Shown here piece after piece: positions 1-64,000 of a DNA stretch of 64,000 nucleotides. Every line of letters begins with the position of its first letter. Positions within the stretch are counted from its first letter, which is position 1. The DNA is from a virus, in IMG/VR virus record IMGVR_UViG_3300010401_000036, positions 3,382 to 67,381 of that record. One strand, given 5' to 3'. The position numbers were made by a program, and so were the translations under genes. The notes under the pieces were generated by a model that did not search any database, was not told the DNA's origin, and worked only from the letters and a program-made list of their open reading frames with translations.

Positions 1-137
1 TGGATACTTCCCGCATTCATAGAAGCCCTGCGCGGGTAGTTCGCTGCAATCCCACGCTCCGAACGACTGCCAGTCATGCCACGGCCAGAAGAACGAAAAC
101 ACCGCGCCGTAGTCGTATGGCTTGCCAATCTGGCTCT

Positions 138-425
138 CTATGAAAGCTTCGAATATGTCCACCTGATCGGCCGTTGCTGTGATGCACCGGAACTCCTCCC
201 GCGTGAACTCCCCGGCATCGTACCCGACCGGACGCCTCCTGACGGAGGCTGGATACTGATCTCGTAATACTCGCCTTCCTGCTCCTGCTCGGCAGGATCG
301 ACAATCAGGTTGAAAAGGGCTTGCTGATCCTGCTGCCCAAACAGTCCAGAGGTCGTAAAGAATACCTCCACAATCCCGTTGTTGGGGCGGACACGGTCGC
401 ATCGTGCTATCAGGTGGCGTTTCAT
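138..425 (-). CDS. hypothetical protein
   Basis: ORF whose start overlaps the stop of the upstream gene (ATGA junction at 422-425); no recognised motif. Confidence 0.45.
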   Translation of the reverse strand: MKRHLIARCDRVRPNNGIVEVFFTTSGLFGQQDQQALFNLIVDPAEQEQEGEYYEISIQPPSGGVRSGTMPGSSRGRSSGASQQRPIRWTYSKLS

Positions 426-739
426 TTAGGAACCACATGCCCCTGTGAAGTGGTGTAGATAAACCCCGCCGCTGCGAGGGCCCCAGAAATGACTATAGCG
501 ACCCCTATTACGATTGCCCCTATCATGTTGATGCCTTGCGATTTGCCTCCGCTTTCCCATCGGAACTGTTCCTGCTTGGACATCCGGTCGGACAAATCGT
601 TCTTGACCTCTTTAAGCTGTGTCGCCAGCAAGTTTGCCGCTGCATCCTGATTGGCTCGCAAAATCTTTGCTAGTTCTAGATCAAACATCAATTTTTGCGC
701 GGATAATTGGTCGACTCGCCTCGTCTCAGCATCACGCAT
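422..739 (-). CDS. membrane-anchored coiled-coil protein of the lysis region (5' end possibly frameshifted, from 822)
   Basis: Coiled-coil N-terminus and one C-terminal TM segment (IGAIVIGVAIVISGALAAAGFIY). Confidence 0.6.
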   Translation of the reverse strand: MRDAETRRVDQLSAQKLMFDLELAKILRANQDAAANLLATQLKEVKNDLSDRMSKQEQFRWESGGKSQGINMIGAIVIGVAIVISGALAAAGFIYTTSQGHVVPK

Positions 740-938
740 ATCGTCACGGTATCGATTGTCCGCGTGGCCAGCGTGTCGAGAACGTTTTTCGTCGGGTCTA
801 TTGGCGGAGGTTTTTCCACCATAATATCTTACGCTAGACCGATAGCAACGAGGTATCCATATCCGAGCGCGGCCGCGCCGAAGAACCCGATCCAGATGCA
901 GGCCTGTTCGAATGTCGTGGCGTCCCAGCGGGTCATGG

Positions 939-1250
939 CTATGCCCGCGAGACCGTAGCGATAGGTGTCACCGCTACTCCGACTGCACCACCTCCGCCTG
1001 TATGCCTCACCATAAATTCAAGATGGTCCGGAGAGCCGGCCTCGAAACGAACATCGAAGCCAAACTCCCATCCCTGACCTTCGCGCAATCTCGGTTCGAT
1101 GAACTTCACGACCTTGCCGACGCGGCCATTGGAGAGATGTATTTCCTTGCCAATAGGCATCAGTGACCAGAGATGTTGCATGATCTCGGGCACCTCACCA
1201 TAGAGGCTCTGGACGAACTTAATCGGATCGATGTCTGTTTCAATCGTCAT
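939..1250 (-). CDS. hypothetical protein
   Basis: Start overlaps the upstream stop; protein-like composition. Confidence 0.55.
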   Translation of the reverse strand: MTIETDIDPIKFVQSLYGEVPEIMQHLWSLMPIGKEIHLSNGRVGKVVKFIEPRLREGQGWEFGFDVRFEAGSPDHLEFMVRHTGGGGAVGVAVTPIATVSRA

Positions 1251-1539
1251 TTCAGCGCGTCCTCAACCGCGTCCCAGATCGTCCGGTTCTCCGGCGTCAG
1301 AAGCTCGACACCGATCTCGTCCACCTCCTCTTTCATATAGGCGCGGACCATCTCTAGCGCCTTCCTCATCTTGTCGTCGCGCGGCGGGATGTTGTAATCC
1401 CCGAAGTTCGGATCGTTCGGGTCCTTGTGGAGATCGTCAACGCCCGTAAACTTCTCTCGCTCCCGCTCCTCCCGGGCGACATCATCCGCCCGGTAGGAGT
1501 CCGAGCCCTGCACGTAGCCGCGGCCGGTCGGACTTCCGC

Positions 1540-1971
1540 TCATGTCGTACCGCCCGACTGCTTGGCGGCGTTCACCGCGTTCAAAGCGGACGTGTAATAG
1601 CTCCACAGCAGCAACAGGTTTGCCATGGTGTTGCCCGTGCCGGCAGCTGATCGAGAGCAGATTTCCTGTGCGGCATTCACTGCCTGGTCAACACGCTCAA
1701 GGTTAGCCGCAGTCTTCGGGCCGGGCGTTCTGGCCGAGTTTAAGATCACCGCTTGAACGGCCGCCTTGTCGGCATTGATATCGCCGAGCATGCTGCACGT
1801 GGTATTGATGCTGTCTAGGGCCGCATCAGTGGTGACTCTGGCGCCGTTCTTGATTGCGGCTACGACGTTGGCCACCTTGGCTTTGGCAGCCGCAATCTCC
1901 TCTTTGGAGAGACAGCCTCCAAGGGAGGTGGCGAGCACAAGAACAGCGATCGTAGCCAGAATTTTCATCAT
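1540..1971 (-). CDS. lipoprotein, possible spanin component
   Basis: Signal peptide with lipobox LGGC, downstream of the endolysin. Confidence 0.6.
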   Translation of the reverse strand: MMKILATIAVLVLATSLGGCLSKEEIAAAKAKVANVVAAIKNGARVTTDAALDSINTTCSMLGDINADKAAVQAVILNSARTPGPKTAANLERVDQAVNAAQEICSRSAAGTGNTMANLLLLWSYYTSALNAVNAAKQSGGTT

Positions 1972-2249
1972 GACGTTTTGGTTCCTTTGCCTTGGATGAA
2001 GATGATAAGTTCTTGGACAGTTGGGATCACAGCGACCAGATCAGGGTAAGCCGCCTTGATGATCGGCGCGGCCTCCTGAACTAGCGGCTCGAGCTGGAGG
2101 ACGTGCGGCATGGCCTTCTGAATGATCGGCTCAAGCTGTTTAGCGGCAGCGACCAATCGGGAGAATCCCGGCAAGGATTGCTCCAGATCGGCCACCGTCT
2201 CATCTGGCATGTTGGCCAGACCGAGTGCGAATCTCAGCATGCCGTTCAT
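1968..2249 (-). CDS. hypothetical lysis-region protein
   Basis: Tightly packed between endolysin and lipoprotein genes. Confidence 0.6.
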   Translation of the reverse strand: MNGMLRFALGLANMPDETVADLEQSLPGFSRLVAAAKQLEPIIQKAMPHVLQLEPLVQEAAPIIKAAYPDLVAVIPTVQELIIFIQGKGTKTS

Positions 2250-2250
2250 G

Positions 2251-2811
2251 TCATACCTTCGGTGCCATTAATGCCGCAACGCCTTTACGGAAGACGTTCA
2301 TATCGAAGCTTGGATCGTCCTTGCGGCCCTTCGGGAGCGCCCATTCCTTGTGGCCGATGCACATATCAGAAGTCGCCTTGATGTGCTTCAGGATGGCCGC
2401 GCAGCCGCGCCGGTAGGCGTCCATCTGCACCTCGGGCCATGGATCGGATCGCGGGCCTTTCGTCTCTCCAGTGTTTTCCGCCTCGATCCCGATGAAGTGA
2501 GCATTGCCATCGGTGATCCCCTTCCACATACCGCGGCCTGCGTGCCAGCATTTGCCCGCAGCAACGATGTGGAAAATCCCGGTACGGCCAAGCGCTAATT
2601 GTGCCAGAGGCCCACCGAGATCAGGCCGCCCCTCGACAATGACGTTCAAATCCAGCATTTCACCGTGCAGCGGACCGCAGGTATGATGGCAGATGATCCC
2701 ACGAACCTCGCCCTCGTCGCCGTGCCCGCGGTTCTTCCAGCCTGGGACTTCGCTGACCTGAAGCCCCGCATCAGAAAGAACCTTGGGGAGCCATAGAAGC
2801 GAAAAGGTCAT
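2251..2811 (-). CDS. endolysin, N-acetylmuramoyl-L-alanine amidase (Amidase_2)
   Basis: IICHHT, WHAG, IGIEAEN and GHKE..KDDP Zn-amidase motifs. Confidence 0.92.
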   Translation of the reverse strand: MTFSLLWLPKVLSDAGLQVSEVPGWKNRGHGDEGEVRGIICHHTCGPLHGEMLDLNVIVEGRPDLGGPLAQLALGRTGIFHIVAAGKCWHAGRGMWKGITDGNAHFIGIEAENTGETKGPRSDPWPEVQMDAYRRGCAAILKHIKATSDMCIGHKEWALPKGRKDDPSFDMNVFRKGVAALMAPKV

Positions 2812-3170
2812 GCCGCCCTCGCCATGGTGACGGCCTCAGACGAACCGGCTACAACGGTCGTCTTGCCCGGCAACGAATCGGCCAGTTCTCGACCCGCCAT
2901 GGTCGGCTCCATTACCACGGCCTTGACCGGAGAATCCGGCTGCTTCGCCATGGTGTCAACGACCGCAACCGCGTTCTTTTCGGTGTGGACAAACAAGCCC
3001 CATGCACCGGAAATTAGAGACGCTGCAATCGCTAGCGTCGTCGGGCTGTTGAGGACGCTGGTCACCTGGTCAATGGTGAACCATCCCTTTGCGGCGAACC
3101 ATCCTGCTACGACACCACCGAAGGTAGTAATTAACCACCTAAGACCGCTCTTTACCTGCTCCTGATTCAT
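2808..3170 (-). CDS. holin-like membrane protein
   Basis: Two TM segments; directly upstream of the endolysin; start chosen at MNQEQ. Confidence 0.65.
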   Translation of the reverse strand: MNQEQVKSGLRWLITTFGGVVAGWFAAKGWFTIDQVTSVLNSPTTLAIAASLISGAWGLFVHTEKNAVAVVDTMAKQPDSPVKAVVMEPTMAGRELADSLPGKTTVVAGSSEAVTMARAA

Positions 3171-3219
3171 GTTCAACCTTTCGCCGATCTGACGGCTGAT
3201 GTTTTGGGAAAACGCAACT

Positions 3220-5433
3220 CTAAGCGAGGCCTCTTTTTGCCTCATATGCCAACTGCAACGCACGATTGGAAGAATGAACTTTGCGACTATTAGAAACGAC
3301 ATTCCCGCCTCGTGCAAACCCGGCCGATTCCGGTTTGCTCCTGTCATTCTGATCTGCCGCGCGCACCGAAGATGTCAGGAGTTTTGGCACGGAACTCGCT
3401 ACCCCAGTAGAAACGGGACTCTGCGTGCCAAGTGCCACGTTATTAGCAACGCGCCTCAGTCCGTCCATTATGGCCTTGTTCTTCATGGCCAGATCCAAGC
3501 CCTTGCGCATCTGGGTAAGGTCATTGGATGTCAACAGATCGGCGACATAGGAGGCGGTTTTGCTATCGACGCGCCCCATGATTTTCCGGGCGCCCATGGC
3601 CGCGAGATCGCCAGCGTATTTCTTGGCGGCAAGACTACCTGCCAATGATCCGCCAGCTACGTGCTTCCAGTCCCATCCGCTCTCGTACCCGCCAACAAGC
3701 CCACCAGCCAAGCCCGCCTCGATAAGCTGCTTCGCAGTGGTCGAATTGCCCATCGCATTCTTGGCGCCCTGCATGATCGTTTCGAGCGTCATGCGAGCCT
3801 GCATCTTGTTGAGCCCGTCCTGTCCGAACACGGCCAGTGCTCGAGCCCGCTCGTTCGGAGAATTGAACATCGCCTTGGTGATATCGCGGGTGTCGCTGAT
3901 ATTCTTGATGACGCGATCTGCCCAGTCTGAGGCGTAGCCTTCGCGAAACAGATCCTTTTCGTCTGGCTTCATCTGGCGCATGACATCGATGATCTGCTTC
4001 GGATCGACCTTTTTCCCCGCGAGTTTTTGACCAGCCTCAAGGGCATTGCTTTCATTGAAATATTGCGACGCAATACCCCTGGCACTGCCATACGAAGGCA
4101 CGGCCTTGTCCAGTTCGCTACGGAGTGACTTCGCCAAGGTACCCGCGACCGACGACGTATCGCCCTGCCTCTTGGCCACACTGGCCATGCTGTCAAGCTC
4201 GCGCTTCACCGAGTCCCAATATTGCAGGTTCGGATACTGTGGGACCCCAGTTGGCTTAGTCTTGGTGAATTTGATCATGCCGTCTTCGACGGTCACGCCC
4301 GGATTGAAGGCCCCGTATCCTTCGGAAATCGCGCGGTCCTTCCCCGTCGTGACGGCACGCTTCATGGCATCTTCAAAGGCCGGACTCCCCATCAGCCTTT
4401 CGATGGTGGGGGAAATGATTTCGCGATCCCCCTCCTTGAAGGCCTTGGCATAGGCTGGTACCCGGCCAGCATCATATTCGGCGACGATCTGGTCTGAGGT
4501 CTTCCCAGCGTTTGCTCCACCAGAGACGAGATCCTTCACATCCTTGGCAACGCGCTCGCTTTGACCGAGGAATCGTTCGTTGAATGTGTTCTCAAGCTTG
4601 GCCCACGCTCCAGGATCGGTATTCCCGGCCGAACGCAATAGTGCCTGCGTCTTGCCGGCACCGAGGTCAGCCAACGTCACTGGCTCGCCAGCGCGCTTTG
4701 CTGCCAGCCAGTCTGCTGCTGTCATACCCTTGGCTTCGCCAGCCGCGATGGCCTCTTGGTCGCTCATGAGCGCTGAACCAAGACGGCGGGACGCTTCGGC
4801 TTCAGGGTCTTTCCAGCCTCTAAAGGCTCCAATGGCCTTTCCGACAACGGGACCGAGAACGGCACCAATGGCTTGGAAGACGCCCGCACCAGCACCGCCT
4901 CCAATGCCGCCGGTAACGGCACCTGAGCCAGCTCCGATAGCCCGCTCTGAGGCATCAGTACCCGCCCCGGCCCCAGCCAGCGCGCCATATTCAGCCCCGA
5001 CCTGAGCGCCCTTCAGAGCCGGCCGCAATAGCGCCGGAGCTCGAGCCATTCCAGCTTCTGGCAGAACCGCCATGGTAGGAATCGCGCCCGCAACTTCACT
5101 GGCGCCATAGACATAAGGGTGCTGGGTTCGTGCCGTTTCATCTGCGGCACGTTCGCGGGCTATCGATTCGTTGTACCGCTGCACAGCCTCCGGATCACCA
5201 GTCCAGTATTTGTAGGCACCCTTGATGCTGGTCAGGGGCGTCCCTGGGTCTGTAGGGCTTGCTCCACCAGCCTCGTCGATCGCCCGCAGCTCGTCAGCAA
5301 ACCCGAACGTCGCACCCTGCAGCGCGCCGCGGCCGGCAGCAGTCAGCTTGCCAACATCAGGCGCGGCTTCACCAGTAGCCCAATCAGGCGCCGACGCACT
5401 ATCCGCAGTTGCCCAGTCCGGCGCATCGGTCAC
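3220..5433 (-). CDS. internal virion / DNA ejection protein
   Basis: 737 aa, Ala/Gly-rich helical protein (RGALQGATFGFADEL-type N-terminus) at the end of the morphogenesis module. Confidence 0.7.
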   Translation of the reverse strand: MTDAPDWATADSASAPDWATGEAAPDVGKLTAAGRGALQGATFGFADELRAIDEAGGASPTDPGTPLTSIKGAYKYWTGDPEAVQRYNESIARERAADETARTQHPYVYGASEVAGAIPTMAVLPEAGMARAPALLRPALKGAQVGAEYGALAGAGAGTDASERAIGAGSGAVTGGIGGGAGAGVFQAIGAVLGPVVGKAIGAFRGWKDPEAEASRRLGSALMSDQEAIAAGEAKGMTAADWLAAKRAGEPVTLADLGAGKTQALLRSAGNTDPGAWAKLENTFNERFLGQSERVAKDVKDLVSGGANAGKTSDQIVAEYDAGRVPAYAKAFKEGDREIISPTIERLMGSPAFEDAMKRAVTTGKDRAISEGYGAFNPGVTVEDGMIKFTKTKPTGVPQYPNLQYWDSVKRELDSMASVAKRQGDTSSVAGTLAKSLRSELDKAVPSYGSARGIASQYFNESNALEAGQKLAGKKVDPKQIIDVMRQMKPDEKDLFREGYASDWADRVIKNISDTRDITKAMFNSPNERARALAVFGQDGLNKMQARMTLETIMQGAKNAMGNSTTAKQLIEAGLAGGLVGGYESGWDWKHVAGGSLAGSLAAKKYAGDLAAMGARKIMGRVDSKTASYVADLLTSNDLTQMRKGLDLAMKNKAIMDGLRRVANNVALGTQSPVSTGVASSVPKLLTSSVRAADQNDRSKPESAGFARGGNVVSNSRKVHSSNRALQLAYEAKRGLA

Positions 5434-8261
5434 GGCTCAACTCCAAATCTGGCGATGAACTTGTCTTTGACCTCCGGGTGAGCACGGGCGTAGTCGATAT
5501 CTGACTGTGTCGGCTTGGGTTTTTCTGACTTCTCGGGGCCAACCTCTCCAGGCTGGGCCTGACCGTTCTCAGGAATGATCGTCTTGCCTTCCTTGATTGC
5601 GTCACGCTCGCGGGTAACCTGCTTCTGCAACTGCATGACGGCTTTCTTGTACGTCCCCTTTGAAAATGCCGTATCAAGGTAGTGCAAGGCAAGATCGCGG
5701 TCGCTCTCGCGCATGACACCCATCGGGTTCATGGCTCGAGCCCAGTGCTCGGCAAGCTGCAGGTTCGCCATGCCGAAGGTCACAAGGTTCGGATCGTTGG
5801 TAATCAACTGGCCATGCTGGATAAGGCGATCAAGCGGGACATATCCCGTGGCGCGCTGGACCTTTTCCGACTCCTCAAGCGCCGCCGGTACTGCCGCTGC
5901 GGTCGCCTTCAGGATCATGTTGAGATTTTCCTCACGGGTCGACCTGGTGCGAGCCGCGGCGTTCTTGGAAATGCCGCTTGCGCTGTATTCTTGCTTGCGC
6001 TGCGCCATATCCTGATCGGACACGTTCTTGTCGTTCATCTCTTTTGTGATGGCGCTTTGCACCAAGGCCTTGTTTTCAGGATTGAAACCGAGGCTCCGAA
6101 CCCGGGAATCGTCGCCCGTTGCAACGGTATAGCGGGCGATTGCCGTCGCATCTTCTGGGCTCAGGGTTGCCGCTCTGGTACCCTTTGGCTGAATCTTTGC
6201 ATCCTGCGCGGGAGGCTGCCCGGTAACTGCGTCAATGACCTTGCCAGATCCTTGCTCCATGACAAGAGGATGGACCGAATCGCCGACCATGACGCTGCCG
6301 GCCGGCGTGTATTTCTCCCGATCGAGATTGGCCTTCTCCGCGGCAGTCAACTGCGTGTACGGCCGATCGGCCCTTGCCTCAGCCGCCTTCTGCGCCATCG
6401 TCATCTGATTGTAAGGCTGCTGGAAGTGCGCTTCCTCCATGGCCATCTTGGCCTGCTCAAGGTCATGTTTCTGCTGTGCCTCAACCGACTTGGAATAGGC
6501 GCCCACGCCAGCCATGCCAGCTTCACCGAGGCCGCCAAGGAACGATCCCGGGCCGCCCCTGGTAGTTGCCATCATGGCAAGTCCGGCCTGCATCAGACCC
6601 GTACGCAATTCCGGCGTCATCTTGATACCTAGCGAACTAAGGAGTCCGCCCGACTGCTCTGGTGCTTGGGTGTCCTGCGGTCGCCCTACGCCAGCCTTCA
6701 GGTTAGGAGCGCCGGCATACCCCAGCGCCTCGGTGTCCTCACCAGAACTGACCGGAGGAGCAGCGGAGGCCGTCATGCGCCGCGACGAGACACCGGCAGT
6801 AACTTCCGGTGGCAATGGCTCGTCAGGCGCGGCGGCCATCTGCGGCGCAGGCAATCCGGCATCGCTTGCCGCGGCACTGATCTTTTTTCCGTTGTCTCGA
6901 TCGACACGGGCCCGCCAATCCTCCAGATCCTCCGGAGGAGTTAACCGGAACGGGCCGCCGCCGTCATCATAAGTCGGGCCTCCCGGCTCATAGGCCGGCT
7001 TGGACGCCCCGACTCCAGCCGCCATATTCGGATAGGCTGCGTCAAACCGCTCGGTGAAGTCTGGCGTGCCGCCATCGGCTAACCCGCCAGTGGCGTATCC
7101 CTTGATCCTACCTCCGCGCAAATACATAGGATTGAGCGGGGATGGTCCTTGCGGACCACCAACCGACGTTGAACCAAAAGCATCCGGAACCGATGCGCCA
7201 TAATCCAGCGCAGTGCCAGAACCATTGAAGGCGTCCCAGCCTTTCTTGGCCAGAGCGCCAACCCCCTTCATCTGGTCCTGAGACAGTCCTTCCTGTTTCG
7301 GCGCCTGCGGAGCGGATGGCATCGTGGCATGCAGCACGTTGGCGTGAGGCTCCATGGTTGGAACCCATGTCTGGGAATTGCCGTAGGGACTGCCACCCGC
7401 CGCAAAGCCGGCCCGCTTCTCCGTGACCGCGCCGCCGTCCTTGATAAACATCGAAGCCGCAGTGAGGCCAAGCCCAGCCGCCTGCGTCCATGGGTTCGGC
7501 GTCGGGCCCTGTGTCGTGGCCTGCCCCGTCGTGGTCGATCCCATCGACCCGCCAACTGCAGTATCAATCCCGGCCAGCCACTGTGCCACCTGGAACGGGT
7601 AGCCTTGGGCTTGGTAGTAGTCCTGACGCTTCTGGGTATCCTGAGCCTGCTGGGTCTGCTGCTGCAGTGTGCCGGCGCCGACCTGTGCCTGGGCGCCCTG
7701 CATCGCAGCCTGTTGGGCTGAAACCCCGGCCCGCATGCCTTGTTGCTGCTGGTTCTCCGCGGTATTAACGGCCTGCTGATAGCCTTGGCTCCGCAGCCCG
7801 GCGATCACCGGCGCCTGTACCCGCGCCTGTCCCTCAGCGGTCAGCGCCTGCGCCACCCCAACCCGGTCGCCACCCAATGCCCCCTGCGCCGCAGCATTTC
7901 CGGTTACGGTAGAATTGGCGCGCTGGTTCTGGACGTCAAAATCCGCCTGAGTGGCGTTTATGACCTGATTCGTGTAGGGGTCCTGATAGCGCTGGATGTC
8001 GGCCGCGCTGATCGGGTTTCCTGATGCGTCGATCTGACCGATGAATTTTGAATCAGGCCCAGCAATCTGATTGATATTGCCGATGCCGGCCTGCTGCTGT
8101 TCATTGATCGGAGCAGTTTCTTCGCCCTGATATCCTTGATACGGGGTCGACGCCACGCCAGAGGCACGGTTGAGCAGCGCCAGATACGCTTGATAGGCGT
8201 TGGAATCTGGAGAAGTTGAACCGGACTGCGACGTACTGGTCTGTGATGACCCCTTTCCCAA
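5430..8261 (-). CDS. internal virion / DNA ejection protein
   Basis: 943 aa; MGKGSSQT start, Gln/Ala-rich AAAQGALGGDR segment typical of podophage pilot proteins; TTG start after AGGAGG. Confidence 0.7.
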   Translation of the reverse strand: MGKGSSQTSTSQSGSTSPDSNAYQAYLALLNRASGVASTPYQGYQGEETAPINEQQQAGIGNINQIAGPDSKFIGQIDASGNPISAADIQRYQDPYTNQVINATQADFDVQNQRANSTVTGNAAAQGALGGDRVGVAQALTAEGQARVQAPVIAGLRSQGYQQAVNTAENQQQQGMRAGVSAQQAAMQGAQAQVGAGTLQQQTQQAQDTQKRQDYYQAQGYPFQVAQWLAGIDTAVGGSMGSTTTGQATTQGPTPNPWTQAAGLGLTAASMFIKDGGAVTEKRAGFAAGGSPYGNSQTWVPTMEPHANVLHATMPSAPQAPKQEGLSQDQMKGVGALAKKGWDAFNGSGTALDYGASVPDAFGSTSVGGPQGPSPLNPMYLRGGRIKGYATGGLADGGTPDFTERFDAAYPNMAAGVGASKPAYEPGGPTYDDGGGPFRLTPPEDLEDWRARVDRDNGKKISAAASDAGLPAPQMAAAPDEPLPPEVTAGVSSRRMTASAAPPVSSGEDTEALGYAGAPNLKAGVGRPQDTQAPEQSGGLLSSLGIKMTPELRTGLMQAGLAMMATTRGGPGSFLGGLGEAGMAGVGAYSKSVEAQQKHDLEQAKMAMEEAHFQQPYNQMTMAQKAAEARADRPYTQLTAAEKANLDREKYTPAGSVMVGDSVHPLVMEQGSGKVIDAVTGQPPAQDAKIQPKGTRAATLSPEDATAIARYTVATGDDSRVRSLGFNPENKALVQSAITKEMNDKNVSDQDMAQRKQEYSASGISKNAAARTRSTREENLNMILKATAAAVPAALEESEKVQRATGYVPLDRLIQHGQLITNDPNLVTFGMANLQLAEHWARAMNPMGVMRESDRDLALHYLDTAFSKGTYKKAVMQLQKQVTRERDAIKEGKTIIPENGQAQPGEVGPEKSEKPKPTQSDIDYARAHPEVKDKFIARFGVEP

Positions 8262-8262
8262 T

Positions 8263-8820
8263 CTATCCTCCTACTGACTTCAGATGACGTGGCTCGCGTC
8301 CCGATTTGCCACGCTTCGGAAACGGCTCGCGCCAGAAATCCTCGTTTGGCTCCTCGTTCTGCCATTTACTGTTGAAGACAAACCAAGCTCCGGCCGGGAC
8401 ACCAAGCGACCGACGATAAAGCCTGACCTTCCCCTCCATCCGGTAGTTAGTTAGAACCCCGATCGTGAGCGGGATGTTGATCTCCTTGGCGCAAGTTTTG
8501 GCAAAATCGATCAACTGCGTGGCATAATTCTGCGGTGCTTTTCTCACATCAGGTCGGACGAAGTTGAACAGTTCCTCAAGATGATTTGCCTTTGTATACC
8601 AAAATCTCGAAATCAGTAGGTAAATCATCGCCTTGATATCGCCCGGCTCGCCGATAACACCGAGGATTCCGCCCTGACGATTGAACGCGAGGTGAAAGGT
8701 CTTCTTCGCCTCCATCTCGTCCAGTGGCATCACACCGCCTTCGGCGTGCATCTGGCCGAGCAAGCGCATGATTTCGTCTTCGTCGGCGATCGAGGCAATG
8801 CGGACTTTCTCTTCAGTCAT
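8263..8820 (-). CDS. GNAT-like acetyltransferase of the virion module
   Basis: VRIASIAD start and FVRPDVRK...LIDFAK acetyl-CoA-binding-like motif; usual position before ejection genes. Confidence 0.6.
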   Translation of the reverse strand: MTEEKVRIASIADEDEIMRLLGQMHAEGGVMPLDEMEAKKTFHLAFNRQGGILGVIGEPGDIKAMIYLLISRFWYTKANHLEELFNFVRPDVRKAPQNYATQLIDFAKTCAKEINIPLTIGVLTNYRMEGKVRLYRRSLGVPAGAWFVFNSKWQNEEPNEDFWREPFPKRGKSGREPRHLKSVGG

Positions 8821-9566
8821 AAGAGCATTCCAAGAGTTTGAGCATGGAAAATGGGATCACGGGCCCCTTTTGTTAAATTGCAACTCACGCACGTAATCTG
8901 CAAGTTGTATCGATCATTTGTTCCTCCCTTGGATACAGGAAGGATGTGGTCAATATGATATTTCTTACCTAATTTTGTTCTGCAGTAAGCACACTTGTTT
9001 TTCTGCATCTTCTTGATGGCCGCGATATCGGCTGCAGAATGTTTTCCTGGAACGTTCTTCCTCTTAGCTTTTGCGTTCCGCTTACCCTCCCTAACTTTTT
9101 CTGGATTAGCAGCAGCCCACTTTCTTGCTTGAGCACGCGCATAATCTCTATTTATAGCACGCCATTCTTTATTGTAGATTGACCTCTTGACTTTATCTTT
9201 TCTGCCTCGTTCGCGTTGCTTGCGTCTGATTTCATCGCCGTTTAAAGCATACCTGATCTCAGATAGTTGTCGTGCTTTCTCTTTATTTTCTGGTTTAGAA
9301 AACCATTTAGAATTTGATTTCTTCTGAACTATCTTTGCCTTTTCTGGGTGGGCTATCCGCCACTGGCGACTCTTTTCCGCCACATGTTGATTATTTTCCC
9401 TAGCCCATCTTTTGGTATTTTCATTTCCGCACTCAACACAGCAACCGTTATACGTCCATCGTTTACTAATATGACCATGCTTACATGGCTTACCCGTGAA
9501 ATAATATCTTTCTCCAGATGCCACAGCCAGTTTCTTTGGTGATGGAATTTTTTGCCTATAAACCAT
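8817..9566 (-). CDS. HNH homing endonuclease
   Basis: YFTGKPCKHGH N-terminus; CAYC...HIDHILP..GG.N...N...C..CN; AT-rich relative to neighbours. Confidence 0.9.
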   Translation of the reverse strand: MVYRQKIPSPKKLAVASGERYYFTGKPCKHGHISKRWTYNGCCVECGNENTKRWARENNQHVAEKSRQWRIAHPEKAKIVQKKSNSKWFSKPENKEKARQLSEIRYALNGDEIRRKQRERGRKDKVKRSIYNKEWRAINRDYARAQARKWAAANPEKVREGKRNAKAKRKNVPGKHSAADIAAIKKMQKNKCAYCRTKLGKKYHIDHILPVSKGGTNDRYNLQITCVSCNLTKGARDPIFHAQTLGMLL

Positions 9567-9568
9567 GA

Positions 9569-10174
9569 TTAATCTCTAGCCGGCGGGTCAAGACGCTCGA
9601 GCACCTTCACGTGATTCTTCCTGTTTTCGACGACCCAGTTATCCAACAATCTATGGCCCAAAGTCACATCCCCGTCACCGATAATCTTGACTTCGTCGGG
9701 GGATAGGACATGTTCCCCGCCGGCAGCCACAATCGGGACCGGGTGCCCTACGTCTGGTTGGTCGTCCTTTGCGGACCCGCCGATCGCGCGCTTTAGCCTG
9801 TGCTTGCGGATGATGTCTGACGCGCCCTTTGCGGAATGAACCAGCTTGCGGATGCCGTGTGCGCCGATATCCCTGATGTGCTTCATGCCGGCCATGGTGT
9901 TGTCTTCGCCCATGGAGGCAACGTGAGAACTTGGAAGGACATAGCTCCCCGCCGCAACGTCAAGTGGATGCTCATCTGTCCGTCCCGGCACCTCAGACAC
10001 GATTGGCCCTTCAAACACGCCGCCACCGTCTGCTCGACCGCGGCGCTTGGTCTCGTAGGCGATTGCAAGGGCCTGTGCCCGTGACTGGACATGAGGCGAC
10101 TTGCCGACCTCTCCCATCAGCGTCTCGACGTTCTTCTTGAACGCGGGCTTTGATTTGGAATGAACGAGCGGCAT
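9569..10174 (-). CDS. virion-associated protein with GG-motif repeats
   Basis: Start at MPLVHSK; QALAIAY, RADGG...GRTD..P..V..GSYVLP and PIVAAGGEHVL motifs. Confidence 0.7.
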   Translation of the reverse strand: MPLVHSKSKPAFKKNVETLMGEVGKSPHVQSRAQALAIAYETKRRGRADGGGVFEGPIVSEVPGRTDEHPLDVAAGSYVLPSSHVASMGEDNTMAGMKHIRDIGAHGIRKLVHSAKGASDIIRKHRLKRAIGGSAKDDQPDVGHPVPIVAAGGEHVLSPDEVKIIGDGDVTLGHRLLDNWVVENRKNHVKVLERLDPPARD

Positions 10175-10181
10175 GAGGTCC

Positions 10182-10583
10182 TCAGAAGAATTCAATGATT
10201 GTAAACGGTTGTGCAGTCCCTGTCCCCGCAAATCCGGAGAATCCGCAATTGATATTTGGATACTGGGCAGACGGGAACGGCACAGTGCTACCGCCGGCAA
10301 CCGAGAGGGAACCTCCCAATGTCGACGTAGTCGGAGAAGTCGCCATTCCGGTCTGGAACACGTAGCAGGTTGCGGTGCCAGGGTTATGAAAGACAATGCC
10401 GTGCCGAATCGAGCTAGTGCTAACTAGAGGTGTAATGGAAGCGGTTCCCAGCGTGACCGCAGTGAACTTCGGTGAGGTCGTCGTGGTCGCGGCCGGGGTT
10501 GCATTGGACATGCACTGTACCCACGCGGCGAGCTGCACGGCGATGTTCTGGAGCTGGCTGATTACCTCGTCTGCGCCGGCCAT
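10182..10583 (-). CDS. structural protein (beta-rich, Thr/Ser-rich)
   Basis: Start overlaps the upstream stop; composition fits a virion protein. Confidence 0.6.
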   Translation of the reverse strand: MAGADEVISQLQNIAVQLAAWVQCMSNATPAATTTTSPKFTAVTLGTASITPLVSTSSIRHGIVFHNPGTATCYVFQTGMATSPTTSTLGGSLSVAGGSTVPFPSAQYPNINCGFSGFAGTGTAQPFTIIEFF

Positions 10584-12625
10584 CAGTTTCTCCCGCTGGG
10601 CGCCCAGCGATATCGACACTTACCGATGCGCCAGAAGCTACCTTGATCGCTCGATGTGACCGTAATCGACATTTGCCGTCCACGGAAGCGCACCGATATA
10701 AACTCAGTTGTAGACGTGACAACATACGGCCCGTAGCTTACCGGAGTATCACCGGGGTAGTTGACCACATTGAACGTCATCTGGATCTGAGCCGAGCCAG
10801 AGGCCCCGTATAAGGCCCATTTGAAGTCCGGTATGATAACGTCAACGAACGCGAAATCCTCCCCTTCGCCAATGACAAAATATCCAGTGACGAATGACGA
10901 CGTCATAGACTGTCCATCCGCGTCGTTCGTGGTCTCCTGCTGATAGATGATTCCAGTTGGCGTGGCAGAGATCGGAGGGCCCAAGATGGTCTGATCCATC
11001 CATGCCGAGCGCGACAACGTCCCGTAGTCCCACGGCTTGGTAGGTTCCGTGACGTTCATCTTGACGTAGGAATCACATTCTCCGCTGACCGATGCCGACG
11101 ACGGGAACAGCCAACCCACCTCGTTATAGGGCGTGTTCGGCATGGACCTGACGTTCTGCAGGAATGACGTATTGCTGTTCTGAAACACAAAATCCCAGAC
11201 CGTGCAGGGGATAACACTGACCCCATTCGAGTCATAGGCATAGAAGTTGCTCGCTCCCATCCAGTAGACCGAGCCCCGAAATTGCTGCGCTGCATGGGAA
11301 GAGATCAGTCCTGCACCGGCCCCGATCTTGTTGAACCCAAACACCAGCGGGAATCCCTTGTAGGTCGCGGCCCACAAGTCCAGATCAGTCCAGAACAGGT
11401 TCTGGTTTGACACCGCCATGCCGCCGCGGATTTCAGATCCGATCGGAATCCGGAACGAACCGGCCTGGTTCGTGGTCGAGGTCTTGAACTGGGTGTAATC
11501 TCCCTGATCCGACCAGCGCACCAACATCGGGTCCTGAGACTGTCCGATGTTGGCGTTCGTGGTCGATCCCCATGCGAACAGGATTTGCAGGGAATTGGAG
11601 ATGAAGATACCTCCATTGAACGGAGGCGCGGTCGGCACAATGGATGCCGTGTTGAAACCTCCGGTCGGATCGAACTGATAGATCGCTCCACCTGAAGGAT
11701 TGGCCAGTGCTATCTCACCCCAGTTGTCACTCGTCCAATCGGTTGCAGTGATCGGCGTGCCGGTCTGAAATGAAGACGATGCTCCAGTGCCATAACCGCC
11801 AGCGCCATATCCTCCAGTCCCATATCCAGAGCCGCTGGAAGCCGGACCCAGGTTGATGAAGTATTGAAAGTCAGCATTTCCGCTGTTCATGAACCCGGTG
11901 GCCAAGGCCGTTGCAAGCGTATTCACGTTGATGGTGAACGTGTTGGCGTCTACCCAGATAGACGGATAGATTCCAAAGATGGTGACCCCGGCAAGAGAGG
12001 TAGTGGCCTGAAATGCTACGTTGATAAAGCCGGTGCTGGACAGCCCGTGCGACGTGAATGTAACACTGACGATGTTCGACGTGGTCGCTGTCTGAAACAG
12101 CGGCAAAGATCCGGCATTGTTGACCGTTGCTCCAGCGGCTGTTGCGAGGTTGATCTTGTAGGATGTTCCTCCTAACGTCGTTACCGTGTAGAGCCCGGAT
12201 ATCACCGTAGTGCCGATCGAAATCGGCGTGTTGATCATCACCGAGTCAAACGAACTCAGGTTATTGATGTTTGGATCGGTGATGGTGACCGTGGTAGAGT
12301 TTGCGATGGTCGAAAAGTTCGGAGGCGTATCCGACGTTACCTCTTGAGGCGTGATCGACACCAGAGAACCTGACGTAATCATGTCAAGGCTTCCCGTCGT
12401 TCCAGACAGGAGATGGTGGTTACCGTTCAGATCCTGCCATGCATGAAGATCGCGCGGCGTGCCAGCCACATTGAAGGCGTAGAACTTGGACCATCCGCCG
12501 TACTTTTGTACGAGGCCTTCACGAAAGCGGATCAACTGGCTCGACGAAATGCCAGCCTCATTCAACGTTGGTGTTTTTTCAACGTCAATTCCGGGGATGA
12601 GTTTGACACTGCCGTACGGCATCAA
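10583..12625 (-). CDS. tail nozzle / DNA stabilization protein (tail tubular B-like)
   Basis: 680 aa beta-propeller-like: DNWGE, DPMLVRWSDQ, AGSFRI, RFRGRQ motifs. Confidence 0.75.
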   Translation of the reverse strand: MMPYGSVKLIPGIDVEKTPTLNEAGISSSQLIRFREGLVQKYGGWSKFYAFNVAGTPRDLHAWQDLNGNHHLLSGTTGSLDMITSGSLVSITPQEVTSDTPPNFSTIANSTTVTITDPNINNLSSFDSVMINTPISIGTTVISGLYTVTTLGGTSYKINLATAAGATVNNAGSLPLFQTATTSNIVSVTFTSHGLSSTGFINVAFQATTSLAGVTIFGIYPSIWVDANTFTINVNTLATALATGFMNSGNADFQYFINLGPASSGSGYGTGGYGAGGYGTGASSSFQTGTPITATDWTSDNWGEIALANPSGGAIYQFDPTGGFNTASIVPTAPPFNGGIFISNSLQILFAWGSTTNANIGQSQDPMLVRWSDQGDYTQFKTSTTNQAGSFRIPIGSEIRGGMAVSNQNLFWTDLDLWAATYKGFPLVFGFNKIGAGAGLISSHAAQQFRGSVYWMGASNFYAYDSNGVSVIPCTVWDFVFQNSNTSFLQNVRSMPNTPYNEVGWLFPSSASVSGECDSYVKMNVTEPTKPWDYGTLSRSAWMDQTILGPPISATPTGIIYQQETTNDADGQSMTSSFVTGYFVIGEGEDFAFVDVIIPDFKWALYGASGSAQIQMTFNVVNYPGDTPVSYGPYVVTSTTEFISVRFRGRQMSITVTSSDQGSFWRIGKCRYRWAPSGRN

Positions 12626-12626
12626 A

Positions 12627-13610
12627 TCACGTCTTGATCAATGGAAGCGTGGAAATGAGAGATGGCTGAACAGATGCGAAAGGAGTGTTTGAGCCGCCAG
12701 AAGGAACGACCGCGCTTGCAAGCACCGTGCCACCTCCCTGACCTCCGATCAAGTCGCCTGTCCCGCCAATTGAACCTCCAGATAGAGTGGTTGCTCTGAT
12801 AAAGCCTGATGAATTTGAGCTGAAATTGACGTTTGGAAGATTGGCTTGTGACAACACAGATGTTTGCGAACCTCCGCCGCTCGGTCCCAGCAGAGACCCT
12901 GTGAATCCAGATGCTGGGAATGTTATGCGCGCTGCCGTGGCTCCGGACGCCACTTGGATGGTGTCCACACCGAGACGCACCCGTGACCTCTCGTCAGGAA
13001 CCCCAAACGTCGTGATGCCATTCCCGCCGTATGTCGAGCCAAGCAACTGAGCCAGAGCTGGGTAGATCGACGCCGTATAAACCGATCCATCTTTGACCAG
13101 ATATGGCGCAACCGAACATACATTCATCCATGGCGGTAACGTCGTGGTGTTGGTGTGGAGATCGAGGGCTGAACCCGGCGTCGGCATGTTGACGTAATCC
13201 ATGTCGGTCCCATCATAGAACACATGGATCTTCTGGCCCGGGGGAGCTCCAATTCTATTGCCCAAACCAACAGACGGCGAGAGTTGAACGTATGACGTTC
13301 CCGTGCATTTGTTGTGGATGATGTAGTACCCCGGAAGGGTGAACTGAACTGTAGCGCCGCCCGTCTGCGCCCCAGTGAAAACGATCAAGGAATTGACGCT
13401 CTGTGAAAGTGATCCGGGCCATACGCCAGTGGTCGCAGGAACCGTCAACAGCAACGTAGTAGCGGCTGATAGCGTAATAGTGGTGACGCCACCGAACAAT
13501 GCGTCAACCGTCTGGAAATTGGGGTTGAGCGCGGAGGTTCCCCATGCGCCACTTAGGTCGCCGGTATTTGGGACTATAAGAGATTTTTGTGTGGTTACTG
13601 GCTCGACCAT
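12627..13610 (-). CDS. tail fibre protein with tail-collar domain
   Basis: GAWG N-terminus; DGSVY....YPAL...LG..YGGNG.TTFGVPD.R.R collar motif. Confidence 0.8.
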   Translation of the reverse strand: MVEPVTTQKSLIVPNTGDLSGAWGTSALNPNFQTVDALFGGVTTITLSAATTLLLTVPATTGVWPGSLSQSVNSLIVFTGAQTGGATVQFTLPGYYIIHNKCTGTSYVQLSPSVGLGNRIGAPPGQKIHVFYDGTDMDYVNMPTPGSALDLHTNTTTLPPWMNVCSVAPYLVKDGSVYTASIYPALAQLLGSTYGGNGITTFGVPDERSRVRLGVDTIQVASGATAARITFPASGFTGSLLGPSGGGSQTSVLSQANLPNVNFSSNSSGFIRATTLSGGSIGGTGDLIGGQGGGTVLASAVVPSGGSNTPFASVQPSLISTLPLIKT

Positions 13611-13678
13611 TATTGCTTTTCCTCGTTGTATTCCATCCCCCTCTTATATATAGGTAAGTATGAATTGGGAGAACTCTC

Positions 13679-14338
13679 ATGCGAGAAATACAAAACCAAC
13701 GGTTCGGGCGCCTTGTTGCTCTTGAACGGATAAAGGTGCCAAACGCCAACAACGCCATGTGGCGGTGCAAATGCGACTGCGGAAACACTACAATTGCTGC
13801 GGCGGCAAATATCGGTAGAACCACGTTTAGCTGTGGCTGCCTGGCGAAAGAGTCGGCGTCCAACCTGCTCAAGAACAACAAACATACGCAAACCCACGGC
13901 AGCACAGGAACGCCAGAATACCGCGCTTGGCAACTGCTTAAGCGACGCTGCTATAATCCTAATGACCACAAATATCCGCTCTATGGCGGTCGGGGCATTG
14001 TTGTATGCCCGCAATGGAAGAACTCGTTTGAGACGTTTCTGGGAGACATGGGAAAGAAGCCGTCGCCTAAGCATTCCATCGATCGGAAAGACGTGAATGG
14101 CGATTATGGCCCAGAAAACTGCCGCTGGGCTACTCCGAAAGAGCAAATGAGGAATACGCGACGAAATATTTTCGTAGAGATTGACGGCGTTAAGCACTGC
14201 GTTTCTGAATGGTGCGAAATTCTTGGCATTGACCGAGTCAGGCTCTATGACCAAATCGGCACACGAAAAGGCTACGTCAAGCCGTTCGCCACGGCTGAAG
14301 CTGCCATTCGCCATTTCTACCGCCAGAAACATCCCTAA
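13679..14338 (+). CDS. HNH-type homing endonuclease (opposite strand)
   Basis: RFGRL, W.CKCDCGN, SCGC, YGGRGI.VC..W, SIDRKD.NG.Y.PENCRWAT..EQ..N. Confidence 0.9.
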   Translation: MREIQNQRFGRLVALERIKVPNANNAMWRCKCDCGNTTIAAAANIGRTTFSCGCLAKESASNLLKNNKHTQTHGSTGTPEYRAWQLLKRRCYNPNDHKYPLYGGRGIVVCPQWKNSFETFLGDMGKKPSPKHSIDRKDVNGDYGPENCRWATPKEQMRNTRRNIFVEIDGVKHCVSEWCEILGIDRVRLYDQIGTRKGYVKPFATAEAAIRHFYRQKHP

Positions 14339-15033
14339 CCTGCCTTCGGCTGCGGCGTCACGTTGTGGCCGATGAGAAACTTCTTACGCGCTTCCTCGGT
14401 CTGGGCATCAGTCAGCAGGTCCTCGAGGTGCTGCTTCCAGCTCATTGCCTGCTTCGGATCGTCAGCCATTGATCCGAAGTTCCTTTGATAGCCAGAGGCA
14501 AAAACCAGGGAGGCCGCGAGCAACAGATCCGGAAAAAACACTGAGAGCGGCGATGTGGTCTGGCTGACGTATAGCGGCGTGAACCGCTGTGTTCCGACGA
14601 CCTCCACCGTGTAGGCCTGATCCGGCCATGGCCCGACGATCGCCACGTCCTGATCCATCATTGAGTAGTAGACAGGGACTGTTGATCCGTTCGAACTTGG
14701 CCATAGGAAGTCAAGCGTATCGATCGAGGCCGGGATCAGAGGGTTTCGTGTGCCGCTTTCTGGATTGGTAGTTCCTGCCGGCGTGATGACGTTCAGTTGC
14801 TCGGCGACGATGTAGGTACCAAGAGATGTGGGCAGGGGAAAGTTTCGCGTGCTCAGAGTGAAGGTTGAACTGGAATCCCTGACGGTTGAATCAACGAGGT
14901 CAAGCTTGCGCTGCAGGAACAGTTCTGCATCATCCAGGCAATTCGGAATCATGGTTTGAAAGCCGGGGTCCGTCACCGGGACCACCAGCATATTAGCCAG
15001 AGACGTCAAATACGTGGCGTATGTTAGTGACAT
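14335..15033 (-). CDS. head-tail adaptor / tail tubular A-like protein
   Basis: G.P.YY, VGPWPDQAY and PDLLL.ASL motifs typical of phage adaptor proteins. Confidence 0.7.
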   Translation of the reverse strand: MSLTYATYLTSLANMLVVPVTDPGFQTMIPNCLDDAELFLQRKLDLVDSTVRDSSSTFTLSTRNFPLPTSLGTYIVAEQLNVITPAGTTNPESGTRNPLIPASIDTLDFLWPSSNGSTVPVYYSMMDQDVAIVGPWPDQAYTVEVVGTQRFTPLYVSQTTSPLSVFFPDLLLAASLVFASGYQRNFGSMADDPKQAMSWKQHLEDLLTDAQTEEARKKFLIGHNVTPQPKAG

Positions 15034-15040
15034 AGTAGTC

Positions 15041-15886
15041 CTAGTATTTTATGCCGTTGATCATGACGTCAGATGATCCAAAGATATTTATTGATGCGTT
15101 TACGCCCTGACCATATAGGTGAACGGCACCGGAGATCAGGATAGTGTTGGCATAGGGACCAATTCCGGTGTAGGCGCCGACATTGTCCAGCGTCCATTGC
15201 ACAACATTTCTGAAATAGAAAGGTGCGTTACGAGTGTTAAAGACCTGAACATTCCTGAGCGTCGAGACGCGAACTCCCAAAGGAGATGTTCTGGCGATGC
15301 CTTCGACATGGAACCCATCCCACCAGTACGGTGCTGGTAGCACGGGGTCAGATTTGTACGTTATATAGAGGTCATCCCACGATGTCTGGTCTTGCTGGTG
15401 GACAGAGTCACCATTGATCAAAATCGCGTAGGAATTGGTATTTCCCAATCCGCTCTCGAGCAGGATGCCAAGACCACTCATCCCGCCCCCGGTCGCGAAA
15501 CCGCTGCCGTTGAACGAGAACGCCGCATTGTTTGCGTTGTTGAAGATGATCTTGCTCGCCTGCGAGTGTGCCCCCTCAATCCTGTTGCCAGACAATAGAG
15601 ACGCAGGGATTGGCGTGTTCATCAGCCAATTGCCGGGAGGGATTTTGATTGTCCCACCGAACACAAATTGGGATTGAATGGCTGTCAACCCGTCACAGAT
15701 GGCAGGCCCGATGTCAGAGCCAACGCCAACTCCGGTGCGCTGCGTCCATAGACCAATGCCGTAACGGGCGTCCATCAGATCGCGCAAATCAAGAACATAG
15801 GCTGGCTGTGAGCGGCTGACAGATGGAGCGCAAAACAAAATCAATACAAAAGTCATGAACAAAACAAGCGGCCGGCGTCTAGTCAT
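15041..15886 (-). CDS. pectate-lyase-like beta-helix protein (tailspike/depolymerase-like)
   Basis: D.G.AI...., GGTIKIPPGNW, IEGA and repeated beta-helix strands; N-terminal hydrophobic leader. Confidence 0.6.
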   Translation of the reverse strand: MTRRRPLVLFMTFVLILFCAPSVSRSQPAYVLDLRDLMDARYGIGLWTQRTGVGVGSDIGPAICDGLTAIQSQFVFGGTIKIPPGNWLMNTPIPASLLSGNRIEGAHSQASKIIFNNANNAAFSFNGSGFATGGGMSGLGILLESGLGNTNSYAILINGDSVHQQDQTSWDDLYITYKSDPVLPAPYWWDGFHVEGIARTSPLGVRVSTLRNVQVFNTRNAPFYFRNVVQWTLDNVGAYTGIGPYANTILISGAVHLYGQGVNASINIFGSSDVMINGIKY

Positions 15887-15898
15887 TTCAAAAGTCCT

Positions 15899-17749
15899 TT
15901 ATGAGAGTCCGTATATCTTGATTGTACCTGTCTGAATGTTTCCAGAACTGAACGCGAAGTTCACTCCAGTGACTGCATTCAGCGCCCCATCGTACCATCC
16001 GCTTGGCATTCCAAGAGTGATTGTAGACGTGCTTATTGCCCCTGGAGTCGCCGACGATGTCTCCCCTACGAACTGTTTCCGAGCGGTCGTACTTGCAGGA
16101 TTGAACAGCCTTACGCTTCCACTCATCCCCAGACCAAGAGTCGTTTGCATGGCTCCACTTAGCTGGATGAATGACGTATTTGTTTGGACAAGAGTTGTAC
16201 CATTGTTGGTAAAGAGCGTCTGGCTTACGTAGCCAGAGCTTATGAAGTTTGATCCCGACGTTGCTACCGTAAGCTGGAACGTGGTCGTTTGAGTTGCTGG
16301 ACAAACGTTTTCGAAAGTTATCAGGTAGCTCTTGTAGGTTGCACTGAAGCTTGACGTGTCATTTGTGGAAGCAACGTTATTTGGCGACAGCGTGTTGAGC
16401 AGAACAAAACTGCCAGCAGCAACCGTTGTCGCGGTAACGACTCCAGTCGCGCTAACAGCAAGGAGTCCAGCTCCCAAACTGCCAAGAACGAACGTTCCTG
16501 TGAAGTTTGAAGTCCCGACGACGCCAAACGCACCCGATGTAAACAAGGATGTCCCGACGACGCCAAAGTTTCCGGAGGTGAACAGAGCGGTGCCCTGCAC
16601 GCCAAGAACGGCATTGCCCGTAAGCCCCGCCGTTCCGACTGCTACACCGCCCCCATTCGGACTAAGGACAATCGGGAAGTTTGTTGCGAGGTTTCCACCC
16701 AGTCTCGCTTGATGCCAGACATTCCCGCTCGCATAAATGCCGATGTCATACGCGACGTTCTGCACGCTGAACCGTACTGCGACAGCGGTATCCGTTGATC
16801 CACTTGATCCTGGAGCGCCGGTGTTAGGGAAGCCAACCGTGAGATTTCCTGACGTACCAGCAGCAGTTGGCGATAGAAAAAGAGCGTTCCCTGTTGAAGT
16901 GCCGATGGCAGACGTGCCTACTATATTCAATGTCCCGGTAAAGATTCCCGTACCGACAACACCAAAGGCTCCTGACGTGAACAGTGCTGTCCCGACGACG
17001 AAATGTGCGCCCGTAAAATTGGATGTCCCAACGACACCAAAATTTCCTGACGTAAACAGTGACGTTCCAACGACTCCGAAGGCGCCAGAGGTAAACAGAG
17101 TCGTACCCACGACACCATGAGTGCCGGTAAAGTTTGACGTGCCTACAACTCCGAACAAGCCCGTCATCAACGACGTGCCTACCTGGCCAAACGTTCCGGT
17201 GACGAGGGTGGTGCCGGCAACATTGAACGAGCCGGTGAACTGCGACGTTCCCGTGACCTGAATGCCGTTACCAAATACGGTTGTAGCGTTGTAGATCGCC
17301 GTTCCATTGAAGATGGCGGTTCCGCTAACCGTCAGGATTGTGCCGATGCTCAGCGAGCTTGCAATCCCGAGGCTGCTGGCGATCTGATTGGTACCAACTG
17401 CGTTGTTGGCGATCTGAGTTGACGTAATGCCCTGATTTGGGACGAAGGCCACGATTGACGTAGCGCTCCCAGTGGTCGCTAGAGCCGTACCGACGTTGAC
17501 GAATGTATTGATCGCCGAAAACTGGGTTGAAAAATTCGAACCGCTCGACTTGTTCAGGATAGTCCCGGTAGCGCCACCTGTCGGGAGGCCTCCAATGATG
17601 GAGGTGATCATCTGGCCCAAGGAAAGCTGGACAGACTGGCCGACACCGCCAGAGGTCTGCACAGCCTCAAATAGCTCCGCTCCCGTAACCGTGGTCCCGA
17701 GAGGAAGGTCAACTACCCTGACGACAGCCGGTAAAGTCGTTGCAACCAT
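15899..17749 (-). CDS. tail fibre with tandem beta-repeats
   Basis: GLPTGGATG.IL.K motif and many FGVVGT(S/A)(L/N)FT(S)G repeats; FSSGNI..GTIKIYG C-terminus. Confidence 0.75.
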   Translation of the reverse strand: MVATTLPAVVRVVDLPLGTTVTGAELFEAVQTSGGVGQSVQLSLGQMITSIIGGLPTGGATGTILNKSSGSNFSTQFSAINTFVNVGTALATTGSATSIVAFVPNQGITSTQIANNAVGTNQIASSLGIASSLSIGTILTVSGTAIFNGTAIYNATTVFGNGIQVTGTSQFTGSFNVAGTTLVTGTFGQVGTSLMTGLFGVVGTSNFTGTHGVVGTTLFTSGAFGVVGTSLFTSGNFGVVGTSNFTGAHFVVGTALFTSGAFGVVGTGIFTGTLNIVGTSAIGTSTGNALFLSPTAAGTSGNLTVGFPNTGAPGSSGSTDTAVAVRFSVQNVAYDIGIYASGNVWHQARLGGNLATNFPIVLSPNGGGVAVGTAGLTGNAVLGVQGTALFTSGNFGVVGTSLFTSGAFGVVGTSNFTGTFVLGSLGAGLLAVSATGVVTATTVAAGSFVLLNTLSPNNVASTNDTSSFSATYKSYLITFENVCPATQTTTFQLTVATSGSNFISSGYVSQTLFTNNGTTLVQTNTSFIQLSGAMQTTLGLGMSGSVRLFNPASTTARKQFVGETSSATPGAISTSTITLGMPSGWYDGALNAVTGVNFAFSSGNIQTGTIKIYGLS

Positions 17750-18154
17750 TTATAATGACCTTATCGTTCCGTCCAAGACACCCGTTTGACCTTGCGGAAG
17801 GGTAACAATGAGATTGACGTTCGAAGCGCCATGATACTGCATCACCACCCTGATTCGCCCATCCATGGTGTAACGTGTAGAAACCGGATATTCATCAATA
17901 GCATACTGCTCCGGCCTTGCATTGATCAATGGCGGTGGATCTGGGCCGAGCAGGGCCGGCGAGCCCAGTTGACGTTGAGGAAGGTCAAGCTCATCCTCGT
18001 GCACCAAGATTTTTTTGTTGATGATGCGTGGCCCAGCCCAATCATGCTGCCATTGCATGTTGGCAAGATTACCCACCATTCCGTTCCTGTCCGACGAAGC
18101 CCATCCCATGGGCCATGACGGATCGACGGCGGCGCGTCGTGGATTCCGTCTCAT
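17750..18154 (-). CDS. conserved phage morphogenesis protein
   Basis: SDRNG...QW.G...LV.....D.PQ.QL...DP.P..NARP pattern; between adaptor and fibre genes. Confidence 0.6.
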   Translation of the reverse strand: MRRNPRRAAVDPSWPMGWASSDRNGMVGNLANMQWQHDWAGPRIINKKILVHEDELDLPQRQLGSPALLGPDPPPLINARPEQYAIDEYPVSTRYTMDGRIRVVMQYHGASNVNLIVTLPQGQTGVLDGTIRSL

Positions 18155-18648
18155 GCTGTCCTCGCAAATTCGCCAAAATGAGCCGAAGCTGCAGCGGCGT
18201 AAGCCTGAATCGCCTCTTCAAGACTTGAAAACGTTCCTAAGTGGGACGCTTTTCCATCTTTCATAATGCGCGCAACATATTTCCCAGACCTTATGGCTCT
18301 GATACCTTTGGCTCCAATTTTGTTGGTCACTTTTCTGGGGGTATTGGCACAATTTCTCGCATGAGACGCCGCACGAAGGTTCTCCCATCGATTATTGGAT
18401 TTGTTAATGTTGATGTGGTCAATTTCTGCCTCTGGCCACTCTCCAACCATCCAAAGCCATGCCAATCGATGGGCTTTATAAGTCTTCCCATCAATCATAA
18501 TGCACCAGTACCCTTTGTTGTCAGGGTTACCAGCTTGGTCGCCTGATTTTCTATTCTGGTTGCAATCTTTCAACCAAAAGAATTTTCCGCTCTCCGGATC
18601 GTATCGGAGAACTTCGCGAAGCCTATCTAAGGTCAGCGCAGGAATCAT
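18151..18648 (-). CDS. HNH-AP2 homing endonuclease
   Basis: L.YDPESG.F.W, AHRLAW, IDHIN....NNRWENLR, C-terminal AP2 (HLGTF..EEA..AY..A....FGEFA). Confidence 0.92.
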   Translation of the reverse strand: MIPALTLDRLREVLRYDPESGKFFWLKDCNQNRKSGDQAGNPDNKGYWCIMIDGKTYKAHRLAWLWMVGEWPEAEIDHININKSNNRWENLRAASHARNCANTPRKVTNKIGAKGIRAIRSGKYVARIMKDGKASHLGTFSSLEEAIQAYAAAASAHFGEFARTA

Positions 18649-19334
18649 CGGTAATACCCGCCAAACTTTGGGACAATACGGATAGGAGTATTTTCAATAT
18701 CTTGAGTGGCGGCCACACGCCATGCCTCATCATAATCGGCCTTCAGCGCAACGGTTTTGTCGGGAGCATAAACCCTTGATACCCGATAGGCCAACCCAGC
18801 ACACAATACATCCAACCACCGATTCGGAAGATCTGGCGTTTCCCCGCCAGGTATGCTTGCGTCCTGAATATTAGAGCAAACATACATATTTAACGTATAC
18901 GGCCCTCCACTGTCTGGAACAGGGTAAAGCGTAATTTGCGGGGTGATCTGACGGTTGAAAAAGTACTGTGTCGGAGGTGACTGAGTAGATTTTTGCGGAT
19001 AGGCCGCATAATCGTCCCGACTAATTGGGGTCATAAAGATGTCAGTTGTTACCCCCGCTGTAGTGGTCGAGCGATAAGCATCCAAGACCATTACCACACG
19101 CGCTGGTAACGTATAGGTTGCCGTTCCTTGCGTTAGGGATTGAGAAATAAGTTCGACTTTCCAAAGGTTTACTTGTCTGTTGTCGAACTCTATAAACAAT
19201 AGATTCATCTGACGTCGAGCCGTATAGAAATGCGGCTGTTCGAGCTTTGCCATGGGAATGCCACAGCGTTCGAACGCATCTATAACAGCTTCGCCGTTCG
19301 TGATTTGGAATGCGTAGGTGCCCGAGCTGGTGAT
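18645..19334 (-). CDS. head-tail adaptor protein, probable ATC start
   Basis: ARRQMNLLF.E..NR..NLW, PTQYFF.R, LYPVPD, LCAGLAY; frame is open to ATC at 19334, 5 nt after GGAGG. Confidence 0.7.
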   Translation of the reverse strand: MTSSGTYAFQITNGEAVIDAFERCGIPMAKLEQPHFYTARRQMNLLFIEFDNRQVNLWKVELISQSLTQGTATYTLPARVVMVLDAYRSTTTAGVTTDIFMTPISRDDYAAYPQKSTQSPPTQYFFNRQITPQITLYPVPDSGGPYTLNMYVCSNIQDASIPGGETPDLPNRWLDVLCAGLAYRVSRVYAPDKTVALKADYDEAWRVAATQDIENTPIRIVPKFGGYYR

Positions 19335-19346
19335 GGAGGCCTCCCG

Positions 19347-19694
19347 TTATCGAGGTAGCCCCGCCTGGACGAAGGTGGCAACAAATACACTGGTTGCCGT
19401 CGCCGTGACGACATTGATTCGCATGGCCTGGACGGGAGTAGTGTAATTGGCCGTTGCATTGACGCCAGTTAAGGCGACGATGTTCCACCATGTGGCATTG
19501 GCTGCGGCTGTGCCAAGTGTTCCCAGCGTTCCAAGATCAATTTTGTCAAATGTAACGTCAATGGTTGCGGTGCCGTTAACGCCGGTTGTGCCAGTGACAA
19601 CCGAAATGCCAACCTGAAATGGAGAAATCGTCCAATCTGGGAAGTATACGAACGTTCCAGTACCATTGACTGTGGCGGCTACCGGCATACCCAT
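19347..19694 (-). CDS. structural protein (beta-sandwich-like)
   Basis: Ends PVQAMRINV...TFVQAG; Thr-rich; lies in the head module. Confidence 0.65.
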   Translation of the reverse strand: MGMPVAATVNGTGTFVYFPDWTISPFQVGISVVTGTTGVNGTATIDVTFDKIDLGTLGTLGTAAANATWWNIVALTGVNATANYTTPVQAMRINVVTATATSVFVATFVQAGLPR

Positions 19695-19703
19695 CGCGCT
19701 ATC

Positions 19704-19949
19704 CTATTTCCTGCGCGGCTTGTCTGCCCTCTGGCTTACGCAGCCGCCCTCCATCTTCATCTCAATGCTTGGAAACTTCCGGTGCACCTTGGCTTTGACC
19801 TTGGCTTTGAGTGCTGGAGACCCGTGCTGCGAAACCCGCGCCAGCGCATTTCTGGCGTGACTCTTGTCTTCCACCGGATAACTGCGGTCAGGCCCGGCAA
19901 AATCCTTTGTCGGGATTTTCTTCCGGGCCTTGGCCGTCAGCTTGGTCAT
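19704..19949 (-). CDS. small basic virion-associated protein
   Basis: R.YPV.DK.HARNALARV motif typical of small phage head-region proteins. Confidence 0.7.
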   Translation of the reverse strand: MTKLTAKARKKIPTKDFAGPDRSYPVEDKSHARNALARVSQHGSPALKAKVKAKVHRKFPSIEMKMEGGCVSQRADKPRRK

Positions 19950-20299
19950 TTCGGAGTGCCGCCGTATGAATCCTGGGGATTGGACGAGCCGGCGCAGCTC
20001 GCCGAGTTATGGGCGGTCGACAGCGGAGAGCGATTGGCGCCAACCGCGCCACCGGACTTGCGTCCCGGCCGGTCCAGACGCGCCTTCACGCCGCCGCCAG
20101 TCATCAGACCAAGCACCTTGCCGCCGGTCGCGCGCTTGTCCTTCTTCTTGACCTTGCCGCCCTTCTTGTGGCCGGTCTCCGCGCCGTCCTCGTCGTCATC
20201 GGCCTCGCGCAGCACCTCCGGATTCCCGGAAGCCACCATGCCGATCCGGCCGCCCTTCTTGCGCTCGGTCTTAACTTGCATACCGCCGTGCTTAGCCAT
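19946..20299 (-). CDS. small basic GG-repeat protein
   Basis: Five xxGG motifs (KHGG, KKGG x2, ATGG, KSGG); GGAGG RBS. Confidence 0.65.
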   Translation of the reverse strand: MAKHGGMQVKTERKKGGRIGMVASGNPEVLREADDDEDGAETGHKKGGKVKKKDKRATGGKVLGLMTGGGVKARLDRPGRKSGGAVGANRSPLSTAHNSASCAGSSNPQDSYGGTPK

Positions 20300-20312
20300 C
20301 TAGGCCTCCTGA

Positions 20313-21557
20313 TTAAACCTGAGCCGTGCCGAGGATCGGCGCCGTATTGAGCGGGGTAGCAGCCGCCGCACTGTAGACCGGCATGGTTACCGCCATGAAC
20401 AGGCGCCGCGCGCCATCGGTCGGAACCGCAAACGCCGTGGATGCATTGAGTGTGCCGCGGACGTCAGCAGTCGAGGTCGAGGCAGACGTGCCGAGCGCCT
20501 TGGTCCACCCTGCATTGTTGATGACAGAGGTTCCACCAAAACGATAGTCAGCGTATTCCCACTTGTCCGACCGCAGATGGAACCCGAAGATGTCCGAGAT
20601 TCCCACCACGACGTTTGCAGGCGTTACAGTGGTAGCGGCCGTCACCACCTTGATAGATGACACGTACTTGAAGGCCTTCTTGCCGTTGACCGTATTCGTT
20701 CCGTTCGCCGTGATCAGTTCCGACATCGCATTGAAATACATGTCATAGCCAGCAACCACAAGCGCCGTGGTTCCAGATCCGATCGACGCCGCGGTGACGG
20801 ATAGCGCTCGAGCCGATCCTTCCAGAGGATTGAACGGCAGCGAGAACCCTGCCACGCGATATGGGTCGGAAGCATTGGCTGAAGCCGCTGCGGGGCCGAA
20901 CTGAGTGGCCGGCGGCAAGAACTGGCTATACAGGTTGCCTTGGCCGATCGGCGTATGGCTGAGCGCGGTAGCCGCCACAGGGCTGATCGTAATCAGTGCG
21001 CTGTTCGCATTGGTCGATAGTGACTGGACCTGGGCGAACAGGGCTACGTTGGTCGCACCAGCCGAGCCAGCGCCGCCAATCACAACCCACTGGCCAACCG
21101 AGAACAGCGTGTTATCATTCACGATCACGGTTGAAGAGTTCGCCGCCGTCGTTCCAGTCGCAAACCCGAAATCGATCGCCGAAACCGTCGTGGCCACAGA
21201 CGTTCCAACCGGGATGATCGGAATACCCGGTGTCCACACCGCAACGCCTGCAGCCGTGCCAAGCACGGCCGTGGTCAGTCCAAGCGCAACGCCTGCGGTC
21301 GTTGACGGCGCCTGAGCCGCCGCAACCGTTGTCGTCGAGTTCGCCGAAGGAATGACATCCGTCAGCACGATATAAGGGTTGTTGAACCACCCTTTCATCG
21401 CACCAGGCGCCAAACCGTCCTTGTTCGCAGGCGAGAACGACGGATTGGCGATCACGCCGCCCTGATAGTCGATCGACGGGCCGTCAAGCGGCTCGACCCG
21501 CCCGTCCATCAAGGACCCGACGTTCGCGACAGGCCCGCGGAATAGTGATTCAGCCAT
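20313..21557 (-). CDS. capsid decoration / minor structural protein
   Basis: Downstream of MCP; GYD.Y...M.E.I...G...V.GKKAFK and DVRGT motifs; Ala/Thr/Ser-rich. Confidence 0.65.
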   Translation of the reverse strand: MAESLFRGPVANVGSLMDGRVEPLDGPSIDYQGGVIANPSFSPANKDGLAPGAMKGWFNNPYIVLTDVIPSANSTTTVAAAQAPSTTAGVALGLTTAVLGTAAGVAVWTPGIPIIPVGTSVATTVSAIDFGFATGTTAANSSTVIVNDNTLFSVGQWVVIGGAGSAGATNVALFAQVQSLSTNANSALITISPVAATALSHTPIGQGNLYSQFLPPATQFGPAAASANASDPYRVAGFSLPFNPLEGSARALSVTAASIGSGTTALVVAGYDMYFNAMSELITANGTNTVNGKKAFKYVSSIKVVTAATTVTPANVVVGISDIFGFHLRSDKWEYADYRFGGTSVINNAGWTKALGTSASTSTADVRGTLNASTAFAVPTDGARRLFMAVTMPVYSAAAATPLNTAPILGTAQV

Positions 21558-22082
21558 TTAGCCAGTCTCCTTGCCATCGCTCGCATATTCGCCGTGCAGC
21601 GCTGCGGAGGCCTTCAGATAAGCGGCGTGGGCCAACTCTGGCGTATCAAAGTATCCGAGATGCTGCCGCACGCCATCTTTGGTGGCGATAGCCCGATATC
21701 TAATTGATCGCCTTTTCTGCACAGCCTGAACGCCCTTTAAGTTGCAACTCTTGTTTCGGTATTTACGACAATTTGCCTTGTTCTGTGAACCCGTAGCCTC
21801 TCTTAGATTTTCCCATTTGTCATTCGCCGGATTGCGATCAACGTGGTCCACCTGATGTTTTGGCCATGATCCGGTAACAATCAGCCAGATTATTCTTGAG
21901 ACCCGGTAAGCCTTCCCGCCGATCTTAATATAGCGATAGCCTTCAGGATGGTCTTGGCCTGCCTCTGTCCCTGACGGGATTCTCCCTGCTACTCCTGCTG
22001 CGTTTCTCCACCTTAAACATCCGTCATTGGGATCGTATGTGAACAAGTGCCGTACATGCGCTGCGGTTAGGTCTTTCAACAT
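21558..22082 (-). CDS. HNH-AP2 homing endonuclease
   Basis: YDPNDG.L.W, VDHVDR...NDKWENLREAT..QN..N, AP2 HLGYFDT.E.AH.AY. Confidence 0.92.
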   Translation of the reverse strand: MLKDLTAAHVRHLFTYDPNDGCLRWRNAAGVAGRIPSGTEAGQDHPEGYRYIKIGGKAYRVSRIIWLIVTGSWPKHQVDHVDRNPANDKWENLREATGSQNKANCRKYRNKSCNLKGVQAVQKRRSIRYRAIATKDGVRQHLGYFDTPELAHAAYLKASAALHGEYASDGKETG

Positions 22083-22149
22083 TGAGGTTTCTCCTTCTGT
22101 GAGAAACCTAACCGTATCATTTAGCGGAGTGAGTTACAACAAATACAGA

Positions 22150-23064
22150 TCATGCGGTCGGAAACTCCCCCCACGCTGCTCGTGGGTCATTGATGCCGAA
22201 TGAGTAACGTTCATATGCCTTGACAAGGAGGTTATCTGTAACATTATCCACCCACATGTCGCTCTCATACGGAATGCGCAGCATATGAATGAGTCCCTCG
22301 ATGTTCGTGGTGAGGAACCACGCGAAGTTCGAGGTGAGGAAATCGAGAACGATGAATCCCTCGGGAAGGCCGCCGGAGAGAGACAGGATGGCGTTCACGT
22401 CGTTGTCCGCGGTGCCGGGGCGCAGCTCGGTCTTGGTGAGGCGAATCGCGACCGCTTCAAGGTTCGGCGGTACGACCAGCTTGCGGGCCCGAGCCAAGAT
22501 CCTCATGCCGCGCTCGTTGACGAACTGAGCGCGCACGTTGGTCATGTTCGCAAGCAGCGTCGACTCGTTCAGAGACTTCGGCGTGCTGGACGTGTTGGCC
22601 CATGTTCCACCGTCGTAGGGATGCGCGGTGGAGAAGAATGCAACGCCGTCGCCGACCTGGCTCGCGTTGTATGTCGTGCCGAGGTTGAAGATGTTGGCGG
22701 CCTGAATTTCCTTGAACTGCGCGAACGCTTCCTGGAGCTTCAGGTTGGTCGGGTTGAACTGGGCCTTGTACAGGTTGTCGTCGATCGCCTTGCGCGTGAT
22801 CGCGTAGCCAAGGGCCACTTCCACATGGATGAACGCCCATGTGAAGCGCTCGCCAGCATTGTTGTCGAACTGGGTTGCCGCACCCTCGTCCTTGAGGTAC
22901 GGCAGCGCCACGAACGCCATTTGGGTGGAGCGCTCCACCGCCATTGAGGACTTGTGGGTCTTAAAGACCTTGTCCCATTGACGACTTATCATGTCGTACG
23001 AACCACGTACGTCAAACAATCCCGGCAGCAACTCTGAACGGACGTTTGCCAGACTAATCGGCAT
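22150..23064 (-). CDS. major capsid protein
   Basis: ELLPGL, K.EG....FD, ALGYAIT...I.DNLY, GDG.AFFS.AHP, LVVPP.L, YERYSFG..DPR..WG. Confidence 0.9.
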   Translation of the reverse strand: MPISLANVRSELLPGLFDVRGSYDMISRQWDKVFKTHKSSMAVERSTQMAFVALPYLKDEGAATQFDNNAGERFTWAFIHVEVALGYAITRKAIDDNLYKAQFNPTNLKLQEAFAQFKEIQAANIFNLGTTYNASQVGDGVAFFSTAHPYDGGTWANTSSTPKSLNESTLLANMTNVRAQFVNERGMRILARARKLVVPPNLEAVAIRLTKTELRPGTADNDVNAILSLSGGLPEGFIVLDFLTSNFAWFLTTNIEGLIHMLRIPYESDMWVDNVTDNLLVKAYERYSFGINDPRAAWGEFPTA

Positions 23065-23185
23065 TTACGTGGCTCCTATTGTAAGTAGCGGAGCCAAATG
23101 CCATAATGGCGGGCCCGCCGTACGTTGCTGCGCGCGACGGGCCCTTGATCGTCGATCCGCTGTTACCGGAAGGACAACCCGTCGA

Positions 23186-23716
23186 ATGGATATCACTCTC
23201 ACAGAAGAATGGCGACCCGTTCCGGTCGCGAATCTCGGCGACTTCTATGAAGTCAGCAATCTCGGCCAGGTCAGAAGCCTTGATCGCGTTTGCTACGGAC
23301 TTAAGGCCAGACGCGTTGATGGGAAAATTCTCAGGCCAAGCACGAACAAATTCGGATACAGAAACGTCAATCTCTTCCGAGATGGACAACCCAAGTCGAT
23401 CCACGTTCACCGACTTGTTGCCATCGCGTTTATCCCCAATCCCGAAAAGCTGCCGATGGTCAACCACGTTGATGGGAACAAATCCAACAACGTTGTTACG
23501 AACTTGGAATGGGTGGACGATAGAGCCAATCGACAGCACGCCATCAACATCGGCCGCATCACTCGCTTCAAAAAGCTCCTGACTTCGGAGGAGATCACCG
23601 AAATCAGAGCCTTGGGTAGAACCATGAGTCAATCCGAAATAGCCAAGCGATATGGATGCACACAGACCAACATTTCGTTGATCCTGAACGGCCATACCCA
23701 CGTTGGTTTCGGGTAA
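23186..23716 (+). CDS. NUMOD4-HNH homing endonuclease (opposite strand)
   Basis: EEWRPV, YEVSNLGQVRS (NUMOD4); VHRLVA.AFIPNP...VNH.DGNK.NN...NLEW; C-terminal HTH. Confidence 0.92.
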   Translation: MDITLTEEWRPVPVANLGDFYEVSNLGQVRSLDRVCYGLKARRVDGKILRPSTNKFGYRNVNLFRDGQPKSIHVHRLVAIAFIPNPEKLPMVNHVDGNKSNNVVTNLEWVDDRANRQHAINIGRITRFKKLLTSEEITEIRALGRTMSQSEIAKRYGCTQTNISLILNGHTHVGFG

Positions 23717-23721
23717 GATCA

Positions 23722-24324
23722 TCACAGGATACCCGTGTTACCCTGGCGCTGGAGCGAGTTGTTGAAGCCGACAATGACCCAGTTGTAGTTCGTGGTTGGG
23801 TCAGAGCCGTTGCCAACGCCCGGGTAGAGCTGGAGAACCTTGAACGGCATGAGAGCCGCGGACGAGATCGAGGCGAAGTCGATCGTGTAACTCGAGAAGC
23901 CGCCGCCAACCGTGGTGCCGCCGGCCCCGGTCGTGAACCCGATGTTGTTGCCGATCGCCGTGGCTGGGATAGCCGTCAGGAGCGCTGCGACCTTGAACAT
24001 GGCGTTGGGCGCGTCGATCACATAGGCCGTGGAGTCGGCGCCTGCGGCCGCTGCGGGATACCAGGGAAGCCAACCGGGGACGCCGCCCTTCGGGGTATAC
24101 TGGCAACCTTGGAAAATACCGATAAGGCCGGTGGAAACGCTGGAGCCGGAGGTGCAGGGCTGGATGTAGGGACCGAGGGATGCCGACTTCTGAACTGCGT
24201 CACCGAAGAAAATGGCGGTCGCGTAGGTCGACTGGATCTGGTACTTGGACAACTGGTAGTCGGGAGCCCCGCCCGGCAGGTAGCCGAAGTGCGCGAAGCC
24301 GAACTGCGCTTGGGTGTTAGCCAT
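23722..24324 (-). CDS. capsid-associated structural protein upstream of MCP
   Basis: MAN..A.FG, Y.TAIF.GD.V, G.F.GC.Y, AYVID.PN motifs typical of the gene preceding this MCP type. Confidence 0.75.
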   Translation of the reverse strand: MANTQAQFGFAHFGYLPGGAPDYQLSKYQIQSTYATAIFFGDAVQKSASLGPYIQPCTSGSSVSTGLIGIFQGCQYTPKGGVPGWLPWYPAAAAGADSTAYVIDAPNAMFKVAALLTAIPATAIGNNIGFTTGAGGTTVGGGFSSYTIDFASISSAALMPFKVLQLYPGVGNGSDPTTNYNWVIVGFNNSLQRQGNTGIL

Positions 24325-24482
24325 GACAAGCCCTTGACTTTTAAGGCCTCGTCCAGCGCTTGCCGGGGTGCGATTGCCAGAAAGTCACAACGGCTTGTTG
24401 CGACAGAATGCCAAGGGACGATCTATCGTCTCGCTTGGCCGCTCAACCTCCTGCCACTGGCTGGAGGGAACTGAATTTCGGC

Positions 24483-24511
24483 AAAATGCTAGATAAATCA
24501 GAGAATGTCAA
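24483..24511 (-). promoter_or_regulatory. putative sigma70 promoter for the capsid genes
   Basis: Minus strand TTGACA-N17-CATTTT in the intergenic region. Confidence 0.45.
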
Positions 24512-24690
24512 GTGGGTGTGGACTGCTCAAAGCATCTCAGAGCTGCCGCTGCTGGGCCCGGGACACTGTTTGCATAAATCCAGCGTCTAATAGTGGAAGT
24601 GTCGACTTCAAGGGCGGCAGCCATCTTTGTCTGCCACCCTCGATTACCATATAGCTTCTGACCTATAGAGATAAGTTCCTTAGCCGTCAC
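24508..24690 (-). CDS. small HTH DNA-binding protein coupled to ro60
   Basis: GTG start overlapping the 3' end of ro60; WQTKMAAALEVDTSTIRRW helix-turn-helix. Confidence 0.7.
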   Translation of the reverse strand: MTAKELISIGQKLYGNRGWQTKMAAALEVDTSTIRRWIYANSVPGPAAAALRCFEQSTPT

Positions 24691-25984
24691 GTTCGACCTC
24701 GTGAACGAAGCGCAACACACCTTCAGAAAACCCATCAATGTGGGTCCAAGCCCCATACCCAACGCCGTTCTTGTTCGACGCGACGTTGATCATATAGCCC
24801 TTGGCGAAAGCGTTTGGCACCGCATCGTGGCTCTGTTCGTCCGTGATGACGATCAATCGGTCAGCCCTCACATTGGCATTGATCCACGCCACCGCCGCGC
24901 CAAGATTGGTGCCGTTATGAGGCTGAGACCGCACAATAGCATCAACGCCAGCCATACCCCGTCGCGGGGGTACCTCAACAATTCCATCCGAGAACGTGAA
25001 TAGCCTAATATCGCCTGGAATTATCGCGCCCAACGCCGCAGCCGCATCGATCCGCCTCATGTCCGATTTCTGCGACAATGCCCAATCCATCGATCCGGAC
25101 ACATCGACCATCACCACAGTTTTTCCGAGATAGACAGGAAGTTCCGTGATTGCCTCGCAAAGCGCCTGATCAAGATATGGCTCAAACTGTGGAGCAGCCC
25201 TCGCCGCTGCGACGTAGCGGAAGGGAAACACTCGCTGCGCTCCGCCCTGCCGTGCTACAATTGCCTGCCGAACCAGATCGCTATCGACGCCAGCAGCCGC
25301 CATATTACGCAGGTTTCGGAGTAGCGCCAGATAGCCGATCCCGCTCTCGCGTAATAGCCGCTCGAAAGTCTCTCGCTTGTCTTTCCCGCCGGAAAGCGCG
25401 ACCTCCCAAGTGTCGGGAATCTTAAGCGTGCGATCCTTCACCCTCTTCCATAGAGCCGACTGCTCGTCATTGGCCGGCTTCGGCCGAGCAATTCGCAAAA
25501 CGTCGCGAAGCTTCACGGCCCCGTCTCGATCGTACTTTCCGAGTTGGTATTCGTCGAACTTGGCGAAGGCCTGAGCAAGACCCTTGCGCATCTGCCGTGG
25601 TACGCTCTTACGGCCGTTGCGCCAATAGACGGTCAGAAGCTCTCCCATCTCATCGGCGCGGGAGATCACTCGTGCCGTGGTGTCCGCCATCATCGCAGGC
25701 CCGGTCTTGCTGAGGATATCGAGCAAAAGCAGGGGGACATGCCGCAGGTTGAACACTTTGCGCGCCTCGATCGCCAGCGCCGCTAATTCGGCCGGCTTCA
25801 CCAGCGCTGCGGTTTCGGCGATTCGCTCAGCAATAGATTTGCCATCCTCGTAGAACTCGTTTTCCCACAATAGGCATGATAACACCGATCGGCGCAGTTG
25901 TTCGATCGGCTTGAGGCGACCGAAAGCCGGCGCTCCTTCAGTGGTCTTGGCGGTATTTTTCGGGGAAACATTCAAACGGGCCAT
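24680..25984 (-). CDS. rsr: Ro60 / TROVE-domain RNA-binding protein (Rsr-like)
   Basis: T.EGAPA, LLWE..FYE.G, FDEYQL.KY, TWE..LS, ALLRNLRN, PFR...A, and vWA MIDAS VDVSGSM...VITDEQ. Confidence 0.93.
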   Translation of the reverse strand: MARLNVSPKNTAKTTEGAPAFGRLKPIEQLRRSVLSCLLWENEFYEDGKSIAERIAETAALVKPAELAALAIEARKVFNLRHVPLLLLDILSKTGPAMMADTTARVISRADEMGELLTVYWRNGRKSVPRQMRKGLAQAFAKFDEYQLGKYDRDGAVKLRDVLRIARPKPANDEQSALWKRVKDRTLKIPDTWEVALSGGKDKRETFERLLRESGIGYLALLRNLRNMAAAGVDSDLVRQAIVARQGGAQRVFPFRYVAAARAAPQFEPYLDQALCEAITELPVYLGKTVVMVDVSGSMDWALSQKSDMRRIDAAAALGAIIPGDIRLFTFSDGIVEVPPRRGMAGVDAIVRSQPHNGTNLGAAVAWINANVRADRLIVITDEQSHDAVPNAFAKGYMINVASNKNGVGYGAWTHIDGFSEGVLRFVHEVERDG

Positions 25985-26020
25985 CAGTATTCTCCCATGG
26001 CCTCACGGCTGCCTGCCGAA

Positions 26021-26175
26021 TGATCTAAGTGAGACTGAGCAAGTGACGAAATCAGTACATTTCAGTGCTCTACCACTGAGCTACCGGGACTTCTCCCGAG
26101 TTGGATTCGAACCAACGACCCCTGGCTCCAAAAGCGAAGTAACTGATTTCTGCAGCGTCAATCCCACTTAGATCA
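26021..26175 (-). ncRNA. yrlA: YrlA-type Y RNA with circularly permuted tRNA-like domain
   Basis: Ends pair (UGAUCUAAGUG/CACUUAGAUCA); inside, T-arm GUUGG-UUCGAAU-CCAAC, closed acceptor-like hairpin UCGGGA-GAAG-UCCCGG, then D-arm GCUC-AGUGGUA-GAGC; 36 nt upstream of ro60. Confidence 0.88.
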
Positions 26176-26275
26176 ACAACGGAAACTAGCAAGTAGCGAG
26201 AACGGGATATGGCCACTTAAGGCCGCTCTATTGCGAAGAAGTATCCGTTACTCTGCAGCGTAGTTTCCGTTGTTG
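26174..26275 (-). ncRNA. second Y-RNA-like hairpin
   Basis: 15-bp terminal stem CAACAACGGAAACUA/UAGUUUCCGUUGUUG; shares CGCUGCAG, UACUUC and ACUUGC with the YrlA-like RNA. Confidence 0.75.
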
Positions 26276-26341
26276 CCCGGCAAGCAACGAACTCAGCATC
26301 ATCGTTTCAAGAGAAGTAGCTGAGCCCTTCAGCGCGGGCAA
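26273..26341 (-). ncRNA. third, minimal Y-RNA-like hairpin
   Basis: Terminal stem UUGCCCG/CGGGCAA; same core CGCUGAAG...UACUUC...GCUUGC. Confidence 0.7.
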
Positions 26342-26344
26342 ATC

Positions 26345-26374
26345 ATATATCGTGCATTATGCGCGGTTTGTCAA
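26345..26374 (-). promoter_or_regulatory. putative sigma70 promoter for the Y RNA-ro60 unit
   Basis: Minus strand TTGACA, ~17-nt spacer, GATATAT, ending a few nt before the first Y-like hairpin. Confidence 0.6.
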
Positions 26375-26378
26375 TAAC

Positions 26379-26402
26379 AAAAAGCCGCCCCGAAGGGCGG
26401 CA
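26379..26402 (-). terminator. Rho-independent terminator
   Basis: Minus strand GCCGCCC-TTCG-GGGCGGC-TTTTT after the Ig-like gene. Confidence 0.85.
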
Positions 26403-26419
26403 GTCGCGGGAAAACCCCC

Positions 26420-26737
26420 TTAGCTGACGGTCGCGAGGATCTGAATGCTGGTGAGGACCTGTGGCGCCGCCTCCACCGTCACATCGATCAGTCCCTTGAA
26501 CTCGACACCTCCCACGGTAACGGCCACGTTGACCGTGTCGCTGCCGGCCGCAATGGCGAGTTCGCTTGCGGTCAGGCCGCTCGTGGAAGGCGTCAGAGTG
26601 CCGGTTTCGGGGTTGACGTCGGACCATACCGGAGGCGAATCCGGGGTCGGTGTGGTCTGCATCGGATTACCATTCTGGTCCAGAAAGATAATCGCGAAGT
26701 CGACTTTGTGGCCTACGGTGAGGGTTACTGCGCTCAT
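26420..26737 (-). CDS. Ig-like domain protein
   Basis: All-beta pattern (VTLTVG, DQNGNP, PVWS, G...V.V.V, IDVTV); AAGGA RBS before MSAVTL. Confidence 0.65.
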   Translation of the reverse strand: MSAVTLTVGHKVDFAIIFLDQNGNPMQTTPTPDSPPVWSDVNPETGTLTPSTSGLTASELAIAAGSDTVNVAVTVGGVEFKGLIDVTVEAAPQVLTSIQILATVS

Positions 26738-26930
26738 GTGGATAATCCTTTGATGGCGGTGGTGATGGTGACGCGGGCGTATAATGGCGATCAGCAAGAC
26801 GCTTGTCAGTCTTTGGTGACGATGCCGCATCTTGTACCTGCTGAAATTGACGTGGCCTAACAAACCGACAAGCGTATAGTTCCGACAGATGAATACCATG
26901 GAGAGATGACAATAAAAAGGCCGTTAAAAA

Positions 26931-27009
26931 TGGCTCCTCGGGGCAGATTTGAACTACCGACCTTCAGACCGTTTCCGATCCGATGCTCTAACCGCTGAGC
27001 TACCGAGGA
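26931..27009 (-). tRNA. tRNA-like RNA with Asn-like acceptor stem and no canonical anticodon loop
   Basis: UCCUCGG/CCGAGGA-G-CCA acceptor, canonical D and T arms; anticodon arm UCGGA-UCGGAAACGG-UCUGA (10-nt loop, or 8-bp stem with GAAA tetraloop). Confidence 0.85.
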
Positions 27010-27012
27010 ATA

Positions 27013-27088
27013 TGGCGCCTCTGGCAGGATTTGAACCTGCGACCAGCCGAGTTAGAATCGGCCGCTCTACCAACTGAGCTACAGGGGC
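27013..27088 (-). tRNA. amber suppressor tRNA (anticodon CUA)
   Basis: GCCCCUG-UA-GCUC AGUUGGUA GAGC-G-GCCGA UU[CUA]AC UCGGC-UGGUC-GCAGG UUCAAAU CCUGC-CAGAGGC-G-CCA; one C4:A69 mismatch. Confidence 0.9.
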
Positions 27089-27097
27089 TTGACCTTG

Positions 27098-27478
27098 TCA
27101 CTTTAGGAGGGGCAATCCTTTCGTGATTGATTTGGCTTCATTGCGGGGAAGGGGTCCGATGCCGATCGCAGTGACTATTTGCGAACCATCGAAGTGCGGC
27201 GGCATGACGTGATTTTCCTCAATCACCATGGCACATGGCAGCTTAGCAAGCTTAGCGCGGTGGAAAAGGTCGCACAGCTCGCGCTCGCCGGGGACGGTCA
27301 GAACAATCTTGGTGCCGCCATCTTCAAGATAGGCCGCTGTGTTCTCTGGAGGGGCTGTAAGAAACGAATCAAGAAATGCATGGCCGGCTTGGGAAGCCGC
27401 TTTGCCAGATGTCATTTCTAGGTCTTCACGGATAATCGCATATGCAACAGGCTGATTTGAATGGTCAATCTAACGCAT
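27098..27478 (-). CDS. pth2: peptidyl-tRNA hydrolase type 2 (Pth2) with in-frame TAG at codon 3
   Basis: AYAIIREDLEMTSGKAASQAGHA, KIVL.V, VTAIGIGP, ITKGLPLL are Pth2 motifs; AAGGA-N8-ATG CGT TAG lies in the same frame, 21 codons above the ORF-track ATG. Confidence 0.85.
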
Positions 27479-27500
27479 TGATATCGTCCTTGGGTGAGGC

Positions 27501-27535
27501 TCCTGTAGGGCGAAACATAGCGTCGCCCTACAGGA
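27501..27535. repeat. perfect 13-bp inverted repeat upstream of pth2
   Basis: TCCTGTAGGGCGA-N9-TCGCCCTACAGGA with no U tract on the minus strand. Confidence 0.7.
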
Positions 27536-27548
27536 TTGCAAGTGGAAA

Positions 27549-28313
27549 TTACGCCGCCGGCAGCATTGCAATCTGAGCTGCGTCCATGGGCGCCACAGGC
27601 GCCATCTGTTGCTGGGCCTGAGCCTCCACAACGTCGAGATACCGGCCGGCATAATCGAACGGACCGACATGGCTCATGCGGTGCCCGATGTTGGCCCACA
27701 CCGACCCGCCGCACTGGCCCCACCGAATGCAGAATGACAGATCCTCGGAGATCAGGCCGCGGTCAGGCACGTCCATCTTTTCGAACAGTCGGAGAAGCCG
27801 ATTCGTTCCTGCTTGGCGCAATGTTTCGCCGGCCGGGTGCAGGGTCAACCGGGTGTCGATCAGCTCTGGAAACTTCTCGACCATAGCGGCGATCGCGTCG
27901 CGCCTGATCAGAGTGACACCGAAACCCACTCCTTCGACCCTCATGAAATCACCGCGGCGCTCCGTAAGTGGCGTACCACTGCCAGACCCAGCCCACGAAA
28001 GTGGCATTTTGCGTTGAGGGTAGATGGTACCGACGATCGGCTCGTTGAACATCAGCATGTCGGTAACCAACTCAGGCGGCCAGCCCATATCGCTGTCGAT
28101 AAAAAGGATGTGGGTGCTATTCGGAAGCGTATCGTACCAAATTGTCAGAGCCATCGACCGCAGTTCAGCAATATCCGGGAATGACAGAGTTGAGATCCCC
28201 CCGCCGATTCCCTTGCTCATCAAATGTTGACGAAGCGCGTGGGTGCTTAAAAATGTCGTCGCCGTGATAATCTGGCCAAATGCTGGAACAAAAATGAAGA
28301 TGTCGGTAGCCAT
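27549..28313 (-). CDS. GT-A fold glycosyltransferase
   Basis: THILFIDSD (DxD), GVGFG..LIRR, SEDLSFC.RW...GG.VW, HVG. Confidence 0.8.
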   Translation of the reverse strand: MATDIFIFVPAFGQIITATTFLSTHALRQHLMSKGIGGGISTLSFPDIAELRSMALTIWYDTLPNSTHILFIDSDMGWPPELVTDMLMFNEPIVGTIYPQRKMPLSWAGSGSGTPLTERRGDFMRVEGVGFGVTLIRRDAIAAMVEKFPELIDTRLTLHPAGETLRQAGTNRLLRLFEKMDVPDRGLISEDLSFCIRWGQCGGSVWANIGHRMSHVGPFDYAGRYLDVVEAQAQQQMAPVAPMDAAQIAMLPAA

Positions 28314-28840
28314 TATGAGGTCCTTCCATATTCCTTGTGAAGCCTGAGTGATGCTGTAACGTAAGCCGCATGAGCCTGTTCGGCCGTATCGAACATTCCG
28401 AGGTGTATTTCTTCGCCATCCGACTGGATAGTGGCTCGGAAACTGTTCTTATAGTCTCGTGTTACACCCTTGAATCCAGTGCTATTATCACATCGCCTCT
28501 TTCGATTCTTGGCGTTGTTAGCAGGGCTGCATTTTCTCAGGTTATCGATCCTATTGTCATCCCTATCGCAGTTTATGTGGTCAACCAACTCAGGCGGCCA
28601 CTCACCATGAACATAGAACCACGCCAACCTCGCTGCAGCATATCGGCGATTATTGATCGCTATTTGACGATAGCCTCCGCTATCAAGTCGGCCTGCAATG
28701 CATCCCTTTTGTTTTGGCATATATTTTGATGGATTTTTCCAAATAAAAATCCCAGTCTTTGGATCATAGTCCAAAAAATACAAAATTTCTTCATGCGTCA
28801 CTAAAGAGTTTGGCTTTCTCATCGCGGCATTCGGCTCCAA
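28313..28840 (-). CDS. HNH-AP2 homing endonuclease
   Basis: YDPKTGIF.W, VDHINCDRDDNRIDNLR, N.TGFKGV, HLGMFDTAEQAH.AY. Confidence 0.92.
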   Translation of the reverse strand: MEPNAAMRKPNSLVTHEEILYFLDYDPKTGIFIWKNPSKYMPKQKGCIAGRLDSGGYRQIAINNRRYAAARLAWFYVHGEWPPELVDHINCDRDDNRIDNLRKCSPANNAKNRKRRCDNSTGFKGVTRDYKNSFRATIQSDGEEIHLGMFDTAEQAHAAYVTASLRLHKEYGRTS

Positions 28841-29499
28841 AAGATATCTGTACTTTCTCTGGACCGCTCCAGAGCCTCATTTAGGATCAAAGCATAGTCT
28901 CTTGGAATGTTGAAATCTAAGGGAGACTGCCGGTGGACTAAATTAATTTCATTGTCCCATAGATAATAGCTATTCCAATATTTTTCCTTACCTAAAAGGC
29001 CATCGATCCTCTCCGAGTCAAACCGGAGGTATTCAACAAACGGATATTTACTAATAAATCTCAATTCTTGGCCGACTATCCACACGATCCATCTATGGTG
29101 GTGATACCCATAGAATGGCGGCGATCCGCCATCTACGCCGCGACCCAGCTCAGCGATTGGTGAGGGGCATTCAATGTACCCAGCGTTGCCAACCCGAGAC
29201 ATCTCCTTGATAAGGAGGAATGGGTTGTACATGTCCTCAAGCGTGTGGCGGCAGAAGACGAAATCGAACTCCTTGTCTGCAAACGGAAGTGGCTGCGTAC
29301 CGAGATCCACCTTGATCAGGTTGTCCACCCCAGGAACGTCCACAAAGTCAACGTAGACGTCCGCTCGCTTGAATGGCGCGTGGCCGGGCCCGACTTCCAG
29401 CACTCTTGCGTCTTTCGGGATGACTGTTTCGGTGAGGTAGTCCATGACGGACTGAATAGGAGCCCAATGCTTCTTGTCGTTTTGGGTGAGAGCCATCAA
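28819..29499 (-). CDS. class I SAM-dependent methyltransferase
   Basis: VLEVGPG, LPFADKEFDFVFCRHTLED..NP...KEMSRV. Confidence 0.85.
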   Translation of the reverse strand: MMALTQNDKKHWAPIQSVMDYLTETVIPKDARVLEVGPGHAPFKRADVYVDFVDVPGVDNLIKVDLGTQPLPFADKEFDFVFCRHTLEDMYNPFLLIKEMSRVGNAGYIECPSPIAELGRGVDGGSPPFYGYHHHRWIVWIVGQELRFISKYPFVEYLRFDSERIDGLLGKEKYWNSYYLWDNEINLVHRQSPLDFNIPRDYALILNEALERSRESTDIFWSRMPR

Positions 29500-29508
29500 A
29501 AAGTCCTG

Positions 29509-30666
29509 TCAGAGAAATTCAGCGTGATCTGGCATCTTCGTTGTGGGAAAGTCTACCTTCCCTTCTTTCCAATCGAATAGCCATTGGTTCGTGTGGGTTT
29601 GCAAGCACTGGGTGCCACAGCGATCCCGAGGGTCGAACTGATCACTGGCGAGATAGCGCACCATTTCCCAGTATCTGTCACTGGCGAAGATGTCTCTGAA
29701 TCGCGTGCTGACGATCGAATCAACATGGAATTTCTTGAACTTCTCGTTGAAGTGAAATCCGCAGCTCGTGATGAGGCCATTTCCGCTCATCTGAAGCTGG
29801 AAGGGAACGCCAAGGCATCGGCTGTAGTGCCGCTTGCCTTCATCAGCCAGCCGCGCCCATTTCACCACGACGCGGAACGTATCATCACCCATCTTCTCGA
29901 CTTCTCGGAAGGTGTCGTACAGAGCGTCGTACTTCTTGTAATCGACGCCAAGGTGACCCTCATCGTTATCGCTGCAATGCTTGTAGATCAGATACCCGGG
30001 CCTGATCTCCTGCGCCAGCTTAGCCAGCGGCATGATCTGATCATGGAACTGTGGCATTGTGACCATCTGCATGTTCACGACGCACGGCAGGTTATCGCGG
30101 CGCACGATTTCCATAGCGTCCTTGACGTTCTGGATAACCTGCCAGTAGTCCCGCTCCTTGAGGCCCATAATCTCCTTGTAGCGCGGCATCTCACCGGCCG
30201 AGAAGTTGAACCTCAGATAGGTGATGTGCGGAAGGATGCGCTCCAAAACCTTTTTCTTGAGCCGCACTCCGTTCGTTCCGATGCCGATCTTGATGCCGAG
30301 CTTGGCGGCGTATTCGATTGACTCCTCGTACCACGGCACAACCGTCGATTCGCCGTCGCTGATGAGACTGATGCCCTTGACGCCGATCTCAGCGGCATCC
30401 TCCAAAAACTCGAATGCGTGCTTCTTGGTGATCTCTCCGCCATCCTCAGAAGCCTGCATCGTCGCGAAACAAAAAACGCACGCCGCATTGCACTTTCGCG
30501 TCCACGCTACGTCCATCGTGACCGGGGCTATCCGCTCACCACGATCCCACGCCAGAACGCGATCTTTCCACCAGCCGACTTTGCTAGCATCAAGAATAAG
30601 ATCATTGACCGAGATGGTGGGAGACCCGGTGACGACGTGATCAAAGAACTCCGGTAGATTGCTCAT
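29509..30666 (-). CDS. radical SAM / SPASM-twitch protein
   Basis: CNAACVFC (CxxxCxxC), I.TNG, C-terminal C.......Q.SGNG....C and C...C. Confidence 0.9.
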   Translation of the reverse strand: MSNLPEFFDHVVTGSPTISVNDLILDASKVGWWKDRVLAWDRGERIAPVTMDVAWTRKCNAACVFCFATMQASEDGGEITKKHAFEFLEDAAEIGVKGISLISDGESTVVPWYEESIEYAAKLGIKIGIGTNGVRLKKKVLERILPHITYLRFNFSAGEMPRYKEIMGLKERDYWQVIQNVKDAMEIVRRDNLPCVVNMQMVTMPQFHDQIMPLAKLAQEIRPGYLIYKHCSDNDEGHLGVDYKKYDALYDTFREVEKMGDDTFRVVVKWARLADEGKRHYSRCLGVPFQLQMSGNGLITSCGFHFNEKFKKFHVDSIVSTRFRDIFASDRYWEMVRYLASDQFDPRDRCGTQCLQTHTNQWLFDWKEGKVDFPTTKMPDHAEFL

Positions 30667-30860
30667 ATGCGCTTTCTTTCTTCCTCAGTCATGAGGTTTC
30701 GGAGTTTCGAGTCATCAGGCATCGTCTCTTTGAACACCTCGATCGGAAGTCCAGTGGACACCCGAAGATGCTTCTCCAGATCGAACATAAGCTTGGCCTG
30801 AAGAGATCCTGCGATCTTCGGGCCGAACTTCATGATGATCTCGTAGTCCTTGTTAGCCAT
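30663..30860 (-). CDS. small protein coupled to the radical SAM gene
   Basis: Overlapping start/stop with neighbours; DDSKLR motif. Confidence 0.6.
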   Translation of the reverse strand: MANKDYEIIMKFGPKIAGSLQAKLMFDLEKHLRVSTGLPIEVFKETMPDDSKLRNLMTEEERKRI

Positions 30861-31053
30861 TCGGGTACCTTGCCTTTTTCACGTCATCAATGCACTGCGC
30901 CAATTCCAACGCGGTCTTGTTCATGCACTTCTTATCGTAATCATCCCAAGGACGCGACATTGAGCCAAGCTCAGCTACAAGGAACAAAACGCCGATCGAA
31001 AAAACCAGAGCACCAACTCCAAATTTGGCTATCCGTCTGTCCTCTCGCGTCAT
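30853..31053 (-). CDS. small membrane protein
   Basis: One TM segment; overlapping junctions. Confidence 0.5.
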   Translation of the reverse strand: MTREDRRIAKFGVGALVFSIGVLFLVAELGSMSRPWDDYDKKCMNKTALELAQCIDDVKKARYPNG

Positions 31054-31589
31054 GACTTAGCCCTCTGATCCTTATACCGATCGGTGTACTCACAGATGAT
31101 GGTCGATCGCGGTGAATGCAACGCCGCTACATACGCGGGTACGATCTGGTCCTCTCGGTCAAGAGTGACCACGTCAGTTGTCCTCAACATAGCGCGGAAT
31201 GGAGCGGTAAAATCGTCGTCATGCTGCGGGCCTGGATAGAACGGGGATGTGCTCGGGGTCGCCGTTCGGATGATCACCTTTGGCCGGTACTCGGAATACA
31301 GGCTAAGCCGGTCTAGGTGATTAACTATCTGATTTGTGGCGCAAATCAAGAAGTTCCATCTGGGAAACGTACATACGGGGACAAACCCCTGCAATGACAT
31401 CCCAATCGCCATACCCATCTGCATGTCCTCGGCCACGGGCATCTCAATCCGCTTCTCTGGGGCGATGCCGCGGAAGGACGGCGCAATAGTCGTGCCATCG
31501 CAGCCGACTCCCTGACCCATGAAGATGACGCGCTCATCACTAGCTAGGGCTTGCATCGCAAGGCAGAGGTGATCGAAGTAGCTCATCAT
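31050..31589 (-). CDS. ThDP-dependent enzyme beta subunit (E1-beta / transketolase pyrimidine-binding domain)
   Basis: FMGQGV, EMPVAEDMQMGMAIGMSL.G..PV, NQIVNHLD, GPQH. Confidence 0.88.
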   Translation of the reverse strand: MMSYFDHLCLAMQALASDERVIFMGQGVGCDGTTIAPSFRGIAPEKRIEMPVAEDMQMGMAIGMSLQGFVPVCTFPRWNFLICATNQIVNHLDRLSLYSEYRPKVIIRTATPSTSPFYPGPQHDDDFTAPFRAMLRTTDVVTLDREDQIVPAYVAALHSPRSTIICEYTDRYKDQRAKS

Positions 31590-31771
31590 CCAATGCCCGG
31601 CTTGAGAACTTGAACAGAGAAATGCCCAGCTTGGCCTTCCTCTCGGACAAGGATGCCGCTTCCATCCCCAAAGCTTATATGGAGGACGTCGTATCCTTTG
31701 CTGTCCTGCGTTTTGCAGCAACCGACAACGGTCTTGCCCAAGACCGGGATATGTTCTTCAGAAGCTGACAT
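31586..31771 (-). CDS. hypothetical protein
   Basis: Fills the gap between the E1 subunits with overlapping junctions. Confidence 0.45.
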   Translation of the reverse strand: MSASEEHIPVLGKTVVGCCKTQDSKGYDVLHISFGDGSGILVREEGQAGHFSVQVLKPGIG

Positions 31772-32339
31772 GTTTTCCGATCCCGACATGAGGCCTCGTC
31801 AACTCATACCGATAGCTCAGATAAGGCGAGTGTCCGCATCGTCCCCACACTTCCTTCGTATCAGTGCAGACGGACTTTCCGTTGTCCTCCGTCACGAAGT
31901 TGATCGGAAGTTCATGCCCGTGAGCATAGCGCTCCGTCTCGCTGATGATCCCCGTCCTCGCCGTCATGTCGCCCATGAAGACCCAGACCTTGCCCGGTTT
32001 TCCGCTGCGCTTGAGGCCCCAGGCGATGCCCATCGCGATCGGAGCGATCCCGCCGACGATCGCGGAAGATATCACCCGATACTTCGGAAAGCAGAGGGCA
32101 ATTGAATGACCGGCCAGGATGGCCGCTTTCAGTTCTTCAGGAGGGACGCCAGCCAATAACGCGTGGTAGTGCATACGCCAGCCGCCGCAGACCCAATCGT
32201 TTTCCAAATCGATACGCTTGAACAGGTCAATAAGCTGCTGCTCGTTCCCGCCGGCCAAATGGAGCGGGGAACGGATCTGTCCCGCCTCGAACAAGGCTGC
32301 CATCTCTGCCTCGAAGGATAGGAGGTCTTGCGGGGTCAA
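31758..32339 (-). CDS. ThDP-dependent enzyme alpha subunit (E1-alpha-like)
   Basis: P.HL.GG.E, WR.HYHALL.G, SAIVGG..PIA.G.A, F.GD...(ThDP motif)...EDN..SV.T. Confidence 0.88.
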   Translation of the reverse strand: MTPQDLLSFEAEMAALFEAGQIRSPLHLAGGNEQQLIDLFKRIDLENDWVCGGWRMHYHALLAGVPPEELKAAILAGHSIALCFPKYRVISSAIVGGIAPIAMGIAWGLKRSGKPGKVWVFMGDMTARTGIISETERYAHGHELPINFVTEDNGKSVCTDTKEVWGRCGHSPYLSYRYELTRPHVGIGKHVSF

Positions 32340-32554
32340 TGCAGTAACCGCCTTTCATCTTGATCCATCGCAGCGTCAGCGCGACGCGTCAGTTCATCAA
32401 ACGAGAGTCCGCGAGATACTCCGGTCTTATCGGCCCGGCCGTTGGCGAACCCATGTCGATACGAGGCGGATCGATTGGCGGATGGCTCAGGGGCATTGAG
32501 GTCATAGCCATCCATGAAACCTTGAACCATGTCGTCATCGGCTGGCTTCGTCAT
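32336..32554 (-). CDS. hypothetical protein
   Basis: MTKPADDD start; short GY.DG / Y.HGF..G repeats. Confidence 0.45.
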   Translation of the reverse strand: MTKPADDDMVQGFMDGYDLNAPEPSANRSASYRHGFANGRADKTGVSRGLSFDELTRRADAAMDQDERRLLH

Positions 32555-32681
32555 TTCACCATCCCCAGCGCCTTGCCGATCCGGTACAGGACCAAGTTGC
32601 GATCGATCCGCCAGCCTCGCTGCTCCAAGCGGAAGTGCAGGATGCTGTGACTGGTCGTGTCGAGGAGGTAGCTGGGGATTT

Positions 32682-33275
32682 TCATTTGGCCTTATCCTTC
32701 TCAATCACTTCGTCCAAAATCGAATGCAGGATGGCGAGGTGTGCGATCTCGACCGTACCATAATGATTCGATGGAACATAGAAGTTCACCTGGCCTTTGG
32801 TCCGTAGGAAATTGCCGACGCCAAACCCGCTTAGCGTGACCACATTCATCCGCATGCCGACCGCTACATCGGCCGCGCGCAGGATGTCCTCGCTCATTCC
32901 AGAACTCGAGATCGCGAACAATACGTCCCCAAGCTGACCATGCCGCACGATCATCTCGGAATAGATCCGGTCAAACCCGTAGTCGTTGCCGTAGCAGCTC
33001 ATGAGGGCCGAATCTGGCGGGCCGAAAGTTGGGAATTGGCCATTCTTCTGCCAGTCGCAGGCCATGTGACTGGCTACCGCCGCTGAGCCGCCGTTTCCAA
33101 TGAAAAACACTCGGGACTTTTGCAGGCCGTATTGAGTGATGAGGTTGTGGACGACTTGATAGCCGTCCGGCTCGACTTGGATGCCGCCCAGAGCAAAGCC
33201 CAAACTAGCAAAGCTGTCTCGCTCATAGCCCCATGGATGAGGAGCGGTTGTCAGGGCTATCCCATCTCCCATCAC
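32682..33275 (-). CDS. gmhA: phosphoheptose isomerase (SIS domain, GmhA-like)
   Basis: IGNGGSAA.ASH.A.D, NDYG, GDVL.AISSSG.S, TLSG, VE.AHL. Confidence 0.9.
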   Translation of the reverse strand: MMGDGIALTTAPHPWGYERDSFASLGFALGGIQVEPDGYQVVHNLITQYGLQKSRVFFIGNGGSAAVASHMACDWQKNGQFPTFGPPDSALMSCYGNDYGFDRIYSEMIVRHGQLGDVLFAISSSGMSEDILRAADVAVGMRMNVVTLSGFGVGNFLRTKGQVNFYVPSNHYGTVEIAHLAILHSILDEVIEKDKAK

Positions 33276-33432
33276 GACAGCAACTCCTTCGCCACCAGTT
33301 CCGCTATTTTTTGTCTCCCAGCGTAGTCATCATACGGAACACATAGCTGTGCAACCAACCTGTCGTATTCTCTGACAAACCTGTCCTTGATGTCGTCAGG
33401 CTGATCCCTGACTAATTCGTAGATTGATTTTG

Positions 33433-34797
33433 TCATGCCAACAACGCCTCCAGCGTCTGCAAAATCTCATCCCGCCCGACGTGTCGCTTGTGCCCGAGGA
33501 TAGACACCTTGATCGCCCCGACGACATTCCCCACCAGCGCAGCGCATGCCAAGTCGAGCCCTGCGGCCACCAGCGGCGCTGTTACCGCCATGACGGCATC
33601 GCCAGCCCCCATCGTGTCGATGCCGCCTCGCGCCAGCGCTGGGGCATTGCCGCTGTGTAGAGCATGAAACCAGTTCGATCCGAAGCGCCCATGAGTGATC
33701 AGGAACCGGCCGCAGGATATCCGCTTGCCAAGCTCGTTCACGACCTTCGTCATTGGCTCTCTCTGCATCCCGGCCGCTAACCGCGCCTCCGGGTCGTCAA
33801 TGCAGATATAGTCCGCGCCGAGATATTTGGTAACCAGATTGAACCCATAGTTGCCGGCGTTCGTCTGGCTGTTGAGGGCGAGGAAATTGGAGCGATTCAA
33901 CAACTCCCGTTCTTCCTGCCCAATAAGCCCATGGCCGAAATCGTTGACCACCACGACATCCGCATCCTTGATGCCGTCGCGAAGCTTTGCACAAAACGCC
34001 TCGCGGTCGTTGTCTAACATCCTGATTTCGCGCGCCTGGTAGACGTCGAATATCTTGCGCTTGAAGTCCTGATCCACGTACCGGGTTTTCGAAATCCCAG
34101 TGCTTCTTGGGTGGCTCAGATACGAGCTGTTCGGCCACTCCCCATGCTTTGATGCGGCGATGACCCCACCTTCAAACGCATCCGTTCCTGTCTCAACCGT
34201 CGCCAGCATCAGTTCCTTTGACGCCCTTCCCAGCCCTTGGACATATCGGTAAACATCAAGGATAATCTCGCCGACGAACAGGACCTTCAGCTTGTCGGCC
34301 GCTTCGAAGGCCTCAAGGATCTTGTCCCGAGCGCCTATGTTCTTCATGAAGTCCAGGTATTGGCAAACGTCGTCGGAGAACGTCTCGCCCTTCAGTATCC
34401 GGGAAGACGACCACTTATGTCCCCCCGTGATCTTCATCTTCCCGCCGACCTCCGCAATGGCCTCGCGCTCCTTGGCAAGGCCAGGGTTGGTCGAGCCAGC
34501 ATAGTCCACGCCCTTGACGTAGAAGTTTGGCCTGAGCCTGCGGATCAGGTCCCACGCCCCTTCCTCGTCATTGACGACAACCTCGTCCACACAGCCAAGC
34601 GCGCGGACTGATTCGGCCCGTTGCTCTGCATTGAAGTGAGGCCTGCCCATGCCCTTCTTGACGAACCGATCGGAGACCACGGAGACCACAAGCCAATCGC
34701 CGAACTTAGCCGCCTCCTGCAAATGGCGGATGTGGCCAAGGTGCAGGAGGTCCCATACGCCATGGCATAGGACAACGGTGCGAGGGTTGATGATCAT
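33433..34797 (-). CDS. bifunctional nucleotidyltransferase + PfkB kinase (HldE/RfaE-like, reversed domain order)
   Basis: N-terminal HG.WDLLH.GH, KG.GRP, KG.DY, SSS; C-terminal VGE.I.D, DFGHG, DT.GAGDA. Confidence 0.88.
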   Translation of the reverse strand: MIINPRTVVLCHGVWDLLHLGHIRHLQEAAKFGDWLVVSVVSDRFVKKGMGRPHFNAEQRAESVRALGCVDEVVVNDEEGAWDLIRRLRPNFYVKGVDYAGSTNPGLAKEREAIAEVGGKMKITGGHKWSSSRILKGETFSDDVCQYLDFMKNIGARDKILEAFEAADKLKVLFVGEIILDVYRYVQGLGRASKELMLATVETGTDAFEGGVIAASKHGEWPNSSYLSHPRSTGISKTRYVDQDFKRKIFDVYQAREIRMLDNDREAFCAKLRDGIKDADVVVVNDFGHGLIGQEERELLNRSNFLALNSQTNAGNYGFNLVTKYLGADYICIDDPEARLAAGMQREPMTKVVNELGKRISCGRFLITHGRFGSNWFHALHSGNAPALARGGIDTMGAGDAVMAVTAPLVAAGLDLACAALVGNVVGAIKVSILGHKRHVGRDEILQTLEALLA

Positions 34798-35300
34798 TTC
34801 GCCGAGGCAGCCTGCATAGAGATCACAAGAGGTTCTACACGCAACCGTATTGGCTGATCACTGTAGAGATAGCCGCCATCCCACTGCCGGTAGACGCCAT
34901 CTGTGTTCCAATAGAAAATGTAGGCTGAGGAACTACCCCACGTTCCCTCGTCAGATGCCGCCGCGCGGGTCACAGTGTTCTGTCCCCCTCCCCATGCTGA
35001 ACTGGCACGGTCTGGCGGCGTTAGGCGTTTCCCGCCACTGGTGACCTTGCCCTTGACGCCTTCATAGAGGATCGGCTGTCCAGCTTGATTGAGCAGAAGA
35101 ATGAAGCCATACTTCCCGGGATCGGCTGTCAGCTCAAGACGCTTCTTGATGTTGTCGATTTCAGCATTTTCGTCGAACTTGATCGATTGCGCAGCCGCAG
35201 CAGCTTTTTCGGCTTGCTGATTCTTGTTGGATTGAGGGAGGTCTTCACAGCCGACCAGAGCGAGGCAAGCAAGCAGAGGCAGCATAATGGCGCGGTTCAT
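34794..35300 (-). CDS. lipoprotein
   Basis: Lipobox LVGC after a signal peptide; GKVTSG, DGT.GSS..YIF pattern. Confidence 0.7.
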   Translation of the reverse strand: MNRAIMLPLLACLALVGCEDLPQSNKNQQAEKAAAAAQSIKFDENAEIDNIKKRLELTADPGKYGFILLLNQAGQPILYEGVKGKVTSGGKRLTPPDRASSAWGGGQNTVTRAAASDEGTWGSSSAYIFYWNTDGVYRQWDGGYLYSDQPIRLRVEPLVISMQAASAK

Positions 35301-35731
35301 TCGCACTCTCCAGAATTGAGTTGATCGGGAAGGCTTCGCTCGCGGAAAATTCCGCGATTCATCTTGGCGGCGTTGGCGTTGTAGCGGCGGGATAGATCCC
35401 GGCATGACTGCTGGACTGCGGCCATCTCGATCCGAAGACGGGAGCGTTCTTGCGGGTCCTGTTCTGCGGCGCCCATTGCCTTGAATTGGCGGACTTGGGC
35501 AACGCGGGCCAAATAGTTGCCGTTGGCATCGTGGAACCATTCGTAGTTGTTGATGACATTGTCGGCGTCCAGCGTTTTGCTGATGATGCGGCCGGGCTGC
35601 ATGGCGATGTTGACGCTCCAGCCCACACCGCCGAGCACAATCATCCCGACGAAAAGTCCGACTGCCACGCGAGGCATCGACCAATAGTATTCGGATTGAG
35701 CCTCGCGAAAGTCTTTTCGATATTCAGACAT
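35297..35731 (-). CDS. membrane-anchored hypothetical protein
   Basis: N-terminal TM; YEWFHD...YNA pattern; coupled to the lipoprotein gene. Confidence 0.7.
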   Translation of the reverse strand: MSEYRKDFREAQSEYYWSMPRVAVGLFVGMIVLGGVGWSVNIAMQPGRIISKTLDADNVINNYEWFHDANGNYLARVAQVRQFKAMGAAEQDPQERSRLRIEMAAVQQSCRDLSRRYNANAAKMNRGIFRERSLPDQLNSGECE

Positions 35732-35737
35732 CGTTGT

Positions 35738-36661
35738 TTACCCCTTTTGTGGCAGCAGAAACTTTCGAAACATTTCCTGCTCACTCTCCGGCATGCCATA
35801 GTCCTCCAGCAAACGCGGAATCAGCGCAATGGCCCGCTGCTTCACCCGGTTATACCGCTCGTCAGGAGGGAGATTGCCGGCCCATTGTGAGAGCTGCTTG
35901 TCTTGCGCACGCACCCCGGAATTGATCATTCGCGACCGAACCTCGATCAGCGGATGATGGGTCTTCAACAGGTTGATTTGCCACTCAGGCGTGGAGGAGC
36001 GGAAGTCCTCGTGGTCCATGATGTCGTGGGCCTGCTTGCGCCGCATCAGATACGCGGCGTCAAAGAACGTAGCCCACCACCCCGGCTCACGCATTTCCTG
36101 CGTAATGCCAGGTCTGGACTGATCCGTGCGGATGTTGGCGAACGATATGCGCCCAATGATGCGCGCCACGTCGTCCGTCCAATGATCCACGAACCAGTAC
36201 GGGAATAGCGGCGGGAAGATCACTCCGCCCATCAGATCGCAGAGCTTGCGCGTCGGCGCTACAGCTCCGGAGAATGACAGGTTTGCGAGATGGCCGTAGA
36301 CCATTCCTGTGGAATCTGGGAATCGCTTCGCAGCCTCGATGATAAGGGTATCGTACCCAGGTGTGACGTAAGGATCGTCATCGGCTGCGACAAGATACAC
36401 GTCTGCTGGTTCGGTGAGAGCGCGATTCCACTTCTCAGCGATTGTGTCTTCTCGCGGTCGTACATTCGGAACAACTCGCGACTCCCTGACACATGGGAGT
36501 GCATCCAAGAGTCCACAAGTCTGCTCCAGAGTTGGATCATCGTCATCAAGCTGGACCTGCATGACGGTCTCTGGGTGAGACCAGTTGGCATACGATCGTT
36601 GAATGGTATCGATGAGCCGATCCGGACGGCCTCGCGTAGCCATTGAGATAACTAAGCGCAT
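35738..36661 (-). CDS. glycosyltransferase (GT2-like)
   Basis: ISMATRGRP, LDDDDP, KWN, AADDD, F.YWFVD.W. Confidence 0.75.
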   Translation of the reverse strand: MRLVISMATRGRPDRLIDTIQRSYANWSHPETVMQVQLDDDDPTLEQTCGLLDALPCVRESRVVPNVRPREDTIAEKWNRALTEPADVYLVAADDDPYVTPGYDTLIIEAAKRFPDSTGMVYGHLANLSFSGAVAPTRKLCDLMGGVIFPPLFPYWFVDHWTDDVARIIGRISFANIRTDQSRPGITQEMREPGWWATFFDAAYLMRRKQAHDIMDHEDFRSSTPEWQINLLKTHHPLIEVRSRMINSGVRAQDKQLSQWAGNLPPDERYNRVKQRAIALIPRLLEDYGMPESEQEMFRKFLLPQKG

Positions 36662-36689
36662 GCTTTCCTCTATACGGCGCGCGTGCGCC

Positions 36690-36896
36690 TCAATCTCTTT
36701 TTGATTTAGGTGGTAGTGACTTCTTCAACGGATCGCGCACAAACAGATCACAAACATAGCCAAAACTAACGCGCCTAGTAAGATTTTCACATCTGCTACT
36801 TTCGATGTCGAGGAATTTGCAAACTCTGCAAAACTTTTCATGACTATAATTTGCTGACCTATAGCCAACCTCAGATGGCTTAAATTTATCTGGCAT
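36690..36896 (-). CDS. HiPIP-like small four-cysteine protein
   Basis: V.Y....C..C.F.....C.......G..C..F spacing; no signal peptide. Confidence 0.6.
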   Translation of the reverse strand: MPDKFKPSEVGYRSANYSHEKFCRVCKFLDIESSRCENLTRRVSFGYVCDLFVRDPLKKSLPPKSKRD

Positions 36897-36918
36897 AGCG
36901 CACGCCTTCCTCGAAAAC

Positions 36919-37629
36919 TTATTCCCCGTCGTCGACCTGATAGGATCGCTGATTGTTGATATTTAGGACATCCAGGCTCTTGTCAATCTGCATTCGGATA
37001 CCTCCGCCCGTGCCGCGGTACTTACCGTTCATCTCGAACCCGTCGCCCAGATCCTTCTTCACACCGGCCAGTTTCAGGCTCTCATTGCGATCGCTAATGA
37101 GCTGTCGGGCGTTGCGGATGTCCTCGGCCTGCGCTTCCTCGGTCAGGACCGTTGGCCGCTCCATGAGCATCTGTTGGCCGCGGATGATGTTGCCCTTGCT
37201 GCCCTTGGGGACCAGTGTGCCGGCGTAGCGCTCGGCCGGGACAGGGCGCCAACCGTTCTGGTGCATCATGTGATTCTGGTCGAGCAGGATTTCAGAGTTG
37301 CCGGCGACACTGACTGAGTTCCACTGATACGACCATCCCTTCGGAATCATGTCCTTTGGAATGTCGAAGATGTCGCCGACCTGCGTGCGGGTACGCGACA
37401 GCACCTCGCCGTCACGTCCCGTGACCTCGATTCGCCCGTCTGGCCTCGTCCGGATTTCGCCCCGGGTCGCCGTGCGCGCCGCTGCTACGGGCTCATCCTG
37501 ATAGATCGGGGCTTTCTTGACCTGACGGGTGACGGGCTCAGCCTGCGCTGCCCGCGCTGCTCGAGCAGCCTTGCTGCGGCCGTCGATCTTCGTCTCGCTG
37601 GATTTTACGATCTCAGGTTCGTCATTCAT
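36919..37629 (-). CDS. head-region protein (paralog 1)
   Basis: IP..MIP.GW.YQW, GWRPVP, MLMERP motifs; follows the scaffold gene. Confidence 0.75.
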   Translation of the reverse strand: MNDEPEIVKSSETKIDGRSKAARAARAAQAEPVTRQVKKAPIYQDEPVAAARTATRGEIRTRPDGRIEVTGRDGEVLSRTRTQVGDIFDIPKDMIPKGWSYQWNSVSVAGNSEILLDQNHMMHQNGWRPVPAERYAGTLVPKGSKGNIIRGQQMLMERPTVLTEEAQAEDIRNARQLISDRNESLKLAGVKKDLGDGFEMNGKYRGTGGGIRMQIDKSLDVLNINNQRSYQVDDGE

Positions 37630-38206
37630 AGTCCGTCTCCTCAGTCTCGACCGAGATCAAATTGAACAGCCACTTGAGCCAGCCGTATTTCGCAACAAAC
37701 CGTTTCGGCATCGTCGAGAACATCAGTTGGCCGCCTTGGCATCCCATGATGATCGACGGGTCTTTTTCTTCGGCAATCTGCCTAATGCGCCATGCCACAT
37801 ACTGCGAGCTGCTCAGACTCATGGACCTTGCCGTCTCGATTTCGAACGCAGACAGGTTGATGCGGAAAGCAAGATCGACAGCGATATCCCGGCCAGAGTT
37901 GGCGTTGACCACGGCTTGGTCCATCTCCTTGTCACGCGCGATCTTCGACACGTCGCGAATGCGCTCCATCAGGACCTGACCGCCGATCCGGATTTCATCT
38001 TCGTAACCTGGGCCGCCTTGATATTTGCCGCGGAAGTGACGTTCTAAGCGCTTATATGGAACGTTGGTCCATCCCGCGTCCAACATTGTCTGGTACTGCT
38101 TATCGATCCCGCCGAAGGTATTTTTCGACACCCATTGGTAAATCATCCCGGACGGGATCAGGTGACTGGGAATTTCGTAAGGGTCTTGATGTCTTACGGA
38201 CGCCAT
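37622..38206 (-). CDS. head-region protein (paralog 2)
   Basis: IP..LIP.G..YQW, GW..VP, VLMER. Confidence 0.7.
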   Translation of the reverse strand: MASVRHQDPYEIPSHLIPSGMIYQWVSKNTFGGIDKQYQTMLDAGWTNVPYKRLERHFRGKYQGGPGYEDEIRIGGQVLMERIRDVSKIARDKEMDQAVVNANSGRDIAVDLAFRINLSAFEIETARSMSLSSSQYVAWRIRQIAEEKDPSIIMGCQGGQLMFSTMPKRFVAKYGWLKWLFNLISVETEETDYE

Positions 38207-38209
38207 CTG

Positions 38210-39193
38210 TCATTGCCCTTCCGTATAGCTTCGGTCATAGGCGCCCTGCTGCTGCAGCTTCAGTTTGCGCCGCGCAAATTCCTGCAAACCGATCGCGTCC
38301 CCTTTTTTGAATTTCCCGTTCGGGTCGTTGTAGTTCCAGACGTGGGTGCCGTCCTGAGCCGCTGCGGCTTCCCGCGCAGTCAGTGAAACCGTGGGGGATG
38401 AACCGCCGCCATTGGTTGACACAGCCGCACCAGGAGCCACGGGAGGCGCAGGCGATCTCTTCTGCTGCTGCGTGGTGACCTGTGACGCTTCAGTCGGATC
38501 GGGCGCCTTCTTGGCGATCCCAAGATACTCCTCAACCCGCGCGAAATACTCCGGCGTGTCAGGGATGAGATCTTCAGCCTGTGCCACGGCATCGGCCGCA
38601 GTCAGCTTCTTCAGCCCCTTCTCGCTCCGGACATATTCGGGATGGGCGCGCACCCATGCCGCGGTGGGAGGCGTGCGATTCGCCGCGAAGATTTCGACCG
38701 GGTCCGTCGACCTTACTTCTTCGGTCTCTCTTTTCGGGGCCTTGGCTCGCGCCTCCATGTCGGACTTGGCTTCGTCGAGCCGCATTTCCGTGGAACGCGC
38801 TTTGGCGAGACGGTCTTGCGCTTCGACTTCCGCATCAATATCGCCTGCCGCCTTGGCTACTCGTATATCACGCTTGGCGCGCTCTGCGTCTTCCTGTGCT
38901 GCGCTCAGGGCTGTGGTGATGGTGTTGAGATCGCTAGACGTGGCACGCTTGTTCGCTGACTCAGCTTCGCGCTTGTGCCTCGCGGCTTCCCGCTCTGCCT
39001 CGATCCGGCGCCGCTCCTGCTCGGCCGCGCGGGTCTCCAGATCCTTGTATTGCGCCATCAGGTCCTGGACGGCGGGATCTGGCTTTACCTCGATCTTAGG
39101 CTCTGTGGTCGTCTTTACGACCTCAGACGCGCCCTCAACGTTGGCGGTCTCGTCAGGGATGATGTTGATGGAGATTTCGTCGTCAGCCATCAA
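38210..39193 (-). CDS. capsid scaffolding protein
   Basis: Acidic coiled coil; W...HP, TPEYF, PVAP, V.LT..E motifs; between portal and MCP. Confidence 0.7.
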   Translation of the reverse strand: MMADDEISINIIPDETANVEGASEVVKTTTEPKIEVKPDPAVQDLMAQYKDLETRAAEQERRRIEAEREAARHKREAESANKRATSSDLNTITTALSAAQEDAERAKRDIRVAKAAGDIDAEVEAQDRLAKARSTEMRLDEAKSDMEARAKAPKRETEEVRSTDPVEIFAANRTPPTAAWVRAHPEYVRSEKGLKKLTAADAVAQAEDLIPDTPEYFARVEEYLGIAKKAPDPTEASQVTTQQQKRSPAPPVAPGAAVSTNGGGSSPTVSLTAREAAAAQDGTHVWNYNDPNGKFKKGDAIGLQEFARRKLKLQQQGAYDRSYTEGQ

Positions 39194-39936
39194 TCAATCC
39201 TCTTGGTAAGAAGCTGCACTGGCTCATAAGCAGCGCCTTTGCATGAAAAGTTCTCATAAAGAATACACGGTCCCAAAACTATAGGCTCCATATATAGGCG
39301 CCTGCGTGTGTACTCGCCCACTTCAAGTCCGAGCGCTGCTGCAGCATCCTGCCACCGAGCCGACACCCTGACCTTTATGGTCACATCAACATCAATTGGC
39401 GGAGCGTCAGACGGAATGCTTTCATAAACCTTAGACTCTACAAAATTCGTGTCCGCTATCCTAATGCCGCCATGATAGGGAGACGGTTTGGAGCCGTCCA
39501 TTCCAAACAATGCGCGGGCTTCTGCCATTTGCTGTTGGGCGCGACTCCTGCCAGCGTCGGCCTGCGCTTTAGCCACACTTTCAGGCGCCCACATCAGGGC
39601 TTGGCCATCTACTTCGCACCCTTGGACCAATTTCCATCCGCTGTTAAGCGCTTGCTGAACAAATGAACGCCCAAGAGGATGGTGAAGGTCGGCTTCATGC
39701 TCTCCCATGATTCGGAATGTGAACCACTGCAGCGCAACGCCGCTCGGTATCGTCTCAGGGTGGATAAAGAAGGGGTCTTCAAGCTTACCGATCTTCAACT
39801 TGAACTTTGGATTAGTGACTGGCCTTTTCTTGTGCAGCGCAGAGGCAAAAGCCTTCGCCAGCTTCGACTTTGCCGGCGGTCGCTTTCGCTTCTTGACAGG
39901 CTTAGCCATGTGCCGCCTCTGCCTGTACGATGGCAA
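39190..39936 (-). CDS. head-region protein (paralog 3)
   Basis: IHPETIPSG.ALQW, GW..V, ALM..P; start may be the ATG at 39909. Confidence 0.6.
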   Translation of the reverse strand: MPSYRQRRHMAKPVKKRKRPPAKSKLAKAFASALHKKRPVTNPKFKLKIGKLEDPFFIHPETIPSGVALQWFTFRIMGEHEADLHHPLGRSFVQQALNSGWKLVQGCEVDGQALMWAPESVAKAQADAGRSRAQQQMAEARALFGMDGSKPSPYHGGIRIADTNFVESKVYESIPSDAPPIDVDVTIKVRVSARWQDAAAALGLEVGEYTRRRLYMEPIVLGPCILYENFSCKGAAYEPVQLLTKRID

Positions 39937-40183
39937 CCGTCTTGGACGCCGCGCGCATCTCCAGAACCTTGACGCGAGCCCGGTTGATTCGGCTCTTGAC
40001 CGTGCCGATTTTGGCGCCCGTGATGTCTGCGATTGCGCGGTACTTCAGGCCGTCATTGGTGGCCAGCTCGAGCATTTCCCGGGCATCGTCCGAGAGCTTT
40101 TGCAAATGCTCATCATCGGTAGGAAAGAGCGCGAAGTCTTGGGCGGGATGGTTTTGGATGCGCCTGCGCATTGGGTTGTCCAT
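39902..40183 (-). CDS. stand-alone sigma70 region-4 (ECF-like) HTH protein
   Basis: L.KLS...RE.L.L....GL.Y..IA...G..IGTVKSRINRAR. Confidence 0.75.
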   Translation of the reverse strand: MDNPMRRRIQNHPAQDFALFPTDDEHLQKLSDDAREMLELATNDGLKYRAIADITGAKIGTVKSRINRARVKVLEMRAASKTVAIVQAEAAHG

Positions 40184-40190
40184 CGCGCCC

Positions 40191-40637
40191 TCAATAAATC
40201 AGTGAGGGGTCTTTGACCCGACCGCGGACGAAGGTGTCCTCGATCAGCCGGCAGGACAGGCCCTCGTTCATCTTGCGTCGATCGCGGATATAAAGTTCGT
40301 AGCCATCGCTGGGACGGTAAACGACCCAATCCCCGGGCTTGACGGTAATACCGCCGAATTTGGCCACGCCATCGTCCTGAAACGCGATGGGGCCAGTCTT
40401 CAGGACCAAACCGATCTTCCCCTGAAAACGGTTTTCTTCCTGAGATCGGTCGGTCTCGTGAAACACGATTTCCTCGCCGTTCGGGCCCTTCATGACCTTC
40501 AGCGGCGGTACATAGGTGGCGATCAAAATAAGATTGTGGAAAACTTCGTAGTCTCCCAGATCTCCCGCCGCATCCCACAAGGGTTTGGCCGGGTCGTGCG
40601 CAGCCGCTTCAGCGAGCTGTCTCAAGTTCAACTTCAT
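40191..40637 (-). CDS. GroES-like co-chaperonin
   Basis: G.VLK.GP.AF.D...F....VKPGDWV.Y....G, R.I.D..V.G.V.DP; usual position after the portal. Confidence 0.75.
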   Translation of the reverse strand: MKLNLRQLAEAAAHDPAKPLWDAAGDLGDYEVFHNLILIATYVPPLKVMKGPNGEEIVFHETDRSQEENRFQGKIGLVLKTGPIAFQDDGVAKFGGITVKPGDWVVYRPSDGYELYIRDRRKMNEGLSCRLIEDTFVRGRVKDPSLIY

Positions 40638-40647
40638 TCATCGTCCT

Positions 40648-40860
40648 TTAGGCCCGCTCGGCCTTTTCGATATCGTCGCAGACGTGCAACGCTTCATCGA
40701 TTCCTTCCAAGACGCCCACTCGGCGCTGGTGGTCTGGCCAGTCTTGCGCGACGACCAGTTCGCTTACTCGATCCGCCCTGATCTTCTCCAGCTTCGCCTT
40801 GATGGTCCTCGCGGCTTGCGGGGAATCAAGAGTGAAGACTGAGAAAGCCCGGTCCGACAT
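40648..40860 (-). CDS. small conserved protein preceding groES
   Basis: DW..H...VG...G...A helical pattern. Confidence 0.6.
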   Translation of the reverse strand: MSDRAFSVFTLDSPQAARTIKAKLEKIRADRVSELVVAQDWPDHQRRVGVLEGIDEALHVCDDIEKAERA

Positions 40861-40863
40861 ATC

Positions 40864-41631
40864 TTACCGTTCTACCGCTGGCTCCCATGGCTCATGTCCA
40901 GCCTTGTTCTGCATATGGGCCTTGGCTTTCCGAGCCTTACCACCGCCGGAACCAGAAGGCAACTTCGGCGCCATCTGGTGGCCCTTTTTACCATCGGAAT
41001 AGATTGGGCCGCCCGCAGCTCGCGTGATGACCGGCCCGCGGCCGATGTTCTGGGTGTCGCTCTTGTTGCCGGAATGCTGGATGGGAGTCCGATCGCCAAT
41101 GCCGGTCACGCCCTTCTTGTCGGCCAGAGATTTCTTTCCGACCGCGCCGCCGTCCTTGTAGGCACGTCCGCCTTCTGACCGCGGCGGCATTGGCGGTCCA
41201 CCCGGAGGAGGCCCACCGAGGCCTGCCATGGGCGGAGCGCCAGCGCCAGGAGGGGGCGGCATCATGGGCGGCTTTGTGGGCATGGGAGGCGGTCCAGCCA
41301 TCGGAGGTGCACCACCGGGCATTGGCGGATGCTGCCCGCCGCTCGGCGCCACAATGACATTCACGCTGGTCTTGCCGCTGCCCTTGTGCTTGACGTGGCC
41401 GCCCTTGGCACGCCGTACGGCCTTGTCCCCCCGGGATTTGGCCCCCTTCCCATCGCCCTTGAGCGCCGATCCCTTGACCTCCTTGCGGATCAAGGCGCGG
41501 TCTTCGGCCTCATCGGAATGAACCGAGCCGCCTCGAGCGTAGTGCTTGGGAGATTCACTGACGCCCGCAATGCGGCTGACGCGCTCGCGCTCGACCTTGT
41601 GAGCTTTGTGCTCCTGCATGGGGTGGGCCAT
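40864..41631 (-). CDS. basic, Pro-rich GG-repeat protein
   Basis: YARGG, RAKGG, SEGG, YKDGG, RAAGG; poly-Pro/Met central segment. Confidence 0.7.
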   Translation of the reverse strand: MAHPMQEHKAHKVERERVSRIAGVSESPKHYARGGSVHSDEAEDRALIRKEVKGSALKGDGKGAKSRGDKAVRRAKGGHVKHKGSGKTSVNVIVAPSGGQHPPMPGGAPPMAGPPPMPTKPPMMPPPPGAGAPPMAGLGGPPPGGPPMPPRSEGGRAYKDGGAVGKKSLADKKGVTGIGDRTPIQHSGNKSDTQNIGRGPVITRAAGGPIYSDGKKGHQMAPKLPSGSGGGKARKAKAHMQNKAGHEPWEPAVER

Positions 41632-41829
41632 TCAAGACTCTCCTGAGAGGTTGTCGCCATAACCGTTCATAATAGCCACAGAGACTGGATCGAACGGAAA
41701 CTGCTCCTTATCTGAACCAATCGCGGCAGCCTGAAATTCCTTGGAGGCGATAATGCGCAGCCCTATCTCGCGTAGGCTGCCTTTCCGCAGTGACCTCCTG
41801 AAGTCGTATCCATAGATGATGTCACCCAT
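41632..41829 (-). CDS. hypothetical protein
   Basis: Abuts both neighbours; GGAGGG RBS. Confidence 0.5.
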   Translation of the reverse strand: MGDIIYGYDFRRSLRKGSLREIGLRIIASKEFQAAAIGSDKEQFPFDPVSVAIMNGYGDNLSGES

Positions 41830-42003
41830 CTACTTTCCCTCCTTCGCCTCATAGGCGGCCTTCTCCAGCACGGCTTTGTCGCCACCGTAATTGCGAATGG
41901 TGTCCGTCACGTCGGCGTCGGTCGCCTTCTCTACGAAGGGCTGGAGTCCTCGGAGCCATGAAGGGTCGCTTTTGTGCGCTGCGTCACGATACGGATGGGC
42001 CAT
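41830..42003 (-). CDS. hypothetical protein
   Basis: AGGAG RBS before MAHPYRD; N-terminus resembles MAHPMQE of 40864..41631. Confidence 0.55.
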   Translation of the reverse strand: MAHPYRDAAHKSDPSWLRGLQPFVEKATDADVTDTIRNYGGDKAVLEKAAYEAKEGK

Positions 42004-42229
42004 TCTTGATCTCCTGTTTGATCTCGCGGAAGGATGGGCCTGATTGTCCAGCACCGGGAATGGCGCGAACGATTGCATCGTAAATATGCCGAGCATCATT
42101 GCCAGTGGGGCCGCTATAGAGACCGTCATTGTGGCGGCTGATATCCCATCCTTTTATGGCGTTCCAGATTGCATCGAATAGCGGATCGGCATCGAGCATT
42201 TCTGGCGTTGGATGTGGATATGATGTCAT
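41984..42229 (-). CDS. hypothetical protein
   Basis: P.P.ML..DP.F.AIW..IK.WDI....G..GND pattern; overlaps the portal stop. Confidence 0.6.
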   Translation of the reverse strand: MTSYPHPTPEMLDADPLFDAIWNAIKGWDISRHNDGLYSGPTGNDARHIYDAIVRAIPGAGQSGPSFREIKQEIKNGPSVS

Positions 42230-44517
42230 TTTTTGCCCTTCGTCGTAGGCTTAGCCGGCTCTGGCGGATTCAACGCCTGATGCGTCGAGATGGCCTGATC
42301 GTGCTGGTCCTGTCGGCTTTGCCTGACATGATCGGCGACGTTCAATTGGTGCTCTTGATGCGCCTGATGGGAGCCCAAGCCAGCCTTGATCAATTCTACT
42401 CCGGTCTTGCGGCGCGAATCCACCTCTGCTTGCGCAATCTCGTGATGTTTCTTCTGAGTGTCAGCGTTGGCCTTGGCCACGTCGGCCTGCGCCTTCTCGG
42501 CGTCTGCCTGATGGATCACCTGCTCTTTAATCAGGTCGTCCTTATGGGTCTGGACCTGAGTGACCAATTCCTGCTGCTTCAGTTGGTTCTCTGTCGAGTC
42601 GTTCGCAATGTCGGCATCAACCTTCTTCGCCTTGGTCTGGGCTTCGATGAGCTTGGCGGCGTCAGCCGGGGCCGGTCCCTGCTGTGGCGGTGCATCGCGG
42701 ACCAAGCCTTCCGGTGCCTCCCGCATCGCGGCAAGCACGCGCAACAGTGCCTCTTTCGGATCAAGCAGCGCCTTGAAATCAGGGATCTGCAGCAACTGCA
42801 CCAAGCCCAGCGCCTTCGCAACCCGGTGAATATGGCTCGGCACGTTCGGATCGGAGACCGGGACGAGCTTGACGTTCTCAAGCGCGGCCAGCAGCCGTTG
42901 AGCATCCCAGTCCGGTAGCTCGTCGCCAGCAGCGGCTAGCAAGTCCTCCGGATGCCGGCGGAACAGTTCCACTAGCATGCCGATTTCTTCGCTCTGAGCG
43001 GTGTGCATGCCCTTGTGGGCCGCGGCCATGACTTTGGTGGCCTGCTCGATCTGGGCGAGCATTGTTCCAACGGGAACGTTGGCGATGCCTTCCGCCGCAG
43101 GAATCTCCGCACCTTGCCCGAGCGCCTTGGCCTGCTCGGTGATCTTGTCGATCAGGGTCAATAGGCCGGGAGTGACGTCGCGGTAGGGGTTGGGGAAGAT
43201 GACGTTGCCAATCGCCTGACCGTTAGTCTCGACCGGCTTCCATTCCCCAGGTCCAACCTGAAAATCGGTATTGATCTGACGACCAGCCAGCTTGGCGATC
43301 ATCCCGCCCGGGAAGTTGGCGAACATGCCAGCGTCCAGCGCCTCGCGCCACGCAGCGGTCATCGCGGCTGAGGCGTTGCCCAGCAGGTTGAGCATGCCGG
43401 TTCCGTAGAACCCGGGCCCTGGAATGTAAGGATACCTGACATACATCCGCTGGCGGTTGCAGTGCTCGTCGTGTTCCTCCCAGTCCCTGCGGATTGAGAG
43501 GATTTCCTCGTTGTCGCGGTCGATCGTGACGAGATAGGGGAGCGGGATGCCCTGTCCCTTGAACTTGGACTTGGCCGGAATGAACTCGTCCAGATCAAGC
43601 TCGCACTGGCTTTCCCAGATCGTATAGGGCTTGTCCTCCGGGCGATCGGGGGTCGCTGTGGTGCCCTGGATATCAGCAATCTTGCTGTCGATCTGGTCTG
43701 GCGTCGGATTCGGAGGCGGTGCGCCGGTCTTGCGATAGGCGCCAAGCATGACCATGCGCTTGAACACCGATGGGCGCATTTCGATCTGGTGGGTGATTCG
43801 CCCGCAGGAACGCAAATCGGTCGATGTGTCGGAAACAATGAGGTCTTTGCCCTCGACCTTCTCCGAAACCGGCCGGCGCCGCATCGGGCAGCGGTAAATC
43901 TTCTTGAACCCACTCCCCCGGAAATACACACCCCACAGCAGCATGTGGCTGGTTTCGGGGTAGTACTCCACGGCCTTTTCGGTCAGGTAGCGATTGACGG
44001 CCCGCTCGAGCCTGTCCGCGTCGTCGTCCTCCTGATTGGTCTCCCGGCCGTCTGACTTGACCTTGACCGGGCCCTGCGCCGGCAGCAGTTCGGCCTCTGC
44101 ATTAGCCCAGCCCTTGAGGCAGGCCTCAAGCAGCAACGGATTCCGGACCTTGGACATCACCGGCCCTTCGCCGGTAGAACTCACATCCGATCCAGGGCTC
44201 TCGATCTTCAGCCCGAGGATGTCCATCCCGCGGCGACCGTTGTCGAGCCAGCCTTGGCGCGATTGGTCGTCTGCCTTGATGCCGTCTATGAGGTCGTTTT
44301 GGATGACGGAAAGCTTAATTCCGTCAATCTTGTCAACGATATTGGCGAACCAGGCCTCTTCCTTCTCGCCGAATCCGGCCTTGGGAGCGTCGAGCCTGAC
44401 AATGACGCCGCCGTCAGGCTGTTGTTCCGTTACAGTTCCCGTTTCCGGATCGACGGAAATTGTCTGGCTTTCGCCATCGTCCACGACGACATGCAATGAT
44501 CCGCTTTGCCCGGCCAC
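42226..44517 (-). CDS. portal protein
   Basis: 763 aa; D..SR..W, PLL.EA, ELLPA.GPVK, GSGFKK.Y, PY.VTID, YIPGPGFYG.G, DAG.FAN.PGG, PVGT..A, H.AQ..E, PVSDPN. Confidence 0.9.
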   Translation of the reverse strand: MAGQSGSLHVVVDDGESQTISVDPETGTVTEQQPDGGVIVRLDAPKAGFGEKEEAWFANIVDKIDGIKLSVIQNDLIDGIKADDQSRQGWLDNGRRGMDILGLKIESPGSDVSSTGEGPVMSKVRNPLLLEACLKGWANAEAELLPAQGPVKVKSDGRETNQEDDDADRLERAVNRYLTEKAVEYYPETSHMLLWGVYFRGSGFKKIYRCPMRRRPVSEKVEGKDLIVSDTSTDLRSCGRITHQIEMRPSVFKRMVMLGAYRKTGAPPPNPTPDQIDSKIADIQGTTATPDRPEDKPYTIWESQCELDLDEFIPAKSKFKGQGIPLPYLVTIDRDNEEILSIRRDWEEHDEHCNRQRMYVRYPYIPGPGFYGTGMLNLLGNASAAMTAAWREALDAGMFANFPGGMIAKLAGRQINTDFQVGPGEWKPVETNGQAIGNVIFPNPYRDVTPGLLTLIDKITEQAKALGQGAEIPAAEGIANVPVGTMLAQIEQATKVMAAAHKGMHTAQSEEIGMLVELFRRHPEDLLAAAGDELPDWDAQRLLAALENVKLVPVSDPNVPSHIHRVAKALGLVQLLQIPDFKALLDPKEALLRVLAAMREAPEGLVRDAPPQQGPAPADAAKLIEAQTKAKKVDADIANDSTENQLKQQELVTQVQTHKDDLIKEQVIHQADAEKAQADVAKANADTQKKHHEIAQAEVDSRRKTGVELIKAGLGSHQAHQEHQLNVADHVRQSRQDQHDQAISTHQALNPPEPAKPTTKGKK

Positions 44518-44672
44518 GAGCTGCTTTCCAGTTGGGACCGGGCGTCGGTCATGTGGGGCCTGCGGCGAGCGGGCCGGAACGTCTTACTACGGTTTGGGTA
44601 GGGCGTCCACGGAACTTAATATCCACAGGTCGGTTATGGCTCTAGCCCCGCTGCGGGCTGCTGGAGGCTTCA

Positions 44673-44882
44673 ATGCCCGACATCATCATCCAATTGATCA
44701 TCGTCATGCTCGTTTGCGGATTCGTCTATTGGGTGTGGCTGAAGCTCGCTCCACTGATGCCGATCGCCGAGCCGTTTGCTTCGGTCATCAACGTCCTGAT
44801 CGTCATCCTCATTGGCGCAATCGTTCTATTCTACGCCATTATTCCGCTATTGCATCAGCTTGGGCATTTGAGCCTACGCTGA
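44673..44882 (+). CDS. small two-TM membrane protein (moron-like)
   Basis: GGAGG RBS; two hydrophobic helices around P..EPF; opposite strand. Confidence 0.7.
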   Translation: MPDIIIQLIIVMLVCGFVYWVWLKLAPLMPIAEPFASVINVLIVILIGAIVLFYAIIPLLHQLGHLSLR

Positions 44883-44883
44883 T

Positions 44884-45108
44884 TTACTTCGGCGCTCCCA
44901 ACCGCCTCAGCCTCTCAATATGCCGGATAACCGCGTCCCCTGACATCGGGGCTCCGTACCCCACCCAGCCGAAGAACTCATCCGCCCGGATTATGTGAGA
45001 CCGCGAGTTTGGACCCCACACGAGCCTGATCTCCACATAATCAGGGAACTCCGTGTCAGGCTCTATGCACGGAGCTCGGTCTAGGTCACCTTGGGGTTGG
45101 CGGGGCAT
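44884..45108 (-). CDS. hypothetical protein
   Basis: ORF with AAGG RBS. Confidence 0.5.
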   Translation of the reverse strand: MPRQPQGDLDRAPCIEPDTEFPDYVEIRLVWGPNSRSHIIRADEFFGWVGYGAPMSGDAVIRHIERLRRLGAPK

Positions 45109-45444
45109 TCAGAATTACCTTTCTGTGTGTAAACGAAAATGCCTTCGCCACAAGAGACGCGCTGTCGCGGCGATTATGACAAGGCATATCACCAACCACG
45201 TCAGCAAAATCCAATCGTGATACGTTTTTGGCATCATCATTTAATCGCCTTGGGGATCAGCCCAAATGCGCGTAACACATAATATGTCGGTCCCAAGATG
45301 ATGGTGACACCGACGAAGGCGACGACCGTAATTACAGCAGCGGCGATTCCGGCAAAAAGTATTGCCCCCAAAAACTGCGTCAAACACCATACTATTTCAT
45401 ATATCGTCATGGTATTTTCCTTTGCGGCTGAGCAGCAGAATCTA

Positions 45445-45732
45445 TCACTGAATCGGCTTCAGGATCGACGACCGCCGCGAAACCCGCTCCGTCGTGCCAG
45501 ACGTTACCGCGGCATGGATCTTGTATTTCAGGTCGTCGCAGGCAAGGTTGAGGTCTGCAGCCTGCCGGCCTGACATCACCGAGGCAAAGCCGTCCTTCAT
45601 GCAAACGACAATTCCGATTGTGGAGAAGTTGCCTTCAAGGGCCTGAGCCAAGGTTTCCTTCAGCAGATCGACGATTGCGATCTGGTCTTCGTTGAGCGCG
45701 GGCTTGCCGCCGATGATGCGTGGTCCGGTCAT
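45445..45732 (-). CDS. hypothetical protein
   Basis: Typical small gene between terminase and portal. Confidence 0.6.
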   Translation of the reverse strand: MTGPRIIGGKPALNEDQIAIVDLLKETLAQALEGNFSTIGIVVCMKDGFASVMSGRQAADLNLACDDLKYKIHAAVTSGTTERVSRRSSILKPIQ

Positions 45733-46448
45733 GATTTGTTTCCGTCCTTTGTCTTCGGGTACACTGCCACTGGCCCGCGACGACCAAACATAGTGATGCT
45801 GTTTACAGCACCCGATATGTACAGATCCTCCAAGGATGTTGGCAATTGCTCCGTTCTTATCTTGCCGATTATCTTACCTCCTCTCTTGCGTTGGGCTTCG
45901 TCACCCTGCGTTGAATCGATCTCAGACATTTTTGAATCCTCTTTAGCTTGGTGAATAGTCAACAAGCCCACCAGCCCACTCAACAGCAGCGGCCCAAATC
46001 TCTTCGTAAAGCTGGTCTTGCGTCCACTTCTCTTCCTCGGCTCGTTTGACGAGTTTGGCTATGATCTCGTCCGGCTCAGTCATGCCGCTCGCTTCTCTCA
46101 TAGAGATTATCTTGCAAGGCTCGCTCCGTTACCGCTGTTGCGGCGCGCATCCGCTTAAACAGCAGCATAGCCTTTGCTGGATTTTCTTTCCTAAGCCTGC
46201 GGTAGTCGGCGGCCATTTTGTTCCTTATGTCGGCCAAGTCGTCCTTCATAAGGTGAAGGACTCGCAAGCCTGTCATTTGAATAGCTCCTTGATGCTTTCC
46301 TTGGGGTCCTTCAGGCGTGACTTGTCTTTTATTTCAGTGCGCTCAGCTTCCAAGCGCTGCACATGCCGGAACTTAGGGCTCTTGGTGTTGCCACGATGGC
46401 TACCTGACTTGCCGTGTTTTTTCATGCCGACGCCCTTAGTGCCGCTCG

Positions 46449-49136
46449 TCACGAGAAATACCCCCCTGCCACCGATCCGCGCTTCAGCTTGGCCAAGTCG
46501 CGAATCTGTTCTTCTACCTCGATTGCCTTGCTCTCTTCGTCGGTGTTGGCTAGTCCTAGAGAGCGCAAATGCTTCACGGCCTGCGTGGCACTGTCGGTCA
46601 AATCCCGATACTTGTGCTTTGGAAACGATTCCATTTCGTCGATTACCATCTCCGCCCAGTCCCGAGCCGGCGCGTAAACCAAAAGCTGGGAGAACGTCGG
46701 CTGTGCCGCATAAGCCCTTGCTTCCTTGCTCCCCGCAACCTGACAGAGCTGCACCGCGAAATCCAGCCGGCCATATCGGTTTGATAGCTCCTGCGCCGCA
46801 CTTATCCCGCTCGCCTTAGCTTCTATCAGAAGTTTGTCGACCCGGAAACGCTCGCATGTGTATTTCGTCCACTCCATCAGACCCCAGGTGGGCTGGGTTC
46901 GCTGGACCCAGTGCTGCTTGCTCTCGCCCGGAGCCATGTCCATGCGTGGACCAGAGAACTGCAGGTGCTTGCGCCAAGCGTGCACCAGCATGATACGGCT
47001 CTCACCCTCCTTGGAAAATACGCCCCAGATCGTCAGCGCGCTCGGGTCGTTGCGCTCCTGCTCGGTGAACGCCGAATCAAGCGATGCCACCAGATAGTCG
47101 AAGACCGGGAAGCGGCCGTCCGGGCTTTCCCAGAGTTGCCACCAGTCGCGTTGAAAGATACCACCGCCTCGAGGTGCCGGAGATTGTTGGTATTGTGATG
47201 CCCACGCCCATATTCCTATATCTGTTTGCAGCTTACCACAGACATCTTCAGAGAATCGCTCTGGCCACGCCAGCAACTTTTGGCTTTCGTCGTTTGGGTC
47301 GCATTCGTCATACCGCGGATCGTACCATCCGATCGAGGTACGCACTGGCTCATATTCGTTGTCTGTCTGTCGGCCATAGTCATAAAACATCGGGATCATC
47401 AAGTGATCGTAGGCCATACCCTTTTCCAAAATCACGCCAGAAACATCCTCTCCGTGAACGCGCTGCATGATGACAACGATAACGCCATGCTCCATGTCGT
47501 TCAGTCGGTTGGACATCGACTCTCTAAACCAGCGAATCGTTTCGGTGCGGACCGTATCCGACTCGGAGTCCTTAACGTTGTGCGGGTCATCAAGTACGAT
47601 TCTGTCGCCGCGCTGTCCAGTTCCTACGCCACCCACAGACGACGCCAACTTCCAGCCAGTTGACGTGTTCGATACCAGTTTCTTTCCTAGACTTCTAATC
47701 CCGACATTAAACGTCTCTTGGTATTCTGGATTTGTTACCAGCACACCAAAGCGGTCGTTGTCTCTCTCTGTCAGGTCTACCGAATAGGAAAACGTCACGT
47801 ACCTCAAATGAGGCATCTTCATGGGGCCCCACTCCCACGCGGGCCAGAAAACATCTGTTATGAGCGAGTTGTGGGTGGTCACAAGTTCCCTGCCGGCCAA
47901 GTAAAGGTTGCCCTCGACTTGAATGCATTTCACCCTACGAAGACCAACAGATTCAACGCTATCCACATAGCGATTTCTGGATCTGTCATTCATATTTCCA
48001 CGAACGCGCGCTTGCTTGCGGGGAAGATTGAAAACAATAGCTCCAACCGGAGGAATAAAGTTGATGAACTGATATGGACCGAAGGTTTTACCTTCACATT
48101 GTGACCATGTCTCTGTCTTCCATGCCTTCAAACCGAGAGACCTAGCGAGCACCATGAACCCGTCAGCAATGGCCTTATTCTTGTTTACGAACGAGCACGA
48201 CCCGTTCTTGGCACACATTCCGTCCGTATCCATCAACCCACGCAGCAACTCCCATCGCTGTTCGATAGACGATTCCAGATACTCTTGTGGAATATGCTTG
48301 TTCTGAATCAAACCCATTAGACGCAAGCGAACCCTCAAGCCTTCGATGGTGATATGATAGAACGCCGACTTACGAGGTGGTACTGGCGGAGCCACATGAG
48401 AGACACGGCCCAGCTTGCAAAAATGCTCAGCATCCTGCTCGCCAGCATAAATTATTCCTTCGTTGGACCCTCCGTCCCCAAGCCAGGCGCCGAGCACATA
48501 AGGATCAATCATCAACTGCCGTGGAGGGAACTTGATCGCTTCCGAAACCTTGATCCGGTCTGGCCTTTTTTCATAGCTAGACTGATGTTTATAGCCGCTT
48601 ATCCTTAAGTCAGACGTCGGCACCACCATGCTTTTGCGGCCGCGCCTATACTTAGGCTTTACGCTAGGTACATCTCTTTCAATTTCCCAAAGATGATCAC
48701 CGCTGGCAACAATCTCTGCTCCATCATCAAATTTTACTGCGAACGATTCCACAACACGGTCAGCCGTGCATGCCAATACTCTCTTTGGTGTTCCATCTGG
48801 CCCGAAGACAAAATCTCCCACAACCAGACCACCATGCTTTTTCCATCCCCACGTCGTCAAAATTGGCGTGTCATGATCCAAAGCCTTACAAAACCCTGGT
48901 GGAACGTTAATTAAAATACGGGTAATATGTCCATCAGTAACAGCCTGCAAATGATCGCAGACCGTGCGCATCGCCCAACCGTCCTTGAACTTCGTGTTGG
49001 GCTCAAGCACGTGCCAGAAATGCTTGATGAAGCGGTATAACCCGCCCTCCCCAACAAAGCTATTGCGCAGCAGCCGGCGCTGAGCTTCTTTCTGGAGTAG
49101 CTCGAGGCGTCGGCGGGTGTCGGGGTCTAGCTTCAT
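46449..49136 (-). CDS. terL: terminase large subunit (intein-containing)
   Basis: Walker A INVPPGFCK|S, GQRGD.IVLDDP Walker B, IMQR.H..D, QYQQ.P, S.DSAF, IEAKASG, FP...D..DS. Confidence 0.95.
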   Translation of the reverse strand: MKLDPDTRRRLELLQKEAQRRLLRNSFVGEGGLYRFIKHFWHVLEPNTKFKDGWAMRTVCDHLQAVTDGHITRILINVPPGFCKALDHDTPILTTWGWKKHGGLVVGDFVFGPDGTPKRVLACTADRVVESFAVKFDDGAEIVASGDHLWEIERDVPSVKPKYRRGRKSMVVPTSDLRISGYKHQSSYEKRPDRIKVSEAIKFPPRQLMIDPYVLGAWLGDGGSNEGIIYAGEQDAEHFCKLGRVSHVAPPVPPRKSAFYHITIEGLRVRLRLMGLIQNKHIPQEYLESSIEQRWELLRGLMDTDGMCAKNGSCSFVNKNKAIADGFMVLARSLGLKAWKTETWSQCEGKTFGPYQFINFIPPVGAIVFNLPRKQARVRGNMNDRSRNRYVDSVESVGLRRVKCIQVEGNLYLAGRELVTTHNSLITDVFWPAWEWGPMKMPHLRYVTFSYSVDLTERDNDRFGVLVTNPEYQETFNVGIRSLGKKLVSNTSTGWKLASSVGGVGTGQRGDRIVLDDPHNVKDSESDTVRTETIRWFRESMSNRLNDMEHGVIVVIMQRVHGEDVSGVILEKGMAYDHLMIPMFYDYGRQTDNEYEPVRTSIGWYDPRYDECDPNDESQKLLAWPERFSEDVCGKLQTDIGIWAWASQYQQSPAPRGGGIFQRDWWQLWESPDGRFPVFDYLVASLDSAFTEQERNDPSALTIWGVFSKEGESRIMLVHAWRKHLQFSGPRMDMAPGESKQHWVQRTQPTWGLMEWTKYTCERFRVDKLLIEAKASGISAAQELSNRYGRLDFAVQLCQVAGSKEARAYAAQPTFSQLLVYAPARDWAEMVIDEMESFPKHKYRDLTDSATQAVKHLRSLGLANTDEESKAIEVEEQIRDLAKLKRGSVAGGYFS
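47868..48884 (-). mobile_element. class 3 intein with LAGLIDADG endonuclease in the TerL P-loop
   Basis: 339 aa from K|ALDHDTPILT to LVTTHN|S; Ala1, block B DHLW, block F KCI, block G TTHN; LGAWLGDG and LLRGLMDTDG. Confidence 0.92.
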
Positions 49137-49309
49137 CTGACTTTAGACGCCCTACCATCTCCATTGCTTGTAGGCGACGCTGCGCTTGATGTCGTCAACT
49201 TGCGTGGGCGTGAGTCGAATTGATCCTCGTATAACCACTGCATCCGAAGGCAAGGGAGGCAGATCGATATAAAACCACTCCTTCAACTTAGCTCGCTCGG
49301 CGTCTTCGC

Positions 49310-49597
49310 TCATGCCCTTGCTCCAGCCCGTTCAATCGCGGCGATACCTAGAGGTAAATCCGCGATCATGCCCAAAGCCAGTTTGTACGTGTCCACAATG
49401 GCTTCAAGCTGTGCTCGGTCATCTGCGTCCTGCTTGCGCATGCGGACAATGGCGCGGAGGGCTTTCACGTCGAAGCCATTGCCTTTGGCCTCAAGGTAAA
49501 TCTCCGCAATGTCCTTCTGAAGCTCCCTCTTATCGGCTTCAAGGTTCTCTATTCGCTCGACGATGGATCGGAGTTGGTCGTGGGATACGGTGGTCAT
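49310..49597 (-). CDS. gapR: GapR / DUF2312 DNA-binding protein
   Basis: QLRSIVERIE.LE..K......I.E.Y.EAKGNGFDVKALR.IVRMRK. Confidence 0.9.
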   Translation of the reverse strand: MTTVSHDQLRSIVERIENLEADKRELQKDIAEIYLEAKGNGFDVKALRAIVRMRKQDADDRAQLEAIVDTYKLALGMIADLPLGIAAIERAGARA

Positions 49598-49598
49598 C

Positions 49599-49913
49599 TC
49601 ACTCTCCCTTTTCTGCCTTGGCCTTGGCTTCAGCTTGACGGCGGTACCAGGTACGCTCGGACATGCCGGCTTCGATCCATGGTTTATCGCGGGACTCACC
49701 GAGCCGCGGGCGACCGCGCTTTGATTTGGCTTCTGACGGGCCGGGCGCTACTCCGGCTTCCGGGCTGTCGGTCCCGGCTACGCTGTCTTCCTGCCCCACG
49801 ACAGAAGGCTGGTCGCAACGCGTTGCGTGTCTGCTTTCCACGCCGCCGTCAGAACTGTTCCGGGCGGCGCGCTTGGCGTCGCCCAGTGCTTTGAGTTGGT
49901 CTAGCTTACTCAT
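49599..49913 (-). CDS. small DNA-binding protein
   Basis: KRGRP AT-hook-like motif and KPW...GMS..TWYRR HTH. Confidence 0.6.
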   Translation of the reverse strand: MSKLDQLKALGDAKRAARNSSDGGVESRHATRCDQPSVVGQEDSVAGTDSPEAGVAPGPSEAKSKRGRPRLGESRDKPWIEAGMSERTWYRRQAEAKAKAEKGE

Positions 49914-50149
49914 CCGGCCTCGTTGTAGGCCTCAACAGCCTCAGTAACACTCTGGCCGCCATAGACAATCGTACCGCTCACAGCCACCTTGAATTGGTTA
50001 CGATTGCTGAACTCCAAGGTCTTCACCCTATTTGCTGAGGCCGAGGACGCATATCTCGTCCACCTCTCTTCCTCAATATACGAGAGAAGTTCATCTCGGC
50101 TTATGATGTGAGAACGACCAGATTTGCTGCGGTTAGGATGGTTGACCAT
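49910..50149 (-). CDS. hypothetical protein
   Basis: M.NHPNRS start; stop overlaps the next gene. Confidence 0.55.
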   Translation of the reverse strand: MVNHPNRSKSGRSHIISRDELLSYIEEERWTRYASSASANRVKTLEFSNRNQFKVAVSGTIVYGGQSVTEAVEAYNEAG

Positions 50150-50265
50150 CTTGCGTTCCAGCCCCTGAGAAAGCGCGAGGCACCGCTGGCACTTTATTGG
50201 CAGGATTTTGGCTGGATTGCAAGCCGATTGGCAGAATTATTTCTCCTCCGGCTCGCTCTGATCCG

Positions 50266-50484
50266 TCAGTTCTGCGTGTTCCTTCTCTCGTCCTCGCGCC
50301 TGATCCGAGCAAAAAGCTGATTCATGCGCCCCACTTTACGCAACGGGTCATTGCTGTGGCCTACGTGCCAGCCATCACACCTCAAGCACTTGTAGACATT
50401 GAGAGAATTGTCTTTGAATTTCTTTGCGGCAATACAGGCTCCAACCTTGTTCTTGTGACGCACCTTGCCGGTTGCGCAAGCCAT
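50266..50484 (-). CDS. small Zn-finger-like protein
   Basis: C.TGKVR.......A, Y.C..C.GWH.G. Confidence 0.65.
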   Translation of the reverse strand: MACATGKVRHKNKVGACIAAKKFKDNSLNVYKCLRCDGWHVGHSNDPLRKVGRMNQLFARIRREDERRNTQN

Positions 50485-50489
50485 CTGCC

Positions 50490-51083
50490 CTACTCCGTTT
50501 CGTCCTTATCCGTCTGATCCGTCAGCAGTAATTGTGCCGTCTTCGCCAGTTCCGTCACCAGCTCAGCGTCACTCAGCTTGTCGAACTCGCCAGCGCGCCC
50601 GATCTCATGCCGGTGCACATCGCGCCACTGGTCTTTGCGGCGGTTCTTGAGCCAGAAGATCTGGGCTGTGACGTCGGGGGGGACGTGCTTGCGCACCTTG
50701 GCCCTAACTATCTCGCCCTGATATTGAAAAATCTCTTCAGCCTCAAAGGTGTAGCCTATGGCGCGGTGATACAGGCTGCGTTCGACCCGCTCGTCCGCCA
50801 CGTCCTTCGCATTTATTATGGAATCAAGAAATTCGGGATACTCAGCTTTCCAATTGTTGAGCGTTACCGTTGAAACCTCAAAGAAATCAGCCACTTCTCT
50901 GTCTGTTTGACCGGATTTGCACAGCTTGCGAGCGAGATCCGCATACTCTGGCCGATAATCGGTGGGACGGCCTACTGGCTCAGGTCCCGATGTTCCCTCT
51001 TCACCAATAGCCACTGCCTTGCCCTCCGCACGGTCTGCAGCGCGTCTAACCTCGGCCTTGGAGGGTTTGCGGGGCTTTTTCAT
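50490..51083 (-). CDS. terS: terminase small subunit
   Basis: GRPT.Y, G.TD.E.A.FF.V...TL..WK..YPEF, V..SLY.RA.G, PPD.TA.IFWLKNR...WRD. Confidence 0.85.
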   Translation of the reverse strand: MKKPRKPSKAEVRRAADRAEGKAVAIGEEGTSGPEPVGRPTDYRPEYADLARKLCKSGQTDREVADFFEVSTVTLNNWKAEYPEFLDSIINAKDVADERVERSLYHRAIGYTFEAEEIFQYQGEIVRAKVRKHVPPDVTAQIFWLKNRRKDQWRDVHRHEIGRAGEFDKLSDAELVTELAKTAQLLLTDQTDKDETE

Positions 51084-51098
51084 TGTTTATTCAATTTG

Positions 51099-51596
51099 TT
51101 AACGAAATGTTTCGAGCGGCGTACCACTCTTGATGTAAAGTGGATGTTTTGGGGCTCCGGCCTTTGTCTTGCCGAAACAATGTGCTGCTGGCTTATGCGA
51201 CCTGATGTAACCCAGCAGGAAGTTGGATTTGCGAGCCGCCATCGGGTGGGCGCCCCATGCGCAAATCACGATATCGCATCGGCCGATCGCCGCAGATACG
51301 ACACGCTCATTCATCGGTCCAAGTGGATCTTCGGCCTTGGCGAGTTCGGCAGGGTCGGTCGCGCGAAGGCCGAAGATATTGACGACCTCGAAGCTTCCGT
51401 AGCCCATACCCTTCGCCAAGCGAATGCAAGACCGGATCGTCGCATCATCTATCTCGGCATCTGCTGTTGACGGATTCAGCATCACATAGAGGCAGCGTGG
51501 CTTGTCGTGATCCCATGTTCGCCGCAACAGGTAGCGATACCTGCCGCAATCCGAAATCACTGCGTCTCGCTCAAGGAAGAAATCTGTAGTCTGCAT
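51099..51596 (-). CDS. DUF1643-family protein
   Basis: S.CG.YRY.L.R.W, MLNPSTAD...DD.T, ICAWG, P.HPLY. Confidence 0.85.
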   Translation of the reverse strand: MQTTDFFLERDAVISDCGRYRYLLRRTWDHDKPRCLYVMLNPSTADAEIDDATIRSCIRLAKGMGYGSFEVVNIFGLRATDPAELAKAEDPLGPMNERVVSAAIGRCDIVICAWGAHPMAARKSNFLLGYIRSHKPAAHCFGKTKAGAPKHPLYIKSGTPLETFR

Positions 51597-51789
51597 TGTT
51601 GCCTCATCAGGCCAAGTTATCCCGCCACAGCTCGAGCCAAATCGCCGCGTTCAGTTCTGATTCGCTCGCGATCAGGGCCGGCGCGTGGCTCAGGAACTCC
51701 ATTGCTTTGAGTTCCTCGGTTTCCAGCAGGGTTTTCGTCCTGGTGCGGGGGATGAACTGGATGATTTCTGCGGTCATGTTATTGATCCT

Positions 51790-52086
51790 TCAGATGTATT
51801 TTGGCAAACCTGCCGCGCCGCAAAAGCCTGTTGGAACACCCTCTCGATCCTGCTGGGACCATCGCCAGAACATACATTTTGCCGCCACACATGAGTTACT
51901 AATGATATCTGAGGCTGATCGGTTTACCGCGGCGGCCACCCATTCATACGTTTTACCGGCCCCAGCATGTTTGTCCTCAAACTCCAAAACCCGGACTAAC
52001 GGGCACCACTTCGTCTTCGCCTCGTCCTCAGTCAGCATATCGCGAACGGTCATTGTCTGGTCCTTTAATTTGGCAGGGTTGGCCAT
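51790..52086 (-). CDS. small Cys-rich hypothetical protein
   Basis: EAK.KWCP, C.A..CM.WRW, G.CG.AG. Confidence 0.65.
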   Translation of the reverse strand: MANPAKLKDQTMTVRDMLTEDEAKTKWCPLVRVLEFEDKHAGAGKTYEWVAAAVNRSASDIISNSCVAAKCMFWRWSQQDREGVPTGFCGAAGLPKYI

Positions 52087-52395
52087 GGCTTTATGGGAAC
52101 TGTGACTGGTGACGCGCCGTAGATAAACGGCCCAGTACCTGTCGTTAGCACAATCGGGCCCGGAGTCGGCTTCCGTTCCGGCTTATCCTCGCCGAGCATG
52201 CGAGATCGGATATCAGGATAGTCAAATATGATGCTGGTCATTGTTCTTTCCTTGATTCGTCCTCGATTTCCCGTCCTCCGTTACAATCCGGACAGGGTGC
52301 TCCAGCGCCGCCGCAATCGCAAGCGAACGGGCCTCCCCATGGCTTATCACGGTGATATTCACAGACCCATCTGTGGTCATCGCAGCGTTGGCAGG

Positions 52396-52797
52396 TCATT
52401 GTGTCGCTCCGTGGTCGTGCCCGCCTTCGCGCAGCAATTTCTCTTCATCAAACGGCATCGGAACGAATGCATCTCGGCCAAGCATGGTTTCCATCCAGAC
52501 CTTCCAATCTGCGAACCGTGCAATCAATGCCACATCAAAAACAGTTGCTACCTTCAAAAGTGTTGCCATGGTGCTGTGCAAAACCTTCTCTGGATTTTCC
52601 AGTCTCGCAACTACGGGCTGAGAGGTTTCCATCAGTTCAGACAGGCGAGCTTGGCTCCAGCCTCTGTGGCTTCTCATGGCTCGAATTTGCCAAGCCAGCG
52701 TCAAGCCAATGACAGCAGCCATCATCTTATGTCGTTCATCCTTTTCTGAGAATTCCAATAACTCCCAAAGAGATGTGTTATCATCGTGGACAGTCAT
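52396..52797 (-). CDS. XRE-family HTH regulator
   Basis: QIR.MR..RGWSQ..L.....TSQ..V.RLENP. Confidence 0.8.
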   Translation of the reverse strand: MTVHDDNTSLWELLEFSEKDERHKMMAAVIGLTLAWQIRAMRSHRGWSQARLSELMETSQPVVARLENPEKVLHSTMATLLKVATVFDVALIARFADWKVWMETMLGRDAFVPMPFDEEKLLREGGHDHGATQ

Positions 52798-52852
52798 GCG
52801 GTCCTCCCATGATCGTGCCAGGTGCACAGCCGAATCCCCAGCTTGTGGGCTG

Positions 52853-53056
52853 TCATTTGGTGGCCTTTCTGGCGTGATAATCCTTCAGCCATGCGCGGGA
52901 TCGTTCGAGTTTTGCTTGCATCGCAGGCCTCGCCGATGCCGTCGGCAGGCCGGATGGGGTGATTTCCTTGGATGCTGGTTTCGCAGCCGAGGTGTTGATC
53001 TCATTGGCTTCAGGGGTGATTTCCTTCACCGAGCCGTCGGAGGGGTCGCGGATCAT
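52853..53056 (-). CDS. hypothetical protein
   Basis: Overlaps the stop of the replication gene. Confidence 0.5.
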   Translation of the reverse strand: MIRDPSDGSVKEITPEANEINTSAAKPASKEITPSGLPTASARPAMQAKLERSRAWLKDYHARKATK

Positions 53057-53706
53057 CCTGTCACCCTCATTGCGAGAATTGCGTGTTTTTCCAGGATCTC
53101 ACGCGGACATTTGCATGCCGGAGATTCCGGATCGGGACCGGCCTGCGGCGACCAATAGCCGGTTTTGTGGTAGGTCCGCACGACAGCTTCCCAATCGAAC
53201 GTGGGGGACTGCACCGTCGGCAGTTCCGGCGCTGGCGGTGGTTTGTTCTTCGCCTGGTAGTCGACCGCGCGCTGTACCCAGACGCGCCAGCGCGGTCCCC
53301 GTCCTCCCGGAATGCCTCGATCTAGCTCCCGGAACTTGGTCAGCTCGGATGTCGCACCGGCCTCTCCCAGCTTGGAGACTGCTTCCGTCCAGTCAGGTTC
53401 GGAAGGTCTCCAATTTCCGCGAAATTCCGCAGCCCCGTCCTCTCTCTCTTCTATAGAGTTACTCTTAGAGAGAGAGGCATCCGCGGAATTCCGCGGAATT
53501 CCAGAGTTTTCCGCGGAATTCCGCTTCCTCAAACGGTCCTTTTCCTTGCGTTGGTCAATGCGGAATTCCGCGGAATTCCGCGGAACGGAGACGATGAAAA
53601 GAGCCTCCTCGGCCGCCTGCACAGCGCGTGCAATCACCTGGGGGTCGACCTTCTGCTCGATCATTTCGAGCACCATGGAGGCAATAGGCGTCATTCCACG
53701 TCTCAC
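53053..53706 (-). CDS. putative replication initiator protein
   Basis: Lambdoid position; R.KDR.RKR then internal DNA repeats; DnaT-like W.PS...F...W..W; GPDP.SP.C..P tail. Confidence 0.6.
   Translation of the reverse strand: MRRGMTPIASMVLEMIEQKVDPQVIARAVQAAEEALFIVSVPRNSAEFRIDQRKEKDRLRKRNSAENSGIPRNSADASLSKSNSIEEREDGAAEFRGNWRPSEPDWTEAVSKLGEAGATSELTKFRELDRGIPGGRGPRWRVWVQRAVDYQAKNKPPPAPELPTVQSPTFDWEAVVRTYHKTGYWSPQAGPDPESPACKCPREILEKHAILAMRVTG
53410..53586. repeat. palindromic iteron cluster (putative replication origin)
   Basis: About five GCGGAATTCC(GC) copies at 53483-53524 and 53560-53581, plus a variant at ~53419. Confidence 0.7.
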
Positions 53707-53844
53707 AAAAACGAGATGGTTGGGCCGCCTAGAATGGTCTTGGAATTGTCGCGAGGGAATGCTAATTCAGCATCACGGGTCGAGGCTATTCCGCAGCCAA
53801 TTCGGCCGGCGCCGACGAGCTGGTAACTCGGTCGGCCACCCCTT

Positions 53845-54402
53845 TTAAGACCCTTGCTGGGCATCTGGCAAGGGTCTTTCAATTTCAGCCCGTAGCGCGG
53901 CCACCTGTGCGTCAAACTTCGGATCCGCGGCCATCAGTGCCTTGATCGTCTTTATCGCATGTATGACCGTCGTATGGTCTCTGTTGCCGAACCTGCGGCC
54001 GATCTCGGGGAGGGATTTTCCTGTAGTTTCAGCGGCTAGGTACATGCCAACCTGTCGAGCCCGGACAAATGGCACAAATCGCCTATCCGAGAGTAGGCTG
54101 ACCATGGTCACGTTTCCCCAGGCGCAGACCAGCTTTTGGATATTCCTGATCTGATTGACGGGAAAAACAGGGTTATCCACAGGATTTGGAGGTATTTTGG
54201 TCTCCGGAATGACCGGATAGACCAGAATCTCGCGCAGCTTGACCTTGGGTTTTGGGCTTGGTTCCGGCGATCGCTGGGAAGCCGAAGGGCATTTCACCCC
54301 CGTATCCACCTTGGCCTTGGCGGCAATGCTCAATTTGAGGGCATGGTGGCGGGCCTGGATCTCGGAGAGGCTGCGGTTCTCGAGTTCGGTCCATGCTGTC
54401 AT
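53845..54402 (-). CDS. DnaA C-terminal (domain IV) HTH protein
   Basis: RARQV.MYLA...T..SLPEIGRRFG.RDHTTVIHA. Confidence 0.88.
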   Translation of the reverse strand: MTAWTELENRSLSEIQARHHALKLSIAAKAKVDTGVKCPSASQRSPEPSPKPKVKLREILVYPVIPETKIPPNPVDNPVFPVNQIRNIQKLVCAWGNVTMVSLLSDRRFVPFVRARQVGMYLAAETTGKSLPEIGRRFGNRDHTTVIHAIKTIKALMAADPKFDAQVAALRAEIERPLPDAQQGS

Positions 54403-55130
54403 GCTACCCTCATCTCAAGCGGGCGAAATGTCGCCGCGATATGCCGGCTCAGCGGCAGCGGTATCTTCGCGATCATGGCGCTGGCCTGCTTGCGGTTGAT
54501 CTTAGGCCCGCCAAAATGTTCTCCAGCCGCAGTCAGGTGTTTTGTGTGAGGCGCACCGTCACGCAGATGGACAAGGGCAGCTTGCTGGAAACATCTCTTG
54601 CTTCCGTCAAACCTAAATCCAGTCACCTTGCGGTGCGTGCCAATCGGCATCAACGCCGGCACGTCGCCCCATAAATAGAAGCTACCATAGCTCCAGCGAG
54701 CTCTCCCGACCCACTTCTGTGCGCCGCGGACGTTCTCGACAATCAGCGGGATATGCTGTCCAGCCGCCTCGCACGCCTCGCGCTGGATGCGAAAGCAGGC
54801 ATTAAACAGCCGCCGCAGATCAGCTAGCTCCTGGCCGCTGGTGTCGGCCCGAATCGCCGCAGCCTTCGCCTTGGCGCGGCTCCACGGCATCGCCATGTAG
54901 CTGTATTCCTGACACGGCGGGGAAGCGACGATCAGATCGGCGGTCTTGAACTGCGAGCCGTGCAGCGTGAGTACGTCCTGCACCACGAGCTGCGCCGGAT
55001 AGCGGTGCTCTCCGTAAACATGCTGTTCGATGTCGAATCCGATCACGTCGTAACCCTCTGCAAGTAGTCCTTCCGTCCAGCCACCGAGGCCGCAGAATAG
55101 GTCAATGGCTAACGGCCTGCTCATGCGCAA
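54399..55130 (-). CDS. short C5-cytosine DNA methyltransferase-like protein
   Basis: IDLFCGLGG (I), SPPCQ (IV), ENV (VI); reduced C-terminal part. Confidence 0.8.
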   Translation of the reverse strand: MRMSRPLAIDLFCGLGGWTEGLLAEGYDVIGFDIEQHVYGEHRYPAQLVVQDVLTLHGSQFKTADLIVASPPCQEYSYMAMPWSRAKAKAAAIRADTSGQELADLRRLFNACFRIQREACEAAGQHIPLIVENVRGAQKWVGRARWSYGSFYLWGDVPALMPIGTHRKVTGFRFDGSKRCFQQAALVHLRDGAPHTKHLTAAGEHFGGPKINRKQASAMIAKIPLPLSRHIAATFRPLEMRVA

Positions 55131-55507
55131 GCCCTCACAATAACCCGCATCCCGGCCGGCGCATGGCCCCAGATCACATGCAGCCCGCGCATGTTCTTCT
55201 TGGCGTCGTTGGCGATGATCTCGATCCGCCGGAGATAGTCGATTACTGATTTGATGCCGTTGTCAGCGTCGAGTTCGCAATGGTCTTCGGATAGGATGAT
55301 GGTCACGACGAAGCGCTCAAGCCGGTCGAACCTGGGCGGATTTGGCGAGCGCTTGGCGGCCATCACGAATCGATCGGCCTGCTCTTTCCACGCGCGGAGC
55401 TTGGGCTGGGCGGTCCAGTCGACACGACGGGTCCGGTTCACAGATAGGGGTGGCGGCAGGTCGAGCATAACCACGTCTTGGGCTGGGAGATCGGCAAGGG
55501 CGTACAT
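55121..55507 (-). CDS. RusA-like Holliday junction resolvase
   Basis: LP.P.SVN, D.DN.IK...D.L, I..D. Confidence 0.7.
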   Translation of the reverse strand: MYALADLPAQDVVMLDLPPPLSVNRTRRVDWTAQPKLRAWKEQADRFVMAAKRSPNPPRFDRLERFVVTIILSEDHCELDADNGIKSVIDYLRRIEIIANDAKKNMRGLHVIWGHAPAGMRVIVRACA

Positions 55508-55827
55508 CAGGACCGCCTTTCGATCGCATCCAGATAGCTTGCCGAGGGGGAGCGGAGGAATGAGGGCAGCGGCTCCAACTGAGCCCGCTGCTCTCTCGCG
55601 CGGTAATAGGCGAGATCGTCGCGCCAGCATTTCAGCTCGTCGATCGGCACCAGCACGTAGCCGGGAGGAATGTAGATGCTGGCCGCTGCAGAGTCCTCCC
55701 CTGCAGCGGCCAGCTCACCCACGCCAAATGCCATTGCCGGCACGCTCTCACCGGGGCTGATGTGAGGCGCTGAGGATGGCGCGGGTGAAGTCTTGAAGGG
55801 GTTTGCGAGGTCGAGGGCGGGGTGCAT
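55507..55827 (-). CDS. hypothetical protein
   Basis: Overlapping junctions on both sides. Confidence 0.5.
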   Translation of the reverse strand: MHPALDLANPFKTSPAPSSAPHISPGESVPAMAFGVGELAAAGEDSAAASIYIPPGYVLVPIDELKCWRDDLAYYRAREQRAQLEPLPSFLRSPSASYLDAIERRS

Positions 55828-56033
55828 TAGGCTGGCTCCCTAAACCCAAAGACCGATGGGTCGACTCGCTTCTTTCGAGTCTTAAGGGCTTGGCAAATAA
55901 CAAGATAATTATCCGACGGTATCTTTCCTGCAGCACGCCACATGCTAACTGCTGGCGCCCCGATGCCGACCAGTGTGGCTGCGGCGCCTGTCCCGCCCAA
56001 AGCCTCGATCACGTCATCGACTGTTTTCAGCAT
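55827..56033 (-). CDS. Cro-like HTH protein
   Basis: VI.ALGG..A.A..VG....AVS.W...G.IP; first gene of the leftward operon. Confidence 0.8.
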   Translation of the reverse strand: MLKTVDDVIEALGGTGAAATLVGIGAPAVSMWRAAGKIPSDNYLVICQALKTRKKRVDPSVFGFREPA

Positions 56034-56129
56034 GCGACCTCTAAGTGCATGATTGGGGAGGCTTTCCCTCCCCTGGTATCATGCTAGTTGCTCCGGGTTT
56101 GAGGAGTTTTTCAACTCTAGTGCATCGCA

Positions 56130-56219
56130 CCTTAGGATATACGATTTGCGGCCGTCAAGAAAATAATTCAGGTCGAATGAAAATATGCAATTGACAGACT
56201 TCATCAGAAGTGAAACAAG
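56130..56219. promoter_or_regulatory. divergent promoters with two TTCA-N7-TGAA operator-like palindromes
   Basis: Leftward TTGACG (56153-56158), rightward TTGACA (56191-56196); palindromes at 56167-56181 and 56200-56214. Confidence 0.6.
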
Positions 56220-56249
56220 AGGGCATCAGATCGCTGATGGAGAGCCGCC

Positions 56250-56444
56250 ATGGCCCGCAAGCCAACCCCTAAGACAGACGTTGATCTAAACCGCTGGTGC
56301 ATCGAAATGGCGATGCGCTGGCCTGTTGTGAGCGTCTACAGCGCTGCTGGCGTCTATAGCCATGGCGGTGGTCTGCCACGACAAGAGCAGGACGCCGATG
56401 TGATCGGCCGCGCCAACAAGATCAAGGCGTGGGTGCAGTCATGA
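56250..56444 (+). CDS. hypothetical protein, first early gene
   Basis: GGAG RBS. Confidence 0.6.
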   Translation: MARKPTPKTDVDLNRWCIEMAMRWPVVSVYSAAGVYSHGGGLPRQEQDADVIGRANKIKAWVQS

Positions 56445-56845
56445 ACACCGCCCGTCACCGCACCCTAGCCACGATCCGCGTTTGCTCCGATATGGCCGCG
56501 AAGGAGCCAGCAGCGCCCGTCGTTTACTTCGTCCTCGCGGACTTCGGCTATTGCCGCACCACCGGCCGCAAGATCGGCATGGAGTGGGTAGCCCGCGATC
56601 CCGCCAACATGAGCCGGCGCGAAACCCTGATCGACATCCGCTCGGGCGAGCTGCCGAACGTCGTCCAGATCATTGAGATGGAGTTCACCGCGCAGGGCAT
56701 CAGCTCGCGGGACGTGACTGAGTCGATGCTGGAGGAAGTCGAGAGCGTCCGCCGGCCCGAGCATGCCGAGATCATGTCGAAGTTCGATCGGGTGCTGGCG
56801 CTGATCGACCATGATCGCGACGAACGCAAGCACGAGGCTGTGTGA
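56441..56845 (+). CDS. hypothetical protein
   Basis: ATGA overlap; YFVL.DFG...G.EWV.RD pattern. Confidence 0.65.
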   Translation: MNTARHRTLATIRVCSDMAAKEPAAPVVYFVLADFGYCRTTGRKIGMEWVARDPANMSRRETLIDIRSGELPNVVQIIEMEFTAQGISSRDVTESMLEEVESVRRPEHAEIMSKFDRVLALIDHDRDERKHEAV

Positions 56846-57090
56846 TGAGCGATCGCGTCGAGGTTGGGTCCATCGTCAGGGCCAAAGTCATGTCCAACAT
56901 GAAGCTTATCGAGATCGATGCATTCCTGATTAGCCGTGTCGAAAGCTGGAAGTTCGGCAAATTTTACGTCGTCCAGCAACGATACCATGGCGACACAGAA
57001 CCGAGAGAAGGTGCCCCGACACATCAATGCTCGCTCGATGACGTGACGCTGCTTTCGCCGGCTCGCAAGCACGAGGTAGCCAATGGCTGA
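56842..57090 (+). CDS. hypothetical protein
   Basis: Overlapping junctions. Confidence 0.5.
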   Translation: MMSDRVEVGSIVRAKVMSNMKLIEIDAFLISRVESWKFGKFYVVQQRYHGDTEPREGAPTHQCSLDDVTLLSPARKHEVANG

Positions 57091-57382
57091 GCCGACCAGC
57101 TTCGATATCACATGGCACCACGGCGCCTATTACGTGTCCATTCCGAACTACGGCGGCGGCACGGTCTACACGGCCGAGCATGTCGACCGCCTCACCCGCG
57201 AGAACGAGGCGATGCGGAAGGCGCTGGAGGGCATGTGCGCTGTATTTGTTCCCTTCAGGCTCAAGCCTGTTGGCGCGCCCGGGAGCTCTGCGAGAGCTGA
57301 GCAAGACGAACAAATCGCAGCATATGATAACGCCCGCGCCGCCCTTTCCTATCTCAAGGAGCCCAGCAATGCGCAAGACTGA
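57083..57382 (+). CDS. hypothetical protein
   Basis: GAGG RBS; ARAAL-type phage C-terminus. Confidence 0.6.
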   Translation: MAEPTSFDITWHHGAYYVSIPNYGGGTVYTAEHVDRLTRENEAMRKALEGMCAVFVPFRLKPVGAPGSSARAEQDEQIAAYDNARAALSYLKEPSNAQD

Positions 57383-57826
57383 TCCGGTCGAACTCACTGC
57401 CATCTATATCCGCACGCTCGCTGAGTTCGTGGCCGCCGCAATCATCATCGGCGAGGCCATCCTGATCTGCCGACTACTGACCTGGGGGAACGGATGAAAT
57501 TCACAGCTACGATCGCCCCGCCTCTCATGGCGGCACTCGCCGGCACGCTGTTCATGATCGTGGAGCACTATTACGTGGCTCCGTTGCTCGCAAGGTGGTT
57601 CGAATGACATTGGAAGATTGGAACCAGCAGGATACCGAAATCGCAGCAGCGATGGCAGTCCGAGACCTCATGAGCGCGGCAGCAACGCTCTCTGAACTGC
57701 CGGCTGAACGCATCAGGGCTGAGCGCCAAGATATCGAGTTGGTCCACCAACATCTTGTCAGACTTCTGACCCGCGCGGAACAGATGGAAGCAGCGCACTA
57801 ACTTTCAACCCCAAGGAGCTACCAAA

Positions 57827-58279
57827 ATGAATTACTCGACGGCCATTTTTCTGATCAACCCGAAGGTCCGCGCCATTCAGGCAATCTATGAGCCTGACAC
57901 GGATCAGCGCAAGTATCCGCGCTGCACCTTCAAGACGTTCGACCAGAGTATTCAGGTCGGCGACTACATCTTGGTTCCGACCGAAACGCGCCACAAGATG
58001 ACCGTGAATAAGGTCGTCGAGGTCGACGTTGAGCCCGATCTTGAAACGCCCCAGCAGATCAACTGGGTGATCGGGACGGTCGATCGCTCGATGTACGAGG
58101 AAGTCTTGGCGTCGGAAGCCAAGGCGATCGAACTGATGAAGGCGGCCGAGAAGACCCACGCCCGCGAGGAGCTGCGCAAGAAGATGATGGCGCATGTCGA
58201 CGAGACAAAGCTCGCTGCGCTGCAGATTGCCCGGATGAGTGGCGATGGCGTGGAAGCGATCGAGCCGCCGAAGGCGTAA
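57827..58279 (+). CDS. hypothetical protein (SH3-like N-terminus)
   Basis: GGAG RBS; FKT.D..I.VGD...VPT pattern. Confidence 0.75.
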   Translation: MNYSTAIFLINPKVRAIQAIYEPDTDQRKYPRCTFKTFDQSIQVGDYILVPTETRHKMTVNKVVEVDVEPDLETPQQINWVIGTVDRSMYEEVLASEAKAIELMKAAEKTHAREELRKKMMAHVDETKLAALQIARMSGDGVEAIEPPKA

Positions 58280-58897
58280 CGGAATATGGCCGTGACCTGG
58301 TGTCCTAACCTCACAGGAGCGGCCATTCCTATCAGCGGCATTCGCCGCTGATAGTTCTCTATATACATAGAGAAAAAGGTGCACGGGGAAGGTTCGTGAG
58401 GTTCTTGGACGAAGAACCTTCCCCGGAATCCTTGGAGACGAAGTTAATGCGGTGTCTTCGCTGCGGACGGAAGATGAGACTCAAACCGGACGGCTGGAGA
58501 CGATGCGCAAAGCAATGTTCGGAGATCATGGGGCTTTCTTTGCGTTGTAGTACCTTGCCTGCGGCGCGCACCGATCAGGCCACTGCAGAAACATCAAGTT
58601 GGATGCCTCGAAAAATAACTGTCGTATGGAAATCAGACCAATGACACCAACGCCTTGCAGAACCTGTGACAACGTCCACAGCACGACGCGCAAGCTGTCG
58701 TACACGCAATGGACGTGCGTTCGGTTCCCCAAGGTTGCCGGCCTCAATCCGGTCGATCCGGATGGCTGGATAGATCCTCCGTATATGCGTTGCATCGGAA
58801 TCAATGGCGGCCACTGTCAACTTTGGACGCCAAGACGAGAACCGGCAAGGGAAGCACCGGAATCAAAGCTTCCTGACACGAACTGAAAGCACATGAC

Positions 58898-59314
58898 ATG
58901 CGAATCTCTGAAGAATTTCCCAGCCAATACCTGAAAGCTTCCGATCTGCAGGGCCGCGAAATCCGCGTCACTATGGCCCGTGTCGAGCGCGAAAAGATCG
59001 GAACCGATTCCAAACTCGTGCTCTATTTCAAGGGCAAGGAAAAAGGCCTCGTTCTGAACAAGACCAACGCCGGCACGATCAGCGATGCCTACGGCGACGA
59101 TACGGACGACTGGTTCGACAACCCGCTGATTCTGTTCAGCGTGAAGACCGACTACCAGGGCAAGGTCGTGGATGCCACGCGCTGCCGTGTTCCGACCGCG
59201 AAGGATAATCGCCAGCAGGCTCCGCAGCGCCGGGCCGATCCGATCTCCAGTGGACCGGATATCGCCAATGGCGACGAACCTCCGGCGTACCACAGCGACG
59301 AAATCCCATTCTGA
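58898..59314 (+). CDS. ssDNA-binding-like protein
   Basis: FPS.YLKA.DL, K.VLYF.G..K.LVLNKTNA, YG.DT..W; acidic DEIPF tail. Confidence 0.75.
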   Translation: MRISEEFPSQYLKASDLQGREIRVTMARVEREKIGTDSKLVLYFKGKEKGLVLNKTNAGTISDAYGDDTDDWFDNPLILFSVKTDYQGKVVDATRCRVPTAKDNRQQAPQRRADPISSGPDIANGDEPPAYHSDEIPF

Positions 59315-59324
59315 GGATTGAGCA

Positions 59325-59894
59325 ATGAATCCGCTCGCCATCCGTGCAAGCTATGCTGACCTCAAGCTCGTGAAGACGCGCCAGGTCGCACAGTTGATCT
59401 TTGAGGTTCCGATCGAGGATTTCGACGCGGCTTACGAGGTGCTGGGCGGCTTGCCCAATCCTGCCAAGGAACAGTGGTTCGCAATAGCAGCTTTAGTTGC
59501 GGCGCCAGCGACGACATTCCGCTCTGTGGCGAATGTGATTGTGAGCGGAGAGAAGCGCTCAGGAGGAGATGATGACCAACGGGTAACCGCCGCGCGGCCC
59601 GAGCCGAAACAGGACAGGCCGGCTCGGGCCAAGCCAGGCGTTCGACCTTGGCGAGATATGCAGCCGCAGACACAGGCTGGGATTCGGTGCAATGACCCCG
59701 AGTTCATTGCCTTCCTTCGCGAGGAACGGCCCGACGATTGGCACGAAAGCATGGAGAATGCAGAGGAGTGCGTTCGCCTGATCTGCGGCGTTGCTTCGCG
59801 CAGGGACCTCGCGACAGACCACCGAGCGCGGGTGATCTGGCACCAGCTTGACGAGCTGTTTTTGACCCGCAAGGCGCTGGAGCGCGCGTCATGA
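59325..59894 (+). CDS. hypothetical protein
   Basis: AG.RC.D..F..FL and CG..SR.DL motifs of phage recombination-region proteins. Confidence 0.7.
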   Translation: MNPLAIRASYADLKLVKTRQVAQLIFEVPIEDFDAAYEVLGGLPNPAKEQWFAIAALVAAPATTFRSVANVIVSGEKRSGGDDDQRVTAARPEPKQDRPARAKPGVRPWRDMQPQTQAGIRCNDPEFIAFLREERPDDWHESMENAEECVRLICGVASRRDLATDHRARVIWHQLDELFLTRKALERAS

Positions 59895-60271
59895 GCCGCG
59901 CCATCCCTGAATGGATCGGAAAGACCGATGACGAAAAGGTTCCTCCCCGCGTCAAGGTCAGGGTATTTGAACGCCACGGCGGCCGTTGCCACATCTCAGG
60001 CCGGATCATTCGCGCGGGCGAGGCTTGGGAGTGCGACCACGTCATAGCGCTGGTCAACGGCGGGGAGCACCGGGAATCCAATCTGGCGCCCGTGCTGGCC
60101 GCCCCACATAAGGCCAAGACCGCGGAAGACGTAGCCGAGAAATCGAAGGTCTACCGCAAGCGCGCATATCATCTCGGAGTCGCACCGGAAAAACGGAAGA
60201 TCGTTTCAAGAGGTTTCGCCCGGCGCCAGCGCACCCATGCGGGACGGCCTCCGGTTCAACGTTTTAGCTAA
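59891..60271 (+). CDS. HNH endonuclease
   Basis: DH.IAL.NGG.H.ESNL......H..KT. Confidence 0.85.
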   Translation: MSRAIPEWIGKTDDEKVPPRVKVRVFERHGGRCHISGRIIRAGEAWECDHVIALVNGGEHRESNLAPVLAAPHKAKTAEDVAEKSKVYRKRAYHLGVAPEKRKIVSRGFARRQRTHAGRPPVQRFS

Positions 60272-60293
60272 GGGAAACAAAAGGAAACCAACT

Positions 60294-60500
60294 ATGAAGC
60301 CGAAGAACTTTCCGGGACGAAAGAACGATCGCCGCAAGGGAGCATTGGCTCGTCTCGGGTCAGATATCAGTCTTACCGGCGACGGGGAGAAAGAACGCGA
60401 GCAGCGCGCTCTCATGAGCCGCATCATCCCCGATGGGATCGCGCGCTCAATCCGCACGAAGAAAGACCGCAGTGCTCGCGGCAAGCTTCGCACCGCGTAA
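60294..60500 (+). CDS. small basic hypothetical protein
   Basis: AGGA RBS before MKPKNF. Confidence 0.5.
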   Translation: MKPKNFPGRKNDRRKGALARLGSDISLTGDGEKEREQRALMSRIIPDGIARSIRTKKDRSARGKLRTA

Positions 60501-60521
60501 ATTGGGAATTAGGGTAATCCA

Positions 60522-61253
60522 TTGATGTTTTACGTCGGCCTACACCAGCCCAGCGATGCGAAGCACTTCGACCACGCTTTCGTGAGCGTAAACCGCATTC
60601 GCGGTCGCAAGAAGCGGATCGGGGCCAGCGCGTGGATCATGGATAGCGGTGCCTTTACCGAGATAGCCACATATGGTCGCTACCGCTCGTCAGTCTACGA
60701 GTATGCTTCGGAGATTAATCGGTGGGCCGATGATCCGACGCTCGTTGCAGTTGTCGCGCAGGATTATATGTGCGAGCCGTTCATCGTCGCCAAGACCGGG
60801 CTTTCAGTCGATGAACATCAGCGTCTCACGATCGAGCGCTACGACGCCTTGGTGAAGGCGGTCGACCCGCGCGTCTATGTGATGCCGGTGCTGCAGGGTT
60901 ACATGGTCGCCGACTATCTGCGGCATCTCGCCATGTACGGCGACCGCTTGAGCCCGGGCGCGTATGTCGGCGTCGGGTCAATCTGCAAACGGAACACGGA
61001 TATCCGCCAGATCGAGGAGATTTTGACCGCGATTAAGCGCGCCCGCTCCGATCTTCGGCTGCACGGGTTTGGCCTCAAGACTACTGCTCTAAGCTCGTGG
61101 GTGGTGCGCGATTGCCTTTTCAGCGCCGACTCCATGGCATGGTCGTTTGCAGCTCGCCGCCAAGGCCGCAACGCCAATGACTGGCGCGAGGCCAAAGCGT
61201 TTATTGATCGTATTCGGATCAAACCAACTCAATTGAGCATGGAGTTCGCATGA
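60522..61253 (+). CDS. DpdA / tRNA-guanine transglycosylase-like protein
   Basis: MDSGAF, QD.MCEP, PVLQG, VGVGS.C.R, LHGFG.K, SADSMAWS: TGT-family barrel motifs. Confidence 0.75.
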   Translation: MMFYVGLHQPSDAKHFDHAFVSVNRIRGRKKRIGASAWIMDSGAFTEIATYGRYRSSVYEYASEINRWADDPTLVAVVAQDYMCEPFIVAKTGLSVDEHQRLTIERYDALVKAVDPRVYVMPVLQGYMVADYLRHLAMYGDRLSPGAYVGVGSICKRNTDIRQIEEILTAIKRARSDLRLHGFGLKTTALSSWVVRDCLFSADSMAWSFAARRQGRNANDWREAKAFIDRIRIKPTQLSMEFA

Positions 61254-61439
61254 GACACCGAACCGATAATTTCGAGAAACTGTCGCGAGCGCTCCAATTG
61301 CATGAGCAGGGCGTGGAAACGGCAGCTATAGGCGAGCGCCTTGGAATCTCCTCGCGCGAAGCAGCGCGGTCAATTGCTCAAGCGAAAGAACGTCGCACGA
61401 AATCCAGCGTTAATTGCCCCGGAAGGGAAAGGTTGAGAC

Positions 61440-61937
61440 ATGAAGATCGATCCGCCTGAATGTGGGTGCATAGACGAATGCGAGCACAAGCCGGACTGCG
61501 TGTTCGAGAGAAATTATGACGGTGCTGGATGCGGCGGCGAAGTGAAGGCATGCACGTCTGACGTGCCATGCGCTTTTGGCGCGCTGGCCCAGATCGAGAA
61601 CCTCCGCGCCCAGCTTGCGAGCGCTCATAAAGACCGCGTTGCCCTATGGCAGGCGATCAACGGGCATGGGCCGCGATGCAGGGACTGCGCTGATTTCCAC
61701 GGCAGATGCCAAGGCGATGGGCCTCCCTGCGATCCCCAGGCGCGAGCCATGCAAGAAGCTGCCAAGATAAAGGACCGGCTTGCGAGCGCGCGGAAGGTCG
61801 TTGACGCCGCGCGAGCTTATTATCTCTGTGCCGTGCAGGATGAGGCCGACGATCTGGAATGCTGCTGCACGGAAAATCAACATGAACTCGCGAAGGCGCT
61901 GCGAGATGCTTTAACTGACGAAAAAGGCAACTCGTGA
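61440..61937 (+). CDS. Cys-rich hypothetical protein
   Basis: Overlapping junctions; CRDCAD...C..G.PCDP. Confidence 0.55.
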   Translation: MKIDPPECGCIDECEHKPDCVFERNYDGAGCGGEVKACTSDVPCAFGALAQIENLRAQLASAHKDRVALWQAINGHGPRCRDCADFHGRCQGDGPPCDPQARAMQEAAKIKDRLASARKVVDAARAYYLCAVQDEADDLECCCTENQHELAKALRDALTDEKGNS

Positions 61938-62689
61938 ATGTGCTCGACCTCTTCAGCGGGATCGGCGGCCTTGCCCTCGGACTTGAACGGGCAGGCATGC
62001 ACACGGCCGCATTCTGCGAACGCGAGCCCTATTGCCGCGCCGTCCTCCGGAGGCACTGGCCGGATATCCCCTGCTATGACGACGTGCAGACCCTTGACGC
62101 TCGACGGCTGGGAGCAGACGGAATTTCCATTGACGCCATCGCCGGCGACTTCCCCTGCCAGGACATCAGTTACGCCGGCTACGGTGCCGGCCTTGAAGGC
62201 GACCGATCCGGCCTATGGTATCAGTTCGCTCGTCTCATTGGCGAGCTGGGACCCGACATCGCTGTCGTGGAGAACGTCTCAGCGCTGCTTGATCGAGGGA
62301 TGGGAGCCGTTCTCGGAACGCTTTCCGACCTCCGGTATCATGCACTTTGGGACACTGTTTCCGCATGCGCCATGGGACACCCACACATGCGACGACGAGT
62401 GTTCATTGTGGCCTACGCCCACCGCCTCGATGGATGGGAGGGGTTTCGGGATTCCTTTGCACGAGAATACCGGGCGCTACAAACTGTCGACCGTTTTGAG
62501 AGTGCACGCGCTCGTCAAAGAGCACGGCTGGCGAATCCATCCCAACTTTACGGAGGCGCTGATGGGCTTCCCTTCGGGATGGAGCGAAATCGAGCCATCG
62601 GAAACGCTGTGCCCCCGTCCGTCTCGGAAACGATCGGCAGGGCGATCATGACGGCATTATCTTCTGCAAAACGCGAGGATTCAAAATGA
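61934..62689 (+). CDS. C5-cytosine DNA methyltransferase, alpha polypeptide
   Basis: LDLFSGIGG, FPCQD.S, ENV, H.RRR.F, GNAV; motif IX absent. Confidence 0.92.
   Translation: MNVLDLFSGIGGLALGLERAGMHTAAFCEREPYCRAVLRRHWPDIPCYDDVQTLDARRLGADGISIDAIAGDFPCQDISYAGYGAGLEGDRSGLWYQFARLIGELGPDIAVVENVSALLDRGMGAVLGTLSDLRYHALWDTVSACAMGHPHMRRRVFIVAYAHRLDGWEGFRDSFAREYRALQTVDRFESARARQRARLANPSQLYGGADGLPFGMERNRAIGNAVPPSVSETIGRAIMTALSSAKREDSK
61938..62651 (+). CDS. overlapping +1-frame beta polypeptide of the methyltransferase
   Basis: Frame open along the whole gene; WPTP.AS and RIHPNFTEALMGFPSGWS (motif IX); true start uncertain. Confidence 0.75.
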   Translation: MCSTSSAGSAALPSDLNGQACTRPHSANASPIAAPSSGGTGRISPAMTTCRPLTLDGWEQTEFPLTPSPATSPARTSVTPATVPALKATDPAYGISSLVSLASWDPTSLSWRTSQRCLIEGWEPFSERFPTSGIMHFGTLFPHAPWDTHTCDDECSLWPTPTASMDGRGFGIPLHENTGRYKLSTVLRVHALVKEHGWRIHPNFTEALMGFPSGWSEIEPSETLCPRPSRKRSAGRS

Positions 62690-62931
62690 CGGACCTCCTT
62701 CGCAAGGCAATGCAGATGCGCGATGCCATCAATGATGTCGAGTTGGCGCTTGCCGGCCTGGAGATCGACACGATCGCCCGCCGGTGGGAAGACGCGCATG
62801 ATTCCGTCATGATCAAGGTCCCGCTCGGAGCCATTCGGCAGCTCGCCAATAGCTACCCAGCACTGAACTACATCATGAACACCGCCGAGTTCAATCCATC
62901 TGCTTTAACTGACGAAGAAAGAAAGTCATGA
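62686..62931 (+). CDS. hypothetical protein
   Basis: ATGA overlap with GAGG RBS. Confidence 0.55.
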   Translation: MTDLLRKAMQMRDAINDVELALAGLEIDTIARRWEDAHDSVMIKVPLGAIRQLANSYPALNYIMNTAEFNPSALTDEERKS

Positions 62932-63208
62932 CTTTCTGGATTTTCATGATGTGGGTGATCGGCGCATGGATAGCAGGATGGTGCAGCTGCATCGCATACG
63001 AGAGAGTTACCTGTGCTTCTGCGAAGGGCAAGACCGATGAGTGACGAGATCGTTGGCCGCGCAACCCGCATGGGTTGGAAACGCCGCAAGTCTGGCGACA
63101 AATTCGAGGTGGTAATCGAGATCGACGCGGCGCCAGGCTGGCCCATCGATGTCGTCTGGCGCGCAACGCCTATCACGCTTTCCATAAAGACCGCTTCAGG
63201 CACATCCA

Positions 63209-63832
63209 ATGACTGACAAGAAAGAGCACGGCGGACCAAAAGCCGCATGGATTAGGCGCCACGTCAACTATCAGGACGTGGAATGCCTGATCTTCCCGTT
63301 CCCCCGCCACAAAGACGGCTACGGCACGCTCGGACTCGACTACAAAGTGATCTATGCCCATCGCTTCATGTGCGAGCTTGTGCATGGCGATCCACCGACT
63401 GACCAGCACCAAGCCGCGCATTCATGCAATCGCGGGGACGACGGCTGCGTAAACCCTCAGCACCTTTCGTGGAAGACGCCCGGCGAGAACCACAAAGAGG
63501 CCGTTTGGCACCCCAAGATCAAGGTTGGCGTTGAGGCAGCCAAAGCAATTCGCGACATGAAGGGCATCGAAGACGTGAGCGTAACGGCCGCTCGGCATGA
63601 TATCGCCGAGATCACCGTTCGCCAGATCCAGGCCGGTCGCATGTGGAACGGAAAGGGACGAGCCGCACGACTGTTCACGGATGCCCAGGTGCAGCGTATC
63701 CGCAGCCTGAAGGGTGCCCGCGGCAAAGCCCAGGAATTGGCCGCCGAGTTTGATTGCTCGCCCCATATCATTTGGAAGATCATGAACCGGAAAACTTGGG
63801 CCCATGTGCCCGAGCTTTCGCTAACGAGTTGA
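63209..63832 (+). CDS. HNH endonuclease with C-terminal HTH repeats
   Basis: C..FP....GYG, AHR..C...HG.PP, AAHSC..G..GCVNP.HL.W.T..EN. Confidence 0.85.
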   Translation: MTDKKEHGGPKAAWIRRHVNYQDVECLIFPFPRHKDGYGTLGLDYKVIYAHRFMCELVHGDPPTDQHQAAHSCNRGDDGCVNPQHLSWKTPGENHKEAVWHPKIKVGVEAAKAIRDMKGIEDVSVTAARHDIAEITVRQIQAGRMWNGKGRAARLFTDAQVQRIRSLKGARGKAQELAAEFDCSPHIIWKIMNRKTWAHVPELSLTS

Positions 63833-64000
63833 AAAGGAAAGCAATATGAGCACCACTAACGTCTACAAACTCGGCAGCGAACCAGGAGAGATCGGCGAGT
63901 GTCGAAACTCTTGGCGCGGCGCCATGTACGTCTGGAACGATATAGCCAAGCGTTACTGTGGCATGTCCGGGTTTGGTTTCGACGAAAAGCTACACAAGAA

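What the first reader, a model, noticed from the sequence alone, without database searches (positions are those of the whole stretch)
24508..27535. Integrated tRNA-centred module: Pth2, suppressor tRNA, anticodon-less tRNA, Y RNAs, Ro60 and HTH, placed just before the capsid genes
Seen in sequence: five structured RNAs and two RNA/tRNA-handling proteins lie in 3 kb on one strand, in two units split by a terminator and promoter (26345-26402). Established: bacterial Rsr/Y RNA loci are associated with RNA repair and respond to tRNA damage, and phage tRNAs can offset host tRNA-cleaving defences. No RtcB ligase is visible in this window. Inference: a phage system that protects translation or counters tRNA-targeting defence during late expression, possibly regulated by the coupled HTH gene.
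Basis: inference. Interest (0 to 1): 0.85.

Follow-up and report, generated by a model that had tools for sequence, protein, structure and literature searches.

The report
Amber-locked Pth2 and its key tRNA
A soil phage carries a peptidyl-tRNA hydrolase gene blocked by a stop codon at its third codon, placed beside the one tRNA that can read that stop and an anticodon-less tRNA look-alike, next to a separate, ordinary Ro60/Y-RNA unit.

Summary
They form two separable cassettes, not one obligate module.

pth2 starts 63 nt upstream of the obvious Met, as ATG CGT TAG. This puts an in-frame amber at codon 3, and the first beta-strand of the fold lies behind it.

Among 114 unique related loci:
- 84 carry an in-frame TAG; 58 of these have tRNA-CUA in the flank and none has tRNA-UCA.
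- 4 carry TGA; 3 have tRNA-UCA in the flank and the fourth has one elsewhere in its genome.
- 1 carries TAA.
- 19 need a +1 step at the stop; 7 have neighbouring tRNAs with enlarged anticodon loops bearing a four-base anticodon, complementary to stop+1 in 6 of the 7.
- 3 are ungated and 3 undetermined.

Pth2 synthesis is therefore locked by a codon that only the cassette's own tRNA reads. The purpose of the lock is inferred, not shown. My searches found no description of it. The Ro60/Y-RNA unit is a known kind.

The parts
27487..27491 (-). Shine-Dalgarno-like AAGGA, 8 nt upstream of the true pth2 start
   Evidence: Read from the sequence. The same SD-ATG arrangement occurs in relatives.
27473..27478 (-). 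Two-codon leader ATG CGT
   Evidence: The leader is ATG plus one codon in 47 of 77 short-leader amber loci.
27470..27472 (-). In-frame amber codon (codon 3 of pth2), followed by A
   Evidence: It is the only TAG in the window with an SD, an ATG within 8 codons upstream and at least 80 open codons downstream.
27098..27478 (-). pth2, full reading frame (126 codons plus stop); the standard-code ORF starts only at Met22 (27415)
   Evidence: PF01981. Residues 14-124 align to residues 5-114 of the solved Pth2 2zv3_A. PHROG 1866 matches from profile position 20 for the short form.
27013..27088 (-). Amber suppressor tRNA: anticodon CUA, 7-nt loop UUCUAAC, CCA encoded
26931..27009 (-). Anticodon-less tRNA-like RNA: acceptor, D and T arms and CCA kept; central arm is 8 bp with a GAAA tetraloop
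   Evidence: The family shows covariation. Model R1 scores it 91.5 bits.
26420..26737 (-). 105-aa ORF of unknown family, a passenger between the cassettes
   Evidence: No Pfam or PHROG match. A 53%-identical homolog lies near the pth2 of L055.
26384..26401 (-). Intrinsic terminator that ends the upstream unit
26345..26374 (-). Promoter-like TTGACA-N17/18-(G)ATATAT for the Y RNA-Ro60 unit
   Evidence: Read from the sequence. Not listed by the scan. A like site lies in L045.
26274..26340 (-). Y RNA 1 (about 67 nt)
   Evidence: Fold. Shared motifs.
26174..26275 (-). Y RNA 2 (about 102 nt)
   Evidence: Fold z -5.85. Shared motifs.
26022..26174 (-). Y RNA 3, YrlA-like, with the permuted tRNA-like module (T arm, then D arm)
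   Evidence: Rfam YrlA 43.4 bits, below gathering. Fold z -5.34. Homolog in L023.
24680..25984 (-). Ro60/Rsr ortholog (TROVE plus vWA)
24508..24690 (-). 60-aa putative HTH protein; its GTG start overlaps the Ro60 stop
   Evidence: Homologs follow Ro60 in L015 and L045.

Best explanation
The stretch holds two separable cassettes.

(1) A recoding cassette. pth2 is translated from ATG 27478. After one sense codon the ribosome meets UAG. Release factor ends the chain there unless the cassette's own tRNA-CUA inserts an amino acid. Only then are the first beta-strand and the rest of Pth2 made. Pth2 output therefore depends on the abundance, charging and competitiveness of that tRNA: a lock and key carried together.

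The lock-and-key pairing is shown by comparison with relatives. The purpose is inferred. The most likely purpose is to tie extra peptidyl-tRNA (or N-blocked aminoacyl-tRNA) hydrolase capacity to the moment and the degree at which the phage's stop-reading tRNA is active, or simply to delay Pth2 until then.

The third member, a tRNA-shaped RNA that cannot decode, is a conserved partner of unknown role. My best guess is a decoy or competitor for factors that recognise the tRNA body and CCA end.

(2) An ordinary phage Ro60 unit: a promoter, three Y RNAs, Ro60, and a translationally coupled small HTH. It probably acts in RNA quality control as bacterial Rsr/Y RNPs do. Its adjacency to cassette 1 is loose.
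For: Shown by the window sequence:
- The SD-ATG-CGT-TAG leader is in frame with pth2.
- No ATG, GTG or TTG lies between the TAG and Met22.
- Residues 14-22 (AIIREDLEM), upstream of Met22, align to strand 1 of solved Pth2 structures. Pfam matches the short form only from profile position 13 of 115.

Comparative evidence. I examined 125 loci, which reduce to 114 unique ones:
- 84 have an in-frame TAG. Of these, 77 have a start 2-9 codons upstream, 74 of them ATG.
- 4 have TGA, 1 has TAA, 19 are +1 class, 3 are ungated and 3 are undetermined.
- Control: TAG is the upstream bounding stop of 117 of 457 other ORFs in the same loci.
- Codon alignments show synonymous change starting right after the stop.

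The key tRNA matches the lock:
- tRNA-CUA lies in the flank of 58 of 84 amber loci, at a median distance of 194 nt. tRNA-UCA lies in the flank of none of them.
- tRNA-UCA lies in the flank of 3 of 4 opal loci (Fisher p 2.8e-5).
- L130, 84% identical to the window's Pth2, has TGA at the same codon and a tRNA-UCA.
- Agrobacterium phage Atu_ph07 has a TGA leader and a tRNA-UCA. Sinorhizobium phage Phosso has a TAG leader and two tRNA-CUA.
- The ungated L060 has 15 tRNAs in its flank and no suppressor.
- All 18 +1-class leaders tested give an uninterrupted Pth2 when the stop plus one base is read as a single step. Seven of them have neighbouring tRNAs with enlarged anticodon loops and the anticodons UCUA for TAGA, GCUA for TAGC and AUUA for TAAC.

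The tRNA-like RNA:
- In an alignment of 18 sequences, 19 of 24 predicted pairs carry compensatory change and all 18 caps are GNAA.
- It sits within a few hundred nt of pth2 or the suppressor tRNA in at least 22 loci.

The window is not recoded as a whole:
- Coding density is 0.913 with the standard code and 0.934 with TAG read as sense. TAG ends 13 of 85 ORFs.
- None of 7 other TAG-joined ORF pairs has a family match across the TAG.

The Ro60 unit. Chen et al. 2014 (PMC4201824, passages read) report YrlA-like RNAs beside Ro60 in 254 bacteria and 22 phages.
Against: - There are no expression, proteomic or read-through data. No RNA run was listed.
- The amino acid inserted at the stop is unknown (one search was inconclusive).
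- In some relatives an ATG lies just before strand 1 (for example L038, L048, L056), so read-through is not strictly required there.
- 26 of 84 amber loci show no tRNA-CUA in the fetched flank. Many are short contigs or huge genomes.
- 3 loci have a TAG but no visible start (L068, L072, L075).
- The loci are related to one another, so the p-values overstate independence.
- Part of the classification was set by hand after the automatic classifier mis-assigned +1 cases.
- In L195 the first anticodon base (A) does not pair with the fourth codon base (C) unless it is modified.
- The purpose of the lock and the role of the tRNA-like RNA are inference only.
Confidence: 0.75

Rival explanations
1. 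One reading: all seven parts are one integrated system, regulated by the HTH, that protects translation against tRNA-targeting defence during late expression.
For: - The parts are adjacent on one strand in the window. They recur together in L045 as Ro60, HTH, tRNAs, tRNA-CUA, amber pth2 and tRNA-like RNA, all within 3 kb.
- TROVE is found in 2 of 5 Pth2-bearing viral contigs, although Ro60 is rare in phages: 83 of 50,697 GenBank records.
- L016 has a tRNA-CUA and an ATG-CTG-TAG mini-ORF right after Ro60.
- Iyer et al. 2021 (PMC7824862, passages) place both PTH2 and TROVE among jumbo-phage RNA-repair functions.
- Pth reverses tRNA-acetylating toxins (PMC9241777, passages).
Against: - 0 of 19 Ro60 loci have Pth2 within up to 6 kb.
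- 0 of 5 Ro60 contigs encode PTH2.
- Of the other 124 Pth2 loci searched, only L045 has a Ro60 match in its flank.
- The close relative L131 lacks the Ro60 unit at the same site.
- A terminator and a promoter-like site separate the two units.
- The HTH is found only next to Ro60.
Confidence: 0.15
2. The TAG is not read through. The two-codon ORF is a plain upstream mini-ORF or leader. Pth2 starts downstream, at Met22 or at a non-standard codon such as the ATT after the TAG. The tRNA-CUA serves other targets.
For: - By the standard code the ORF starts at Met22, and GenBank annotators of Phosso and Atu_ph07 chose that Met.
- The codon after the stop is often ATT or GTN.
- Some relatives have an ATG just before strand 1.
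Against: - Starting at Met22 removes strand 1 of the fold.
- The stop type co-varies with the neighbouring suppressor's anticodon.
- The +1 class has leaders in another frame, with four-base-complementary tRNAs in 6 of the 7 loci that have such a tRNA. Re-initiation does not explain this.
- No other client of the tRNA was found in the window.
Confidence: 0.08
3. The phage has reassigned TAG genome-wide (a code 15-like phage), and pth2 is just one of many recoded genes.
For: Suppressor tRNAs are typical of TAG-recoded phages (Borges et al. preprint, 10.1101/2021.08.26.457843, passages).
Against: - Coding density barely changes when TAG is read as sense (0.913 to 0.934). TAG terminates 13 of 85 ORFs.
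- None of 7 TAG-joined ORF pairs is spanned by a family match.
- There is only one leader-type TAG site in 64 kb.
Confidence: 0.02

Closest known systems
Stop-codon recoding with phage suppressor tRNAs as a regulator of late genes (Borges et al., preprint 10.1101/2021.08.26.457843; passages read)
   Same: A phage-encoded suppressor tRNA makes genes with in-frame stops translatable in a standard-code host. A timing role is proposed.
   Different: Here a single gene is locked, at its first few codons. The genome otherwise uses TAG as a stop, and lock and key travel together as a cassette of about 0.6 kb. The word 'hydrolase' does not occur in that text.
bldA tRNA-Leu(UUA) gating of adpA in Streptomyces (recalled; mentioned in PMC10732093, passages)
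   Same: One dedicated tRNA controls translation of a gene that carries its rare codon.
   Different: That is a sense codon in a cellular developmental circuit, and the tRNA and its target are unlinked. Here it is a stop or four-base codon, and the tRNA is adjacent.
prfB (RF2) programmed +1 frameshift at an early in-frame UGA (recalled)
   Same: An early in-frame stop must be bypassed to make a translation-termination or recycling factor. The +1-class relatives shift frame exactly at the stop.
   Different: prfB uses a slippery CUU and an internal SD, with no special tRNA, and its product reads the stop itself. No slippery codon is conserved here, a matching tRNA is encoded alongside, and the window's own version is in frame.
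Engineered UAGA/UCUA quadruplet pairs (PMC4764823; passages)
   Same: tRNAs with an extra U at position 33.5, giving anticodon UCUA, decode UAGA. Relatives L050, L062 and L153 pair TAGA with 8-nt loops that contain UCUA.
   Different: Those pairs were made in the laboratory. These are natural and co-vary with the fourth base (GCUA with TAGC). The window itself has the triplet form.
Bacterial and phage Rsr(Ro60)-YrlA/YrlB RNPs (Chen et al. 2014, PMC4201824; passages)
   Same: Ro60 with several Y RNAs encoded just upstream on the same strand, one of them carrying a tRNA-like module.
   Different: The match is below the Rfam YrlA gathering score. The published GNCGAAN0-1G motif is replaced by CGCUG(C/A)AG. 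No RtcB is present. A small HTH is coupled to Ro60.
tRNA-like domain of tmRNA, and lambda bar minigenes with Pth (both recalled; tmRNA reviews seen only in the search listing)
   Same: tmRNA also has a tRNA body with no anticodon. Phage tmRNAs lie near pth2 in L027, L029, L030 and L163. A two-codon ORF followed by a stop is the classic source of peptidyl-tRNA drop-off that Pth must clear.
   Different: The tRNA-like RNA has no G3:U70 pair and no mRNA part. Nothing shows that the leader is toxic.

Membership tests
PTH2 (PF01981) | Profile match above the curated cut-off | tested here: met
   56.7 bits against a cut-off of 23, E 3.5e-15. Solved Pth2 2zv3_A matches at E 6e-15.
PTH2 (PF01981) | Complete fold, including the N-terminal strand | tested here: met
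   Met only if the TAG is read. Residues 14-124 of the read-through product align to residues 5-114 of 115 in 2zv3_A. The standard-code ORF starts at profile position 13.
PTH2 (PF01981) | Catalytic residues and hydrolase activity on peptidyl-tRNA | not tested
   Invariant columns are listed, but I did not map them to published catalytic residues. Activity needs an assay.
Amber suppressor tRNA | Cloverleaf with a 7-nt anticodon loop carrying CUA | tested here: met
   ARAGORN. Rfam tRNA 69.9 bits. Loop UUCUAAC.
Amber suppressor tRNA | Charged by a synthetase and used at UAG | not testable with these tools
   Similarity to 289 typed phage tRNAs gave no consistent identity.
tRNA (RF00005), for the RNA at 26931-27009 | Anticodon loop able to pair with a codon | tested here: not met
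   The score is above gathering (51.3 bits), but the central arm is a closed 8-bp helix with a GAAA cap. All 18 relatives have a GNAA cap. It is tRNA-like, not a decoding tRNA.
Genome-wide TAG reassignment (code 15-type phage) | Many genes with in-frame TAG; low coding density under the standard code | tested here: not met
Ro60/Rsr (TROVE, PF05731) | TROVE domain above cut-off, followed by a vWA domain | tested here: met
   TROVE 57.3 bits against 23. The vWA models fall below their cut-offs (19-23 bits), but on the expected residues 289-385. PHROG 850 RNA-binding protein, E 1.5e-51.
YrlA (RF02553) | Covariance-model score at or above gathering | tested here: not met
   43.4 bits against 69, covering model positions 23-87 only. 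No YrlA hit reached gathering in 12 related Ro60 loci.
YrlA (RF02553) | Encoded next to Ro60 on the same strand, long closing stem, tRNA-like T and D arms | tested here: met
YrlA (RF02553) | GNCGAAN0-1G motif near the 5' end (Chen et al. 2014) | tested here: not met
   All three Y RNAs instead carry CGCUG(C/A)AG. They work like Y RNAs, but membership of the curated family is not shown.
prfB-type programmed +1 frameshift | Slippery codon before the stop and an internal SD stimulator | tested here: not met
   The window is in frame. In the +1-class relatives the codon before the stop varies: TTG, TCA, AAC, TCG, CTA, CAG and others.

The most novel reading that the evidence does not exclude
This family of phage cassettes is a natural set of private codon-tRNA pairs used as a single-gene switch. 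The same position of pth2 carries UAG, UGA, UAA or a four-base codon (UAGA, UAGC, UAAC and others). Each cassette carries the tRNA that reads its version, including tRNAs with 8-9-nt anticodon loops that decode four bases or force a +1 step at a stop. That would be natural, selected quadruplet decoding. A non-decoding tRNA mimic would be the third component of a system that senses or buffers the state of the tRNA pool during infection.
Probability: 0.5. Interest if true: 0.95.

Novelty: new variant of a known kind. Interest (0 to 1): 0.85.

Why it matters
- **A new use for phage suppressor tRNAs.** In standard-code phages they have had no clear client. Here the client is identified: the neighbouring pth2 gene. 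This gives a compact natural translational lock and key that can be tested with a reporter in a day.
- **Systematic mis-annotation.** The gene is mis-annotated in databases, truncated at the internal Met in Phosso and Atu_ph07.
- **Natural four-base codons.** The relatives would be the first natural, co-varying four-base codon/tRNA pairs that my searches could find. This bears on why the code is triplet, and it offers ready-made orthogonal pairs for genetic code expansion.
- **A new class of tRNA mimic.** The conserved anticodon-less tRNA-like RNA has no known function.
- **The Ro60/Y-RNA unit is ordinary.**

Tried and rejected
- Megablast of 22000-30700 against GenBank phages found no match.
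- Rfam at gathering threshold on 12 related Ro60 loci found no YrlA. I used motif and alignment comparison instead.
- Initiator-tRNA idea (that the UAG is a start): rejected by eye. The 37 suppressor tRNAs printed have paired 1:72 ends, and the window has an SD-ATG.
- Amino-acid identity of the suppressors, by similarity to 289 typed tRNAs: no consistent answer.
- Automatic leader classifier: it mis-assigned several +1 cases. I replaced it with the hand list, as overrides.
- The binomial test printed used a provisional count. Use instead.
- Sequencing runs: no RNA holder listed. Contigs of four DNA runs did not cover the TAG, and the joints reported were cross-matches of tRNA-like arms. This gives no evidence either way.
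- Earlier findings of this scan: nothing on record.
- Genome collection, one genome per species: only one relative, a MAG contig, with a TAG and a tRNA-CUA.
- Literature: searches found no paper on a stop-gated phage Pth2, natural phage quadruplet tRNAs or tetraloop-capped tRNA-likes. 'Suppressor' occurs 0 times in Iyer et al. 2021. Supplements were not seen. The phage list in the supplement of Chen et al. 2014 may include relatives of this Ro60 unit.

Full report
**What the window is.** It is part of a 67,381-base IMG/VR virus record that CheckV estimates as complete. Its DNA is held by soil and rhizosphere metagenome runs. In the region of the finding, all genes run on the minus strand.

**Check of the observation.** Reading 5' to 3' on the minus strand, the order is as follows.
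- A Pth2 gene: PF01981, 56.7 bits.
- A tRNA with anticodon CUA, 27088..27013.
- Four bases later, a second tRNA-shaped RNA, 27009..26931. ARAGORN mis-calls it tRNA-Pro. Rfam aligns it to tRNA with an oversized central loop. On folding, its central arm is a closed 8-bp helix capped by GAAA.
- A 105-aa ORF with no family match.
- A strong intrinsic terminator, 26401..26384.
- A TTGACA-N17/18-ATATAT promoter-like site. It is visible in the sequence but was not listed by the scan.
- Three tandem structured RNAs.
- Ro60, with TROVE and vWA domains.
- A 60-aa ORF whose GTG start overlaps the Ro60 stop. Its HTH matches are weak.
- The capsid genes.

No RtcB is present in the record.

**The Ro60 unit is of a known kind.**
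- The three RNAs (Y1 26340..26274, Y2 26275..26174, Y3 26174..26022) each have a closing stem. They share CGCUG(C/A)AG and UACUUC on the 5' side and CUUGC on the 3' side.
- Y3 contains the permuted tRNA-like core of YrlA. Rfam scores it 43.4 bits, E 1.4e-7, below the gathering score of 69.
- The closest Ro60 relative, L023 (74% identical), has a clear homolog of Y3 and two more units with the same motifs. L045 has three as well, behind a like promoter.
- Ro60 homologs occur in 83 GenBank phage records. The three records I opened each have a non-coding gap upstream of the gene.
- Chen et al. 2014 (PMC4201824, passages) reported YrlA-like RNAs beside Ro60 in 254 bacteria and 22 phages.
- The published GNCGAAN0-1G motif is not present here, and the curated Rfam threshold is not met. 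I therefore call these Y RNAs by architecture and context, not members of RF02553.
- The HTH follows Ro60 in L015 and L045 as well.

**The new point: pth2 is locked by a stop codon.**
- The standard-code ORF starts at Met 27415. Pfam matches it only from profile position 13 of 115, and PHROG 1866 only from position 20 of 126.
- Upstream and in frame lies AAGGA-N8-ATG CGT TAG ATT GAC ....
- When the TAG is read through, residues 14-124 align to residues 5-114 of the solved Pth2 2zv3_A. The first beta-strand (AIIREDLEM) therefore lies between the TAG and the annotated Met.
- No ATG, GTG or TTG lies between the TAG and that strand.

**The same design in relatives.** I collected 7 and then 44 viral loci, the best 80 of 309 metagenome relatives, and two cultured jumbo phages. 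I dropped L079 and L080 as doubtful homologs. The distant GenBank Pth2 genes L034-L036 were not counted; two of them are plainly ungated. That left 125 loci, of which 114 are unique.
- 84 have an in-frame TAG. 77 of them have a start 2-9 codons upstream: 74 ATG and 3 GTG. 47 have just ATG plus one codon. The base after the TAG is A in 42, G in 31 and C in 4.
- 3 of the 84 have two TAGs, 3 have no visible start, and 1 has a long leader.
- 4 have an in-frame TGA and 1 has TAA.
- 19 need a +1 shift at the stop.
- 3 are ungated and 3 are undetermined.
- For comparison, TAG is the upstream bounding stop of 117 of 457 other ORFs in the same loci.
- Codon alignments of the window's closest relatives show synonymous third-position change beginning directly after the stop. 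This is the mark of translated sequence.

**The key matches the lock.**
- A tRNA-CUA lies in the fetched flank of 58 of the 84 amber loci. The median distance is 194 nt, and 44 are within 500 nt. None of the 84 has a tRNA-UCA.
- 3 of the 4 opal loci have a tRNA-UCA and no CUA (Fisher p 2.8e-5). The loci are related, so this overstates independence.
- The fourth opal case is Agrobacterium phage Atu_ph07. It has a tRNA-UCA elsewhere in its genome and no CUA among the tRNAs I scanned. Its relative Sinorhizobium phage Phosso has a TAG leader and two tRNA-CUA.
- L130 is 84% identical to the window's Pth2. It has TGA at exactly the codon where its siblings have TAG, followed by a tRNA-UCA.
- By contrast, 1 of 19 Ro60 loci has a tRNA-CUA.
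- The ungated L060 has 15 tRNAs in its flank and no suppressor.

**The +1 class.**
- In these loci the SD-ATG leader and its stop lie one frame behind pth2.
- All 18 leaders tested give an uninterrupted Pth2 of 124-168 residues when the stop plus the next base is read as one step.
- In L159 and L162 the leader's own frame runs into further stops.
- Seven loci have a neighbouring tRNA with an enlarged anticodon loop bearing a four-base anticodon:
  - UCUA in 8-nt loops beside TAGA (L050, L062, L153).
  - GCUA in 9-nt loops beside TAGC (L184, L202), and in a loop read as 7 or 9 nt in L179, 2 kb away.
  - AUUA beside TAAC (L195), where the first base would need modification to pair.
- Engineered tRNAs with UCUA decode UAGA (PMC4764823, passages).
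- These data cannot tell whether the natural tRNAs pair with four bases or bind the overlapping +1 triplet.

**The third partner.**
- Covariance model R1 and folding found tetraloop-capped, anticodon-less tRNA-like RNAs next to pth2 or its suppressor in at least 22 unique loci.
- In 18 aligned examples, 19 of 24 pairs show compensatory change, including all 8 pairs of the long central arm. All 18 caps are GNAA: GCAA 11, GAAA 5, GUAA 1, GGAA 1.
- CCA is encoded. The acceptor stems vary, which argues against a single synthetase identity.
- Its role is unknown.

**One module or two?**
- 0 of 19 Ro60 loci have Pth2 within up to 6 kb, and 0 of 5 Ro60 contigs encode PTH2.
- 2 of 5 Pth2 contigs encode TROVE. 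One of them, L045, repeats the whole set within 3 kb but in a different order.
- L131 has a major capsid protein 89% identical to the window's. It has tRNA-CUA, pth2, the tRNA-like RNA and then the two capsid genes directly, without the 105-aa ORF or the Ro60 unit.
- The cassettes are therefore separable and mobile. They tend to land in the same kind of place.

**Not a recoded genome.**
- Coding density is 0.913 with the standard code and 0.934 with TAG as sense. TAG ends 13 of 85 ORFs.
- The pth2 site is the only leader-type TAG in 64 kb.
- None of 7 other TAG-joined ORF pairs is bridged by a family match.

**How it most likely works.**
- Shown by comparison with relatives: full-length Pth2 requires decoding of a stop (or a stop plus one base) placed right after the start, and the cassette carries the tRNA fit to do so.
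- Inferred: termination at codon 3 gives nothing, so Pth2 output follows the activity of that tRNA against release factor. This acts as a delay or a dose-matching device.
- Why Pth2 in particular? Three lines bear on this.
  - Pth clears peptidyl-tRNA dropped from ribosomes, and it also clears N-acetyl-aminoacyl-tRNA made by TacT-type toxins (PMC9241777, passages).
  - Iyer et al. 2021 proposed ribosome rescue after tRNA cleavage as the role of jumbo-phage PTH2 (PMC7824862, passages).
  - Phage tmRNA genes lie near pth2 in L027, L029, L030 and L163.
- A stop-reading tRNA should itself raise read-through and stalling. Tying the remedy to the cause is the reading I favour, with low confidence.
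- The two-codon leader also resembles lambda's bar minigenes, whose toxicity Pth relieves. This is recalled, not checked here.

**Novelty.** Phage suppressor tRNAs, phage PTH2 and phage Ro60/Y RNAs are each known. The single-gene lock and key, its stop and anticodon variants, the natural four-base pairs and the capped tRNA mimic did not appear in seven full-text searches or in the two most relevant texts. Supplements were not available.

Noticed in passing
window 22991-23716 (+): A NUMOD4/HNH_3 homing-endonuclease gene sits on the opposite strand between the two capsid genes. The close relative L131 has the two capsid genes adjacent without it, so it looks like a recent insertion. Two more HNH ORFs lie at 21558-22082 and 28313-28840.
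   Followed up: partly
window 27502-27534 (-): A perfect 12-bp inverted repeat (CCTGTAGGGCGA ... TCGCCCTACAGG) lies between the stop of the upstream glycosyltransferase-like gene and the pth2 leader. No T run follows it. Its role is unknown.
   Followed up: no
window 26276-26288 with 26008-26020 (-): In the minimum-energy fold of the whole block, a long-range stem brackets Y RNAs 2 and 3. It may be a processing stem for the Y RNA-Ro60 transcript.
   Followed up: no
L159, L162, L179, L182, L184, L187, L195, L196, L202, L206 (just after the stop+1 site): In the +1 class, the 20-25 nt after the four-base site are conserved at the nucleotide level (TCT TGC GAA CGG ATT GGA CCG and variants). They read as conserved peptide in two frames. 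This may be an RNA signal that stimulates the recoding.
   Followed up: partly
L068, L072, L075: Here the tRNA-CUA ends only about 8-25 nt before the in-frame TAG, and no start codon is visible between them. How translation begins in these loci is unexplained.
   Followed up: partly
L069, L070, L071: The leaders carry two in-frame TAGs a few codons apart before pth2.
   Followed up: no
L016 7289-7430: A Ro60 gene is followed at once by a tRNA-CUA and an SD-ATG-CTG-TAG mini-ORF, without a Pth2. The contig ends 200 nt later.
   Followed up: no
L161 versus L165, L169, L177: An ochre version (ATG TTG TAA) of a leader that is ATG TTG TAG in sister loci. No tRNA lies in any of these flanks.
   Followed up: no
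L130 563-638: In the opal-type close relative, the tRNA-like RNA has GUUA at its tip. It can also be drawn with a 6-nt loop UGUUAA that holds the Asn anticodon GUU. About half the tRNA-likes start U1-A72 with G73.
   Followed up: no
L005 7386-7731; L027, L029, L030, L163: Phage-encoded tmRNAs: a permuted one near the Ro60 of Brevundimonas phage Kikimora, and standard ones within a few kb of pth2 in four loci.
   Followed up: no
L032 (Phosso, PV764938) and L033 (Atu_ph07, MF403008): The GenBank annotations start both Pth2 genes at the internal Met. They miss about 50 and 30 upstream codons that continue the frame behind a TAG and a TGA.
   Followed up: yes
window 27549-30666 (-): Upstream of pth2 lies a run of modification-type genes: a glycosyltransferase-like protein (PHROG 1574), an HNH, a methyltransferase and a radical SAM protein. 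A homolog of the first also precedes pth2 in L147.
   Followed up: no

What the first reader, a model, noticed from the sequence alone, without database searches (positions are those of the whole stretch)
26931..27009. tRNA with the anticodon loop replaced by a GNRA-capped helix
Seen in sequence: acceptor stem (UCCUCGG/CCGAGGA, G73, encoded CCA; tRNA-Asn-like), D arm and T arm are intact. The anticodon arm folds as an 8-bp stem (UCGGAUCG/CGGUCUGA) closed by GAAA, with no 7-nt U33 loop. A clean tetraloop looks selected rather than decayed. Inference: a non-decoding tRNA mimic. It could be an uncleavable decoy for host anticodon nucleases or tRNA-sensing defences, an aminoacyl carrier for non-ribosomal transfer, or a Ro60/Pth2 partner.
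Basis: partly seen in the sequence, partly recalled or inferred. Interest (0 to 1): 0.8.

Follow-up and report, generated by a model that had tools for sequence, protein, structure and literature searches.

The report
Phage tRNA with sealed anticodon arm
A phage carries a tRNA-shaped RNA whose anticodon loop has been replaced by a closed helix, so it cannot read codons; it belongs to a conserved family that sits beside a peptidyl-tRNA hydrolase gene which itself seems to need a special suppressor tRNA to be translated.

Summary
On the minus strand at 26931-27009 lies a full tRNA cloverleaf whose anticodon arm is an 8-bp helix closed by GAAA. It is not a decayed gene or an assembly error. Searches found 29 distinct relatives (window included) with the same 8-bp helix and GNRA cap but quite different stem sequences.

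The only recurrent neighbour is a PTH2-type peptidyl-tRNA hydrolase gene. It lies directly upstream on the same strand in 11 of 28 loci. An amber-suppressor tRNA(CUA) lies within 3 kb in 9 of 28.

An unexpected point: these PTH2 genes have an in-frame UAG two to seven codons after the start. In other loci a four-base codon sits there, matching a neighbouring tRNA with an unusual anticodon loop. Translation of PTH2 therefore appears to be unlocked by the co-encoded recoding tRNA.

The Ro60 gene nearby has its own YrlA-like Y RNA, so this RNA is not the Ro60 partner.

The function is inferred, not shown. I think it is most likely a translation-inert tRNA body that works with, or buffers, PTH2. 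Six literature searches found no description of it.

The parts
26931..27009 (-). X: tRNA-shaped RNA with intact acceptor, D and T arms. Its anticodon arm is an 8-bp helix capped by GAAA. G73 and CCA are encoded.
   Evidence: Sequence; Rfam tRNA 51.3 bits; MFE cloverleaf, z = -3.94; 28 further distinct relatives with covarying helices.
27013..27088 (-). R: tRNA with anticodon CUA (amber suppressor) and a normal 7-nt loop UUCUAAC. It lies 3 nt upstream of X. G73 and CCA are encoded.
   Evidence: ARAGORN; Rfam tRNA 69.9 bits.
27098..27478 (-). PTH2-type peptidyl-tRNA hydrolase gene read from ATG 27478-27476 through the in-frame TAG to the stop at 27100-27098. The ORF callers start it only at ATG 27415.
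   Evidence: Pfam PF01981, E = 3.5e-15. The translation shows the conserved first strand AYAIIREDLE upstream of ATG 27415. That stretch aligns to residues 5 onward of the solved Pth2 chain 2zv3.
27470..27472 (-). In-frame TAG at codon 3 of PTH2 (ATG CGT TAG ATT ...), presumed to be read by R.
   Evidence: The same layout is seen in 15 further PTH2 genes.
26384..26401 (-). Terminator-like hairpin followed by a T run after the 159-aa ORF; the probable end of the PTH2-R-X-ORF159 transcription unit.
   Evidence: a consensus scan only.

Best explanation
X is a real, selected tRNA-shaped RNA that cannot decode. The anticodon loop has been removed and the arm sealed by a stable tetraloop. The parts that tRNA-processing and acceptor-end enzymes read (acceptor stem, T arm, D arm, mostly CCA) are kept.

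In this phage X is the third part of a small accessory cassette that close relatives of the phage lack:
1. PTH2, a peptidyl-tRNA hydrolase of the archaeal/eukaryotic type, whose reading frame carries UAG at codon 3.
2. R, a tRNA(CUA) that should read that UAG and so unlock PTH2.
3. X.

Mechanism, all inferred:
- The three are transcribed together, and RNase P and 3' trimming release R and X.
- PTH2 is made only at the low, R-dependent rate. X is therefore in excess over PTH2.
- X binds PTH2 through its acceptor/T-arm as a deacylated tRNA body. It acts as a translation-inert ligand that buffers the hydrolase or directs it.
- Because X has no anticodon loop it neither miscodes nor can be cut by anticodon nucleases.

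My odds: X is a selected non-decoding tRNA mimic, about 0.9. X, PTH2 and R form one functional cassette, about 0.8. X acts specifically as a PTH2 ligand or buffer, about 0.3.
For: Structure:
- The cloverleaf with the capped helix is the MFE fold.

Family:
- A pattern that did not demand pairing gave 154 rows, and the number of pairs in the N8/N8 arm was bimodal. 29 rows had 8 of 8 pairs, 10 had 7 and 8 had 6; the remaining 107 had 5 or fewer and were mostly ordinary tRNAs or fragments.
- In the 29 distinct members, all 8 helix pairs change on both sides and 94.4% of cells are paired. The covariation score is 0.786 against 0.202 in shuffles and at most 0.214 when the partners are slid.
- Four copies found through the protein alone, not through the RNA pattern (window, L103, L104, L109), all have 8 bp and GNRA with unrelated stem sequences.

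Linkage:
- A PTH2 HMM hits directly upstream on the same strand in 11 of 28 loci. These include both PTH2 subfamilies, which are about 30% identical.
- PTH2 is the only recurrent family among 139 neighbouring ORFs in Pfam, NCBIfam and PADLOC.
- L323 and L381 have PTH2 followed by tRNA-likes capped with UUCG or CUUG.

Cassette:
- The 18 closest relatives by head protein (L023-L040, of the 80 loci kept from at least 599 pattern matches) show no tRNA in the stretches fetched. None of the 80 loci has a tblastn hit to PTH2, ORF159 or Ro60.

Gating:
- There is an in-frame TAG 2-7 codons after ATG or GTG in 16 PTH2 genes. A tRNA(CUA) lies in the fetched DNA of 14 of the 16.
- Six further genes need a +1 step at a 4-base codon that matches the loop of the neighbouring tRNA.
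- The region between the TAG and ATG 27415 aligns to the first strand of solved Pth2 structures.

Discriminator base: X has G73 in 7 of 8 loci of the main PTH2 subfamily and A73 in 5 of 5 loci of the divergent subfamily. This could reflect shared descent alone.
Against: - No experiment or RNA data exist, so expression, processing, charging and binding of X are unknown.
- Members for the covariation count were chosen for at least 6 of 8 pairs, so the helix statistics are partly circular.
- 17 of 28 loci have no PTH2 beside X. Several of these contigs are too short to tell, but the Smithella-type bacterial copies clearly sit in unrelated chromosomal contexts.
- Five phage records with a gated PTH2 and R have no 8-bp-capped X among the 30 best-scoring of 87 matches that I inspected. 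Only one of the five records is complete.
- The three cultured phages whose gene starts I read (Phosso, Atu_ph07, XacN1), and Astolliot and Xoo-sp13, where I saw only the annotation, have a protein gene after PTH2 and no X.
- Nothing shows that PTH2 binds deacylated tRNA tightly or needs restraining.
- The UAG might instead end a 2-codon mini-ORF, with re-initiation at the ATT that follows in 6 of the genes.
Confidence: 0.35

Rival explanations
1. X is a decoy for host proteins that act on the acceptor end or elbow of tRNAs, such as toxins that acetylate, nucleotidylate or pyrophosphorylate tRNA 3' ends, or RelA-type sensors of uncharged tRNA. X soaks them up without disturbing decoding, while PTH2 clears N-blocked aminoacyl-tRNAs.
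For: - X keeps the acceptor, T and D arms, and 13 of 29 members encode CCA.
- The cassette is an accessory insert in a phage, as counter-defence genes often are.
- Iyer et al. 2021 (PMC7824862, passages read) place phage PTH2 among RNA-repair and ribosome-rescue functions.
- That Pth detoxifies acetylated aminoacyl-tRNA is recalled knowledge. A search listing (PMC9241777, title and abstract start only) is in line with it.
Against: - Such toxins are catalytic, so a decoy present in matching amounts helps little.
- No defence-related family recurs next to X.
- The idea does not explain the tight and constant position of X just after PTH2.
Confidence: 0.2
2. X is charged with an amino acid and acts as a codon-independent acceptor of nascent peptides on stalled ribosomes, as a minimal tmRNA or a 'macromolecular puromycin'. 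The resulting peptidyl-X is then hydrolysed by PTH2.
For: - PTH2 sits next to a true tmRNA in L107.
- In L260 and L268, tRNA-likes with long inserts occupy the place of X after PTH2.
- The bacterial subgroup (L116, L172, L193) has G3:U70, A73 and CCA. From textbook knowledge this suffices for AlaRS, as in tmRNA.
- The link between tmRNA and Pth function is recalled, not looked up.
Against: - None of the 11 PTH2-linked members in the alignment has G3:U70. Their acceptor stems are diverse, so charging without an anticodon is doubtful.
- Cap lengths in PTH2-linked relatives vary: 8 bp, a 24-nt or 28-nt arm, and a long rod in L260. This speaks against a precise fit in the ribosomal A site.
- No Rfam tmRNA family matches L260 or L268.
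Confidence: 0.15
3. X is only a processing or punctuation signal, or a 3'-end stabiliser, for the PTH2 or R transcript. Its anticodon was disabled so that the by-product cannot miscode.
For: - X starts 7-11 nt after the PTH2 stop codon, or 2-3 nt after R.
- tRNA-like processing signals are known elsewhere (recalled).
Against: - A real tRNA (R) lies beside X in most cassettes and already offers an RNase P site, so X is redundant for that purpose.
- From established knowledge, RNase P needs only the acceptor/T minihelix. Yet the D arm and a long anticodon helix are conserved and covary.
Confidence: 0.1
4. X is the Y-RNA-like partner of the phage Ro60 protein.
For: - Ro60 (TROVE plus vWA domains) lies 950 nt downstream.
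- A weak YrlA match of 30.5 bits spans R and X.
Against: - That match is below the gathering score of 69. It is what any tandem tRNA pair gives to a circularly permuted tRNA model.
- A better YrlA-like RNA (43.4 bits, E = 1.6e-7) with a 13-bp terminal stem sits right before Ro60.
- In 19 other Ro60 loci, X's only alignments were five of 12-20 nt with E between 0.011 and 0.70, which I take as chance.
- In the Pfam tally of 139 ORFs flanking the 28 loci, TROVE matched one protein only, the window's own.
Confidence: 0.03
5. X is a decaying tRNA pseudogene, a sequencing artefact, or a frameshift-suppressor tRNA with a 10-nt anticodon loop.
For: A single sequence could be read as a 5-bp stem with a 10-nt loop. 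ARAGORN forces a 7-nt loop on it.
Against: - All four stems are intact.
- The three inner pairs are standard pairs in 85 of 87 cells and vary on both sides.
- Independent contigs from many samples share the design.
Confidence: 0.02

Closest known systems
tmRNA tRNA-like domain
   Same: A tRNA-shaped RNA without an anticodon that works on the translation apparatus. In one related locus (L107) a tmRNA sits beside PTH2.
   Different: X has a full D arm and a capped anticodon helix. It has no mRNA-like part, no tag frame and no pseudoknots. The window copy has C3-G70, not G3:U70. ARAGORN and Rfam give no tmRNA call.
YrlA / bacterial Y RNA (Rfam RF02553)
   Same: A tRNA mimic carried by phages and bacteria. 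One lies in this same window next to Ro60.
   Different: YrlA is circularly permuted: its ends form the Ro60-binding stem and the acceptor-like stem is closed. X has normal tRNA topology with free 5' and 3' ends, and it occurs without Ro60.
Type III toxin-antitoxin RNAs (ToxI-type)
   Same: This is an idea only: a small structured RNA encoded beside a protein whose activity it may hold in check, with the RNA in excess.
   Different: X is single-copy in most loci and lies downstream of the protein gene. It is tRNA-shaped. There is no evidence that PTH2 is toxic or that it processes X.
Non-proteinogenic or irregular tRNAs (for example tRNA-Other of Bacillus cereus, and the irregular tRNA polycistrons in Mukai et al. 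2016, PMC5389517, section 16 read)
   Same: tRNA-derived RNAs that may be charged but are not used in decoding. Some are encoded beside suppressor-type tRNAs.
   Different: Those described keep an anticodon loop. No capped anticodon helix and no PTH2 linkage are described in the section I read.
Laboratory UAGA-type quadruplet suppressor tRNAs (for example PMC4764823, seen in search listings only)
   Same: The R tRNAs of L105 and L268 have 8-nt loops containing UCUA, opposite a UAGA in the PTH2 leader.
   Different: This concerns the neighbouring R tRNA, not X. The cases here are natural and appear dedicated to a single gene.

Membership tests
tRNA (RF00005) | Cloverleaf with acceptor, D and T arms that scores above the Rfam gathering score | tested here: met
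   51.3 bits against 29.
tRNA (RF00005) | 7-nt anticodon loop with U33 and a three-base anticodon | tested here: not met
   The arm is 8 bp plus GAAA. The Rfam alignment skips the loop. The inner pairs covary in the relatives.
YrlA / Y RNA (RF02553) | Match at or above the gathering score, with a terminal stem formed by the 5' and 3' ends | tested here: not met
   Only a 30.5-bit match spanning two tandem tRNAs, with the stem positions unpaired. The true YrlA-like RNA is at about 26021-26173.
tmRNA | tRNA-like domain with G3:U70, plus a tag reading frame and pseudoknots | tested here: not met
   The window copy has C3-G70. The gene is 79 nt. ARAGORN calls no tmRNA and Rfam gives no tmRNA match.
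tRNA pseudogene | Broken stems and no conservation of the defect in relatives | tested here: not met
   94.2% of cells are paired across 24 pairs in 29 sequences. The capped helix is conserved with changes on both sides.
Expanded-anticodon-loop (frameshift suppressor) tRNA | 5-bp stem with an 8-10-nt single-stranded loop | tested here: not met
   The three extra pairs are standard pairs in 85 of 87 cells, with GC, AU, CG and UA all present. True expanded-loop tRNAs occur next door in other loci.
Type III antitoxin RNA | The RNA binds and inhibits the neighbouring protein, which is toxic alone | not testable with these tools
   Only gene linkage is known.
PTH2 (PF01981), for the neighbouring gene | Pfam match above the cut-off and alignment to solved Pth2 structures over the whole fold | tested here: met
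   56.7 bits against 23. Chain 2zv3, E = 5.8e-15, query residues 11-121.

The most novel reading that the evidence does not exclude
The cassette is a self-contained RNA-protein system for peptide release. A dedicated recoding tRNA (amber or quadruplet) acts as the key to PTH2. X is charged and accepts nascent chains from stalled ribosomes without any codon, and PTH2 then frees the peptide. This would be a release or rescue pathway built from a tRNA without an anticodon, alongside the first natural gene switches that use four-base codons.
Probability: 0.12. Interest if true: 0.95.

Novelty: new variant of a known kind. Interest (0 to 1): 0.85.

Why it matters
tRNA mimics are known, among them tmRNA, Y RNAs and viral tRNA-like ends. 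A family of otherwise perfect tRNAs whose anticodon loop is deliberately sealed, and which is tied to a peptidyl-tRNA hydrolase, is not described in any paper my six searches found.

It matters in four ways:
- It gives phage PTH2 genes a candidate RNA partner, and so a handle on their function.
- It gives a purpose to 'orphan' phage suppressor tRNAs. The XacN1 authors wrote that they could not find target genes for theirs (PMC5852040, passages read). XacN1's own PTH2 has an ordinary start, so this does not explain their case.
- It offers apparently natural examples of four-base decoding used as a gene switch.
- It has practical use for annotation. Gene callers start these PTH2 genes about 20 codons too late, and tRNA finders mislabel X; here ARAGORN calls it tRNA-Pro(CGG).

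Sinorhizobium phage Phosso is a cultured phage with the UAG-gated PTH2, so the gating can be tested at the bench.

Tried and rejected
Searches that led nowhere:
- Megablast of window 24000-30000 against GenBank phages: no match.
- Exact-pattern scans built on the window's own D and T arms: none, or only chance or other hits (L022 lies in coding sequence, and L021 is a different tRNA-like with a long insert).
- Ro60-based loci (19 loci): none has X or any other gene of the cassette. Ro60 is a separate mobile gene.
They share the radical SAM, methyltransferase and ORF254 genes but lack the cassette.
It returned none of the known members, so it cannot give unbiased frequencies of cap length. It did show other cap types.
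- The covariance model R1 does not separate X from ordinary tRNAs, which score 60-70 bits. I therefore inspected hits by ARAGORN and folding.
- A scan for other in-frame TAGs in conserved genes of the window found none in the part covered by relatives. The one candidate at 19704-19706 is an ordinary stop that the relatives share.
- Neighbours of X copies without PTH2: nothing recurrent or telling.
- RNA runs: no RNA holder was listed.

Ideas considered and dropped:
- That the 8-bp-plus-GNRA arm is a fixed-length, built-in codon-anticodon mimic for an empty A site. It is weakened by PTH2-linked relatives with 24-nt and 28-nt arms and with long rods.
- That archaeal-type Pth2 attacks formyl-Met-tRNA and is therefore toxic in bacteria. 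This is recalled only, and my search did not retrieve support.

Not seen: supplements of the papers were not opened. Those of PMC5389517 and PMC5852040 may list irregular tRNAs that bear on the novelty claim.

Full report
1. THE OBSERVATION

The window is most of a 67,381-base IMG/VR virus record, rated complete by CheckV.

On the minus strand, 27009 to 26931, the sequence reads as follows:
- acceptor stem UCCUCGG, then UA;
- D arm GCUC-AGCGGUUA-GAGC, then A;
- UCGGAUCG-GAAA-CGGUCUGA;
- AGGUC;
- T arm GGUAG-UUCAAAU-CUGCC;
- CCGAGGA, G, CCA.

Rfam's tRNA model scores 51.3 bits against a gathering score of 29, but it has to skip the loop. The minimum-free-energy fold is this cloverleaf with an 8-bp helix and tetraloop, with z = -3.94 and 0 of 200 shuffles as good. 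ARAGORN forces a shifted stem and calls the gene tRNA-Pro(cgg). Automatic annotation would therefore mislabel it.

2. SURROUNDINGS IN THE WINDOW

All features below are on the minus strand, listed in the direction of transcription:
- ORF254;
- PTH2 (Pfam PF01981);
- a tRNA with anticodon CUA at 27088-27013, called R here;
- X, 3 nt further on;
- a 159-aa ORF with no family match;
- a terminator-like hairpin at 26401-26384;
- a YrlA-like Y RNA, with core at 26124-26061, 43.4 bits and E = 1.6e-7. This is below the gathering score of 69. It has a 13-bp stem formed by its two ends at about 26173 and 26021;
- Ro60, with TROVE and vWA domains, at 25984-24680.

R and X are the only two tRNA-type genes in the window. 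The weak YrlA match that spans R and X (30.5 bits) is what a permuted-tRNA model gives on any tandem pair of tRNAs. Ro60 has its own Y RNA.

3. RELATIVES OF X

Ro60 loci and head-protein loci:
- 19 Ro60-based loci share only Ro60 with the window and have no X.
They show a large phage group with the radical SAM, methyltransferase, ORF254 and head genes in the same order. None of the 80 has a tblastn hit to PTH2, ORF159 or Ro60, and the 18 closest (L023-L040) have no tRNA.
- The cassette is therefore an accessory insert.

PTH2-based loci:
- L103 has PTH2 at 83% identity, followed 7 nt later by a tRNA-like with arm CUUGGCUA-GUAA-UAGCCAAG.
- L109 has PTH2, then tRNA(CUA), then a tRNA-like with CCUCGGCC-GCAA-GGUCGGGG.
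- L104 has GCUUGCCA-GCAA-UGGCGAGC after PTH2.
- These copies were found through the protein, not through the RNA. With the window, that makes 4 of 4 with 8 bp and GNRA and unrelated stem sequences.

Pattern scans:
- I scanned with a pattern that fixes only parts of the D arm, a GNRA at the right spacing, and GGTC. It does not demand pairing.
- Counting pairs between the two N8 blocks gave a bimodal result over 154 rows: 29 rows with 8 of 8, 10 with 7 and 8 with 6. The remaining 107 had 5 or fewer and were mostly ordinary tRNAs or tRNA fragments.
- 36 distinct sequences had 6 or more pairs. I dropped 7 as ordinary or truncated tRNAs (L117, L131, L166, L202, L236, L244, L214). That left 29 distinct members from 28 loci.

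Covariation on the alignment:
- 94.2% of cells are paired, against 63.7% in shuffles.
- All 8 pairs of the capped helix change on both sides.
- The covariation score is 0.786, against 0.202 in shuffles and at most 0.214 when the partners are slid.
- Caveat: the members were chosen for pairing, and the D stem and GNRA were fixed by the pattern.

Other features of the 29 members:
- Caps: GAAA 11, GCAA 11, GUAA 3, GAGA 2, GUGA 2.
- Acceptor stems are diverse.
- Discriminator: A in 18, G in 8.
- CCA is encoded in 13.

Bacterial subgroup: a set from Smithella-type genomes (L116 group, L172), and L193, has G3:U70, A73 and CCA with an alanine-tRNA-like D arm. It sits in ordinary chromosomal contexts.

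4. LINKAGE

An HMM of PTH2 run on six-frame translations finds the gene directly upstream of X on the same strand in these loci:
- the window;
- L145;
- L103 (the same phage as L112 and L200);
- L109 (the same as L111);
- L147, L168 and L224;
- L133 (the same as L191);
- L178, L223 and L215.

That is 11 of 28 loci, and L104 adds one more. X begins 7-11 nt after the stop codon, or 2-3 nt after an intervening R.

Further points:
- L323 and L381 have PTH2 of the divergent subfamily followed by tRNA-likes with a 28-nt arm capped by UUCG and a 24-nt arm capped by CUUG.
- L260 and L268 have tRNA-likes with long inserts in that place. L107 has a tmRNA before PTH2.
- Among 139 ORFs within 2.5 kb of X, PTH2 is the only recurrent family.
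- A tRNA(CUA) lies within 3 kb of X in 9 of 28 loci.

5. THE GATE ON PTH2

The callers start the window's PTH2 at ATG 27415. The conserved first strand of the fold (AYAIIREDLE) lies upstream of that, and it aligns to residues 5 onward of the solved Pth2 chain 2zv3. No ATG, GTG or TTG lies between it and the preceding in-frame stop. That stop is a TAG, preceded by ATG CGT and a purine-rich stretch.

UAG type:
- The layout is a start codon, then 1 to 6 codons, then TAG.
- It recurs in the window, L145, L103, L104, L106, L107, L108, L109, L147, L168, L191, L224, L260, L262, L343 and the cultured Sinorhizobium phage Phosso. That is 16 genes.
- A tRNA(CUA) is present in the fetched DNA of 14 of them. 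It is absent from the fetched DNA of L107 and L133/L191.

Four-base type: in six other genes the start codon is in another frame, and a +1 step at a four-base codon leads into an open PTH2 frame (script check). Each leader is listed with the loop of its neighbouring tRNA:
- L105: ML[UAGA], loop CCUCUAAU.
- L268: MTS[UAGA], loop AUUCUAAA.
- L223: MNL[AUGC], loop CUGCAUAA.
- L178: MNS[AUUC], loop CUUGAAUAA.
- L323: MTTPSS[GUAU], loop CGAUACA.
- L381: MNSS[CUAU], loop GUAUAGA.

Because the codon and the anticodon change together, chance is an unlikely explanation. My rough estimate is a few per cent per case.

Other cases:
- L215 is unresolved.
- Agrobacterium phage Atu_ph07 has an in-frame TGA, with no tRNA(UCA) among the 24 tRNAs I sampled.
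- XacN1 has an ordinary start.

In the window, no other conserved gene is interrupted by TAG in the part that relatives cover. PTH2 therefore looks like R's only clear client there.

6. WHAT X DOES

This section is inference.

The anticodon end is dispensable and variable: 8 bp in most, longer in some. The acceptor/T/D body is kept. X therefore works through proteins that read the tRNA body, not through decoding. This, together with the diverse acceptor stems, argues against a fitted A-site role and against one fixed amino acid.

A pure processing-signal role is unlikely, because R already offers an RNase P site next door and because the D arm and helix are conserved.

The constant partner is PTH2. 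Its translation is throttled by recoding, so X should outnumber it. I therefore favour X as a translation-inert tRNA-body ligand of PTH2, acting as a buffer or guide, at about 0.3. The rivals are:
- an acceptor-end decoy, 0.2;
- a charged peptide acceptor, 0.15;
- a processing element, 0.1.

Against any obligate X-PTH2 tie:
- 17 of 28 X loci lack PTH2 nearby; some of these contigs are short.
- The bacterial copies have unrelated neighbours.
- Large phages with a gated PTH2 have no X that I could find.

7. COMPARISON AND NOVELTY

X passes the tRNA model but fails the defining anticodon loop. It fails the tests for YrlA, tmRNA, pseudogene and expanded-loop tRNA (see the membership table).

Six full-text searches found no description of a capped-anticodon tRNA family, of its link to PTH2, or of recoding-gated PTH2. 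What I read in the papers:
- Iyer et al. 2021 (passages) note PTH2 in jumbo phages and guess at ribosome rescue.
- The XacN1 paper (passages) reports suppressor tRNAs without known targets.
- Mukai et al. 2016 (section 16) describe other irregular tRNAs.

Supplements were closed.

8. VERDICT

X is a real feature under selection and belongs to a new family of tRNA mimics. It is part of an unexpected three-part cassette. Its function is open but testable.

Noticed in passing
window 27470-27478 (- strand); also L103, L104, L106-L109, L145, L147, L168, L191, L224, L260, L262, L343, L418: PTH2 genes carry a conserved in-frame TAG 2-7 codons after the start, upstream of the conserved first strand of the fold. 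A tRNA(CUA) is encoded nearby in 14 of the 16 genes. Gene callers start these genes about 20 codons too late.
   Followed up: yes
L105 2934-3327, L268 2443-2815, L223 1725-2082, L178 1857-2217, L323 1368-1719, L381 1550-1886: Six PTH2 genes need a +1 step at a four-base codon (UAGA twice, AUGC, AUUC, GUAU, CUAU). Each codon matches the unusual anticodon loop of the neighbouring tRNA. These are apparent natural quadruplet decoding switches.
   Followed up: yes
window about 26021-26173 (- strand), core 26061-26124: A YrlA-like Y RNA (43.4 bits, below the Rfam gathering score) with a 13-bp terminal stem lies directly upstream of a phage Ro60 (TROVE plus vWA) gene at 24680-25984. Related Ro60 loci show similar tRNA-like pieces just upstream.
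   Followed up: partly
L417 (Agrobacterium phage Atu_ph07, MF403008.1) and L418 (Sinorhizobium phage Phosso, PV764938.1): Two cultured jumbo phages have gated PTH2 genes. Phosso has ATG AAG TAT TAG plus two tRNA(CUA). Atu_ph07 has an in-frame TGA after six codons, and no tRNA(UCA) was seen among the 24 tRNAs sampled.
   Followed up: partly
L215 6233-6313; L260 about 1229-1367; L268 about 2822-3050; L021 about 3830-3930: Other tRNA-likes in which the anticodon arm is a longer capped helix (10 bp plus CUUG) or a long insert. Two of them (L260, L268) sit in X's place after PTH2. No Rfam tmRNA match was found in L260 or L268; L215 and L021 were not put through that search.
   Followed up: partly
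L116, L152, L233, L238, L243, L246, L172, L193: Bacterial (Smithella-type and other) copies of the capped tRNA with G3:U70, A73 and CCA. These should be chargeable by AlaRS. They sit in ordinary chromosomal neighbourhoods without PTH2.
   Followed up: partly
L272, L275, L277, L283, L291, L313, L339, L342, L354, L362, L371: A separate group of phage tRNA-likes with an 18-19-nt anticodon arm, of the type CCAGGGG-AAGG-CCCUUGG (7 bp plus a 4-5-nt loop).
   Followed up: no
window 29509-30666 (- strand) and L115 90-1028: A radical SAM protein with matches to prokaryotic viperin models (PADLOC pVip, NCBIfam viperin family), followed in the window by a methyltransferase. It is conserved in relatives of the phage.
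   Followed up: no
window 28313-28840 (- strand): An HNH homing-endonuclease gene lies between the conserved methyltransferase and ORF254, close to the accessory cassette. Similar HNH genes occur at other positions in relatives.
   Followed up: no
L003 4162-4453 and L107 2365-2714: Phage-encoded tmRNAs: an alphaproteobacterial two-piece type inside a 28-tRNA array near Ro60, and a standard type directly before PTH2.
   Followed up: no

Follow-up and report, generated by a model that had tools for sequence, protein, structure and literature searches.

Our analysis of a stretch of soil-phage DNA of 64,000 nucleotides, which we refer to as the window, indicates that the expression of the tRNA-end hydrolase Pth2 is probably gated in this phage, in that a UAG placed at codon 3 of its reading frame would be overridden by a tRNA(CUA) that the phage itself encodes. 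The window comprises 64,000 of the 67,381 bases of a phage record that consists of a single contig and for which CheckV gave a completeness of 100%. In this complete small phage the cassette has three parts only, these being the gated Pth2, the suppressor tRNA and an anticodon-less tRNA mimic.

The preliminary description of this DNA had proposed an arrangement AAGGA-N8-ATG CGT TAG ATT in frame with pth2, and our re-reading of the sequence agreed with it in every detail. On the minus strand, a Shine-Dalgarno-like AAGGA (27491-27487) is followed, after a spacer of 8 nt, by ATG (27478-27476), CGT (27475-27473) and TAG (27472-27470), the amber stop being thus the third codon of a short leader (27470-27478) that shares the pth2 frame. 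The same AAGGA lies 17 nt before the ATT at 27469, with which the pth2 coding region past the amber codon begins (27098-27469; 123 codons plus the stop TGA at 27100-27098). The codons behind the TAG read ATT GAC CAT TCA AAT CAG CCT GTT GCA TAT and continue with GCG ATT ATC CGT GAA GAC CTA GAA before an ATG is reached at 27415, which is the start chosen by gene callers and corresponds to Met19 of the post-TAG protein. Inspection of the minus strand found no ATG, GTG or TTG in frame between the TAG and 27415, as had been claimed from the outset. An amber-suppressor-type tRNA (27013-27088) and the tRNA mimic (26931-27009, 3 nt past the suppressor tRNA) follow pth2 on the same strand. Upstream, a stable hairpin of 13 bp (27501-27535; -25.8 kcal/mol, z = -6.3, with none of 200 shuffles folding as well) sits between the preceding gene, whose stop is at 27549, and the pth2 ribosome-binding site; it has no T-run behind it and is absent from the terminator scan, and its role may lie in processing or stability. 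When the whole genome was scanned for a Shine-Dalgarno sequence and an ATG followed within 1-7 codons by a TAG with a coding frame behind it, pth2 was the only gene with this form. A blastn search of the region against GenBank phages matched the tRNA part alone.

Several lines of evidence indicate that the frame upstream of the internal ATG belongs to the protein. The read-through product matched the Pfam PTH2 profile (PF01981; E = 1.6e-19, 70.7 bits against a cut-off of 23) over profile positions 4-115 of 115, with the match beginning at residue 13 and hence before the internal Met, and the search of the genome returned 70 bits. In the match to 2zv3_A, the Pth2 of Methanocaldococcus jannaschii (E = 1.4e-21), the first position of the homologue profile fell on residue 3, which implies that solved Pth2 proteins open with the beta1 strand. 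In the AlphaFold2 model of the post-TAG protein (pLDDT 95.5, built on 55 sequences) the strands are predicted at residues 7-14 (beta1, PVAYAIIR, encoded at 27451-27428), 53-59, 79-84 and 98-108, and Met19 follows beta1, which bears out the earlier claim that the ATG at 27415 cuts off the first Pth2 strand. Foldseek matched this model to 2zv3, 3erj, 1q7s, 1wn2 and 1xty with E values from 1e-10 to 2e-8 and query-normalised TM scores of 0.80-0.85. A 105-residue product made from the ATG at 27415 would, according to the model, miss one of the four core strands, namely beta1.

Pth2 catalysis involves the Lys of the GK motif, the Asp of the DAG motif and a Thr. K23 and T100 (post-TAG numbering) are invariant among the homologues, and the position of the DAG Asp is occupied by Glu in this phage clade and by Asp in its more distant members. 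The archaeal and eukaryotic proteins (2zv3, 3erj, 1q7s, 1wn2 and 1xty) share with the phage clade the fold and the GK and TA.GIGP motifs, whereas the phage proteins carry a 4-residue insertion in the PPHF region and, in contrast to most Pth2, have Glu in place of the Asp of DAG. Cellular Pth2 proteins begin directly at beta1; the stop-containing leader is absent from them and present in the phage.

To determine how general this leader is, we turned to the homologues. The protein search yielded 117 of them, most of the listed clusters being annotated as proteins of 105-106 residues starting at the internal Met, and DNA was fetched for 116 loci (30 viral, 6 genomic and 80 metagenomic), which together with the window gave 119 PTH2 copies, 100 of them unique. 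Upstream of the conserved M..GK motif, the nearest stop in frame was TAG in 78 of the unique copies, TGA in 14 and TAA in 8, and a start codon stood no more than 8 codons before that stop in 84 of the 100 (TAG 74, TGA 5, TAA 5). Among the 74 copies with a TAG leader, 45 had the exact ATG-X-TAG form seen in the window and 65 had a Shine-Dalgarno tetramer 4-18 nt before the leader start. Grouping the sequences at 70% identity produced 48 clusters, with TAG leaders in 34; the homologous sequences are related and the leader counts are accordingly non-independent events. Between the stop and beta1 a canonical start was absent in 46 of the 74 TAG-leader copies and present in the other 28, and these 28 genes could therefore yield the enzyme without read-through. 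Sixteen of the 100 copies were without a stop-leader, and many of these share a conserved stretch resembling C-S-S-C-x-R-I-R-P, their ATG lying in a different frame (three cases by eye).

The pattern of conservation around the stop is informative as well. The leader peptide itself is not conserved and its second codon varies (CTG, TTG, ACG, CGT, TCG and others) with no particular rare codon, while the stretch just past the stop is conserved as peptide in several subfamilies (for example, ..TKEEIL..) and holds no start codon, so that translation must enter at the stop or just past it. The base after the leader TAG was A in 42 copies, G in 29, C in 3 and T in none of the 74, and the available part of a study of amber suppression gives a purine after UAG as the preference for its efficiency (PMC6266110). 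The codon in that position was ATT in 27 of the 74 copies, GTT in 13, GTA in 6, GAA in 6 and ATG in 5, besides others. The ratio of ATT to ATC was 27:2 right after the stop as opposed to 219:307 within genes, an excess that points to selection acting on the nucleotides and not on the residue alone. This preference for ATT may serve either the context of read-through or some initiation at AUU.

We then asked whether the leader travels with a tRNA able to read its stop, a check that the preliminary description had proposed for TAG and tRNA(CUA) in phage homologues. ARAGORN detected a same-strand tRNA(CUA) in the fetched flank (up to 3 kb) of at least 44 of the 74 TAG-leader copies, and four more loci (L057, L058, L107 and L108) have tRNAs with CUCUAAA loops, identified by eye from matches to the RNA model. 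A search of the whole records for 12 flank-negative viral cases located a tRNA(CUA) elsewhere in six (L020, L022, L023, L027, L028 and L030), raising the total to at least 54 TAG-leader copies accompanied by this tRNA. It was not found by that search in L012, L014, L015 and L016, the records concerned other than that of L014 (G002, G004 and G005) being incomplete, and L005 and L021 are fragments of 5-6% with no tRNA at all; for the remaining 13 TAG-leader copies without tRNA(CUA), all in metagenome contigs, the flank only was covered. The clear exception is L014 (record G001), a complete record of 543 kb that has two copies with a TAG leader but lacks a tRNA(CUA) among its 66 tRNAs. This record also holds one odd tRNA with an 8-nt loop containing CUUA. 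The TAA leaders L072, L081 and L082 had no tRNA in their flank. Two additional scans of viral contigs turned up TAG-leader relatives only, namely L184, with a tRNA(CUA) 3.3 kb downstream, and L185-L187, which proved to be contigs encountered before. The spacing is often tight: where the tRNA(CUA) precedes the leader, the gap to the leader ATG is mostly 12-21 nt, and in 15 loci 2-9 nt separate the end of pth2 from the tRNA-like gene that follows, the spacing in the window being 9 nt. Homologues beside a tRNA(CUA) keep the stop, and a sense codon in that position, which would have spoken against the proposal, was not encountered there.

The strongest signal comes from loci in which the stop codon is different. 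In L040 the leader reads ATG ACT TGA ATT and a tRNA(UCA) occupies the same position as the tRNA(CUA) of the window; the protein is 83% identical to that of the window, and the tRNA(UCA) is 86% identical to the tRNA(CUA) of L037 and 79% identical to that of the window. L059, which belongs to another clade, has a TGA leader with a tRNA(UCA) directly upstream. The cultured Agrobacterium phage Atu_ph07 has the leader ATG ATT GGC GAA CAC TTT TGA ATT, and UCA is the sole suppressor among the 30 tRNAs that we found in it, in agreement with the accessible text of the paper on this phage, which names UCA as its only suppressor (PMC6102473). In its relative, the cultured Sinorhizobium phage Phosso, the leader is ATG AAG TAT TAG GTT and there are two tRNA(CUA). 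Mismatched pairs (TAG with UCA or TGA with CUA) were absent among the copies examined. From the comparison of these sequences there are three independent amber-to-opal switches (L040, L059 and Atu_ph07), one of them in a cultured phage, and it is above all this co-change of stop and anticodon that argues for decoding of the leader stop by the tRNA of the cassette. Sequence comparison establishes the architecture of the leader, its conservation throughout the family and the coupled change of the two elements; these findings support the original suggestion that full-length Pth2 would need the suppressor, as does the linkage between leader and tRNA.

The tRNA(CUA) of the window (27088-27013) starts 9 nt past the pth2 stop TGA, as first reported, and was identified by both ARAGORN and Rfam (RF00005, 69.9 bits). 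It is a class I tRNA that folds into a canonical cloverleaf with a 7-nt loop UUCUAAC containing U33, G73 and an encoded CCA, and it carries one C4.A69 mismatch. With regard to the amino acid that it may carry, the 55 non-suppressor tRNAs nearest to it (62-80% identity) are spread over isotypes (Arg 24, Lys 8, Thr 7 and others 16). Initiator tRNAs are marked by an unpaired 1:72 position and by three G-C pairs at the bottom of the anticodon stem. We considered whether the tRNA could be an amber tRNA of the initiator type that starts translation at the UAG itself and rejected this idea, given that G1-C72 is paired, that the anticodon stem is GCCGA/UCGGC and that a Shine-Dalgarno sequence with its ATG lies two codons upstream. 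The tRNA mimic retains the acceptor, D and T arms and the CCA, and its anticodon arm is an 8-bp stem capped by a GAAA tetraloop. Fold, covariation and the RNA model R1 (88.8 bits) all identify it: across 11 homologues the closed stem shows two-sided changes in 8 of its 8 pairs, with 98.8% of the cells paired. ARAGORN mislabels it as a tRNA-Pro. The script for closed-hairpin mimics also flags true tRNAs with 3-nt loops in their minimum free energy folds, and the cases counted are those capped by GNRA downstream of pth2. Judged from these sequences, an anticodon-less tRNA mimic behind the suppressor is a conserved feature.

Other explanations for the stop have to be weighed against the gate. The lone in-frame stop resembles a defect, and pth2 could be a dead gene in this phage as a result of a nonsense mutation or an assembly error; we give this practically no chance, as the position of the stop relative to the start is repeated in 74 unique copies with identities of 37-86%. 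An error of sequencing or assembly was likewise rejected, because the leader stop is conserved across the family and because run X1 (Logan assembly), which may be the source sample, spans the TAG unchanged at depth 8 with 0 differences, in agreement with the codon reported initially; runs X2, X3 and X4 stop short of the site. That the phage does encode a tRNA(CUA) might also suggest a genome-wide reassignment of amber (the so-called code 15), with pth2 being merely one recoded gene. Stop-to-stop statistics gave no indication in either direction. A crude self-trained map of the genome gave, however, 98 tightly packed genes ending in TGA (59), TAA (28) and TAG (11), in which the TAG-terminated genes lie close against the next gene, and other coding frames interrupted by TAG were not found in the 67-kb genome, so that an in-frame TAG occurs in one gene only and reassignment is extremely improbable. 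Two of the genes ending in TAG, at 19704-19949 and 41830-42129, share their frame with the gene that follows, and PHROGs and Pfam gave no sign for or against read-through of these two into their neighbours. The annotated protein of 105 residues, with the upstream frame left untranslated, is the choice of gene callers in most homologues, the clusters listed having mostly 105-106 residues. It is nonetheless very improbable that this is the real product, seeing that it would be without beta1, with which solved Pth2 proteins open, that the YAI(I/V)R residues upstream of Met19 are near-invariant across the homologues at the protein level, and that Met19 is itself the conserved Met of the DLxMxxGK motif.

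A more serious competitor is that ATG-CGT-TAG acts as a start-stop upstream frame followed by re-initiation at the AUU at 27469 or at another near-cognate codon, in which case the suppressor would not be needed and would lie beside pth2 for a different reason. We keep this explanation mainly because ATT is favoured after the stop, far beyond what codon usage predicts in comparison with ATC, and an ATG stands directly behind the stop in L062, L063, L074, L079 and L097. Start-like codons occupy the position in half of the TAG-leader copies (37 of 74, made up of the ATT and ATG already mentioned together with ATC 2, ATA 1 and CTG 2); yet in the other 37 the codon is not a known start. Re-initiation would moreover require neither a strict frame nor TAG in particular, yet TAG is the stop in 74 of the 84 leaders, and it leaves unexplained why TGA leaders occur exactly where the neighbouring tRNA reads UGA. 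The preliminary description had itself named initiation at ATT as something that would overturn its proposal; as a general start the ATT at 27469 was rejected, this codon not being universal after the stop (27 of 74). Taking both sides into account, we consider it quite unlikely that re-initiation replaces the suppressor, and some initiation or re-initiation right past the stop may take place in part of the copies.

Returning to the gate, we infer that the leader stop is read through and that Pth2 is mainly produced in this way. Ribosomes would start at the ATG at 27478 behind its Shine-Dalgarno sequence and would meet UAG as the third codon. If RF1 acted at this UAG translation would end after fMet-Arg, and if the tRNA(CUA) read it the ribosome would go on into the 123-codon Pth2 frame, so that Pth2 would be made only in proportion to how much mature, charged suppressor tRNA is available compared with RF1. 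Because the tRNA(CUA) lies on the same strand 9 nt behind pth2, both are probably on the same transcript, and the single strand and the very short spacers suggest that lock and key are made together. Being made together, they would form a gate that reports the maturation of the tRNA, its charging or its competition with RF1, and not the timing of transcription. As to the purpose of such a gate, our best guess is that the production of a tRNA-end hydrolase is thereby made to follow the working state of the cassette tRNA or the charging of tRNAs and termination in the cell. Since pth2 is the only evident client of the suppressor in the genome, the cassette looks self-contained. A tentative extension, which we put forward with considerable doubt, is that the cassette could, by itself, both sense and act on the condition of tRNA ends during infection. 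In that case the suppressor tRNA would be the reporter, its charging or its competition with RF1 setting the amount of Pth2, and the anticodon-less mimics would be decoys or buffers against host factors or toxins that attack the acceptor ends of tRNAs, with the same lock rebuilt in other phages with opal and possibly with four-base codons.

Parts of this arrangement have parallels in known systems. The prfB gene, which encodes RF2, is autoregulated through an early in-frame UGA that is escaped by a +1 frameshift, and shares with pth2 an early in-frame stop that couples the yield of a translation-related protein to competition at the A site. The product of prfB nevertheless reads its own stop, whereas here the escape would be due to a dedicated tRNA and no action of Pth2 on the stop is known. 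The bar minigenes of phage lambda consist of a Shine-Dalgarno sequence, an AUG, one sense codon and a stop, and cause peptidyl-tRNA drop-off, which links them to Pth through its substrate. In its sequence the leader ATG CGT TAG has this form; bar minigenes, in contrast, neither share the frame of a gene behind them nor come with a suppressor tRNA that matches their stop, and the leader described here has both. According to the available portions of the corresponding papers, stop-recoded phages (crAss-like, Lak and others) carry suppressor tRNAs and read TAG as Gln (10.1101/2021.08.26.457843, PMC9523058). They have in common with our case that a phage suppressor tRNA permits the reading of in-frame stops in a host with the standard code. 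They differ in that here a single gene has an in-frame TAG and TAG is a normal stop in 11 of 98 genes, in that the stop lies 1-8 codons past the start, and in that client gene and tRNA are adjacent and change together. Phages locked with amber codons have been engineered for biocontainment (10.1101/2024.07.29.605542, accessible in part), and as far as that text goes the expression of phage genes depends in them too on a special amber-reading tRNA; those locks are man-made with the tRNA supplied by the production host, whereas in our phage a natural lock and its key would lie side by side.

With regard to the enzyme, the accessible sections of the literature indicate that Pth enzymes recycle dropped-off peptidyl-tRNA and undo the acetylation of tRNAs by TacT toxins (PMC9241777), and that phage PTH2 was grouped with RNA-repair and ribosome-rescue genes by Iyer et al. 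in 2021 (PMC7824862). The PTH2 of jumbo phages treated there belongs to the same family, and the RNA-repair genes and TROVE/Ro that accompany it are also neighbours in our phage; in the part of that paper available, a leader stop is not described and the word 'suppressor' is absent. The preliminary description knew of no account of such an arrangement, and our full-text search of the literature likewise yielded no report of a Pth2 gene whose leader contains a stop and is paired with a suppressor tRNA. What this work adds is the complete small three-part cassette, the three amber-to-opal switches and a list of the exceptions. The gate does not extend to every phage suppressor. According to the accessible text of the paper on phage XacN1, no targets were identified for its CUA suppressors (PMC5852040), and the Pth genes of XacN1 and Xoo-sp13 have an ordinary ATG start and no leader stop, which means that the suppressors of XacN1 are not explained by a Pth2 gate.

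The use of the internal Met in most homologues, for example in Atu_ph07 (AUZ95035.1) and Phosso (XYS97424.1), implies that the annotations of these proteins are some 18-20 residues short, and the fact that both phages are cultured makes the gate directly testable in them. Suppressor tRNAs in phages with the standard code had lacked known targets, and a conserved client gene can now be named for them, at least in this PTH2 clade. If confirmed, the gate would be a natural orthogonal switch made of a tRNA and a stop codon, rebuilt by evolution with amber and with opal codons, and would be relevant to translational control, to the conflicts between phages and hosts over tRNA and to synthetic biology. 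Should the cassette prove in addition to sense and act on the state of tRNA ends, these so far unexplained suppressor tRNAs would have a function, as part of a natural genetic switch operated by a tRNA.

Examination of the pth2 genes of two cultured phages showed that the leader is absent from their current annotation. In the GenBank records of Atu_ph07 (L159, MF403008.1) and Phosso (L161, PV764938.1) the coding sequences of the Pth2 homologues, AUZ95035.1 (a 'hypothetical protein') and XYS97424.1 respectively, start at the internal Met. As annotated, both proteins lack the core strand beta1 along with the N-terminal extension, and the leader with its stop codon is left out.

A leader in which the start codon lies at most eight codons before an in-frame stop is itself lacking from distant PTH2 homologues with 37-47% identity (L031-L034, L092, L094, L095, L099, L100 and L104, among others), some of which sit on Pseudomonas megaplasmids. 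Upstream, these homologues conserve a stretch resembling C-S-S-C-x-R-I-R-P that has no in-frame start codon. Inspection by eye of three of these loci identified an ATG out of frame with PTH2 in L033 and L095, and in L100 one such ATG alongside another that is in frame; this pattern fits a possible variant based on a frameshift or a four-base codon. An exception to the pairing with tRNA(CUA) is the complete jumbo record of 543 kb from IMG/VR (L014 / G001), which carries two pth2 copies with a TAG leader and among whose 66 tRNAs no tRNA(CUA) was found. This record encodes one class II tRNA with CUUA in an anticodon loop of 8 nt, labelled 'Lys|Stop' by ARAGORN.

Within the window, two of the 11 TAG-terminated genes share the frame of the next gene, which is within chance given an expectation of 1 in 3. 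Amber read-through would fuse 81 and 115 aa in the first pair (19704-19949 and 19347-19694, minus strand, with G after the TAG) and 99 and 65 aa in the second (41830-42129 and 41632-41829, minus strand, with A after the TAG), and comparison of both pairs with PHROGs returned nothing informative on fusion.

An unpaired position 4:69 in the acceptor stem is common to the suppressor tRNAs found in the clade of the window (27013-27088 on the minus strand, L037, L038, L045, L046 and L001), the mismatch being C.A, or U.U in L001; the opal suppressor of L040, a locus with a TGA leader, has U-A at this position. The neighbouring tRNA-shaped RNA (26931-27009, minus strand) has no anticodon, its anticodon arm being replaced by an 8-bp stem capped by GAAA. 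Its acceptor stem opens with U1-A72, and at the 3' end a G73 discriminator is followed by an encoded CCA. Covariation was observed at all eight pairs of the closed stem in the comparison of 11 homologues. At least 18 of the 99 loci carry GNRA-capped mimics a short way 3' of pth2, some of them with two or three in tandem of differing types.

Upstream of the cassette, on the same strand, are genes for a glycosyltransferase-like protein (PHROG 1574/34859), an HNH endonuclease, a methyltransferase and a radical SAM protein (27549-30666). A very stable hairpin without a T-run (27501-27535, minus strand; -25.8 kcal/mol, z -6.3) precedes the pth2 Shine-Dalgarno sequence by 9 nt, at a site taken by tRNA(CUA) in many relatives. 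On the other side, a terminator-like GC hairpin with a T-run (26384-26401, minus strand), 3' of a small ORF (26420-26737/26899), probably ends the transcription unit containing pth2 and the two tRNA-like genes. Further along this strand, a Y-RNA-like (YrlA) tRNA-like domain (26061-26124; E 6.9e-8), whose 43.4 bits fall below the gathering score of 69, lies directly 5' of a TROVE/Ro60-vWA gene (24680-25984, minus strand; Pfam TROVE, E 2.1e-15). The two together look like a phage Rsr/Y-RNA module adjoining the Pth2 cassette.
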